Assembly: GCA_951406725.2 (NCBI GenBank)
Contig: OX597825.1
Span: 56,792,001 to 56,856,000, forward strand
Length of the DNA: 64,000 nucleotides
From: Octopus vulgaris
Lineage: Eukaryota
Direction: 5' to 3'
In this document: positions 1 through 64,000 of the stretch, piece after piece
How positions within the stretch are numbered: position 1 is the first letter of the stretch
Layout: every line of letters starts with the position of its first letter
Notes under the pieces: generated by a model
Seen by the model: the letters and a program-made list of their open reading frames with translations, nothing else
Databases searched by the model: none
Told to the model about the DNA's origin: nothing
Made by a program: the position numbers and the translations under genes

Positions 1-107
1 ATGTAATATTTGCATCGTTCAATCAAATGGAGTCGCATGAAACGATCATACTGCATTATCTCTGGATATCCTTGTTGCTTATTTTGATTATATATGTATA
101 TATATAT

Positions 108-241
108 ATCACAATCAAGGAACGGCCATAATAGGCCATTCACCCACTAGAAATAACAGCCAAAAGCTTTAACAGCCAAAAGCTTTTGGCTGTTATTTCT
201 AGTGGGTGAATGGCCTATTATGGCCGTTCCTTGATTGTGAT
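108..241. repeat. Near-perfect inverted repeat (about 62-bp arms) in a short element between (TA)n tracts
   Basis: 108-169 atcacaatcaaggaacggcc...cagccaaaagctt is the reverse complement of 180-241; the centre repeats taacagccaaaagctt. Confidence 0.9.
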
Positions 242-347
242 GTTGAACTTAAAAATGGTTTATGACTATTTAATTTTTTCCCACTAGGCCGCTGGTGGCA
301 AAAGAATTCTACAAAATTTTTTTTTTTGCCACCCTATATTGATTAAT

Positions 348-379
<32 letters not shown>

Positions 380-409
380 AGCGTGTTTGTTTATACATGT
401 ATGTATGTT

Positions 410-447
<38 letters not shown>

Positions 448-450
448 CAC

Positions 451-674
451 AAATTAAAGGAAGATGAAAGCAAAACCACGGCAAGACAAGCTTATCAGAT
501 CATTTAAATTATTCTAATTAATATAAAGGTGAAATGAAATAAGCAAAAATATAAGTAAATAATGATGTGCTTTTACTTTTCCTTATTTCAATTCCCTATT
601 ATAATAATTAGAATAATTTAAATGATCTGACAAGCCTGCCCTGCCTTGGTTTTGTTTTCCGCTTCCTTTAATTT
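451..674. repeat. Imperfect inverted repeat (about 100-bp arms) in a (TA)n-flanked element running to about 820
   Basis: aaattaaaggaag...tcagatcatttaaattattctaatta pairs with taattagaataatttaaatgatctga...cttcctttaattt. Confidence 0.85.
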
Positions 675-820
675 ATACCTGCTGACTCGGAAGTAGGTTA
701 TGGATCCCCAGTTCCAGCCCCTGTTGTGAACTATGCCCTTAGCGGCTTACAATTAGAGCACTCACGCAGCGTGCCTATTAGTTTAGATCATCAGTGGCCT
801 AAACCCTTCCTATTCTATAC

Positions 821-872
<52 letters not shown>

Positions 873-943
873 ATGTATGTATGTACATATGTATATATGT
901 GTATATATATATTTATATGTATGTATGTATGTATGTATATATG

Positions 944-974
<31 letters not shown>

Positions 975-977
975 GTG

Positions 978-1014
<37 letters not shown>

Positions 1015-2811
1015 TCATATATACATTTACATTTACAAGTTTAAGGCATGTGTGCATATTTATGCCCATATGTATATATATGCATACTTATAAAAATATT
1101 CGTATGTAAGGCATGATGGATATATGGATGGAGAGACGGATGAATGAATGGAAGGATAGATAGATATATTATAATTTGAGTGACATTTACCTGCTATTTG
1201 TAGGAAGTCAATCTACAATGATCAGATACTTCATTGTTTCACAGATTTTGTCACATTGTCGTAATTGTTAGTTTGTTAGATTAGCCCTAGGCAGGATGTG
1301 GTATCAATACTATTGTAAAAATTTGTCACTCCAAAGTTAATTAACCACCACCGCCAACCAGTAAAAGATAATGTATGTTAGTCTGATTTTTCACACAAAG
1401 TTTATAAATATAAGGACAAATGAGAAGTCGGAACGTTTTCAAGGACAACATTACCAATGAAGAAAGGAAATTAATTCTGAATTATAAAACTGAGGCTGTT
1501 AGCGATTTCTATTTATTACTTGTGTATCTAACACAACAGTTATAGTCGTGATGTTTACAAATTTCATGTTTTCAAATGAATATAAAATATCAAATTACAT
1601 TCACCAGCTGAAGTTTATTCAATTGCTTGTAGGCATATAGCTTGTTGTTGATGACAAGATTTATATTGGTTTTTTTTCTGTTTTACTAGTATATTGTTAA
1701 TGCAATGTTATGATTAGGTATAATGCGGAAGTTGGTATAACAAAGATGAAGTGTAACATGTTGCAAAGATCACAACTTTTTAGTTTCTCTTCCACAAATG
1801 AAACAGCACCAAAAAAAAGAAGAAATCTATCGAATAAAACTAAATGTTAGTCAATAACGGATATACAAACAAGTTAGTAGATTAAACTCTATAACAAACA
1901 CGTAATAGCAAATAGAACAAGCATAATACGAAGCAAAAACAAACAACTATACATAAAGTGTATTATGTGAACCAAATGCACGCTGACTAGAATAGTTGAA
2001 TACGTCATTTAAAAAGAAAAAAGACGAAAAACGCTTATCAAACAACATAACGTTAATAACGTATTAGAAAACCATAAAAATTAAAATCTCCTCATCAGGT
2101 TTGTAAGCCATTGATTAAACGCAAAATAAACGCAAAATAAACGCAAACTTTAATCCACAGATAACACACTCACCTAACAAAGACAAGTTGCCAAAGCTGG
2201 AATAGTTCCTAATATGAACCAACGAGAAAGCCTCTACATATTTGGTCGAAATACTAGAAATAACAGCGAAGTCTTCCTGAAATTGTACTAATAGAAGAAC
2301 ACGTAACAAGGTATTGTCCAGGATGCATTTTGTTTGAAAGAAAATACACGATAGTTTTCATTTTGATTATTGGTTTACGGTATCAGAATTGAACCGAAAC
2401 TTAATATCTTATGATATAAAAATGAAACCTGCGATTAACAATCAACATTTCAAAATCGATTATAACAACTTCATCATTAAGACAAACATTATGATTCGCA
2501 CCATTTTATCTACATTAGAAAAATGATAACAATAATAACGTTTAATAACCATGCCATCTGGAAGATAAAACCAGAGCTGACAGATTTAGGAACGATAATG
2601 TTCTAAGGAAAATAGAAAGAATTAATAAGGAAACACGAAACATTCTTAGTAAAGCTTAAAAGCAGATATTCATAAGCTGTTCTAAATTTCTTCTAATGTG
2701 TGAGTGTGTGTGTGTGTGTTTGTATGTGTGTGTGTGTGTTTGCGTGCGTGTGTGTGTGAGTGAATGTGTGTGTGTAGTATAATGCATTATACGGCATATA
2801 TTATTATTTTG

Positions 2812-2849
<38 letters not shown>

Positions 2850-2889
2850 CTTGTAAAAGAGTAATACACACAGAGACAGAAGTGCTTTG

Positions 2890-3848
2890 GGTAAATTGTC
2901 GCCATTTTATATTTTTAATTTCGCGCATTAGCATTATTTGTTTTTGATTTTGTCGACTACACAGTATTGTGGGGTTAGTTGGACACCGTCTTACAAAAAC
3001 AGCACCATGATGCAATTCATTCTGACTGAAATTTGGAAACGACATGTTGTACTGCTTGGCATTCACGCCGGAAGCTCCGATACGAACATGTACCAATACG
3101 AACATGCACCGAGAGTGATAAAAATCAAACATCCAGTCAACATCATGACGTTTGGAGTGATCAATAGTGATGGCGACGTCATGCCTTCATTCATCTTCCC
3201 ACACGGCCTCAGACTCAACACAGAAGCAGCCTACATCAAGTGCTTGGAGGAGGTAGTGCTGCCCTGGGTGAAGAGGGTGGCTGCTGGAAGACCCTATGAT
3301 TGGCAATAGCACTCTGTACCATGCCACAGAAGCAGGAGAACCCAGTCATGGCTATCAGATAATTTCTACAACCACATCACCCCTAACATCTGGCCACCTA
3401 ACTCCCCAGACTGCAACTGCCTTTATTATGTGCAGGGCGCAGTTGAGTGAGATACCAACAAAATTCCTTGTAACACAAAAGATAACCTGAAGGCAAGGAT
3501 TATAGCAGCATTCACCAACTTAAGATGAACCAAATGCACGCTGACTAGAATAGTTGAATACGTCATTTAAAAAGAAAAAAAGAAGAAAATCGCTTATCGA
3601 ACAACATAACGTTAATAGCGTATTAGAAAGCCATAAAAATTAAAATCTCCTCATCAGGTTTGCAGGAGATTCCGAAGCCTTCTGGGGCCCTTGTTTGACG
3701 CCAATGGCGATTTTATTGAATTAATTTACTCTTTAGTATTTCAAGATATTTTTACGTAATTTTGGTAAATATATCTGTTAATATGAGATGTCAGTGTTAT
3801 TTTTATTTTTGCGTAATTTAGACGACAGTTTTTTTTCACCGCATCCTA
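2890..3848 (+). mobile_element. Internally deleted Tc1/mariner transposon, DD37D (maT-type), pseudogenised
   Basis: Translation KHPVNIMTFGVINSDGDVMPSFIFPHGLRLNT...LEEVVLPW...WQ*HSVPCH...IWPPNSPDCN matches the catalytic domain; decayed TIRs (aaattgtcgcc / gacgacagttt); stops and frameshifts. Confidence 0.85.
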
Positions 3849-3854
3849 TCCTGT

Positions 3855-3871
3855 ATAGATAGATAGATAGG

Positions 3872-3956
<85 letters not shown>

Positions 3957-3957
3957 T
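3855..3957. repeat. (GATA)n microsatellite; others near 34.6, 45.0, 45.6, 58.5 and 60.1 kb
   Basis: Seen directly. Confidence 0.95.
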
Positions 3958-4759
3958 TTAATTTGTTCGTACAAGCAAACGTGTATTTCATAATCGTAAT
4001 AATAATCAACATCGTTTTAACATCCACTTTTCTATACTTACAGGATTCGAACAAAGTTTATTGATGCAGACTTTCTGTTATTAACCCCCATTTGTTTTCA
4101 AACAAGGTAATATTTCTACATGGTCAGATATATTTTCGCAGAATATAGAAAATGAACGGCAGGAACAGTACTTTTGCTGATTTGCATCAAACTTGGTTAA
4201 GCTATTTGCAATTCGGTCTTGCAAGTCGTTCTTGTCGGGTTGTCAAGGACAGGTTTGCTGTGTTCGTACCTGACAACGCGAAAAATACAGAAAGGCATGG
4301 GTGTTTTATTTTGTTTTGTTTTTTTTTTTGTTTTTTTGCTTTTTGGTTTTTTTACAAATGTTTTGGAGAAGAATTTTCTTCCTAGACTATTTCTGCAGTG
4401 AAAGGACTTCTCGCGTTCAAGTGTACGCGAACGATTCAGATATTTCTTTATACCAGCATATTCTGTTCAATGCTGCTTACTGCAGCTTTATTTTATTGTC
4501 GCTTGATCAAGCTTTATGCATCTCATTAGACATACGAATCGCTTTTCTGGAGTTGTGAAGGTCATGTTTGGTGTTCGGAGCTGACGGCATAAAAGAACAC
4601 AAGAACACATGCATTCTGCGATCCATTGGCAACATTCTCAGCCTAATATGTTTCTCGAGACAATATCAGCAGCGATATACCTACTTAGGTCTGAGTGTAC
4701 TCAAACATGTAAAGTATGACTTCATACGAATGTGTTCGTGTGGATGTGTGCGTGTGTTT

Positions 4760-4822
<63 letters not shown>

Positions 4823-5963
4823 GGATCCGCCGGCGTTCTTGACAATCAGCTTTCAGTTGTACGATCAACATATATATGTATGTGCATTTATGTTACTATA
4901 CATATGTATGATGCATACATACATACGTACATGTATACATACATATATACATACATACATATATAGATACGTAGATAGTTACATATATACATATATTCAG
5001 AGACAGAAAGAGATATACATATATACACATACATACATACATACATACATACATACATACATACATACATACATGCATACATACATACATACATACATAC
5101 ATACATACATACATACATACATACATACATACATACATACATAGACACATATATACATTTATGCATACATTCATTGACTTCGTATACTATGCTTGCCAAA
5201 TGTTCTTTCGTAGCAAGATTTAAAAACAAAAACGGAAACAAATAAACCAACAAACAACACGAAGGAAAACTATAATCAAATATAGCAAAACATCTTTCTT
5301 GTATCAATTCTTGTATACGTGTTCGGTTATATGTAACGTATTCCAATATCTCTATGTTATATATTGGAGGGAAAATCTAAAGTGTTAATCTTAACTATTG
5401 ACTCATATTTTTGAAATCATTGATATATGATTTTTGAACTTTGTAAATAAACAAGGTTGTGTCTTTAATAAGGTGGCAGCACATATATTTAATCTTGGCA
5501 TTGGTTGTTTGTTGTGTTGCTGTAGTAGAGATGTTAGTGGTGGTAGAGACGGCGGCGGCGGCAGAGGTTGTGGAGATAATGATGGTTGTGGTGGTGTTGG
5601 TGGTTGTGGTGGTGGTGGTGGTGGGGTGGGGGTGGATGCTGAAACACGAGTAAGAGAGAGAGAGGGGGCAGAGAGAAAATGGTGGGGTCAGCACGTGGAT
5701 GGAGGGAGGGATAGAATGAAGAACGAAGGAAAAGGCGAACTGTGATAGAAAGTGGTAAGAGCGAGAGATAGAGAGTGTGAGGCAGAGTGGGTAAAGCAGA
5801 GGGAGAAAGGGAGAGGAACAAAGTGAATAAGACTCTCAAAGTGAGAAAGAGAGAGAGACACTGAGGGAAAGAATTAAATATTATTTACATATATATATGT
5901 GTGCGTGTGTGTACATAAATATATATATATATACATACATACGTACGTGAGTGCACGTATATT

Positions 5964-6040
<77 letters not shown>

Positions 6041-6349
6041 CATATATATATATATATTACACACACGCACACACACACATATATGTATATATATTACGTG
6101 TATTACGTATCTGCGTATGCGTGTAAAATGTATGTATGTATGCATGCATGGATGTATATGTGTATGGATTGACTCCATTTTATTATCTCCCTTCTTTTAG
6201 TTTCTAGTTCTCTCCATGATCTCCTTCCCTGTCTTCTCTCCATGGAATTCTTCTCTCTCTCTCCCTCTCTATTTCTCTCCCTTTCTCTCTCTCTCTTTCT
6301 CTCACACTCACTTGCTTGCTCGCTCATTTTCTTCTCTTGCTCGCACACG

Positions 6350-6387
<38 letters not shown>

Positions 6388-6427
6388 GACACACATATAT
6401 ATTTGTATGTACCTGTCTGTATTTACG

Positions 6428-6496
<69 letters not shown>

Positions 6497-6656
6497 GTGT
6501 ATATATATGTATATATATATATATGTATATATATATATGTATATACATATATGTATATATAAATATATATATGTTTATATATGTGTATTTATGTATGTAT
6601 AAGTGTATATGCATATGCATGTGTATATATACATACATATATATATATACATAAAC

Positions 6657-6723
<67 letters not shown>

Positions 6724-7300
6724 TATATGATAGGTAATTTTAAAGAGAGAAAGATAGGAAAAGAAGAAAACCAAGCTGGACATTATTATTGGCTATGAGA
6801 TAATGAAGATGGATGAGGCTGTTTGTTTACAACCGAGACTAAAGATAGATACACCACAACCACACTGAATAAAAATGTTTCAGAGTTTACTAATTCTAAA
6901 TAACTCTACGCCTATTACATATGTATTATATACTCTGTGTGTATTTATATATGTATATATACTGTATATATGCATCAATACGTGCTTATATATAAATATG
7001 ATTTATATATATAAATATATATATATATATGTGTGTGTGTGTCTATGTATACATGTATATATATAATTGTATATAATATGTGTGTGTGTACGCATATATG
7101 TATTTATATACATACGAATATGCATTGCATATATATAGCATATAGAATATATGTTTATAAATGTATACGCAAATGCATAGTCATGCAGAAAGTCACTAAG
7201 GTTCAATCATGTTCTGATGGTTGTTGTAGAAACACACATACGCGCTCGCGCCCGCGCATATGTGCGTGTGTATGTATATATGTATGTGTATGTATGTATG

Positions 7301-7448
<148 letters not shown>

Positions 7449-7611
7449 ATTTCAGAATGGTCATTTTGCCAGTTTAGCCAATAAATATATATATATATGT
7501 ATTGTTTATATGTGTGAGTATAACATATATATATAAAACACATAAGGAATCTACACGTTAGGCCACTGGAAATGAAAATTTTAATTATCTTCCATTTCCC
7601 TTTGATATGAG

Positions 7612-7672
<61 letters not shown>

Positions 7673-7770
7673 GCAATAAAAAAAACAGAGAAAAAAGACG
7701 AGAAACAACAACGCGAGAACGTAGTACAAAGTATTAATGAGACGCTCAGAGAAGGAAAGAAAGAGTGGTT

Positions 7771-7805
7771 GCTTTATGTTTCGTGCAAAACTCTTCTTCG
7801 GAAAC
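7771..7805 (-). ncRNA. Decayed minimal type I hammerhead ribozyme in a short element (about 7676-7872)
   Basis: Minus strand gttt CCGAAGA agagt tttg cac GAAA ca UA aagc; stems II and III damaged. Confidence 0.5.
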
Positions 7806-8772
7806 AAGAGACATAGGAAAGGCCAAAAGAAAAGAGAGAAGGAGGGAAAAATTGCCAACAGTCCAAATGTAGTAATATATATATCTACATATGTAAATAT
7901 ATGCATATTATATAAATATACATATACAAATATACATTCGTAAGTATATGTATACATATATATGTATGTACATATACATATATAACATGCATATTTGTGT
8001 ATGTGTGTACATGCATGTATATGTATATATAGGTATATTCGTATACATGCATATACACGTACATACGTGCAAACATATATTTCCATATAAATGTATCTGT
8101 ATGAATATGCATGTGTAAATGTGTGTGTGCGTGAGCATTAATGTACATAAGTGTGAATATATATACGCACAAGTATGAATATTTATATATGTAATATAGA
8201 TATGTATATGTATGTGTATGTTTTCATTCATGTATCTATCTATTTATCTGTATGTAAGTGCAAGTATGTATGGATGTATATTTGTATATATTTGATTTCA
8301 TTGTTCACAACAAAATGGTTGATGAGGCTCTGTTAGATTGAAATAACATTTTTTTGATTATCCGGCCCCAAACAGCGCGGTCTATGTGGGGGGGTTTAAC
8401 GCCAAAATTACTATAATGTAAGTCCAAATGTATATATTCTTGTTGAGAATTATCACACTGTTATTTATATATTGTGATTTATCTCGTGTGTCTATCGTAC
8501 AATTATTGACAAACGTATACATCAGAGTGAATTAACATTCGGTCCTATTCTGATGAAATCAAAATGCCCGAGATTTGGCTGCACCAAATATCTAATCTTT
8601 TGCGGGCCAAGCTCATGCAAAATCTCCAGGGATTTGAACCCAGACTTTGTTCTCGTGCAAGTTGTTCTATGTATGTGTATGTGCGTGAACGTGTAAATAA
8701 ATGTATATGTGTGAATGTATGTATATGAATATATATATATTCAAATATATATATATATTTATATATACATAT

Positions 8773-8831
<59 letters not shown>

Positions 8832-8858
8832 TCTATGTATATATGTATGTGAGTGTGG

Positions 8859-8898
<40 letters not shown>

Positions 8899-8978
8899 CC
8901 GCAAAAAAGAAAAGACGAAGACAGGTGGTGTAGACAACAAACAGATGTATTAGTCTAACGCTCGGGAAATGAAAGAGT

Positions 8979-9014
8979 CTTTAATGTTTCGAGCCTACGC
9001 TCTTCCACAGAAAG
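8979..9014 (-). ncRNA. Minimal type I hammerhead-like motif, CUGUGGA core (element about 8897-9050)
   Basis: Minus strand cttt CTGTGGA a gagc gtag gctc GAAA ca UU aaag; stem I cttt/aaag, stem II gagc/gctc. Confidence 0.55.
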
Positions 9015-9715
9015 GAACACAGAAAGAAACGAGGAGAGAAAATATTGTGTATGTACATATATATATATATATATATATATACAAAGCAGTGGGAATGAAT
9101 TTGAGTGACCATTAACCAAATAAATAATCATAATTTGCCTTAAGATATGGATGAATTGAATTTAACTCTATTCTCCCCATTATTATAAACACTAAGTAGC
9201 TATTTAATTCGCTGTCTGAGCGTATGAGCGAGTGTACATGCGCTATACAACCTAAGCGAGGGTATTTATACATGCATATCTGTTAACGGTTATATTTAAT
9301 GCTTTTTTCGCTTTACTGTGTATTCGTTTCTTTATGCATCTGTTATTATGGATCTTCTATAAAAATGACGCTGTATCCCTTAACTTACTGCTTTTCTATA
9401 TACAAACCGAGAAGATCTTTTGTGGAACAATCGTTATTTTAACGAGATATATCTTGTAATCACCTGAAGAGACACATCTATACCGACAGATACTTCTAAA
9501 CCAGTTGTTAAGTATCTAAGCCGTGGGGGATCGATGCTAGCTGGGTCAAAACAATAAAGATACTCATATCTTTCATCTTCCGTCTCTCTAATTAATTAAA
9601 TGTATGTATATATATATATATATGGGGGTAGAGTTCACGAAAAAGCAAAAGACGAAGACAGGTGGTGTAGAAAACAAACAGATGTATTAGTATAACGCTC
9701 AGGAATTGAAAAAGT

Positions 9716-9751
9716 CTTTTACGTTTCGAGCCTATGCTCTTCTACAGAAAA
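9716..9751 (-). ncRNA. Minimal type I hammerhead-like motif, CUGUAGA core (element about 9625-9820)
   Basis: Minus strand tttt CTGTAGA a gagc atag gctc GAAAC GUA aaag; palindromic ACGT stem III. Confidence 0.6.
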
Positions 9752-9913
9752 GGACACAGAAAAAAGCAAGGAGAGAAACAAGGAGAGAAAAACAATGTGT
9801 AGTGGCTACCGATCTACCATATATATATATTTACGTGTGTGTGTATGTACACACACACACACACATGCATTTATATGCATACATTCATATAATGTATGTA
9901 TATGTGAATGAAT

Positions 9914-10290
9914 AGGCGTGGCTGTGTGGTAAGAAGCTTACTTCCCAACAACATGGTCCGGGGTCATTCGTATTACGTGGCATCTTGGGAAAATGCCTTT
10001 TACTATAGCCTCGGGCCGCCCAAAGCTTTTTGAGTGGATTTGGTAGACTGAAACTGAAAGAAGCTCACCATATATATGTGTGAGCGTGTGGTGTGTGTTT
10101 TTGTGCTTGTCCCACACCATCGCTTGACAACTGATGTTGGTGTATTTACGTCCCCGTAAAGCAGCGGTTCGGCAAAAGGGATCGATAGAATAAGCTCCAG
10201 GCTTAAAGAATTAACTACTGGAGTTAATTCATTCGTGCAAAATTCTTCATGGTGGTGTCCCACTATGGCCGCAGTCTAATGACCAAAACC
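9914..10290 (+). mobile_element. tRNA-derived SINE, family A (internal TA/TG microsatellite)
   Basis: Head gtggctgtgtggtaag, body gagtggatttggtagac, tail atggccgcagtctaatgac; at least 7 copies in the window. Confidence 0.85.
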
Positions 10291-10693
10291 CCACTTACGC
10301 CCACTCTTGTAGCATCACCAATGCTATCACTACCAACATTACAACTCCACATGGTTCTAAATCTAAAACTTAAGGTTTCAGCCCTTACAATCGTAACTTC
10401 ATTAACTTAATACTCTATGTTATATGTCATCCAGTTGTTTTTGATGCATTGTTTATATTCACGCTAACTTCTACCGATGTCCATCATAGAACCAGCAGCG
10501 TCAGTAAAGGACTAAATTCCTTCTAAACCGCCTTCTCAAATATTGATGCTCACACACACATACGCATCCAATTCATATGTCACATTCACAGACATACACG
10601 CATATGCAAATACATACACATATGCACATGCTACTGGGCTCTCCAATTCACACACGCACATACATTACTAAGCCCTCCAGTTCGCACACCACA

Positions 10694-10728
<35 letters not shown>

Positions 10729-10886
10729 CGATGCTGCCTAACCGTTCCTGTTGTACATGATCGAAAATTACACCCTCCACCCACCTTCATTCTCATCGAC
10801 TTAGAAACAACTTTTAACCAACTTATCAGCTTCCGGGTTCCATCACCACTAATACTACTTCCGGATATATTTCAGCAACATACAGA

Positions 10887-10943
<57 letters not shown>

Positions 10944-11194
10944 CTCTCTATTTCATTCTCTCGCTTTCTTGTTCAATTACTGTGGTATATTACTTCCAAA
11001 GCAAACCCACACCACTATCATCCGTACTTCGCCATTTACACTGAGATGGCTTAAATTGCTCCAAATAGCGATACATTGAATTTCAATGTGAAAACGCCTT
11101 TCCATAGCCTTCTATTACTATTTCCGAATTTATTTCAGAACGAAGAGAAAAAACATTCTAATATAGAGTTATCTAACTCATTTGCTCCTCGTGT

Positions 11195-11243
<49 letters not shown>

Positions 11244-11319
11244 CAATTTTATATATATATCCATAATAAATTTTGTATGTATATTATGCATACGTCTGCC
11301 GTTCACCTTGTCAGTTCTA

Positions 11320-11481
11320 ATCGTAAAAGAGGCAGACCACCCACTTCTTGGCTGAAAGACATCGCAGCCACAGGATTGTCTTTATTCTCAGCTGTCCATG
11401 GGGTAGAGGACAGGAGGTGGCAATACATCGTGATGACCACAGCATCGCATAGTGCGACACTTGACTAGGATGATGATGATT

Positions 11482-11482
<1 letters not shown>
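11320..11482 (+). mobile_element. 3' end of an RTE-like LINE with (GAT)n tail
   Basis: RKRGRPPTSWLKDI...VEDRRW resembles the RTE ORF C-terminus, followed by gatgatgatgat. Confidence 0.65.
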
Positions 11483-11559
<77 letters not shown>

Positions 11560-12214
11560 GTGTGATATATATACATATATATATATGTATGTATGAATGC
11601 ATGTATGTATGTATGTATAATATACATATAAAATTTATTATGTGGTAATGCGTCAACAAGTAGAAAAACACTCGATCAACTAAGAGAGTAAAGATAATCT
11701 TAAATTTAAAAACCACAAATCTTTGAAATAGCTACACAGGATTTCCTGATCGAAATAATAATTTATTCCGCCATTTATCAAGCTGAAAGCGAGACCGTTT
11801 AAACAAGGGACGCTTGTTAAAAAGAGGACAAAGAGAAAATGCGCAAGGGACATAACCAACGTTACAATAATTCGATGTCAAGCAGACGTAAACCAGATGT
11901 CAATGGTTTACTGAGTGTCCAGTGGTCTGCTTTTAAATTCTGACAAGATGTATTTTTTGAAATGTGGACATAAAGGAAAAAAATTCGTTCCTCCAATTTA
12001 TGTATTCTCAAGTGTTTGAGAATACATAAATTGTATGGAAGTTAGAAAACATGTCTGGCATTACATCACATTTTTATAAATTTTTACTAACATTTGATAA
12101 GATGAGATACATTGAAACCTATATTTTCTTTATATAATTTTTTATTAAATTCCTCTTTTATATATAAAAATTTGATTTGTATAGATCTCTATTTTTTTCA
12201 ACTATACACACACA

Positions 12215-12263
<49 letters not shown>

Positions 12264-12298
12264 TTTTTTCAACTATATATATATATATATATAGAGAG

Positions 12299-12338
<40 letters not shown>

Positions 12339-12399
12339 GTTAACATTAACAATACTCAGAAACAGGCTCAAATTGCTCAAATTGAGCTAAGTCCCAATT

Positions 12400-12998
12400 T
12401 ATAATTTTGATGTAGGCAATACAAACGGAAAACTAGAGGAACATGACCAATTATCCAATAGAATATTCAATATATATGTGCGTCTCCGAAACGGCCCGTC
12501 GATGAAACTTTTGGATCCAATGAACATTATCTTCGTATATTAGTATGTCCTTTTAATGTTTTATGATTTCAAACTTTCCACTGGACTCCGTGCTGTAACT
12601 TGTAAATTTTTATTCCCTTGTATCTTATCGTGTGAATTAATAATTCATTATGCCTTATTTCATATTGATATTTTCTAGTTTGCCTGCGTATTTATATATA
12701 TCTATGAGTATCTTTAAATATTTTTACATACCTATCAGCTTTTATCTTATATGATATCGACGTTTTTATATCTATTTATGTATTTTTATAAGTATTTAAA
12801 ATGCCTGCGTATTTTTAAATATTTGCGTGTTTTTAAATATTAAATAATTATATGTTTATATGCTTGTATGTTTTTAATACTAATATTATTGCGAACTTTA
12901 TATTTATTGATTTATTAATGTCGAAGAAAGTACACACATATATATTGAATATTCAATTGGTCATGTTCCTCTAGTTTTCCGTTCGCATTGCCTCCATT

Positions 12999-13006
<8 letters not shown>
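12400..13006. mobile_element. Non-coding element with about 80-bp inverted ends and the 3' half of a hammerhead
   Basis: 12400-12483 is the reverse complement of 12931-13006; cGAAAcggcccGTC follows at about 12487. Confidence 0.65.
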
Positions 13007-13053
<47 letters not shown>

Positions 13054-13067
13054 GAAGCGATGCCTAC

Positions 13068-13112
13068 CACACGTTGATAATAGGCAACACACCTTGAAAC
13101 TAGGTCCGTGTG
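13068..13112 (+). ncRNA. Decayed type I hammerhead ribozyme
   Basis: cacacg TTGATAA taggc aacac acctt GAAAC tag GUC cgtgtg; perfect 6-bp stem I, core differs from CUGAUGA at two positions. Confidence 0.55.
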
Positions 13113-13340
13113 TGGTATCGGCTTCTTGGTGGGTGATCTCCCTTTGCAAGATAAAGGACGTCGTGATGGCGTCAGGCCTATCTGGTGACGTTGATGTTCG
13201 CCTGGGGCTAAATGCAACAGTGACACCCCCACCACCCTGCCTGTCCCTAGCCATATTCGGTTGGCTAATATCCCTTATATTACGGAGCAGTCACTGTCTA
13301 TAACTCATTTAGAGAATTATTATTGCTATATATATATATA

Positions 13341-13555
13341 TTTACTCTTTTACTTGTTTCAGTCATTTGACTGTGGCCATGCTGGAGCACCACCTTTAGT
13401 CGAGCAAGTCGACCCCAGGACTTATTCTTTGTAAGCCAAGTACTATTCTATCGGTGTTTTTTTGCCAAACCGCTAAGTTACGGAGACATAAACACACCAC
13501 CATCGGTTGTCGAGCGATGTTGGGGGGACAAACACAAACACATAAACACACACAC

Positions 13556-13640
<85 letters not shown>

Positions 13641-13791
13641 TACGACGAGCTTCTTTCTACCAAATCTACTCACAAGGCTTTCCGTCGGCCCGAAGCTATA
13701 GTAGAAGACACTTGCCCAAGGTGTCACGCAGTGGAACTGAACCCGGAACCATGTGGTTGGTAAGCAACTTACCACACAGCCACTCCTACGC
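13341..13791 (-). mobile_element. SINE family A, full length; partial plus-strand copy at 13816-14085
   Basis: Reverse complement of family A head, body and tail. Confidence 0.85.
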
Positions 13792-14174
13792 ATATATTAT
13801 ATTATTTCGCACCTAAGGCAAGTGTCTTTCACTATAACCTCGAGTCGACCAAAGCCTTGTGATTGAATTTGGTAGATGGAAACTGGAAGAACCCCGTCAT
13901 ATATGTGTGTCCGTGGGTGGGCGGGGGCTCTGCTTCTGTGTCTCTTTTTGTCTGCGTTTGTCCCTCTCCCAACCGCTAGAAAACTGATGTTGGCGTGTTT
14001 TCGTCACCGTAACTTAGCGGTTCGGCAAAATAGATCTATGTACCAGGCTTCAAAAAATAAGTTGTGAGATCGATTCGATCGACTAAGACGAAAAAACGGA
14101 GAATGTTACACAAATACAAATAACAGGACATAACAACAGGTGTCTTTCGACTAAGGACGAATTAAATTACACAC

Positions 14175-14250
<76 letters not shown>

Positions 14251-14937
14251 GAGACGGATGATTTTAAACCTTCAATAGTCCATGGAATGATTAGATAAAT
14301 AGGAATATGGAAATATGCATGGTTAAGTCGTTATGAAGTTTTCTTCAACTCCATGAGATTCCAAGTTCGATTTCACAGCGTGGTAATTTGAACAAGTGCG
14401 TTTATCATAGCCTCATGTTGACCCAAGTATTGTGAGATAATTTGGTAGAAGGGATCTGTGTAGAAGTCCATCGGATGGACTGTACCGGTAATCCAAAAAT
14501 CCATCTTGTCACACCATCAAATTGATTCTACTTGAGAATTACATCAAGGCTACATATATCTGTAGAATACTGAACCACATTGCACGCTAATTCAGTGAGT
14601 AATGTCCAATTGATCAAGCAACCGGACATTGATTTGTCTAAAGCAACGAATGAATCCATCAGTTAAATCCGACAAAAAAAACTATCTGCAAATCAAAAAA
14701 CCGGTTGTGCCATTTTAACTTTTTTTATGGAATGAGTATTATGTATTAAATGGTTGAGAAATAATTGTGTGATACGATTGTTATTAACTTAAGTTCGTTA
14801 CTTCAGAGGCAATGTTCACGTAATTAAATCTGATCCTTAAAACATTTTACTGGAAATACATTCATGTAGCGTCTGGTCACTGCATGCCAGTAATATCTCA
14901 CTGTTATGATATATAGAATATCAGCATTTTATTTTTC

Positions 14938-15151
14938 AGACACTAATGTCGCAAATAACCGGCAGGCTTATTAAAAATTAATTATTAAAGACGGAAGCAG
15001 TATTAATACCAACAGATAATCTTCATACCCAACTTAACAAGACATCTATGTTTTGTTGGATATAAAGATTACATTTTGGTATTGATATTGCTTCTTTCGC
15101 GAGTAATTAATTTTTAATAAGCCTACTGGCTATTTGTGACATCAGTGTCAG
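14938..15151. repeat. Palindromic, MITE-like element (about 95-bp arms)
   Basis: gacactaatgtcgcaaata...aggcttattaaaaattaatta pairs with taattaatttttaataagcct...tatttgtgacatcagtgtc. Confidence 0.75.
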
Positions 15152-15381
15152 AGGTGAATTATTCAAACCCCAATGGATTACTCTCAACACATGACTATGA
15201 TACTCCCCCGCTACTTCTCCTCATGATCAGAGATGCACATATCGTCAGTCACTAAAGGAGATGTTCAACTGGTTATGGTCAAGCAACTGACAATCTAATC
15301 TGTGATATTGAACAGAATATTTGCTGTAGCCCATTTTTTATGCCAAGACAAAACAATGTACATGATAATGCTATTATTATT

Positions 15382-15745
15382 AAGGCGGCGAGCTGGTAGA
15401 ATCGTTAGCACACCCGGCGAAATGCTTAGCAGTATTTCGTCTGTCTTTACGTTTTGAATTCAAATTCCGCCGAGGTCGACTTTGACTCAATTCTTTCGGG
15501 GTCGATAAATTAAGTCCCAGTCGCGCACTGAGGTTGAGCTAATCAACTGCCCCCCTCCCCCAAAAATTTTGGACCTTGTGCCTAGAGTAGAAAAGATTAT
15601 TATTAATATTAAGGCAGCGAGGTTGCAGAATCGTTAGCACGCCGGACAAAATGCTAAGTGACATTTCATCCATCCTTAGGCTTTGAGTACAAATTCCCTC
15701 GTGGTCAACTTTGTCTTGTGTCCTTTGAGCACTAGGGTCGATGAA
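15382..15745 (+). mobile_element. Two tandem tRNA-derived SINEs with a Nin-like domain (family B)
   Basis: aaggcggcgagctggtagaatcgttag head, ttcaaattcc B-box-like motif, tttcggggtcgataaattaagt core; further copies near 18.5 and 21.2 kb. Confidence 0.75.
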
Positions 15746-15789
15746 ACCGATTTGCCTTAAAACAAGTAGAAAGCACAACTGGAATAACC

Positions 15790-18000
15790 TCGCAAATTCC
15801 CAGCGTTAACCACTCAGTCGTCTAGCTAACAATGATTCTATTGTTTTTAAAATAGCAAATAAGGGAGGTGTTATTGGGCAGATAAGGGAGCTGAGTATAT
15901 TTCGGCATGTGAAAAGTTTTAAGTGACAAAACTTCATGTGAAGAATTACCTGTCGATCCAAGCCACAATTATTGAGAGGAACTTGACAAAATAATTTTAG
16001 AAATGGATGAAAACAATTTCATAAATGAAACTTAATCTAGGATATTGCGGTTAGAACAAAGAACACCTGCATTTCGTGGTCTCCCAAAAATACACAAAAA
16101 GCTACAAAAGTTTCCTCCAATGCGCCCAATTTTCAGCGGATAAGAATGTTGCGACGCCAAAATTTCGGAATGCTAAATGGCGTTCTACTCTCTGTAGCAA
16201 TATATTCGAGATAATTTTGATTTTGTGTCAAACTTAAGAATTTTTCTAAGCATAAAAGCAGTGTCGAAGACTACTTTTTGTGACCCACGGGTGTTAATCA
16301 TGGATGTTTCTTACTCCAGTATTGACTATGATGAGTGGGGTGATGAAAGTATGTATGAATACCTTTGAAAAACGGTCTAACAAAAGTATTCCATCCAACT
16401 TTCTCTGTAAATTATTTGTATCTTTTCGGAGAGGCCTTTCACATAGGGTAGACAGACTGTGGACAGTTTATTGGTTTCATCCTCTCTTTTCTTCATAACT
16501 GGAGTGGATAGTACCCATCATCATACAGTGTAAAGAGAAGGATTTCTCAGTGCCTAAAACATCGAGTAAAGAATATAAGTAGCGATCTTGATACCCACCA
16601 CGAAGAAATGATCAAGCTACGAACAAACTATTAAGCAACAACTACCCCCAAAAACATACTATCCACGCCAATTATGAAGAAAAGAGAGGATGAAACCTAT
16701 AAACTGACCACAGTCTGTCTATCCTATGTGAAAGGCCTCTCCGAAAAGGCATCAGGATAGTAGTCAAGAGCAATACAACACTTCGCAAATATCTCCTTCG
16801 AGTAAAACCACTAATTGAAGAGATTATGACCAAAGACTGCGTGTACTCCATCCCATGCCGCCCCCTCAAAATAAGGGTAGATGAACATCGCAAAATAAGG
16901 GTAGATGAACATCGAGGAGATATTGATAAATCGGGTATAGCTGATCGTGAATGGAAAAATGGAGACCACCTCCCACTGTGGGATGAAGTTAAAATAACAG
17001 ACAGAGAATACCTCTGGAAAATACGAAGACTAAAAGGAGCAGCACATATGCTTGGACACAACAACCTCCTAAGCAGGCCGGGTGCAGATATGAGTAGCAT
17101 ATGGGAACCGGTATTAAGAAGGATAGGAAAATATTAGATTTATAAGCCCTAAAATTTATGCCATAATTGCCCTCGGGCATATGGCGTAGTGGTTAAGAGC
17201 GCGGGCTACTAAGCCCAAAATTCAGGCAGTGACCTGAATAATAATAATTATTATTATTATTATAACAATAACAATAACAACATCGAAAAATACCTTAGAA
17301 TGAGAACCCAGGTTCGAAATTTCCCCAAGACACTTGATGAGGACAAATATCCGTCAAATGTAAAAAATGTACATAATTCCTCATTTCTTAAATTTAGAAC
17401 TGAATTCTCATTTGGTGTATGCGACGAACTGCACCAAACACAACTTGATTTATGTTAGTTGCGCAGCAGAACAATTAAATAAAAGGTTCAGTGAGTATAA
17501 GTATGACATCAAGCAGTAGTTCGAGGAACTTGCGGAACATTTTACATCAAACAGTTGTAATTTTGAGGAATGCCTGAAAGTGCACATTCTCAGAAAATAT
17601 TCTGACTCTACTGAACTTTCAGTCTTCAAAACACGTAAGGATAAATATATTATGAATAGCTAAAGTCATGTCCTGGAAGAATGAATAAAATAACAACTGA
17701 ATTTCACCACATTTACACGAAATGGTTTGGCTAAATGTTGTCTTTCCTGTTTTTTTTTCTCTTTATTTTCTTCTTCTTCATTGTTACCAGTTGTGCAAAA
17801 GCGAAAATTAATTACGTCATCTTGTCTAAAAAGAAACGCAGAATATTCCCGTTCATATTTTAAGTTTCGGTATTTCTACGTTCTTTGCATTTCACATTTT
17901 GAAGAAGACAGATAGTCTGTCGAAATATTATTCAATTCGTCCAATTCAATAAACAAAGTCTCTCTCTATTTATTACAAATCGCATCTCGCTTTTCTTATG
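15790..18000 (+). mobile_element. Old Penelope-like element remnant split by a younger PLE
   Basis: IVFKIANKGGVI (resembles KPADKG) near 15840; GIY-YIG-like LVYATNCTKHNLIYV...RFSEYK...LAEHF resumes at about 17403. Confidence 0.55.
16420..17402 (+). mobile_element. 5'-truncated Penelope-like element with GIY-YIG endonuclease and an inverted 5' segment
   Basis: ORF 16826-17137 CVYSIPC..RPLKIRVDEHR..KSGIAD..WDEVKITDRE..WKIRRLK; 16421-16512 is an inverted copy of 16658-16748. Confidence 0.8.
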
Positions 18001-18039
18001 GTTTATTTACCTTCGTGAAGAGTTACGTTAGTCTTCATA

Positions 18040-18420
18040 AATTATTATAATTATGCTTTTAATTTATGAGCTTCATACCAGCATTTTCCAGGTCACACTC
18101 AGTGCCCTATGGCAAATGATGGTTAATAGATATTTAGATGTAATTGAAAGTTAAGGGAAGAAAACAGGAACGACCAGTATGGAAATATAGTCATATAATA
18201 CAACACAACACAAAACATTTAAATTGATAGGGTTTTTCTAATGATATGACGATATTTCTCAACTCAGTCTTTTGGATTTCTTTAGAAGATGGGTCTCCTG
18301 GGATGTTATCGCGTAATCATTATCAGTATAGTCATTATTATCTTTAATCTGAGTAAAGGCTTTTTAACTAACTCTCAAAAGTACTAACTTCACATTATTA
18401 TTATTATTATTATTATTATC
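18040..18420 (-). mobile_element. 3' remnant of a REL-endonuclease non-LTR element (R4/Dong-like) next to (TTA)n
   Basis: Minus strand NIPGDPSSKEIQK resembles the IPG..EIQK C-terminus of this group. Confidence 0.45.
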
Positions 18421-18968
18421 AATCCAAAGTATAAAAACGAGCAATCAGAAGTGTAAGAGTAACGGGAGGGATTCTTTGCGGTATATTTTCCGACTCTACG
18501 TTTTAAGTTCAAATTCTGCCGAGCTCAGGTTTTCCTTTAATCTTTTCGGGATCGATAAAATAAAATTCTAGTCAAGTCGTGGGGTCAATGATATTTAAAA
18601 TTATTAAAAAATATTTCTAGAGTTTCATTGAAGTTGCATTCGAGGACAGTTGGGAAAATGTATGTTGCATGACAACGTTATGATTGTGATTGGTTTGGAA
18701 AGACTGCGATCGGCTGCTGAAATATTTATATTCTTTGTTTTCTATATTTACAGTGTAAAGTGACATGATTTATGTAACATTTCTTAAGCCCTATATATAT
18801 ATATAATCATATAAACAGTGGATTAAACATATAGATAGAGATATGTAGATATAAAAACACATATGAGTGTGTATGCATATATATATATATATACATATAT
18901 ATGTATATGTATAAATTCGTATATATGTATACGAATATATACATACGTGTGTGTGTGTTGTGTGTGAG

Positions 18969-19025
<57 letters not shown>

Positions 19026-19079
19026 GCGTAGTGGATTAACTTTTCTGATGTATTAAATAATTATGTTAACAATGGTACA

Positions 19080-20460
19080 TAACATTTTGAAAGTTCTTTT
19101 GTGATTATTTGGATGGAAAACAAAAGATTCTTTAGAAAAATCAGAGTCATTGAATATTAAATCATTATAATTCCTTTCGTTGCAGAAGCCATTAGAAATT
19201 ACGATACCAACTTCTCTAAGAATTTTTCTCATCAGAAATACACATTATTTTCATGCAAAAAAGTGTATTCTGTCTTAAAATAATAGTGTCTGGATTAAAA
19301 ACATTCGAACGCCTTTCGATGTTAGTTTGTAAAGTAGAACATTTGTTGAGATAACAGATACCGTAAGGTTTTTATATACTAAATTCTTTCTATACTGAGT
19401 TAGTCTTGCTGGTTTATACCGTGATGAAATATTATCAGTTCTCACACAATTATAAGCACTGAAAAAAACGAAACATTTAGAATAGATTTCCTTAATTTTT
19501 TCAACATCAGTTCAATTTAATCGTAACTGTTTAGTAACCTCAGTGTAGTAGATTATTTCAACGTTATACTTTATCTTAATAACTTAATCTTATAACTGCA
19601 GTTCAGAAACCTAATGAAACACTACATTATATTAATATAACCCTCCAAAAATACTTCATGCAGTCTTATTAAAAGATTGTCTGTACATATCTCCCAATTT
19701 CTCTAATGAGACTATTTTCTAAATATTACAACGATGTCTTAAAACGTAGCAGTTTCACGGGTAAAATTAAGTAAGTATATTACAAGATAGAAATAATTGT
19801 ATATTATATTGCGAATAGAAATAATTTTAGATATAGAAAAATAGTTTGGTTAATCCTTCACCCAATCTCCTTCATTGCCAAAAGTTTGGTTGTTTTCAAT
19901 CCTTACACAAACATTTCTACCTTACCATAAATATTATAGGCTTATTGCCAAAAGCATATGTCCACCATACCTAACTTTGGATAACCATATCTAATATATA
20001 CGGACGTAGATTATACGATTTAGCTGTTACTCAACAGTCTACATATTGTAAGTGTACTAAGAAAGATGAATGTTTCCTTGAAATTTTATGCACCACAAAA
20101 GGTATTATTTACCATGTCACTGCGAAAACTAATGTTGTTTCCAAATATCATATTGAATTGATATCAGATTGATTTAAAACTCGATATACTTAACATTGTC
20201 ATTCATTCCATAACCAAATTTGAGCATTAGCACGAGTTTATTCAATTTTGCCTCAATTCTTAAAAATAATTATATTACCTTAGATACTAAATGGAAGTTA
20301 TTTTGCGTTGCCATGCCATACAGACAGTCAAATAAACCATGCACATTCTTTATCTCAAAATCCTATGAAGCATTTTTCTCTAAAGTCCCTCTGCTTAATA
20401 AACAATCTGAAATAATTCCCACCTGCATTCACAGAAATATAGAACACTGATTTTTTTTAG
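19080..20460 (+). mobile_element. Decayed Penelope-like element with RT and GIY-YIG, Naiad-like
   Basis: HAKKCIL..VWIK..PFDVS..EITDTV; AGLYRDE (GLYRDD motif) near 19410; CKCTKKDECFLEILCTTKGIIY..FKTRY..H..SF near 20050-20210; many stops. Confidence 0.7.
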
Positions 20461-21649
20461 ATCAGTCGTCAGATAGCATATAATATAAAGTGCTAGGTAA
20501 GTTCTCCTGTGGCGTGGAACGAATTATTGACACATTAATATAATGACTAGTTAAGCCTTGTTTTATCTTATTTCGTTATATTTCAGTATTTTTATATTTT
20601 TATGTAAAAGAACACGCTATACTGACTGTTAACAAATCCAAATATGATTGTCTCTGAATAACTTGAGTAAAAGAATTATATTATTATAATATTATAATTC
20701 TTTTACTTGAATTATTTTCCGATTTTTCTAAATATATTTTTTTCTTTTCCCGCAAAATAGTCACAAAATCTTTTAAACTGCCATGCACAGTTATTAAAGA
20801 CGTCAAGAAATTTAATCGGTTATATGTCTCTTTTTGTGTGTTTGACAAGTATTATATAAGGCTTTTATCTCTTTACATTGTGTGCTTATAAAACCAAACA
20901 ATAAATAACATTGACCAACCTCCAAAAACTATTAAATATAAATATTCAGTCGAATGAACGTAGTCTTCCCAAAACAGCTCATAATATTCATTCTGCAATC
21001 CGACATTGAATTTCTCGCCGTTTTCAAATGCATCTCAAATAAAAATTACATAAATATTTTCAAGAGATATTTGGAGGAACATTATAGAGGATATGATTCG
21101 CAACGCGTACATCGACGCTATGAATTGACTGTTTTAACCAGATAGTAATAATCTTTTTCTAATTTTTGCACAGAGCCAGCAGATTTAGGGGATGGAGTTA
21201 ATGGATTACATTGACCCCGGCGTTCACGGTACTTATTATAAAATAAGTACCAGAAAGAATGAAAGGTAAAGTCGACCTCGGCTGAACTTGAACTCAGAAT
21301 GTCAAGAGTCGGAAGAAATGTTGTTAAGCATTTTATCCGACGTGTTATTAATTCCACCATGTATATGAATTGATAGGATCTTCCATGCATTCGCTGATTG
21401 TTTTATATTTATGTATAGTTGCTAACAGACTACCTCTTGGCCATCCCCTCCTTGACCTAACAGAATCTCCAGCGTGTGACACGCGAAAGAAACGAGAGCT
21501 GCACAGCAACAGTCGTTGGGTTCTTATTTTAGCTGAATAGATTGGGACAACGTGTAAAAAAAGTGCCTTGCTCAAAGACACATTACGCCTCCCGGACCAG
21601 GAAACAAAAGCACAACTTTAATCAAAACAAACTATAAATATTTCCGGCT

Positions 21650-22340
21650 AATACATTATCGATATAGATGGTTCTCAATCATTTCCTACATCATCATATG
21701 TGTGGACTTGTTTTTAGCTTTGAAGCACAACCCCTAAAATACTTTAACAACCGATTTCGTATGCATGTATACACATTCAGTTGAGTTACAGAAAGTCTTC
21801 TCGAATATCTTTAACAAATAAAGTCAGAACTTTAGCATAAGAAAACAGCTCTGGTTAATTCCCACTATAACATCAAACTGTGAAGAAATAAAGCTTATCT
21901 GCGTAACTTAGACCCTCATAGCAGTGTGTAGGAACTCATGATATGTGAAATTTTACGGATTCTAAACCTTTAGATTATCTGCCATAGGCCTGACCAGTTT
22001 ACTGTTCCAAATACCTTCATGAAACCAACGAAGACAGCATATAATGCATTGTCCTGTTGTTTCACTCCACGCAATTCTCATACTTTTTTGTACCTTCTAA
22101 AAGTCCGGACCCGCATTGTTTTAGCTCGAACAACTGTGATTCTTTCATTGTGTCTGTTGAGTAATAACTACCCTTACGAAGATCTTCCCGACTGTAGCAA
22201 GGAGAGACAAGCTTGATAATTTCGTCATTCATTCCTATTGTCTTTCTTTAATATAAGGGTGATGTTAGGTTCCTTTGAGTTCTATGGAATATCAATAGCC
22301 TCCTATAGTTCTACTTGATGGAGACCTCTACACTCAAGTA
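21650..22340 (-). mobile_element. Highly decayed LINE reverse transcriptase fragment
   Basis: Minus strand SSQFDVIVGINQSC (resembles GVRQGC) and HTYDD (resembles YADD). Confidence 0.4.
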
Positions 22341-22556
22341 CGAGGTGGATGCTGAAAAGTTCCTAACTTTGGGTAAAATAAAATAAAGGAGGATCACTTA
22401 ATTATGATTTCATTCAATATATTCCCCTCAGATTCACACTTATTTCAGCGATCCTTCAGCTTTTCCAAGTTTTGTAAAAGAACTCGGAAGGTTCGGTCTC
22501 AAACCAGGCCTTTAGCAATACGCTTAAAGTCAGGACATTTTCAGCACCCCCTTATA
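22339..22556 (+). mobile_element. Mariner-derived MITE (about 215 bp)
   Basis: TIRs tacgag..gctgaaaagttcct / aggacattttcagcacccc; four copies in the window. Confidence 0.8.
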
Positions 22557-22951
22557 TTTGTCCTTCTAAAGTCATCTGGTGTCTTAACTCCACCGAATTT
22601 AACAGAGCTTAAACGTATGCTAGGATACCTGGGAACATTTTTACCAACATTGCTTACGTTTCCCTGACAGTAGATTAAGACATCCTTGCAAGCAAATCAG
22701 TTTTGATGTTTCCTTTTGGTTTACCAAGCACAACATTATCTGTGTTATACATTGTGGTACGAAACAAGAACCCTTTTGCATTCTGCTACTTAATCAAGGT
22801 GACATAACATCTCCTCCTTTTCTAACAAAAATCAAACTCATCATATAGTCTCGAATAGTAGTTGGTGTTTGGTTTATTTTTGGTGATAATGCTGTTCACA
22901 AGTTTCTACTAGTTTCCCCAAGCCAAAATCATATCTGTGATACTGCCATAT

Positions 22952-23179
22952 TCTGTTATCTCAACAAATGTCCTACTTTACAAACTAACATCGAAAGGCG
23001 TTCGAATGTTTTTAATCCAGACACTATTATTTTAAGACTGAATACACTTTTTTGCATGAAAATAATGTGTATTTCTGATGAGAAAAACTCTTAGAAAAGT
23101 TGGTATCGTAATTTCTAATGGCTTCTGCAGAGAAAGGAATTATAATGATTTAATATTCAATGACTCTGATTTTTCTAAA
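22952..23179 (-). repeat. Inverted copy (about 228 bp) of PLE RT segment 19131-19358
   Basis: Near-identical reverse complement. Confidence 0.9.
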
Positions 23180-24274
23180 TATTGACGCTGGCTCTTTTCA
23201 ACTGCAATGTTCCGAGCGCAATGGGCCTCTCTGACTAGTCATTCATTTCTCTGTACGTGCAATGTTCTAGCATTCTAAGTCAGGATCAAACAAGTTTAAC
23301 ATTTTTTGTATCTTAGCGAATTTATCGCTGCTGCTCGGAGTTAGAGGAAGCCAGCGCAACACCTGATAATCTGGGAGGCGATTGATTCAATTTACATTTG
23401 ATTTTTACAGGACTTATTCGAAATATTTAAAAATGAAAAAAGTTTTTCAAGACTGGAAGGAATGTATTGGTGAACTGAGGTATGAGAGACAGAGTATTCT
23501 ATAGCTACTGCCGCAGATGCCCCGTAGTTGTTCACAGTATGACATGCCATCATCTAACTGAGACGCTTCTGCGTAGGACCTACATGCTATTGAAATATAC
23601 ATGTACAATAGAGGGACATGTACATTGCATATATATCTAACTGTATGTAATTAAACATTTGTATGCATGCAGTATGTGTGTGTGAGTGCCTGTGTGTGTA
23701 GGTGTGAGAGTGTGTACATGTGCGTCATATATATATTTATATTAATCCTAGGCGCAGTAGCAGCCACCGATGAGAATTAAGATGTTGTGCATCAAAATTC
23801 AAAATTACCGGTGATCTAGCTATGTCCGCTAGGGAGCTTGTCTCTCTTGTCAGTCATTAAGATAGTGGCTACGGAAGTGGCGGTTTTTCATCGTCGCAAA
23901 CGCGCGCGACACCCCGACGTCAAACCTCATATTTCTAGCAATGCTGGTACTAGTTAGTACCCTCTGTCACTTTAGTGACGTCTATAAACTTGCCTTTAGG
24001 TTGTTAAATTATGTGTGTGTGTGTGTGTATGTGTGTGTGTGTGTGTATGATTGTATGTATGCATGTATTATTATGTAAGCATGTATATTTGCATTTATAG
24101 ATAGGTAAGTAGATAGTAAGCAGGTAGGTCGGTAGATAGGTAGGTAGGAAGGTGGTTAGGTAGGTATGTAGGTAGGTAGGTAGGTAGGTGGAAAGATAAT
24201 AGATAGATAGAGAGAGAGAGAGAGATGCATGTTAGTGAGGTTGTATTTCTGTATATGTCTCAATTTTTGTATAC

Positions 24275-24345
<71 letters not shown>

Positions 24346-24684
24346 AATAAATATGTGTAAATATAAACCATCCGATTTTCTGAGTACCTCATTTCTTCTA
24401 ATATAAAATACCTGTACATCATCTCCAAACCTTCCAATATATATATATATATATATATACATATATATATACAATTATAATCTAAACTACACAGATACAT
24501 CAAAACACACATACACACTAATATATACATATATGCACATAAGAATTTCATAAACAATCAAGAGGACGTGAAATATATATATTATTGATTTGGCGGGGGG
24601 GGGGGCATAGTAGATCTCGAAGTAGTTTTCTTATCCTAACGTTTTTTTTTTCTACCCAATATTTATATGATATTATGTGCTTCG

Positions 24685-24874
24685 AAGTTCCTGGCTTTAA
24701 AGGTGTCGCGAAAAGCTTGGTTTTCCGAGTTCTTTTACAAAGCTTAGAAAAACTGAAGCACTACTGCAATACCTGTGTGAATCTGAAAGGGGAACATGTT
24801 CAATAAAATCATAATTAAAGGATCTTCTTGTATTTTGTTTTACCCAAAGCCAGGAACTTTTCAGCGCCCCCTCG
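24685..24874 (-). mobile_element. Mariner-derived MITE
   Basis: aagttcctggcttt ... aaagccaggaacttttcagcgccccctcg. Confidence 0.8.
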
Positions 24875-25160
24875 ATCAATCAACAACATAGAAGTTAAAA
24901 TCTTGTCCACACATAGAATAGATGCAACAATCAGACAAATTGCGGAAACAACACACATAATAGAAGATAAACCTAGCCTGAATAGGAAACTGGAATGGAA
25001 CACTAGCACACACCACAACATATGACAGAAGAGGATCCCCATAAACTGGTTACAATATAAACAAAACCGAAAACATAAAAAGAAAAATACACAGATAAAT
25101 AAACAAATAGAAATAAATAACTATATACGTTTTTTTTAATTTAAAAGATTTTTTAAAATG

Positions 25161-25431
<271 letters not shown>

Positions 25432-25821
25432 GTGGATGTAAACATATGAACAAAATAAGAATAAACAAAAACAAAAACAAATTACACGAACGTATATAAA
25501 CAGAAGATACAAATATTACTGGCATCCCCCTCACAGACACACACTAACTTAACATAGACGCACATAGAAATATACGCATGCGCAAATGAAGACACATACA
25601 ATAGAAATACAAAATGGCTGACGGTTAGTAAGGAGAGACACAAATAAGAAAGAAGAAAGCAAAGGACCACTGATGCGGTCACAGGAGTGTGACGAAAGAA
25701 CTCTGGCCGAAATAAGATTAAGATTAATGTAAAAAATAAATAACACTGAAGCAAAGTAACACCAAATATATAGTGCGTGTGTTTTTTATTGGCTAAACTG
25801 GCAAAGTCACCATTCCGAAAT

Positions 25822-25913
<92 letters not shown>

Positions 25914-26201
25914 ATATATACATATACATATATACATACATGTATGCATGTATATCTATAAATATATATGCACACACATAGATAGACACATAGATAGATA
26001 GATAGGCACAAATATGGAAATACAAACACGTACATACGCACATTTATCCATACACATATACATATATACATCCAGGCATACACCTATTTTATACATGTAT
26101 ACGTACATATATACACCTACAATAAAAATCAAAATAGTCGACACCTGAATGCAACACATAAGAATAATAAAAACGATAGAAAAAAAGAAAAGAATTAGTA
26201 C

Positions 26202-26392
26202 CTGTGAAATGGTATATACCATTTTATTATTAACTGGGTAGCAGAGAAGTTTTGCCAAACATTCCAAAAATAAGAACCGTATCCAGCTAGGCAGCCGTTT
26301 ACTTCTTTCGCCGCTGTAGAATATATTCATGACAATCACAGACATTGAACAGCAGAGACCGACAAATACCATGTTGGCAATGAAGAAGAAAC
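26202..26392 (-). CDS. Internal exon of a Cys-loop ligand-gated ion channel, nicotinic acetylcholine receptor-like subunit (TM3 and start of the intracellular loop)
   Basis: Acceptor cctctccctcttccag|GT (phase 1), donor CAG|gtact; 191 nt; (G)FFFIANMVFVGLCCSMSVIVMNIFYSGERSKRLPSWIRFLFLECLAKLL matches nAChR TM3 plus the MX helix; the phase-1 intron sits where alpha7-type genes have one, after VPLI. Confidence 0.88.
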
Positions 26393-26702
26393 CTGGAAGA
26401 GGGAGAGGAATATCGAAGGAAAATTAGGTGAGAAACTGTAAACGCCTGTGTAAGTGTAGGTGTGTATATATATGTGTCTGGATGTATATATTTATGTGTG
26501 TGTATGTGTGTGACTGATGCGTGTGTGTGTGAGTACGTGTTTTTATATAGTCAGATTCTTTTTGACGATTTTACTACACATATACACACGAATATATGTG
26601 TGTGAATATATATATGCGTTTGTGTGTGTGAATAGCTATATATACATAATATATATATATGTATATATATATATATAATATATAATATATATATATGTGT
26701 AT

Positions 26703-26743
<41 letters not shown>

Positions 26744-27060
26744 CATGTGTTTCAATATGCACATAGATAAACAAACAAATATATATGATCTATATACACG
26801 TATATATTTTGTCTCACTCCCTCACATCTCTCTTCTTGTGATTCCCTGTCACTTTGCGTGTATATATATATACATGTGTACATGATAAAGGTAGATACTC
26901 AAGATGCAAATAATTAAGCAAAATCCAAATATGAATGAGTTCGCGTGATGGAAACAGTACACAACAATGACGTTGTTAGCAAACATATAAACTTCCTAGA
27001 ACATGCACAAAGACATAGGACGTAGATTGAGAAACAATATCGAAGCCATATATATGAGTG

Positions 27061-27131
<71 letters not shown>

Positions 27132-27133
<2 letters not shown>

Positions 27134-28027
27134 ACAATAAAGGGTGAAATTAATTAATTTGGAATAATTATCAATTACACCAAGTAGATTTCGGCATGTA
27201 AAAGCCTCATTCGAGGAAAATTTAAGTAATACTAAGCAATTAAGGGTTTAGCAACGAATTGCCTCACCAACACACCGAATTTAGAAATAGCAGTCAAAGA
27301 GATATAGCTATTCTTTCTACTAAAAGGGAGATCTCAGTAAAAACACAGCACTTGAAAGGCAAACACAGACAGGTAAGAAAGAATGAAATGACGGCAATCT
27401 ATCATCAATTCGTTGCTAAACCCTTAATTGCTTAGTATTACTTAAATTTTCCTCGAATGAGGCTTTTACATGCCGAAATCTACTTGGTGTAATTGATAAT
27501 TATTCCAAATTAATTAATTTCACCCTTTATTGTTACTGATAACCATATTTTATCCCAGTAAATGACCACAGCATCTTGTCTTGGCTACACGCGGGTGGAA
27601 GGGGGCTGGTGACACAAACTTTCATTCACACTTTGAATTTCGTGGTACTGGTCATGCTTTGGCTCGCTCTGACACTGAGTTGAGATAATGCCTTCTAGTA
27701 TCTCAAAATTTAATATACAATTATTCATAATTGTAGTATCCTACGCCGATGAGAAAAGAAGTTTGGGTAAGGTAGAATTTTCTAATTCTTATGCTTTCCT
27801 AAAACTTGATTTCGAAACGTACGTCCGTAGGTAACTTAAAATTGTATGATAGATTGCCGTCATTTCATTCTTTCTTACCTGTCTGTGTTTGCCTTTCAAG
27901 TGCTGTGTTTTTACTGAGATCTCCATTTTAGTAGAAGGAATAGCTATATCTCTTTGACTGCTATTTCTAAATTCGGTGTGTTGGTGAGGCAATTCGTTGC
28001 TAAACCCTTAATTGCTTAGTATTACTT
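27132..28027 (+). mobile_element. Non-autonomous HHR-bearing element: 584-nt unit plus a 274-nt inverted arm, in (TA)n
   Basis: Direct repeat 27406-27443 = 27990-28027; 27132-27405 is the reverse complement of 27846-28027 joined to 27444-27535. Confidence 0.85.
27740..27831 (+). ncRNA. Type I hammerhead ribozyme with extended stem II
   Basis: cctacg CCGAUGA g..(about 60-nt hairpin)..c GAAAC gtac GUC cgtagg; perfect stem I, palindromic stem III, GUC site at 27825. Confidence 0.8.
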
Positions 28028-28045
28028 ATATATGTATATATATAT

Positions 28046-28354
28046 AACCGTAACCGTGACTGACCAGGCTATCGGATGTTGCTACACATCGCTGATCACA
28101 ATGCGCTTCGCATTGTTTTAGCCTTCAAATGACGCCAAACCGCTGGCTAAGCGAGCAGGCCAACGGAAGAAAGAGTGAGAGAAAGTTGTGGGGAAAGGGT
28201 ACAGCAGGGATCGCCACCACCACCCTTGCAAGAGCCTCGTGGAGCTTTAGGTGTTTTTGCTCAATAAACACTCACAACGCCCGGTCTGAGAATCGAAACC
28301 GCGATCCTACAACCGCGAGTCCGCTGCCCTAACCATTGAGCGATTGCGCCTCCA
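28046..28354 (-). mobile_element. tRNA-derived SINE, family C
   Basis: Minus strand ggaggcgcaatcgctcaatggttagggcagcggactcgcgg..ggtttcgattc (A/B boxes); related copy at 51695-52003. Confidence 0.8.
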
Positions 28355-28356
28355 CA

Positions 28357-28443
<87 letters not shown>

Positions 28444-28966
28444 ATATATATATATATATGCATATATATATATATATATATGTATGTATATATACATATA
28501 TATATATATACGTATGTATCTATGTATTTACAGTAAGGCCAGCTGCTAAACGTAAGCTATAAAATTTTTTTTTCAGCTTATCGAACTTCGGTATGAGAAA
28601 AAATTTACAACTTCCCACATCAGTAAATCGCTATTATTCCTCAAAGTTGTTTTTTTATACCTTCTACGAACTGCTCGAAGGTTACTAACTTCCCACATCT
28701 TGGTCCTTTGGTCTTACCTTCACATATATTTATATATAATGATGAAACTACGGACAAAGAATTACGTAAGTAATTTATTCGGTAATGGAAGAAACCGGTA
28801 TACGATTAATTCTTGATTTTTTGGGGGGGGAATTTTCATCTGTCTTGCCCGCCTATGTTCTGGTGTTCACTGAATTTTTTCTGGAGAACATTCTTTCTTT
28901 GTAGTTAGATCGTATGTGATCTTCTTCTAGCATATACATACATACATACATACATACATACATACA

Positions 28967-29000
<34 letters not shown>

Positions 29001-29064
29001 CATTTCTTTTTCCGTTTTTTATTCGTTTATTAGAATTGTTTGTTTATTTGAATTGACTATATAT

Positions 29065-29456
29065 AGGCATAGGAGTGGCTGCGTGGTAAGTAGCTTGCTT
29101 ACGAACCTCATGGTTCCAGGTTCAATCCCTCTGCGTGACCCCTTGGGCAGGTGTCTTTTACCATAGCCTCGGGCCAACCAAAGCCTTGTGAGTGGATTTG
29201 GTAGACGGAAACTGAAAGAAGCCCGTCGTGTATATGTATGTGTGTGTGTATGTTTGTGTGTCTGTGTTTGTGCTCCCAATATCGCTTGACAACCGATGCT
29301 GGTGTGATTACGTCCCCGTAAGTTAGCGGTTCGGCAAAAGAGACCGATAGAATAAGTACTAGGCTTACAAAAAAGTCGTGAGGTCGATTTGCTCGACTAA
29401 AGGTGGTGCTCCAGCATGGCCACAGTCAAATGACTGAAACAAATAAAAGAGTAAAG
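29065..29456 (+). mobile_element. SINE family A, full length
   Basis: A box gtggctgcgtggtaag, B box ggttcaatccc, tail ggtgctccagcatggccacagtcaaatgactgaaac. Confidence 0.88.
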
Positions 29457-30282
29457 TTCTGGTAGGAGAACCAATCGGTTTATCCTCAATAAAACATTCA
29501 GGACGAAATCCTGCTTTATTTGTTATTCATATTATTATGTTACTCATATACACAAGCGCTCACGCATACAATATTTTTTGTGAATAATTTCTGCAGACAT
29601 CATTCTAAATTATTTGTGTATATGTGTAAGTGTGTGTATATCTATGTGTGTGAATATCTATATCCCTATGTGTGTATGCGTGTGTTTATGATGAGGTATC
29701 CTGGAAATTCGTTGGGTTCGTGAAATTAGCTAGTCTCGAATTGTCGACATCAAAACAAGTTCATCTTAAGAAATTCCTCTTGCCTACAGCTCAACACATT
29801 GCATTTTTATATACAAAATAGGTTTTCGAGATGTCACTTGAAGTTCTTTAAATACGTATGGAATCGTCCTTTCTCAGAATCTGATGTCAATCATTCAAAT
29901 AATTACAAACAGATTGAACCTTGTTAAAATCTAAATTACATAAGTTTGAAAACTACTCACATATGTTTCTTTTGCTCTTGTGTTCTCTTAACATATACGA
30001 AAAGACTTGAATTTATCAAATGAATCTTATGATTATATTAACTATATATTATTTTATTTTATTGATTGTGTGTATATATATATATATTTCATCACCGAAT
30101 CACCCGGCTGCAATTATAAATCTCCGCCAGCTTCGCACGCCCGCGCGCACACATACGCACACTCGTACACACGCACATATATATATAAAGAGAGAGCTAG
30201 AAGTATTATGTATCTATATGTATGGACATGTGTACGTGTGTTTGAGTGTGTGTGTATTTGTGTATACGTATATATATGTATA

Positions 30283-30353
<71 letters not shown>

Positions 30354-31025
30354 GTATAGAGATATAGGGTATGTGAGAGAATTAAATACAGGTGTAGTCA
30401 GTTCTTATTGCATTTAACTTAATGGCAAATAAATAGATGACTTGAACGCACTTACATATATGGGTGTGTGTACATATATATATATATGTGCGTTTGTGTA
30501 AGTATATATATGTATATATATATATATATATGCACATTCATTTTACAAATGTATGCTTGCTTTAATAAATCTGCATTTTTATATGCATAAAACACACGCA
30601 ACACGCACACCTAGACACATATACACACTCACATATACATATGCATGTATGTACGCGAGCGTATGTGATATATATATACAATCTGGATCTGTGTCAATGT
30701 ATCTCTGCGTGTATTTGAATGCGTGCAGGTGTTGCGTTTGTGTGTGCATATATTAATTTATATTCTCTTTTCAGAGAAGCCTTCTTCCGTTAATTCTGAA
30801 GATTTTAAAGAATTTGATTGCATTCTGTACTGAAGAAAACTATTTTCATTTGAAGGGAAGAAAATGGGCCTTGTATTTCAATTTTAGCTCACTTAAGTGT
30901 AAATATATACGCACTTATGCATGTAAATATAAAGTAAATATATATATTGATAGGTAGATAGATATAATTATAAAATAGATATATTGATAGGTAGATTGAT
31001 ATAAATATATATATAAAATCTATAC

Positions 31026-31066
<41 letters not shown>

Positions 31067-31225
31067 TATATACATGTGTGTGTATGTGTGTATGTATGCA
31101 CGCGGGTATACATGTATGTATGTGTGTGTGCTATATATGTTTTCAACTTATATCAATCTATTGTCATTCAGTACAAATACTCAATAGGTTGTGAGTGCCC
31201 ATATATATATTTATAGACACACACG

Positions 31226-31278
<53 letters not shown>

Positions 31279-31645
31279 GTATGCATATATTTTTATTTAT
31301 ATATATATATGTTCATAGTATATGCACGTACGTGTGTGTACCCATATCCAAAGACAGATAGATAGAGAGAGATGGGGAGGAGAGAGAGAGAGAGAGACAA
31401 AGAGACAAAGAGAGATTTCAACGCTACAAATCAGAATTAAAAAATTCAATACATGAGATCGAGCGTAACTAATATATAATTAGAAGTTGCTTTTGCAATG
31501 AATTTCAGTTTCACGGATATTCGGTCTATCATAGAACCAAATTGGAGACTACATAAATCAAGCATCGTCCAGCTCTAATTAGGACACCGTATTCATTAGA
31601 ATCCAGGACGATCAACTGGTATCAGAGCGCTCATGAAACTTGACG

Positions 31646-31699
<54 letters not shown>

Positions 31700-31753
31700 G
31701 TTTAAATATTTGTTGTGCAAGATTTTTTTATGTGAAGTCGTTTATATATAATG

Positions 31754-31963
31754 TATGCGGGTGTGTTGAAAACGTCCTTTTTAAAAGTTTGGTTTTTAAA
31801 AATACTTGAGAATCAGTTATGATTTTATTCAACATAATCCCCTTCTCAGATTCAAACACTTCTTGCAGCGGTCCCTCAGATTTTCTAAGCCCTGTAAAAG
31901 AACTCGGAAGGTAAAGCTTCCAACCAAGCCTTCCGCAAGACCTTTAAATCCAGGAACTTTTCA
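31754..31963 (+). mobile_element. Mariner-derived MITE, diverged
   Basis: Body matches the 22339 copy; caggaacttttca TIR remnant. Confidence 0.7.
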
Positions 31964-32043
31964 AATTCACATATATATTTATATCATTGCGTACATACTA
32001 TTCTTGGTCTCTTCTACACAACATAAAGTAATAGATATATATG

Positions 32044-32145
<102 letters not shown>

Positions 32146-32148
32146 GTA

Positions 32149-32213
<65 letters not shown>

Positions 32214-32240
32214 ATATATAAATATATATGTGTGTGTGTG

Positions 32241-32772
32241 TAACATATGGAATAATTATAAACAGGGCAAAGTTTAGCCATATCTCTGCAGACTGAAAAA
32301 AAATTATGAACAACCGTAATCAATTTGCGAATCTTATTAGATTCTCATCAGAGGCTTCCCATCCTTCTGACAGTCTCCAGAGAAATAAGCAGCCAAACTC
32401 AACATATGCAGCAGTTACTCTAAGAAGGACGTCCCAATTTGCATACCGAAAGTGTTTAACACTCTATAAATACCAGCGGCCTGTCAATGGGGATCTTAGT
32501 CCACACAGTATCAAGGTATTATATAATATATATGTAACGCATGGTATAATTATAAACAGAGCAAAATTTTAGCCATTCCTCTGCAGACTGAAAAAAATGA
32601 TGTACAGCCTTAATCGATTTTCGAAACTTATTGGGTTATCATCAGAGGCATCCACATCATTCTGACAGTCTCCAGAGAAACAAGCAGCGAAGCTTTTTAT
32701 ATACTATAGTTATTCTATGAAAGAGTCTCTAATTTGCATACCAAAAGGGTTTAACACTCTATAAATACCAGC
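32241..32772 (-). repeat. Tandem repeat, 294-nt unit (about 1.8 copies), each unit with a type I hammerhead; retrozyme-like
   Basis: Units start at 32241 and 32535; HHRs at 32313-32355 and 32607-32649 on the minus strand. Confidence 0.8.
32607..32649 (-). ncRNA. Type I hammerhead ribozyme (second unit)
   Basis: gcct CTGATGA taacccaataagtttc GAAA atcgat UA aggc; the first unit keeps the intact stem II gaatct/agattc. Confidence 0.7.
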
Positions 32773-32780
32773 ATACATAC

Positions 32781-32937
32781 AGGAGTGGCTGTGTGGTAAG
32801 TTGCTTGCTTACCAACCACATGGTTTCGGGTTCAGTCACACTGCGTGGTACCTTGCGCAAGTGTCTTCTACTATAGCCTCGGGCCGACCAAAGCCTTTTG
32901 AGTGGATTCGGTAGACGGAAACTGAAAGAACCCGTCG

Positions 32938-33015
<78 letters not shown>

Positions 33016-33173
33016 TGTGTGTGTTTTTCCCCCCAACATCGCTTGACAACCGATGCTGGTGTTTTTACGTCCCCCGTAACTTAGCGGTTCAGCAAAAGAG
33101 ACCGATAGAATAAGTACTAGGCTTACAGAGAATAAGTCCTGGGGCGATTTGCTCGGCCAAAGGCGGTGCTCCG
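32781..33173 (+). mobile_element. SINE family A
   Basis: Family A head and body with internal (TG)n. Confidence 0.85.
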
Positions 33174-33263
33174 GCTCAGATTCGGTCTTATTCCTGGTAG
33201 AATTTATGTGGGTAGCGGGTTACTACATGTAAACTTAGGTATCCAGAAGTTTTCAACAGCCTT

Positions 33264-33572
33264 TCAAGTGCTTAGAACACTTCTGATAACCCATGCTGTC
33301 CGTAAGTGACAAACTTTCTGTAGGAATTCTCTCGGGCATTTTATTCTAATCTCCTTCAGCCATTTGTCTATATTTTTGCCTACTGTTCCCAAAACACCAA
33401 CTATTATAGACACGACCTTTATTGTTTGCATGCTACAAATTCTTCCTATTTCAAATTCTAAGGGATTGCATTATTTTTCCTTCCTCTTTATTTACGATCC
33501 TAGAATTAAACGAGCATGATGGGCTGATAAGCAACTTCGCTTTTCCTTATCTATAATTGTTATGCCTGGTAT
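33264..33572 (-). mobile_element. C-terminal REL endonuclease remnant of an R4/Dong-like non-LTR retrotransposon
   Basis: [53 protein letters not shown]. Confidence 0.7.
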
Positions 33573-33582
33573 TATTATTTTC

Positions 33583-33635
<53 letters not shown>

Positions 33636-33652
33636 CATTATTATTATTATCA

Positions 33653-33709
<57 letters not shown>

Positions 33710-33712
33710 TAA

Positions 33713-33751
<39 letters not shown>

Positions 33752-33769
33752 CATTATTATATTTATTAC

Positions 33770-33831
<62 letters not shown>

Positions 33832-33832
33832 C

Positions 33833-33863
<31 letters not shown>

Positions 33864-33893
33864 ATTATTATTATTATTAATTATTATTATTAT
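33571..33893. repeat. (TTA)n microsatellite
   Basis: Seen directly. Confidence 0.95.
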
Positions 33894-33932
33894 GATATAT
33901 ATATATACATATATATACATATATATATATAC

Positions 33933-33997
<65 letters not shown>

Positions 33998-33998
33998 T

Positions 33999-34048
<50 letters not shown>

Positions 34049-34601
34049 GCGCACATCTGTATGAATGTTAAATAACGATATTTTAAAGCTACTTGAGGCA
34101 GCGAGCTGGTAGAATTTTTACTGAATCAGACAAAAGAATACTTTAAGAATAATAACGAAACATTTATTGATGAAGCAACACAATAGTGTAAGTCGTGTGA
34201 ATCGAATTTAAAGTGAAATTCTACTTGAAGTTGTATTCAACTCGAAAAAGCTGCCTCAGTTTCTCAACACAATCAGTACGCTAATTACGGCAGAAAATCT
34301 ATTTAGAATCCGGGGAATTGAAGAAAACCAAGAACATCGGCAATACACTTCATGTTGTATGTGGCTGAGTAAAGACAATAAATTATGCCATTCAACCTGT
34401 AAATACTAATTTTTCCCTCGCTGCTCTACTCAGGTGAAGCATATGGCTTAATGGCCGAAATGCTAATGCCCGCTGGGATGATAAGGAAAAATTTGCGGTG
34501 TTGCAATGGCTTTAGTTATTGTCAGAAGAGCTTTCAATATCTCCAAGTGGCTCTCGCAGTTTCTTTGGCAAAGCATCTCTGGTGTTTATTTTACATTAGA
34601 T

Positions 34602-34704
<103 letters not shown>

Positions 34705-35280
34705 TGGCAGGTGGACAGATGCACAGATAGACAGACAGACAAGTATGTATGTATATACGTAGGTAGGTAGGTAGGTAGGTAGGTAGGTAGGTAGGTAGGT
34801 AGGTAGGTAAGTAGGTAGGTAGTTAAGGCAGGCAGGCAGGCGGACGGACGGATGGACGGGTGGTTGGATATACGGAAACGAATTCGCAAATATTTCATTA
34901 CAGTTGTCCTTCTACTAGGGAGATGTCTACACAAAGACTAAGGGTCATCTCAATCTTTGATGTTCGATGGTCATTGGGGCTACTTATTTCAGCCACCTTT
35001 TGGCAGGTTTTGCTTTTTTGTCATGCAGGTTGTTCAACAATGACGACTCTCCTTACATAGCAGCCTTGGCAGGGTTTCCGGTTTAGTCACCGACAGCCGA
35101 TTGACACATTATACAAGGTTACATGTACCAGTAGCACTAAGAGGGACTCGACATACTGATGGATAGCCGAAAGGTGGAAACTAATCAGAAGATTACTGAT
35201 AGAAGCCATCCATGAAACTATCAGAACATAAAACTTAATAAAATTTAGCATATAAGTAAATATACACCTGTCTAGACACG

Positions 35281-35401
<121 letters not shown>

Positions 35402-35470
35402 CTACCATTTTGACAACCAAGAAAAATGCAACCCCAACCGTAACCAGGAGGAAATGATACACAAAAAAAT

Positions 35471-35508
<38 letters not shown>

Positions 35509-35548
35509 TATTATATATACATATATATACATATATATACATATATAC

Positions 35549-35624
<76 letters not shown>

Positions 35625-35857
35625 CCATATGACCATTATTCATGCCTTGTCTTATCTATCACTTTCTGTAAAAACAAAGTATAACTGGAACACAGCTATG
35701 TATTTACAATACAGAATGGTAATGAACTATGACCTTAGACCTGCCGCTAGAATACGCGGAGTTCATTATTGATCTAAGCAAGATTGTCAGCCTGGTGTAC
35801 TAACAGACAGCTTATAAAGTATTTTGTCCGAATTGATAATCCCTCACTAGTAACTGT

Positions 35858-35959
<102 letters not shown>

Positions 35960-36123
35960 CTGCCCGAAACTATAACGATAATTTAGTAACTTCGCTGATG
36001 AGAGGACCTGTCTTTGTGTTTTCATATCCGTCTTTTTATTGTCTTTCCTGTCCGTCTTCGCATCGTCTATCTCTCCGGATGTTTTATTGTCGTCTGTTGC
36101 GTTATTGTTCCATTTCGGGGATT

Positions 36124-36176
<53 letters not shown>

Positions 36177-36193
36177 ATATGTATGTATATGTT

Positions 36194-36231
<38 letters not shown>

Positions 36232-36890
36232 TATATATATATATATATGCGCACACATAAGACATTTAGATCTGCCCAAATACTTGCACACGTACATACA
36301 ACAATGCCTAACTAGCCTGTGATTGTTGTTGTAGTTTCAGTGAATGAATCTTGGATCTAGATTAGAAACCGACTCTTTCTCCATTAGCAAGAAATCTAGC
36401 AATAAAACTTAATAACATACATATATTCATACATACATACAGGCATACATATACGTACGTACATACATACACGCATACATACACGCATACCTACATACAT
36501 ACACGCATACGCGTACGCATACGTACATACATACACGCATACATATACCCATACATATAACAACAGTTAGTGGATTGTTATAAATAATTTTAATGACTGA
36601 AGGATCGACGTTTTCTATCAACGGAAACTATCGACATACATCATAATGAAAGAATTATATATATCTTTAATGTGATCTTCAGTTGGACTCTATGTAAGAC
36701 ACTGTATGACAGAGCTGACCATTCAGATCACAGATACAATTCATCTGAAAGGCTTCCGCAGATATAATATATAGTGCGTGTGGTTATTTGGCAAGGAAAA
36801 AAATGGCCATCCCCAAATATAGCAATATCTGTTTCAACATACGATTTCACATCAGGAATCTTTCAAAATAAATACATTTGCGTTATATAT

Positions 36891-36992
<102 letters not shown>

Positions 36993-37111
36993 TGCGTGCG
37001 TGTGTGTATGTTCAAGGTATTACCTATACCAATAAAGCTCCATAGGATTGTCACACTTTGGACTTAAATGTGTATTGCATTTGATTTAAAATAAATCAAC
37101 TGGATGCACAT

Positions 37112-37426
37112 TAGTACTGCATCAGATGGCACTAGGACTCTTATGTAACAGAAACACTGTAGGGATGGAACATAGGGGAAATACTTTAATTAATAAATAA
37201 ATTTTGAAAATGTATAATTACCCATTCTTTCATAATAATGTGTTGATTATATACTCTGCATGCTACATGAAATTCGACGAATCGAACCCAGAATTTACCA
37301 ATCAAGTGAATTACTGTTTAATTGTTTATCATAAACGATTTCAAAGTTTCCTTTTTCATTCGAAGTGGTTAGACAGATCTGGATGATATCAGAAGACCCT
37401 TAAGGTGCATGACCAGATTTCAAATC

Positions 37427-37503
<77 letters not shown>

Positions 37504-38300
37504 TAAAGGTGGCTTTCGAAACATGTTTAGTTTCAAAAAGGCAAAAGAAAATGGCACCTATGCTACAATGGTAAAATGAGCCATTTTTGGCACAGGCAAT
37601 GGTATAGAACGGCTCAGTCGCGACCTCTACCCTATGTAAAATCTTATAATTCTTATAAGATTCATATTGTACTAGTTCACACCTTAATCAAGAGAGACGA
37701 AAAAAATACAAATTTAAGCTTTCAGACATAATTCTGTTTGCGAATTTTGAACCTTAGACTGGAAGTCTCTACTACTGATACCCCAGAGTAGCAAGAAATT
37801 CGACACTTAAATCTCAAAGTGTAACTTAAACTAAATGTTGATTCCTTCCAAAAGCCAAGTACAGTCTCTCCAAACTCTCTACAGTAAAATATTCTTATGA
37901 GCACTCTTTGACACTGGGGATGTACGTAGAAACACGATACAGAAAACGATTTGAAGTTAATGCTGAACGATGCTTTCTAATACCAATTCTAATACAGTTA
38001 TTTCCCTTAATAAACAAAATATGTTCATTTCAGTGGTGAATTGTTGCCCAATACGTGTCACTCACGTTGTTTGTTTTAACCAATAAAACCAATACTTTAT
38101 ATTGATACATAGGATGCTCTTCATTGTAGTTAGAGCATGGCCAAGTAACAGCAGAAGAAATCAGTTGAATATATAAAATAGCACACTATAACATGTTTTG
38201 GGTACGTTTTTGCTTGGCGGTTATAAATAACGTAGAGAAACAGATGCATGAAAAATATGCGTATTTATAAGTGAGTAGGTGGTGTGCTCACGCGCGGCTT

Positions 38301-38334
<34 letters not shown>

Positions 38335-38653
38335 CGTGTCTGTATGTATGTGTGTGTATGTGTGAGTCTATGTATGTGCGTGTGTGTGCATGTATGTTCA
38401 TTCAATCATTTATTGGGCTTACACAAAATGACAATAAATTGATTTAAATTCATACACATATACGTTTATATAATAATTACATATATACATATATATATAT
38501 TCACACATATATATATATATATATACACACATATATATATATACACACACATATATACACACACATAACGCACATATTTATATCAAGAAGAAGGCAGTCA
38601 GAATTTTGGATAATTCTTTAATAGCGCTTTCGTCCGTTCAATCGAACTCTTCA

Positions 38654-38720
<67 letters not shown>

Positions 38721-38740
38721 TGTATGTGTGTATATGTATG

Positions 38741-38785
<45 letters not shown>

Positions 38786-38994
38786 ATATATATGCATATA
38801 TATATACGTATTTATATACACATATACATACATATAAATATATATACGTGTAAATATATATAATCTAATGTAAGTGTATGTGTGCATGTGTGTGTGTGTA
38901 TTTATACCAAGAGAGATTTCTTTCAAATATGATCGTTTTTATGTGTTCATATATGTATGTAAGAATGGACGACAGCAAATATGTGCGTATATAA

Positions 38995-39048
<54 letters not shown>

Positions 39049-39357
39049 GCATCAGATGGCACTAGGACTCTTATGTAACAGAAACACTGTAGGGATGGAA
39101 CATAGGGGAAATACTTTAATTAATAAATAAATTTTGAAAATGTATAATTACCCATTCTTTCATAATAATGTGTTGATTATATACTCTGCATGCTACATGA
39201 AATTCGACGAATCGAACCCAGAATTTACCAATCAAGTGAATTACTGTTTAATTGTTTATCATAAACGATTTCAAAGTTTCCTTTTTTCATTCGAAGTGGT
39301 TAGACAGATCTGGATGATATCAGAAGACCCTTAAGGTGCATGACCAGATTTCAAATC

Positions 39358-39396
<39 letters not shown>

Positions 39397-40193
39397 TAAA
39401 GGTGGCTTTCGAAACATGTTTAGTTTCAAAAAGGCAAAAGAAAATGGCACCTATGCTACAATGGTAAAATGAGCCATTTTTGGCACAGGCAATGGTATAG
39501 AACGGCTCAGTCGCGACCTCTACCCTATGTAAAATCTTATGATTCTTATAAGATTCATATTGTACTAGTTCACACCTTAATCAAGAGAGACGAAAAAAAT
39601 ACAAATTTAAGCTTTCAGACATAATTCTGTTTGCGAATTTTGAACCTTAGACTGGAAGTCTCTACTACTGATACCCCAGAGTAGCAAGAAATTCGACACT
39701 TAAATCTCAAAGTGTAACTTAAACTAAATGTTGATTCCTACCAAAAGCCAAGTACAGTCTCTCCAAACTCTCTACAGTAAAATATTCTTATGAGCACTCT
39801 TTGACACTGGGGATGTACGTAGAAACACGATACAGAAAACGATTTGAAGTTAATGCTGAACGATGCTTTCTAATACCAATTCTAATACAGTTATTTCCCT
39901 TAATAAACAAAATATGTTCATTTCAGTGGTGAATTGTTGCCCAATACGTGTCACTCACGTTGTTTGTTTTAACCAATAAAACCAATACTTTATATTGATA
40001 CATAGGATGCTCTTCATTGTAGTTAGAGCATGGCCAAGTAACAGCAGAAGAAATCAGTTGAATATATAAAATAGCACACTATAACATGTTTTGGGTATGT
40101 TTTTGCTTGGCGGTTATAAATAACGTAGAGAAACAGATGCATGAAAAATATGCGTATTTATAAGTGAGTAGGTGGTGTGCTCACGCGCGGCTT

Positions 40194-40229
<36 letters not shown>

Positions 40230-40401
40230 CGTGTCTGTATGTATGTGTGTGTATGTGTGAGTCTATGTATGTGCGTGTGTGTGCATGTATGTTCATTCAA
40301 TCATTTATTGGGCTTACACAAAATGACAATAAATTGATTTAAATTCATACACATATACGTTTATATAATAATTACATATATACATATATATATATTCACA
40401 C

Positions 40402-40432
<31 letters not shown>

Positions 40433-40549
40433 TATATATACACACATATATACACACACATAACGCACATATTTATATCAAGAAGAGCGGTAGTCAGAAT
40501 TTTGGATAATTCTTTAATAGCGCTTTCGTCCGTTCAATCGAACTCTTCA

Positions 40550-40608
<59 letters not shown>

Positions 40609-40618
40609 TGTATGTATG

Positions 40619-40675
<57 letters not shown>

Positions 40676-40884
40676 ATATATGCATATATATATATACGTA
40701 TTTATATACACATACATATACATACATATAAATATATATACGTGTAAATATATATAATCTAATGTAAGTTTATGTGTGCATGTGTGTGTGTGTATTTATA
40801 CCAAGAGAGATTTCTTTCAAATATGATCGTTTTTATGTGTTCATATATGTATGTAAGAATGGACGATAGCAAATATGTGCGTAA

Positions 40885-40935
<51 letters not shown>
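37112..40935. repeat. Near-identical tandem duplication, period about 1930 bp
   Basis: 37112 and 39042 both start tagtactgcatcagatggcac; the copies differ by a few substitutions and microsatellite lengths. Confidence 0.92.
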
Positions 40936-40937
<2 letters not shown>

Positions 40938-41183
40938 AAAAACACATACACATATAATGTTCTACAAACATGCAATATATATATGCACGTATATTATAAT
41001 GTGTATCTATATGTAAACATATGTCTGCGTGTGCATCTATTTTTTCATTTACACGTCTTAATACTGAAACCTTCTTTCTTTAATTTTTAACATTTTAAAG
41101 AATTTGATTGCATTCTGTCTTTAAGAAAGGCATTTTAGTTCGAAAGAAAGAAAATGTTGCTCATTTGATTTTATATATTCTTG

Positions 41184-41267
<84 letters not shown>

Positions 41268-41277
41268 TATATATATA

Positions 41278-41308
<31 letters not shown>

Positions 41309-41325
41309 GTGTATATATATATATT

Positions 41326-41357
<32 letters not shown>

Positions 41358-41681
41358 TGTATGAATGTATGTATGTATGTATGTATACATGTATGCATGT
41401 GTGTGTGTGTATGAGTCTGTATATGCGTGTGAGTCTGTGTGTGCGTGTAGATATATGTTTGTATGAATGTACTATACAGAGAGTAAGACATACAGGTAGA
41501 CAGAATTGATGTACATGTGTGTATGTGCGTGAGTGTATGCTTTGTATATATATTATATATATATATGTGCATATACATACGTATAAATGTATGTTTATAT
41601 ATATATATGTATGTGTGTGTTTATGTGTACATATATATGTATGTATATATATACATATACATATATACATATATAGAGAGA

Positions 41682-41729
<48 letters not shown>

Positions 41730-42211
41730 ATATAATCTTACATATTTCTTGCTCTTGTTCTCCTCGCTGGTTCCAAACGCAAGAAACAAATTCCAGAATT
41801 TAACATTTACCGTTTTTGCGAATAACCAAAAAAAGAAAGAAAACAAATAAAATCAAACTATCTAGAAATGATTTTAAATGAAAAATGTTGGCTTTAAAAT
41901 GTAGAAATTATAGTTTTTCTGAGTTTTTTTTTATATGCATATATATCTCCCAGCATGCAATTCTTAATTTAAATTTCCAGTTATGATGCATATTTCACAT
42001 TTTCTGCTCTTCTTGTGCTTATTATGTGTCTGTGTGTATGTTTGTATATGTTTGTGAATGAAGGCATATAACACTATGTAAATATATGTGTGTGTGTTTG
42101 TGTGTGTGTGTTTGTGTTTGTGTCTGTGTGTGTTCGAAAAAATAGTTCATATTCCATGTACTCGTACTTCGTATTTTTTGTTGTACACGCTCATGATATC
42201 CTGTGCCCACA

Positions 42212-42284
<73 letters not shown>

Positions 42285-42287
42285 GTG

Positions 42288-42630
42288 AAGGTGCATGGCT
42301 CAGTGGTTAGAGCGTCGAGCTTACGAGTGTGAAGTTGTGATTTCGATTCTTGGACCGAGTTGCGCGTTGTGTTCTTGAGCAAGACACTTTATTTCACGTT
42401 GCTCCAGTTAACTCAGCTGCAGAAATGAGTTGCGACATCACTGGTGCCAAGCTGTATCGGCCTTTGCCTTTCCCTTGGATTACATCAGTGGTGTGGAGAG
42501 GGGACTCTGGTATGCAAGGGCGACTGCTGGCTTTCCACAAACAACCTACAACCTTGCCCGGACTTATGCCACGAAGGGTAACTTTCTAGGTGCAATCCCA
42601 TAGTCATTCGTGACCGAAGGCGGTCTCCTC
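42288..42630 (+). mobile_element. tRNA-derived SINE, family D
   Basis: tggctcagtggttagagcg A box, ttcgattc B box, ttgagcaagacacttt central domain. Confidence 0.75.
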
Positions 42631-42654
42631 TCCTCTATATACACATATATATAT

Positions 42655-42717
<63 letters not shown>

Positions 42718-42739
42718 ATATATATATATATATATATAT

Positions 42740-42846
<107 letters not shown>

Positions 42847-42921
42847 ATAGTTTAAAGAAAACAGAGAATACACATAGAATATTCACTTTTTATTAATTGC
42901 ATATTCATATTAAGAACTTTT

Positions 42922-43015
42922 TGCCTACGTGACGTTTCAGTCATTTGTTAGTGTCCATATTTGCACTTTAAAGTGCGTTATGCTGTAATAAATAAACAAT
43001 GGCCTCTACTGGGCA
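42922..43015 (-). ncRNA. Decayed type I hammerhead with a long stem II
   Basis: tgcc CAGTAGA ggccattgttt...aacaaatgact GAAAC gtcac GUA ggca. Confidence 0.45.
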
Positions 43016-44562
43016 TTTTTTCCGAAGTGAAAAGTACTAACGAACCACAAGCATTAGTACATAAGCACACGAACGATAACCAGAACAATCAATCGATTAT
43101 AGCACAAAACTGGCGCCCACTCGGATGACGTATTCTCACAAAAAAATTGGGGGGAAGAAATTGTGTGAAAAATGGCATGTCTGTGTGTGTGTGTGTGTTC
43201 ACTCATAAGAATATGCCATGGTTGTTCCTAGTGCATTTGGATGTAAACCCAAAACAGTTATTCAGAGTAACAATCTAATAATTATTCCCCTGAAGAACTG
43301 TTGTGGGTTTACATCCGAATCGGTTGCTCTCTGACAGGATTAGCGTTGAGTCTGTAGCTGTAGAAACCTCCGGCCTTCTCGGCCCCCGGGCTATATACCT
43401 GCTCATCGCTAACTGGGTGGCGATGGGTACCCGCAAGCGCGAACCCAGTAAGTCTGAGTGGCTATTTTAGCGCATCTCCCTCGCTATACTCTGGGACAAA
43501 GAAGGTTACTTGTTCCATTTTGTCTGCTGAGATCATGAGGCAGTTTGAACTACAGGAAAATGTACGTTCCTTTACTCCATTTAAATTGCAGTTTATGTTT
43601 AAGACACTATATACCGAAGAAATGTGTGTATGAACACCCACTGCAGCGAATTCAAATAGCCTCAATGGCGAAACATGTGTAAGGAACAAATGGTATAAAT
43701 TACATGTTGTGTTTATCGTATATTTTGCTATATTTGCTCTGTTAGTTTTAACTAGTAATACTACTAAGTACAGAAGTAAGAACACCACTTTACTGGTAGT
43801 AGTCTGGATAACGATACTTTATATGGAGTTCTAAATACACCACCATCAATCATACGTCTAGCTATTCACAGTGGAACTACTAAGTGTGAGTGTGTGTACG
43901 TGTCTGTGTGTGAGAGTGTTAAAGATTTCCTGCTATTTGGAATAGGACGGCTTAAGTTAATCAAATGTAAATCCAAATTCCGTTCAAGTATTACGCTTTA
44001 TATATATCCTCCGATTTTCTGTTGCTATCATACACATCACAATAATTTACAGAGTGTATATCCCACATTAGAATAAAATAGGAGAGTTAATTTAAGTTTT
44101 TAATGTAGCAACATCAAGCGACGGTGCCCCAGCATGGCTACAGACCATGAGCTGAAACCGGTTCAATTCAATTCATTTCATATAAGTTTGCTTATTCCTA
44201 ATCACTGCTTCGCACTGATACAGCTGATTTATCTCGACCGAGCGGCTCTATAGCGCAAAGCAATCAACATTTTTGATTGCGTTTTAGTTAAAGCTACGGC
44301 TTTAAATTTACCCAGAGTTACCTGTCTTCGGTATTTCCCATTAAGGAAGACTAAAGAGCAAGAAACGCTGCGTCTAGGAATTCGATAGAGGGCGACACTA
44401 GGCAGATAAGGTGTTTTTATACCTTTGATCATAAGAAAGAGATTTTTCTCCTCGGTAACTGTTGTGAATTTGGCTTTAGAAGTTGAAATATGTCACAAAC
44501 ATATTTTAATTAACCTAAAGTTAGTTTACTCCAGAGCAATGCCTGCCGCTGATACTGCTGAA

Positions 44563-44652
<90 letters not shown>

Positions 44653-44774
44653 AGAGAGAGAGAGAGAGAAACAGAGTTAATCCAAACAAGAAAGCACAAA
44701 AAAAACACAACAACGCGAGGACGTGGAACAAATATGGTATTATTGGACGCTCAGGAAAGAAGGAAAGAAGGAGG

Positions 44775-44809
44775 GCTTAACGTTTCGAGCGGAGCTCTTC
44801 GTCGGAAAC
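44775..44809 (-). ncRNA. Minimal type I hammerhead (element about 44670-44882)
   Basis: gttt CCGACGA a gagc tcc gctc GAAAC GUU aagc. Confidence 0.65.
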
Positions 44810-44880
44810 ATAGAAGGAAAGATCCAGAGAAGGGAAAACAGAGGAAAAAATCGCCAACGGTACACACGCGGTCACATTTT

Positions 44881-45030
<150 letters not shown>

Positions 45031-45051
45031 TAGATAGATAGATAGATAGAT

Positions 45052-45137
<86 letters not shown>

Positions 45138-45558
45138 TATATATGTATGTATGCATCATTTTAATACACATCCGAAAGACCTGCTAATAGTTTCATGCTT
45201 TTATGATACTTTAACAAGGCATATTTATGAAAAACACCATGTATCTTAACGCAATCTTTCAGACTATGTTTATACGTTATATTTATTGTTAAATATAACT
45301 GGACAGTGAAAAAATAAGAAAAATCGCGAAAAGAAAGCGTGGAAAAATCGCGTAGAAGGTTGATGCAAAAAAGGCAACGAAATCAAGAAAACTAAGATCC
45401 CCGTTCTCCCTAATTACAATTAATGCAGCTGGTATAGAAAAAAATATCAGAAAATATGTCCAAGTCTGCGAGACAACTCAAGCCGGAGCGGATGATGTCT
45501 ACCAATTCTATAAACGAAACCTGTCCATGATTGGATGGATGGGTAAATAGGCAGCCAA

Positions 45559-45664
<106 letters not shown>

Positions 45665-45814
45665 CAGTTTCAGAATTTATTACAATGTAGGTATATCAAC
45701 ATGTAAGGTGCCAGGATTTACTGGGTACTGAGTACTGCGCCTACAGTACTCATAATCGTCCTTCGCTGGTAGTGTACTGTAACTATATATATATATATAT
45801 ATACACACACACGC

Positions 45815-46472
45815 AGAGTATGGTTGGCAAATTGTCACCATTTATATTTTTAATTTTGCGCATGCGTATTGTTTGTTTTTGATTTTGTCGACTACAAAGT
45901 ATAGTAGGGTCAGTTGAGCACCATTTGTGAGAAAAACAACACCATGACGCAATTTACTGTACTAGAAATTTCGAAACAACATGCTGTACTGCTTGACATT
46001 TGCGCCGGAAGCTTCAATACGAACATTTCAGAGCGCATGGATGTGAATCTGAGGAAAGTGCAATCTGATGACATGCACTGAGACTGATAAAATTCAAACA
46101 TCCAGTCAACATCATGGTGTTTGGAGTGATCACTAGTGTTGGCAACGTTATGCCTCCATTCATCTTCCCACACGGCCTTAGATTCAACACGGAGGCCTAC
46201 ATCAAGTGCCCGAAAGAAGTAGTCCTGCCCTGGGGAGGGTGGCTGCTGGGAGACCCTATGTGTGGCAACAGGACTCTGCAACATACCACACAAGCAGGAG
46301 AACCCAATCATAGCTGTCAGAAAATTTATACGACTATATCACCCCTAACATCTGACTACCTAACTCCCCAGACTGTAACCACCTTCATTATTGGGTGGGG
46401 CACAGTTGAGCGAGAAAACAAAACTCCTTGTAACACCAAGAGCAAGGATTATAGCAGCATTCCCCAACTTAA
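45815..46472 (+). mobile_element. DD37D Tc1/mariner relic, same family as the 2890 copy
   Basis: MVFGVITSVGNVMPPFIFPHGLRFNTEAYIKC..; WQQDSA in a shifted frame. Confidence 0.85.
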
Positions 46473-46474
46473 AT

Positions 46475-46535
46475 AGATCCAGAGAAGGGAAGACAGAGGA
46501 AAAAATCGCCAACGGTACACACGCGGTCACATTTT

Positions 46536-46606
<71 letters not shown>

Positions 46607-46637
46607 TATATATATACATATATATATCATATATATA

Positions 46638-46688
<51 letters not shown>

Positions 46689-47309
46689 ATTGATTGATTC
46701 TAGTTTCAGCTTATGAGCTGTATGCTGGGGACCGATTTGATAGTTGCTACTTCAGATAGCTTTTTAGATAGATAGCCATTTGGTGCATGAGAGAGATAGA
46801 TGATAGCTGCCCTCATCTGCACCTCCTGCCGTGATAGATGGTTCATAGATAGTATATATATGTATGCATACATTTTAATACACATCCGAAAGACCTGCTA
46901 TATATATATATGTATATATATATATACTTTATACAAGGCATATATATATATATATATACATATGTATATATATATATAATCTATATCATATATATGTTTA
47001 TATTATATTTATTGTTATAATATAACTGGACAGTATAATAATATATAAATATTATATATATAGCGATATATATATGGAAAAATCGCGTAGAAGGTTGATG
47101 CAAAAAAGGCAACGAAATCATATAAAACTATAATCCCCGATTGATTGATTGATTGATTACAGTTTGCAGCTGGTATAGAAAAAAATATCAGAAAATATGT
47201 CCAAGTGCTGCGAGACACTCGCCATTTGCGTGATGTCTACCAATTCTATAAACGAAACCTGTCCATGATTGGATGGATATATATATATACCAAATAGATA
47301 GATAGATAT

Positions 47310-47368
<59 letters not shown>

Positions 47369-47391
47369 TGTATAGATGTAGATATATATAT

Positions 47392-47437
<46 letters not shown>

Positions 47438-47539
47438 CAGTTTCAGAATATATATTACAATGTAGGTATATCAACATGTATGCCAGGATTTATATACATT
47501 ATACTGCGCCTATATATATATCGTCCTTCGCTGGTAGTG

Positions 47540-47578
<39 letters not shown>

Positions 47579-48380
47579 GGTTGGCAAATTGTCACCATTT
47601 ATATTTTTAATTTATATATGCGTATTGTATATATATATATGCATTTGTCGATACAAAGTATATAGGGTCAGTTGAGCACCATTTGTGAGAAAAACAACAC
47701 CATGACGCATATTTACTGTACTATAAATTTCGAAACAATATATATACTGTACATTTGCGCCGGATAGCTTCATATACGATACATATATAGCGTATATGTG
47801 ATATATATATAGTGCAATATATATATACACTATATGTATATACATATATACATCCAGTATACATATATATATATGGAGTGATATATATGGCATTATGTAT
47901 TCATATATATACGTATATATTCATACGGAGGCCTACATCATATATATATATAGTAGTGCTGCCCTATATATATGTGTGGCAACAGGACTCTGCAACATAT
48001 ATACAAGCAGGAGAACCCAATCATAGCTGTCATATATATATACGATGTATATATATATATACCTAACAGACTGTATATACCTATATATGGGTGGGGCACA
48101 GTATGTATATATAACAAAACTGTAACACCAAGAGCAAGGATATATAGCAGCATTCCCCATACTTAAATATATAGACCGTATATATATATATGATTATATA
48201 TATACCATATTGTATACATATATATATATTGAATGATATATTACTCATTAGTATTTCAATATATATTTTATGCAATTTTGGTAAATATATCTGTTGGAAT
48301 GAGATATCAGTTTATTCATGCACCTTATATATATATGATTGTGGTTTACATATATATATATATCTATATATATATATGAT
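46475..48380. other. Garbled duplicate of 44821-46472 mixed with TA/GATA runs; probable assembly or consensus artefact
   Basis: Colinear fragments of 45.1-46.5 kb and of 48.38-48.55 kb interleaved with tatata. Confidence 0.8.
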
Positions 48381-48802
48381 TGATTCCAGTTTCAGCTTAT
48401 GAGCTGTGGCCATGCTGGGGCACCGCCATTCGGCGTTGCTACTTGGTTTCACTTCACGAAAGCTTTCTAGCAACTGCCATTTGGTGCATGAGAGAGTTCG
48501 ATGCAGCTGCCCTCATCTGCCCCTCCTGCCGTGAAGTTGGTTCATCTGGGACACCTGACAGGAAGAGATCCAGCTTCATTTTAAAGACATCTGCATCCAC
48601 CCCATGCAGGTCTCTCAGGTTCTTCGGGAGGATATTGAAGAGCTGTGGGCCTCGGAAGCCCAGGCTATCACAGAATCTTGTCCTACATCTTGATGGCAAG
48701 TTTGGAGTCCTAGGCACCACGCAGTGACGCCCAGTTCTGGCATTTGCGTAACTCTCGATGCCAAAGTTCAGGACACGTCCCTCCAGGATCTTCCAGATGT
48801 AT
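48378..48802 (-). mobile_element. 3' end of a CR1/L2-type LINE (ORF2 C-terminus and 3' UTR)
   Basis: IYIWKILEG..FRGPQLFNILPKNLR..VFKMKLDLFLSGVPDEP..AASNSL; tail ggcggtgccccagcatggccacagc..ctgaaac. Confidence 0.75.
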
Positions 48803-48901
48803 ATATATAAAGGGAAAGTTTACGAAAATAAACAAAAGACGAAGGCTGGTGGTGTACAAACAAACAAATGTATTAGTATAGCGCTCAGGAATAGAAAAAG
48901 T

Positions 48902-48937
48902 CTTTTACGTTTCGAGCCTACGCTCTTCTACAGAAAG
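48902..48937 (-). ncRNA. Minimal type I hammerhead-like motif, CUGUAGA core (element about 48810-48992)
   Basis: cttt CTGTAGA a gagc gtag gctc GAAAC GUA aaag; perfect stems I and II. Confidence 0.62.
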
Positions 48938-49031
48938 GGACACAGAAAAAAAACAAGGAGAGAAAAAAAATGTGTGTAGTAGCTAACGATCTACACACAC
49001 ACATATATATATATATATACATATATATGCT

Positions 49032-49084
<53 letters not shown>

Positions 49085-49239
49085 GTATGTGTGTGTGTGT
49101 GTGTGTGTGTGTACAGACCGATAGAAATATAGATGGATATTCAATCGAACATAAACTGTGGATCCAACCCAAGGAGGGTTTCAAGTTTAACGTAGTTCCA
49201 CTATGGTTGTTGGTGAACTGCTCACCTTCTGTTTCCACC

Positions 49240-49456
49240 TTACTTTTACTCTTTTACTTGTTTCAGTCATTTGACTGTGTGGCCATGTTGGAGCACCGTC
49301 TTTAGTTGAGCAAATCGACCCCAAGACTTATTCTTTGTAAGCCTAGTACTTATTCTATCGGTCTCTTTTGCCGAACCGTTAAGTTACGGGGACATAAACA
49401 CACCAGCATCGGTTGTCAAGCGATGTTGGGGGACAAACACAGACACACAAACATAT

Positions 49457-49529
<73 letters not shown>

Positions 49530-49594
49530 GACGGGCTTGTTTCAGTTTCCGTCTACCAAATCCACTCACAAGGCTTTGGTCGACCCGAAGCTAT
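49240..49594 (-). mobile_element. SINE family A, head missing
   Basis: Reverse complement of the family A body and tail. Confidence 0.82.
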
Positions 49595-49605
49595 TTATAA
49601 ATTGA

Positions 49606-49688
49606 AAATTTGCCTGACGATGGCAGGTTTTCGCCATGATATAATAACGCATCAACTAAAATCCTTCCGAAACAACAGTTGTGAATTT
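49606..49688 (+). ncRNA. Type I hammerhead ribozyme with a canonical core
   Basis: aaatttgc CTGACGA t ggcaggtttt...aaaatccttcc GAAAC aaca GUU gtgaattt; 8-bp stem I with two G-U pairs. Confidence 0.72.
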
Positions 49689-49701
49689 TGGATTCCGATT
49701 G

Positions 49702-49754
<53 letters not shown>

Positions 49755-49784
49755 GTGAATCTATGTACATGTATGTATATATAT

Positions 49785-49851
<67 letters not shown>

Positions 49852-50061
49852 TATATGTTTGTGTGATTACCTTCACGTACGCAAATATGTATAAAATATA
49901 TGCACATATATCCCTATCTCTGTTTGTCAGTACAATACATACTCATGTTCATATACAAACACGCATATTTACAAATTCATATGTGTGTATGTGTGTGTCT
50001 GTGTGTGAGTGTATGTGTGAGTATGTGTGTGCATAATGTGTATATGTAAGTATGTGTATAC

Positions 50062-50098
<37 letters not shown>

Positions 50099-50490
50099 CA
50101 CACGCACACGCACTCACATACATATATATTTGCTAACATGTATATGTATTAAACTGACAAATAGACGTAGACATTATATGTGCATATACTTTTACGCATA
50201 TGTGTGTCTTTCTCTGTGAGTAAATATTTGCTGCATATCTTTATTGTTTTGTAATGAAGCCAAGCTCTTCATCTTCATTGTTTTGTCTGTGGAAATATGT
50301 GTTAATATTTATAAGAATTTGTAAGCACCGCCGTAGCGGCGTGTGTGTCTGTGTGCGTTTGCATACATATTTATTTATTTATTTATTTATTTATTTATGG
50401 ATACATATAAAAATAAGCATATGCGTTTATATTCATACGTCTACATATGTTTGTGTACGAGTTTATGAATCCATACATATATATATATAT

Positions 50491-50543
<53 letters not shown>

Positions 50544-50566
50544 TATATATATATATATATGTATAT

Positions 50567-50645
<79 letters not shown>

Positions 50646-50656
50646 CATACATACAT

Positions 50657-50699
<43 letters not shown>

Positions 50700-50905
50700 T
50701 ATTATGCATCAATGTATAAATGAATATGTATATAGGTATGTGTATGTATGTATGTATGTATGTATGTATGTATGTATGTATGTATGTATGTATGTATGTA
50801 TGTGTGTATGTATGTATACATATATCCGTACATATAATATCAGCATACACGTATAAACATTTATCTGCATACTTGCAAGTGCCGGCATATGAGAGTATAT
50901 GTATT

Positions 50906-50949
<44 letters not shown>

Positions 50950-51147
50950 TGTACAACCATATAAAAAATTTAATTTTTTTCGTCGACAATATGGATTCTA
51001 GGAAAAAATGTATTTGCAAATTTTTTTGTTAATTCAAGCTTTTTGTTTTTACTAATATTTTCTTTGGTTTTATTTACGTTTATAGTATATTTGCTTTTCC
51101 TAATCCTTTTTGATATTATTATTATTGTTGTTGTTGTTGTTGTTGAT

Positions 51148-51257
<110 letters not shown>

Positions 51258-51629
51258 CGTCGCCATCGTCGTCATCATCATTATCATCATCATCGTTTTT
51301 ATTGTTATCATTTTCTTTCTGAAGTAATGATTAGAATTGCAGTCTATTTAAATTTTGGCTTCTCTACTTGATGGAAACTCACAATGGACGATATTGCTGA
51401 TGATGATGGTGATAATAATGGTGGTGGTGGTGGTGGTGGTGGTGGTGGTGGTGGGGGTGGAGGTAGCAGTAGTCGTAGTTTTCTAATGGCCACAAAACGT
51501 CCATAACTTTAGGAACAGTACAAACGGAAAATACAAAATAATACTATAAACAATCAATAGTGAGTGTGGCCTGATTTACATGGAACAGAAGGCAGAAGAC
51601 AACAGCTATAGAAATATAGATAATCGTTT

Positions 51630-52941
51630 CTACTATAGGCACAAGACCTGAAATTTTGGTGGAGGCGGTAGTCGATTATATAAACCCCAGCTGTTTATTT
51701 TGTCTGTTTCTCCTCAAGCCATGCCTGGCTCATAGGGCCGGTTTCCCGGTTTCCTTGGTGTATAGGCTCCACACCTGAACGGGACGCCGGTCCGTCGCAG
51801 GTGAGCTGCAAGATGCAGGAGGAAAGAGTGAAAGAAAGTTGTGGCGAAAGGATCAGCAGAAGTTCGCTGTTACCTTCTACCGGAGCCGCGTGGAACTTAG
51901 GTATTTCGCTCATAAACACACACATCGCCCGGTCTGAGATTCGAAACCGCGATCCCTCGACTGTGAGTTCGCTGCTCTAACCACTAGGCCATGTGTCTCC
52001 TCATAAACCCCAGCACTTGACTTATACTTATTTCATGGAATCCGAAAAGATAAAAGGCAAAACTGACTTATAAATAATAATGATTTCAGAGTTTGGCACA
52101 AGGCCAGAGGATAGGGTAAGTCGATTACATCGACCCCAGTGTTCAACCGGTACTTATTTTATCGACCCCGAAATGATGAAAAGTAAAGTCGGCCTCAACA
52201 GAATTTGAACTCAGAGAGTACAACAGACGTAATTCTAGTAAGCATTTTGCCTAGCGTGCTAATGATTCTGCCAGCTCGCCGCCTCCTGATAATCCTTTCT
52301 ACTAAAGACACAAACCCTGAAATTGGTGGTGGGGTCTAGTCGATTACATCGACTCCAGTGCTTCTCTGGGACTTAATTTATCGACCCCGAAAGGATGAAA
52401 GGCAAAGACGACCTCGGCGGAATTTGAACTGAGAGCGTAAAGATGGACGAAATACCGCTGAGCATTTCACTCATGTGCTAACTATCTTGACAGCTCGCCG
52501 CTTTATTTTGACCTATAATTAATAATGAATAAATGATAAATATATATTCTATTCTACTCTAGGCACAAGGCCCGAAATTTTGGGGGGAGGGGGCCAGTTG
52601 ATTAGATCGACCCAAGTGCGTAACTGGTACTTATTTATCGACCCCGAAATGATGAAAGGCAAAGTCGACCTCAGCAGAATTTGAACTCAGAACGTAAAGA
52701 CAGACGAAATACTATTTCTTTACTACCCATAAGAGGCTAAACACAGAGAGGACAAACAAGAACAGACAAACGGATTAAGTCGATTATATCGACCCCAGTG
52801 TGTAACTGGTACTTATTTAATCGACTCCGAAAGGATGAAAAGCAAAGTCGACCTCAGCGGAATTTGAACTTCGTAAAGACAGACGAAATACCGCTATGCA
52901 TTTCGCCCGGCGTGCTAACGTTTTTATCGGCTCGTCGCCTT
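51630..52941 (-). mobile_element. Head-to-tail cluster of about five Nin-domain SINEs (family B) with a nested family C SINE at 51695-52003
   Basis: Repeated atcgaccccgaaaggatgaaaggcaaagtcgacctcggcggaatttgaactc. Confidence 0.82.
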
Positions 52942-52974
52942 AAATGATAAATATATATTATAATATACAGTATT

Positions 52975-53837
52975 AACAATGCAGCACAGCGAAGTAAAAC
53001 AAGACAGAATTCCTAAAATGGTGGAGACATTTACATATCGCGATTCTGAGTACCCCATTTTCAAAATACCTAGCAGAATACTTTGATGCGCAAAAAGAAA
53101 CACCTTCGCTTTGATCGAGACACGTGTGATTCGAACAAGAAACTTTCAGAGTGAGAGAATCTGGAAGTGAACACTTAAATTTACAACTAATGTAGGATAA
53201 AATTTTTTTCGAAAAGAAAATTTTATCAATGGCCAGCATATCAAAAAATACCTTTAAAGGTTAAATTTATAAATAACTTATAAAATAAGGGCAAGAGAAA
53301 AATTCTAATGCCAAATATGCCGAAAAAAAGACAAAATTGTCAATGACCATTATAATTTATGCGTCTCGAAACAAGCCGATAGAAATTTCTAAAAAATCCG
53401 TTATTACCGTATTACCGTATTGTGAAAGTTTCTAGTTCGAATCACACGTGTCTCGAGATGTGCCGAAGATTTTCTATTTTGGATATATTTGGGGTACTTA
53501 GGTCTGCTCAGGACTTAGTGCTTGATTTTTCCATGAGTATGAGTAAGTGTTTCATTTATGTCTTACGTATTTATCGCTGAAGAGGAGAAAATTCTAATGA
53601 ATTAACCCCGAAATTGGGACCAATGCGGTAATAACGGATTTTTTAGAAATTTCTATCGGCTTGTTTCGAGACGCATAAATTATAATGGTTATTGACAATT
53701 TTGTCTTTTTTTCGGCATATTTGGCATTAGAATTTTCTTTTGCCCTTATTTTATAAGTTATTTATAAATTTAACCTTTAAAGGTATTTTTTGATATGCTG
53801 GCCATTGATAAAAAAATTTTATCCTACATTAGTTGTA
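52975..53837 (+). mobile_element. Non-autonomous HHR-bearing element with a long inverted arm
   Basis: About 53182-53422 is the reverse complement of 53621-53836; 53115-53148 is the reverse complement of 53423-53456. Confidence 0.82.
53572..53630 (+). ncRNA. Type I hammerhead ribozyme, cleavage site mutated (AUG)
   Basis: tatcg CTGAAGA ggagaaaattc taat gaattaacccc GAAA ttg ggac caa UG cggta. Confidence 0.7.
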
Positions 53838-53925
53838 TATATATATATAAATATATATATTGGATTTGAGGATTAGCTAGTTGCAAGTTACGTAAAAGAC
53901 ATTGCTTAGCTATGAAACATATGTA

Positions 53926-53974
<49 letters not shown>

Positions 53975-54164
53975 ATAAGAGAATATATCTTGTAAGTGAA
54001 TACATCTTATATGAATATATAAACTACGGTTTGCCCTAAAATTACCAACTACTGTTAACCCTACAGCAACGCCTATACATAGTTAGGTAATGCGCCACTA
54101 GTGCCTACGGATACATTTATCCCTTAGACTGTCCCATAACTTCGAACTCATAATTTATATATAA

Positions 54165-54253
<89 letters not shown>

Positions 54254-55269
54254 AATTATTTTAAAACAAGAATGTTGTTGAAGTCGCTGTCAACAACATA
54301 CTTGTTTATGAATAATAAATTTGTACTCTACAAAAGTACACACTAACCCATCAGATTAATGTAAAATTGTTCTTATTATGATTGAGCATAAAAACAAACA
54401 TTAATATACAGGGGAGTGGTCGAAAATTAGAGAAAATTGTTTCCTCCACTTTTATTAATTTTATTAAACCTAACAATTCATCAGCCCGTTTCTTAATCTT
54501 CGCAGCCCCTTTCCGGTTGGACCTATTTCGCCTGATTGTGTCTGCCCTCTGTCCAAAGAGAGATATTGCTTTGATTCGTTTTCGGGTAACTAATCTGATC
54601 ACAAAGGCAGCTACGCTAGAAATAATTCCGTACAAAAGTATAAAAGCATATGTACAAAGATTTTGCCATTCAATCGATAAAATGTTGTTATTAGGAAAAT
54701 TTGGGATGCGTTTATCATCACAATCCAGACCCTGTATGAAATATTGCTTTTCTCTTCAATGATCAATCATGTTGGCTTTCTTTTTCACAGACACGGTAAT
54801 AGCAACAAACTTGATTACTTGGAACAAATACATAATCGAAACAAAGTCATGGTGTGACAGAGACGTCACTGATTTTGCCAAGCTTTAAATTATTCAGCAT
54901 GGCAGTCATTTGTAAGAGTTAAAAGTGTTTTAACACTGTTTCAAGTGACCAGCTGAGATCAAACGAACGGACCAACTGGTACGTGATACTTTGGATAAAC
55001 AGTAAGCACAAGACGCGATGGATACCACTGATGGTAAAACGTCATTGACGTAACGTTTTTACAGGTTCTACAGTGATTCAAATTTAGTTTTAATCAGTTT
55101 AAATAAAATATGAAATGGTAGAGCGTGTATTTTTTTTAGTTTGCGTTACACACAGTAAATCGGATGACATGTTCATGGAACAAAGGACTTTTATATCTTG
55201 TTCAGATAATCAGAAATTCGATTCGCAGTTTGACTATATGTGAGTGTGCGTGTGTGTGTGTGTATTCAC

Positions 55270-55338
<69 letters not shown>

Positions 55339-55642
55339 CATCTGTATGTATGTATATACACACACACTGTGAAACTGCCAACATTATTTAATCGATCGTA
55401 CGACCTTGTTGCACACAGGGTGACCTTCATTCAGCTTCTCGTCCACATTCACATTAAATTGATGAACACGTGATTCAATTGATTGAAAAACTGAACATTC
55501 ATCATCTCCACCGAGGGAGATCCCTCCATATATGTATACATGTATGTATGTATGTATACATGTATGTATGTATGTATACATGTATGTATGTATGTATGTA
55601 TACATGTATGTATGTATGTATGTATGTATGTATGTATGTATG

Positions 55643-55676
<34 letters not shown>

Positions 55677-56111
55677 TGTATGTATGTATGTATGTATGTA
55701 TGTATGTATGTATGTATGTATGTATGTATGTATGTATGTATGTTTGTATGTATGTAGCTCACACTTCATACCAGCTCCCTATTTCTTATATGTCTATGGT
55801 TTTATCATACTGTTACTCTCTCAGCCCTACTTTTTATGGATTTCCTCCTATCGTCTCTGCCATATTTATCTTCCTTACATTCCCCAAACCTGAGATTTAC
55901 CCTTGTTCTTCCATGCTCACCATTCACTACATTCTCATCTGTACCGTCTATCATATTCCTTTCACACATTTGCGAACCTATTCACACAGCCAAACTCGAT
56001 TCTTGATCCCTATTCTTTATCCACCCAGTTTTTATTTTTAGGATACGTCTTGACACCTCTTCTCCACCATCCTTTCTGGGGTAGTCATGTACTTCCTCTA
56101 CATCGTGACAA

Positions 56112-56633
56112 CTTGAACTCAGAACGTAAAGACAGACGAAATACCTATTTCTTTAATTTCTTTATTACCCACAAGGGGCCAAACATAGAAGGGACAAACA
56201 AGGACAGACATAGGTATTAAGTCGATTACATCGACCCCAATGCGTAACTGGTACTTAATTTATCGACCCCGAAAGGATGAAAGGTAAAGTCGACCTCGGC
56301 GGAATTTGAACTCACAACGTAGCGGCAGACGAAATACCGATAAGCATTTCGCCCGGCGTGCTAACGATTCTGCCAAGTCGCCGCCTTCAGACGAAATACC
56401 TATTTCTTTACTACCCACAAGGGGCTAAACGCAGAGAGGACAAACAAGGACAGACGAACGGATTAAGTCGATTATATCGACCCCAGTGCGTAACTGGTAC
56501 TTATTTAATCGACCCCGAAAGGATGAAAGGCAAAATCGACCTCGGCGAAATTTGAACTCGGAACGTAGCGGCAGACGAAATACCGCTAAGCATTTCGCCC
56601 GGCGTGCTAACGTTTCTGCCAGCTCGACGCCTT
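56112..56633 (-). mobile_element. Tandem Nin-domain SINEs (family B), two full copies plus a fragment
   Basis: Same core as the 52-kb cluster. Confidence 0.82.
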
Positions 56634-56634
56634 A

Positions 56635-57440
56635 CGCCATCTGAATATTGGAAAAGTTATTGGTATCATGATGATTTGCTCCGAGAATCAGAACGCCAAC
56701 ATCATGACGGCTACTCAGTGTTCTGTGAACACTGTTACGGCTTTAAGACTTGATATGGACAGCTGTAACGGAGACTACGAAGCCGTGAGCAGCAAGAACG
56801 AACTCGGCTGGCGTTCCGACTTTATCTGCACGCCGGAATTCATCCAACAACTTCAGGACAAGTTGATGGAGCATCCTAGCAAAGGAATCCAGACTTGGCT
56901 CGAGAGATAGGTGTTAGAGTTGCTACCATGTAGTTGACTCTGAATGAAGACCTTTGCTACCTTTCGTACAAGAGGTACAGGGGACAAATTCTGACAGCCA
57001 ACGCCACGGAGAACCGCTTGACGAAGGCAAATTTGATTGTAAACAAGTTAAGGCATCCTGTTGAATCGGAGATGATCTGTTTCTTCTCAGATGAAAAGAA
57101 CTTCTACCAAGACCAGTTGCGCAACACCCAGAACAATAGATGACTTATCTATTGTCCATTTGTTGTCCAATGTACCATAGAAACCAAGTCCCCCAAATGT
57201 TGATGGTCTTTGAATTTATCTCCTGTGACGGTGACGTCATTCAGCCCCACAACTTTGAAAAGGGCCTTAGGCACAATTCAGACAGCTATGTGAAGCTTCT
57301 GGAGAATGTGGCCGATCTTTGGATGGAGAGGATTGCTGCTAGAAGACAATATATGTGACAGCAGGATTCAACACCTTGCCATACATCTGAAAAGAATAAG
57401 TAGCGGTTGTCGGAGAATTTCTACGACTTCACCATCCCTA
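56635..57440 (+). mobile_element. DD37D-like Tc1/mariner transposase pseudogene, second family
   Basis: FFSDEKNF (first catalytic D), MVFEFISCDGDV, QQDS.PCH in broken frames. Confidence 0.8.
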
Positions 57441-57442
57441 TT

Positions 57443-57478
<36 letters not shown>

Positions 57479-57479
<1 letters not shown>

Positions 57480-57814
57480 CTAGCTGTTGGACCTGCCGTT
57501 GCTCGTGTTTTCCGTGTTGAAGTTAAGCCCAGCTCTGACCTTGTGTTGAATAAGCATTTCCTTAATGATTATTCTATCGATTTTGTTGAAATTTTATTTT
57601 ACACGTGAAAAAATGCAAAAGCTGCGTTCCGTTCGAACGATTGAGCGCATAAAAATTGATACGAGCTGAGCATTATCGAGCTTTCGAAAAATTCCGGTCT
57701 TATTTGAACTTCAGGGCATGTGATCTACCTATGTGCCAGAAATCATTAAAATCGGTTGGACGGTGTGAAAGGAGTTACAGTAACCCCTAAATCACATACA
57801 CCATTACACATTTA

Positions 57815-57830
<16 letters not shown>
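57479..57830 (+). mobile_element. Possible non-autonomous Helentron/DINE-1-like element
   Basis: 5' tactagctg..acctgccgttgctcgtg and 3' aaaatcggttggacggt..ggagtt resemble such elements; inserted in (TA)n. Confidence 0.4.
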
Positions 57831-57854
<24 letters not shown>

Positions 57855-57865
57855 TATTATATATG

Positions 57866-57986
<121 letters not shown>

Positions 57987-58453
57987 ATATGCATACAGAT
58001 AGAAAAATAGACACAGAGAGAGAGAGAAAGAGAGATGTTTCTTTATTAGCCACACAGGGCTGCACACAGACGGGACAGATTACAAAGTAGAGCTTTCCTT
58101 TTGGCGGAGAAAAAAATAAAACAATAAAATAATAATAATAATAATAATGTGGAGTAGGTTTTCGATCAAAAGGGATCGTAAAAGGGGGAAAAACGATCAA
58201 TAGGGATCGTGTATCACAGAAATGTCATGATGTAAAGTGTAAAGGGGGAAGCAGATACGGGTTATCCGTAGAAAGAAAAGCCTACGGAAAAGACCAAGGT
58301 AACATCGGTCAATAATGTCTCATGTTAACGCATTTGTTTGCAAGTAAGTAACCCTCTGTTTTATATTTTTCCGGGTTCATAGGATTATGCTCAAGGTGGC
58401 TTCGTCATTCATTCGTGCCATCCTTGCTACATTCACCCATCATTTTTTGAAAC

Positions 58454-58529
<76 letters not shown>

Positions 58530-59203
58530 GCGGACATACATACACACATATGCGTGTATACATACACCTATTTGCAAATATGTGCGTACATATGTTGACA
58601 GATAACCAAGCGGTACAAAATTCACGACACAGATAAATAATCATAATCGCCATCATAAGCTTCTCTAGAAACAAATCCGGAGTTTATGTTCTTAGCTGAG
58701 CCCATTTTAAGAGCAGGTGTCATTCAGCAAGAGATAGGTGTTATGCAATTGGTCACAGGGGATTTAATCATGCGAAGTGGACGCAGACTTTGCTATATGG
58801 ATTATGTTTGATGCCCACAGAAAACGTAATATATTTTGTTTATTATACATGATTCTGAGGAGAAGTGAAATTTTTTTTTGTTGTAACCGAAAACTACTTA
58901 TAAAAGACGAGGTTAAATATTTGTTAATGGAGAAATAATCAAATTAAATTCATAGCAAAAATCCCGCTTGATGATGTTTGTAATTCTATCGCCAGTAGCT
59001 GTGTGAGTGAGAGAGAGAGAGAAAGAGAGAGAGACAAGTGAGAAAGAGAGACAAAGGAAGAGTGAAAGAGAGGGAGGGAGGGTGAGAGAGTGAATGCGCA
59101 TGCATGTTTAAATGTGTTTGGATATACATGTATATCTATATATAAAATGTCTACATCAGTATATATGTGTATATATATATATATAAAATATATATACATA
59201 TAC

Positions 59204-59325
<122 letters not shown>

Positions 59326-59857
59326 TAAAATATATATAAATATATGTGTATATGTAACAGAGAGAGCGTGTGTACGTGAGAGAGAGAGCGTGCGCACGTG
59401 AATGTGTATGTGTGTGTGTGTACACATACTTTACAAGTATATATATGCATTGCATTTGATTACATACATAAACATTTGTGTTTATTCATATGTATGTTGA
59501 AAAGGATTACGTAATTTTACGATTTGAAAATTTGTAAACTGTATTTGAAGCTCTACAACTGCTGATAATGGCTTTGGGAACTTGACTATTCCAAATAAAC
59601 CGCAAAGAAACAAAGATTTAAATAAAAAAATAACTTGATAAAAATATATTTAAAACTGGATAACTTAGTTATTTTTGTTTTTTCAAACATGGCTAAAAGT
59701 ATTGTTGTCAATAAAGGGTATGTGCTGGTGGGGGAATATGCAGCTCTGCATATGTGCAATGCGAGTGGATACACATATATACATAATCCATGTGTGTGTG
59801 TGTATGTGTCTGTGTATGTTTGAGTATGAGTATGTATGTATGTGTGAATATGTAGCC

Positions 59858-59891
<34 letters not shown>

Positions 59892-60130
59892 GTGTGCGTA
59901 TGGATGTGTAGCCATACATGTATGTATAAATGTGTAGATATGTAGGTATGCAAATGTATGTGTGTGTAGATAAATATCCATATATGTATTTGCGTATGGA
60001 TTCCTATATACCTACATGTGTGTGTTTGTGTGTGTGTGAGTTTGTGTGTGTGTGTGTGTGCGTGTTGAGCTCAGGTTGGTTACTTTACATAGCAAAATAG
60101 TTATTGATGGAGGACTCAAAATTAATAGAC

Positions 60131-60326
<196 letters not shown>

Positions 60327-60913
60327 ATTAAAATTTTAAATTTTAAATTTTAAACTTTTGGCATCGCCCGAAAGACATTTAATTCAGATAGAGATTATAA
60401 CCGTTTAGAATTCACCTAATCATTTATTATTCATTGGATCGTGGATCAGCGTAACGTATATCTATTTTACTCTGATCCAACCTTCATTTTTGACAAACAG
60501 GAATTTACTAGTATACTCAATTGGGGATATTGCTTCACTTTTACATCTTTCTGACTTCTCCTTTTCTGATGACGGTATACTCAATTTAACGAATCCTTAC
60601 ACAATCTCATAATCCACATACTCGCCTATTCTAGAAATAGCTGTAAGATACTCTATATGTTTCAATTCTCTATCTAAATTAAATGTTTCTTTTTTCTTTC
60701 TGGGTGATGCCAAAAGCTTTGCTGTTTCATTTTTTATTTTCATCTATATCCACCCGCTGAAGGAGAAAATACTTCTTGCAGCCTTCCATGAGCAGTCTTG
60801 ACACCTCACTTTTCTATTGCAGTTCAAACCTGAGTCTTAGTAGTAAACCAAACTGAGCACTCATATTACATGCCTATTACATTACACAGTAGACGAAAAG
60901 TCCTTGTGTGGAA

Positions 60914-60944
<31 letters not shown>

Positions 60945-60957
60945 TTATTATTATTAT

Positions 60958-61049
<92 letters not shown>

Positions 61050-61199
61050 TGACTACTGCTACTACTACTACTATTATTATTATTATTATTATTATTAAGT
61101 TTGAAAATGGCGAGATTCAATGGATATAAATAAATTTATTTATTATCATTGCCTACAGTTGTTTCATTTCACATCCAATTTGAATTACAAAACATATAT

Positions 61200-61628
61200 A
61201 GGAGCAAGAGTGGGGGTGTGGTATGCAGCTTGCTTACCAATCACATGGTTCCGGGTTCAATCTAACTGCGTGGCACCTTGGGCAAGTGTCTTCTACTATA
61301 ATCTCAGGCCAACCAAAGCCTTGTGAGTGGATTTGGTAAACGGAAACTGAAAGATGCCTGTCATGTATGTATGTATGTATGTATGTATGTATGTATGTAT
61401 GCATGTATGTATGTATGTATGCATATGTATGTGTATATGTTAGTGTGTCTGTGTTTCTCCCCTCCACCACCATCGCTTGACCACCGATGTTGGTGTGTTT
61501 ACGTCCCTGTAACTTAACGTTTCAGTAAAAGAAACGATAAACTTAGTACTAAGGTTATAAAGAATAAGTCCTGCATGGCCGCAGTCAAATGACTGAAACA
61601 AATAAAATGATAAAAGAATAAAAGAAGA
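61200..61628 (+). mobile_element. SINE family A
   Basis: Family A head, internal (TATG)n, tail gcatggccgcagtcaaatgactgaaac. Confidence 0.83.
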
Positions 61629-61678
61629 TAAGTTTCCATTTCAAAATACCTTGGATGGAAAAATCTTCAGGGCATGAA

Positions 61679-61748
<70 letters not shown>

Positions 61749-61752
61749 ATGC

Positions 61753-61827
<75 letters not shown>

Positions 61828-61845
61828 TACATATATATATATATA

Positions 61846-62470
61846 AAATTTTACTGGTGCAGGCGCTCCTCACAGTGTCCCTGTGAATGTCTTCGAATAC
61901 TTCATTGATCTTGGCCACCAGCTCGACATTGGTCTTGCGGGCGGACGGATTGGTATCTTTGCCAACTGCCTCAACACGACACCTACCACCCACACATACC
62001 CCCACACATAACCCCACCCACATCACACGCATATCCCCACCCACCCACACACGCATAGTAATCCATGGAATTCGAATTGGGGGAATTAGGAGGCCAGAAT
62101 TTCGGGCTGTTGAAGTCCGACAACCACTTCTCCGTGATATGGAAAGGATCGATCCAGATCCTGCAAGCGTACATTGGCCTTCAAGTAGCAACTCCCTCCA
62201 GCTAGGGATTGATCAGTCTGCAGCAGCTTCGCCGTCTTAATTGAGCCTAAGACACTGTTCAACGACGTTAAACGAACTCCAGCGTGCAGATGCAGTGTCT
62301 CTTCTTGTAGGCCACGGCTTCGTAGTCTTCGTCGCAGCTATCCATGTCATGTTTTACAGCCTTTACAGTGTTTAAAGAGCATTCTGCAACAGTCATGATG
62401 TTGGCATTTTCAAAACTGACACGAATCATCATGATACAGGTAACTGTTTGCCAATATTCTGATGGCGTCA
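61846..62470 (-). mobile_element. DD37D-like Tc1/mariner relic, related to the 56635 copy
   Basis: [15 protein letters not shown]; the 5' part cgccatcagaatattggc matches 56635. Confidence 0.78.
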
Positions 62471-63354
62471 GCTATCTTTTTGTCAACTACAAATTTATGC
62501 TCTCCAACCTCGTTGACTGTTCACCAATACATCAAGCTATTCCTAAAAAAAGGCATTAAAAATCGACAAACACACACACATACATACATGCATACATACA
62601 TGTTAATACATGCATACATAATCATATCATCAGTAATTACCTAAAAATGTCTGCAAGTCACTCTGTCCCCAATGAAACATGGTACGATAGCCAAGACGGT
62701 TTACAACGTGATGCATATATGCAAGGGCTTTCCGGCAGTCAGATCATAGTACATACATCCGAACCAGAAAATATGTTCAACACTTTAAAAATAAAGTATA
62801 CTAGGGAAATATTCCAAAATCATGAGCACAGTGTAAGCACAACAGACAAAATAAGCTTATATATGGAAGGGAGCAAAAATCATGTATCGTTGTAGAGATC
62901 AGCTACACAACGCATGTAAACGGCTCTTCAAAAATTAAGGGAAAGAACAGAATTGATAAGAAACCTATATCTCTTATAATGAGGCTTCAGATTCTCATTT
63001 GTTTTTAATCATATAGGTCACTGGATATAATCATAGGTCACTGGATTACCTAACAGCTGATTTGTATAGAAGCCTAGAAATGCTTGGATTCTTCAAAAAA
63101 TAAGGAACAGAGCAAAATGATTTGCATTCTCCAGATACAAATGATCAATGAAAAAAATTATAAAACATTTCAAGGTTTCTGCTTTTAAGTTGCTTAACCG
63201 AACATATGCCCACAACTAGATATACGTATGGAAATCGTGTACATGCACACACAGAGACAATTACAAAACATGCACTCTTGTGTTCTATTGTAACACACCC
63301 GCCCACGGAGGGAAGTTTATCCACACATATGCACATCCACACAATACGCACACA

Positions 63355-63576
63355 TACGAGGGGATGATGAAAAGTTCCTGGATTTAAGGGTATCGAGAAA
63401 GACCTGGCTGAAGGCCCAACCTTCCGAATTCTTTTACAAGGCTTATAAAAACTGAAGGACCGCTGCAATAAGTGTGTGAATCTGTGAGGAGGTTATGTTG
63501 AATAAAATCATAACTAACTGCTCCTCTTGTATTTTCTTTTACCCAAAGCCAGGAACTTTTCAGCACCCCACTCGTA
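63355..63576 (-). mobile_element. Mariner-derived MITE with both TIRs and TA ends
   Basis: tacgaggggatgatgaaaagttcctgg ... ccaggaacttttcagcaccccactcgta. Confidence 0.85.
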
Positions 63577-63900
63577 TATGCAGACATCAACAAAATCAGG
63601 TAACTACAAACACCAAGAACTGTCATGACTTAAGCAAAAGAGCCTTGTCATTTTGTTCGTGACCCGTCTGAATTCTGAAAAGGAAAAAAGAACTTAAAAT
63701 AAATCCCAAAGAAACATACATGTATATATGTATGCGTGTTAATGTAAGTTTTGTGTTAATGCAATGCGTGTGTTAATGATGTATGTGTGTTAAAGTGCTG
63801 TGTGTATTCAAGTAATTGATTTTTAATGTGATGCGTTTGTGTGCTAATGTGATGTATGAAAAAATCTAATGAATGTGTTAATGTAAATCATGTGTTCATA

Positions 63901-63944
<44 letters not shown>

Positions 63945-64000
63945 GCGATCTGTGTGCGTAAATGCAATGTAGTTACTAATATGAGTTAATGCGATGTATG

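Follow-up and report, generated by a model that had tools for sequence, protein, structure and literature searches.

A solo, non-coding repeat with a predicted hammerhead motif and Penelope-like insertion anatomy in Octopus vulgaris

The window analysed here, a stretch of 64,000 nucleotides of Octopus vulgaris DNA, holds an element of 896 bases in which a forward copy of 622 nt (1.07 units) and an inverted arm of 274 nt are arranged head-to-head (Table 1). Positions within the repeat unit are written as u, the window position minus 27405. The forward copy reads u1-584 and then u1-38 again, a direct repeat at a spacing of 584 nt. The arm aligns without gaps with the reverse complement of u441-584 followed by u1-130 and is identical to it at 272 of 274 positions, the mismatches lying at 27925 and 27937. 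It starts 20 nt past C17 of the predicted hammerhead (27825). Both 3' ends of the element face outward, each adjoins a TA run, and in the unit they lie 92 nt apart (u38 vs u130). The forward copy spans 1.07 units and the arm ends 20 nt before reaching the cut site, so the locus carries one ribozyme; the GC content of the unit is 36%. The layout agrees with a sequence-only reading of the same DNA, which had described a 584-nt unit with a 38-nt redundancy, a nearly identical inverted arm passing from just after the GUC site through the unit's end into about 130 nt of its start, and TA runs at both ends. That reading had also taken 27406 as the start of the unit, which is corrected here, since the position is merely the 5' truncation point of this copy.

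Table 1. Features of the element and of its surroundings (window positions; TSD, target-site duplication)
Feature	Position	Strand	Basis and remarks
Transmembrane exon of a nicotinic acetylcholine receptor alpha-10-like gene (host context, outside the element)	26205..26405	-	Protein comparison
Left (TA)n target run	27066..27131		Last 13 nt (27119-27131) are the left TSD copy; G landmark at 27125
Inverted arm, 5'-truncated, 274 nt	27132..27405	-	Sequence self-comparison; 3' end outward, into the TA run
Forward copy (partial tandem): non-coding 584-nt unit plus 38-nt redundancy	27406..28027	+	Self-comparison
Head-to-head inversion junction	27406..27410		5-nt microhomology CAATT, one-base offset
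Type I hammerhead motif (one)	27740..27831	+	Predicted; cut 3' of C27825 (C17)
Terminal redundancy, 38 nt, second copy of 27406-27443; right 3' end	27990..28027	+	Self-comparison
Right (TA)n run	28028..28047		28028-28040 (to 28042) is the right TSD copy; G at 28034
Previous exon of the nicotinic receptor gene	55396..55491	-	Found with one of two proteins

The exon nearest to the element is 96% identical to a nicotinic receptor alpha-10-like protein of Octopus vulgaris and 93% identical to a second Octopus protein. Judged by these protein matches, the element likely lies in an intron of about 29 kb of an Octopus nicotinic receptor gene, some 727 nt from that exon and with its ribozyme antisense to the gene. 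In the receptor pre-mRNA, the two arms could form a 274-bp hairpin about 0.7 kb from the splice acceptor, a possible substrate for A-to-I editing or silencing. Inspection by eye picked out a strong 5' splice-donor-like word on the antisense strand of the unit (27874-27882, minus strand; 27369-27377, plus strand), which in the forward copy is the sense strand of the host gene; on the sense strand, the ribozyme is likewise flanked by words resembling donor, branch and acceptor sites (27768-27900). Directly to the right of the element and outside the unit, a TA-bounded, SINE-like repeat with a tRNA-like head was seen by eye (28048-28356, minus strand), where ARAGORN calls no tRNA; there are no tRNA genes in the window.

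The predicted hammerhead has six of six Watson-Crick pairs in stem I (27740-45/27826-31) and a stem II of 61 nt (27753-27813) that consists of 4 bp, a 2x2 purine internal loop and then a long hairpin. Stem III is formed by 2 bp and a tetraloop within an 8-nt palindrome (27817-27824), for which an intermolecular duplex of -9.8 kcal/mol is predicted. Core position 4 is C (27747), that is, U4C. All four of these traits, a perfect stem I, a palindromic stem III, a U4C core and a stem II of about 60 nt, had been listed in the earlier reading and are upheld. A type I descriptor written around the generally known hammerhead core letters matched once in the window on both strands, at this motif, and matched 3 of 2000 base shuffles of the element. 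Rfam gave no match at gathering level in the window; at E<=10 it gave 21 matches in 27000-28400, all on TA runs and none a hammerhead. Copies of the core elsewhere were considered and set aside as chance: the exact 18-nt core pattern occurs at 4 and 1 loci in metagenome and viral contigs, respectively, with matches of only 18-19 nt and no 5' core.

When the fold of lowest energy is computed, the C4 core is taken up in an extended, inactive helix with the strand of stem III, and this predicted helix may further slow cleavage of this copy. U4C is reported to reduce activity in vitro yet to support viroid infectivity (PMC3088659). The unit folds far more stably than its shuffles when linear (z -6.0, 0 of 100 shuffles as good) and when circular (z -5.4 and -4.8), while the opposite strand gave z -2.5; among 10 control windows, three, of which two contain TA runs, reached z -3.7 or lower. 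The unit RNA is thus predicted to be highly self-paired, and its likeness to retrozymes holds in silico.

The unit has no protein-coding capacity. Read as a circle, its longest stop-free frames are 51 aa (plus strand) and 72 aa (minus strand), in agreement with the earlier statement that no credible ORF is present. A comparison of the element with 17 Penelope-type proteins gave nothing below E 0.15, and the reverse transcriptase (RT) and GIY-YIG ORF of an autonomous Penelope-like element (PLE) is absent from it. A relic PLE N-terminus was considered for the frame 27408-27680 with stops read through, and rejected: the frame found 4 matches among 1.84 billion proteins, all of them repeat-rich, unrelated proteins with weak per-repeat scores (at most 23.5 bits; two compared pairwise). 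No Pol III A/B boxes and no TATA were found on the ribozyme strand.

The stretch is contained in 20 of 24 listed sequencing runs (10 studies, 4 organism labels), none on record as RNA. Assembled contigs of four runs, X2, X3, X9 and X17, were mapped on 27406-28075, where 2263, 1412, 136 and 29 contigs fitted, respectively. The family details given below come from 24 of 217 loose ends, 40 of 79 variant rows and 32 of 3893 pieces, and the copy ends and junctions among them rest on single short contigs. Summed depth is about 30,000 to 1,100,000 over the unit in two DNA-like runs and about 100 at the far flank, and the family is large, at roughly thousands of copies, with the caveat that depth is not copy number. 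It is also present in X9 and X17, runs guessed to be RNA, which is no proof of expression. Among the variant rows listed, T>C changes occur at 18 places in X9 and 9 in X2; these could be editing, a reading that would need matched DNA. Along the unit, depth over about u395-u130 exceeds that over much of u131-u395, a step that may reflect arms but is confounded by contig branching; like the T>C counts, it carries no weight in the reading given here.

Other copies differ from this one within the ribozyme. Core position 4 is U in 66% (X2), 93% (X3), 50% (X9) and 0% (X17, one contig) of the depth, and U4C is a subfamily trait, mostly a minority allele and not the family norm. At the end of stem I, 27740 C>T and 27831 G>A reach 78% and 71% in X3 and 3% and 43% in X2, where 27831 G>A mostly occurs without 27740 C>T and the terminal pair is broken. 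In stem II, 27755 A>G and 27811 T>C reach 31% and 37% in X9, 10% and 17% in X3, and 2% and 34% in X2. These changes are unphased and agree with stem pairing in part. At 27925, the family base differs from that of this copy in essentially all the depth; the base of this copy accounts for about 140 of 613,013 in X2, a ratio near 4,400.

Among the ends listed, other copies stop in TA runs at 27541 (u136, two contigs of X17) and 28022 (u33, one contig of X9), and a further copy may end at 27434 (u29, X3). The offset between the two 3' ends of this element therefore looks like a longer tail, as other copies, seen in few contigs, end near u29-33 and u136. Among the pieces listed, one X17 contig continues past the redundancy (28028), and another X17 contig carries a second head-to-head junction elsewhere, 27577/27656. 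Because that junction is far from the cut site, the start of the arm 20 nt after the GUC is not a fixed feature. None of the 32 of 3893 pieces listed bridges the cut site with 31 nt on each side, and the 27405/27406 junction of this locus is absent from the joints listed. One X2 contig joins 28013 to 27596, passing the redundancy and then skipping about 140 nt, which hints at internally deleted, shorter units.

The TSD, the microhomology at the junction and the intron setting are additions to the first reading. The TSD-like duplication lies within the TA run and measures 13 nt, or 15 nt if the first TA of the arm is counted; it sits in low-complexity DNA, includes the only G near either boundary, and has a landmark-bearing equivalent in 837 of 100,000 trials with unrelated TA-run break points. 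For the 5-nt microhomology, 1584 of 341,056 random start pairs are equal or better (0.46%), and of the AATTG words that follow the cut site the junction uses the first (u435). Both 3' ends fall at UUA in the RNA. The pattern TATT-N1-2-TTA occurs at only two places in the unit, which are these two 3' ends; it was recognised post hoc and is absent at three other copy ends. The arms also allow an approximate date: with a rate of 0.0036 substitutions per site and million years (PMC13282606), 2 differences per 274 bp correspond to about 1 million years, with a very wide error and a bias if conversion between the arms has occurred.

The forward copy exceeds one unit and crosses the predicted cut site, and for this reason its template was a multimer or a circle, or else a template jump was needed; barring a jump, an RNA of more than one unit, concatemeric or circular, is required. 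The arm shows u584, u1 and the sequence up to u130 as continuous in the template, so the 38 nt are neither a target duplication nor a local slip. The earlier proposal of an origin from a circular or concatemeric self-cleaving RNA thus stands as far as the more-than-unit template goes. Its circular form gains nothing from the arm, which never crosses the cleavage site and is equally well fitted by a linear multimer. We think that the template was probably a linear multimer, given that the arm ends near the cut site, the U4C core is weakened and a PLE uses uncleaved RNA in vitro; a circle is plausible at a lower probability. Circular PLE templates have been proposed before, in work that also noted opposite-strand hammerhead pairs (PMC4209133). 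Because this copy has a single ribozyme, its own transcript could not yield a unit-length circle by double cleavage. One linear RNA of about 790 nt, with its 5' end at a cut ribozyme and one uncut ribozyme inside, would explain both cDNAs: the cDNA primed at u130 would run to the RNA 5' end and then be trimmed to the nearest microhomology, while the cDNA primed at u38 of the next unit would read through the slow U4C ribozyme. Alternatively, a circle copied 1.07 times together with a second RNA would account for both.

Taken together, we consider it quite likely that the element is a young insertion belonging to a non-coding family of high copy number whose units bear a predicted type I hammerhead, and that it was mobilised in trans by a PLE RT and GIY-YIG endonuclease, with both target strands primed on RNA of more than one unit. 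A tandem source copy would be transcribed into a multimer, which may self-cleave and circularise. The enzyme would then cut the (TA)n run with a stagger of 13-15 nt, as the TSD suggests, and each DNA 3' end would prime internally, at u38/39 and u130, as indicated by the two outward 3' ends at UUA. By the geometry of the element, one cDNA would measure 622 nt, passing through the ribozyme and beyond one unit, and the other 274 nt. Their ends would finally be joined through the 5-nt microhomology, giving the head-to-head inversion. We infer the PLE enzyme, the two-strand priming and the microhomology joining from this anatomy.

The inversion might instead have been made by self-priming or fold-back in an element of the same kind, as in the head-to-head model for Penelope with an antisense template. 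Self-priming has been proposed from palindromes at inverted PLE junctions (PMC3846280), and the 5-nt microhomology could serve as the fold-back site. A cDNA folding back on the forward copy would nevertheless hit the flank after u38, whereas the arm continues to u130, 92 nt past anything templated by the forward copy's 3' end; simple fold-back therefore fails and an extra template switch would be needed. The outer end of the arm is also near the TA ends of other copies and is bounded by the TSD, and we regard fold-back as unlikely. Twin priming on the same multimeric RNA by a LINE of the RTE, Dong-R4, CR1 or L1-Tx1 type is a still weaker candidate. Twin priming, known from work on L1, yields inversions with microhomology and TSDs, which counts for this alternative, as does the fact that these four groups are the most numerous recently active retroelements of O. 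vulgaris (PMC13282606). Against it, the unit lacks a poly(A) or simple-repeat 3' tail, both ends are internal, and type I hammerheads go with PLEs, while LINEs carry HDV-like or twister ribozymes (PMC7761336).

It is very unlikely that the unit is merely the truncated pseudo-LTR (pLTR) region of a PLE that codes for protein, without an independent existence, an outcome that the earlier reading had named as one that would overturn it. Most PLE copies are 5'-truncated, and truncated PLEs contain opposite-strand hammerhead pairs 100-700 bp apart (PMC4209133), as this alternative would have it. Here, the sequence closes on itself with a period of 584 nt in both arms, which leaves no template room for an RT ORF, and the longest read-through frame matched only the four repeat-rich proteins described above. 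The helices are moreover canonical (I of 6 bp, II of 4 bp) with no extra base between A9 and G10.1, unlike the minimal hammerheads of PLEs. The unit may nonetheless have descended from a pLTR by deletion. An event at the DNA level, be it a MITE-like transposon with inverted ends, a local inverted duplication or an assembly error, would suit the long inverted repeat, the TA target and the near-identity of the arms. Its termini, on the other hand, are not inverted copies of each other, being offset by 92 nt, and the TSD is 13-15 nt rather than TA. The arms also differ at two sites, and the rare base of the forward copy at 27925 recurs in X2, possibly from the window's own source; we hold a DNA-level origin to be extremely improbable. 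The preferred reading remains an insertion mobilised by a PLE enzyme.

Penelope-like elements are present in the host, with 31 recently active families in O. vulgaris (PMC13282606), and the Octopus Hydra and Naiad families prefer (TA)n (PMC8557442 supplement). The window itself contains, at 16407-17137, a decayed relic of a Penelope/Poseidon-type RT thumb and GIY-YIG domain, with 41-56% identity to Penelope-type proteins over its main stretches. This relic has its own head-to-head inverted arm (16422-16513 vs 16657-16748, 95%), whose outer end is inside the ORF and not at a pLTR end. Older, frameshifted PLE-like RT and endonuclease scraps flank it at 15840-16400 and 17400-17700 (by eye), and they are possibly a second PLE into which the relic inserted. 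Compared as DNA with the rest of the window, the unit gave no match below E 0.01; a match of 21 nt to an RT-like scrap near 15900, which runs antisense to the strand of the ribozyme, was taken as chance at E 0.05. The ribozyme of Hydra-1_Obim differs by eye from that of the unit, and a search of one published PLE supplement did not find the 12-nt core motif, although a line break there could conceal a match. An autonomous partner was not found in the window DNA, the 17 Penelope-type proteins, the Hydra-1_Obim ribozyme and that supplement.

The case for PLEs as mobilisers of animal retrozymes has been built on shared ribozymes, on co-occurrence and on homology to pLTRs in Xenopus (PMC7229834; Li et al. 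preprint). The mechanism is called unresolved in the literature, where the origin of the tandem and inverted structures of PLEs is also stated to be open. A retrozyme-type unit inside a full PLE integration signature is anatomical evidence for PLEs mobilising retrozymes, and with thousands of young copies both questions could be tested by counting ends in a public octopus assembly. A more far-reaching possibility, which we hold only tentatively and think somewhat unlikely, is a cephalopod family of circular-RNA retrozymes whose thousands of young copies record the whole Penelope reaction: two preferred RNA priming sites about 95 nt apart on both strands, arms stopping at the ribozyme-cut 5' end, and joining by microhomology. 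If true, the insertions of the family would be direct footprints of PLE enzymes mobilising animal retrozymes in trans and of hammerhead cleavage shaping PLE templates in vivo. In an animal with much A-to-I editing, every copy would also bring a long hairpin into introns. The literature searched, which did not extend to most subscription journals, the repeat databases (Repbase/Dfam) and several supplements, contained no account of a retrozyme in a cephalopod. Every component is already known, and the element is an octopus variant of a known element kind. The earlier retrozyme-like reading keeps its in silico likeness, and it had left unrecognised the Penelope-like insertion signature of the layout, which names a likely mobiliser and thereby lowers the novelty.

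Non-LTR retrozymes of animals are ORF-less tandem repeats with canonical type I hammerheads, producing self-paired circles of 170-400 nt, with PLEs as the proposed mobiliser (PMC7229834). A 2026 preprint (Li, Clavereau and Pollet, bioRxiv 10.64898/2026.07.22.740005) extends the units to 51-972 bp, describes dispersed monomers and homology to a Xenopus pLTR, and reports cleavage of 1 of 9 dimers in vitro. Like the metazoan retrozymes of these two sources (Cervera and de la Pena 2020, PMC7229834; Li et al. 2026), the octopus unit has no ORF and a canonical type I hammerhead geometry, and like the invertebrate ones a helix III of 2 bp plus a tetraloop. It further shares with them a GC content below 50%, a TSD longer than 4 bp, a self-paired unit, a high copy number, solo copies dispersed in introns and a PLE as proposed mobiliser. 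It differs in its size, as 584 nt exceeds the circles and the 150-450 bp given in 2020 and falls within the range of Li et al., as well as in its 61-nt stem II and in having one ribozyme and no tandem array at the locus. The inverted arm is a feature of this element that the available text of the retrozyme sources does not describe, and the main text of PMC7229834 does not mention cephalopods. Li et al. define activity by two or more tandem ribozyme-bearing units; the locus carries one such unit and no PLE ORF, and for these reasons we class it as a solo insertion from a non-autonomous, PLE-like family of retrozyme type, neither an active retrozyme nor an autonomous PLE.

As described for PLEs, an insertion is a partial tandem that often carries a 5'-truncated, inverted copy at its 5' end and has a tail of 30-40 bp on one side (PMC8557442), and rotifer insertions show head-to-head arms, TSDs of 8-10 bp and trans-mobilised passengers in the form of pLTR sequences (PMC3846280). 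A purified PLE protein of the anole cuts both strands of AT-rich DNA and extends them, beginning at two sites inside the RNA; it does not depend on cleavage by the ribozyme, and a dimeric form is predicted for it (PMC11167929). The octopus element resembles such endonuclease-bearing PLEs (Penelope/Poseidon, Neptune, Hydra, Naiad; PMC3846280, PMC8557442, PMC11167929) in its partial tandem, its inverted, 5'-truncated head-to-head copy, its two different 3' ends, TSD and (TA)n target, its hammerhead upstream of the 3' end and, as a proposed passenger, in trans-mobilisation. It departs from them in lacking an RT or GIY-YIG ORF, in its canonical rather than minimal hammerhead, in 3' ends 92 nt apart compared with a 30-40-nt tail, and in showing no homology to the Octopus PLE sequences compared. 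Chlamys-type PLE derivatives such as MRC1 are similar in being short and non-coding, with pLTRs and head-to-tail insertions through a PLE enzyme (PMC8557442); unlike the present element, they live in a green algal host and share 3' sequence with a known partner, and most Chlamys elements are without hammerheads. Judged from its sequence, the octopus element appears to join a retrozyme-type unit to a PLE-type insertion and would work like a PLE-mobilised non-LTR retrozyme.
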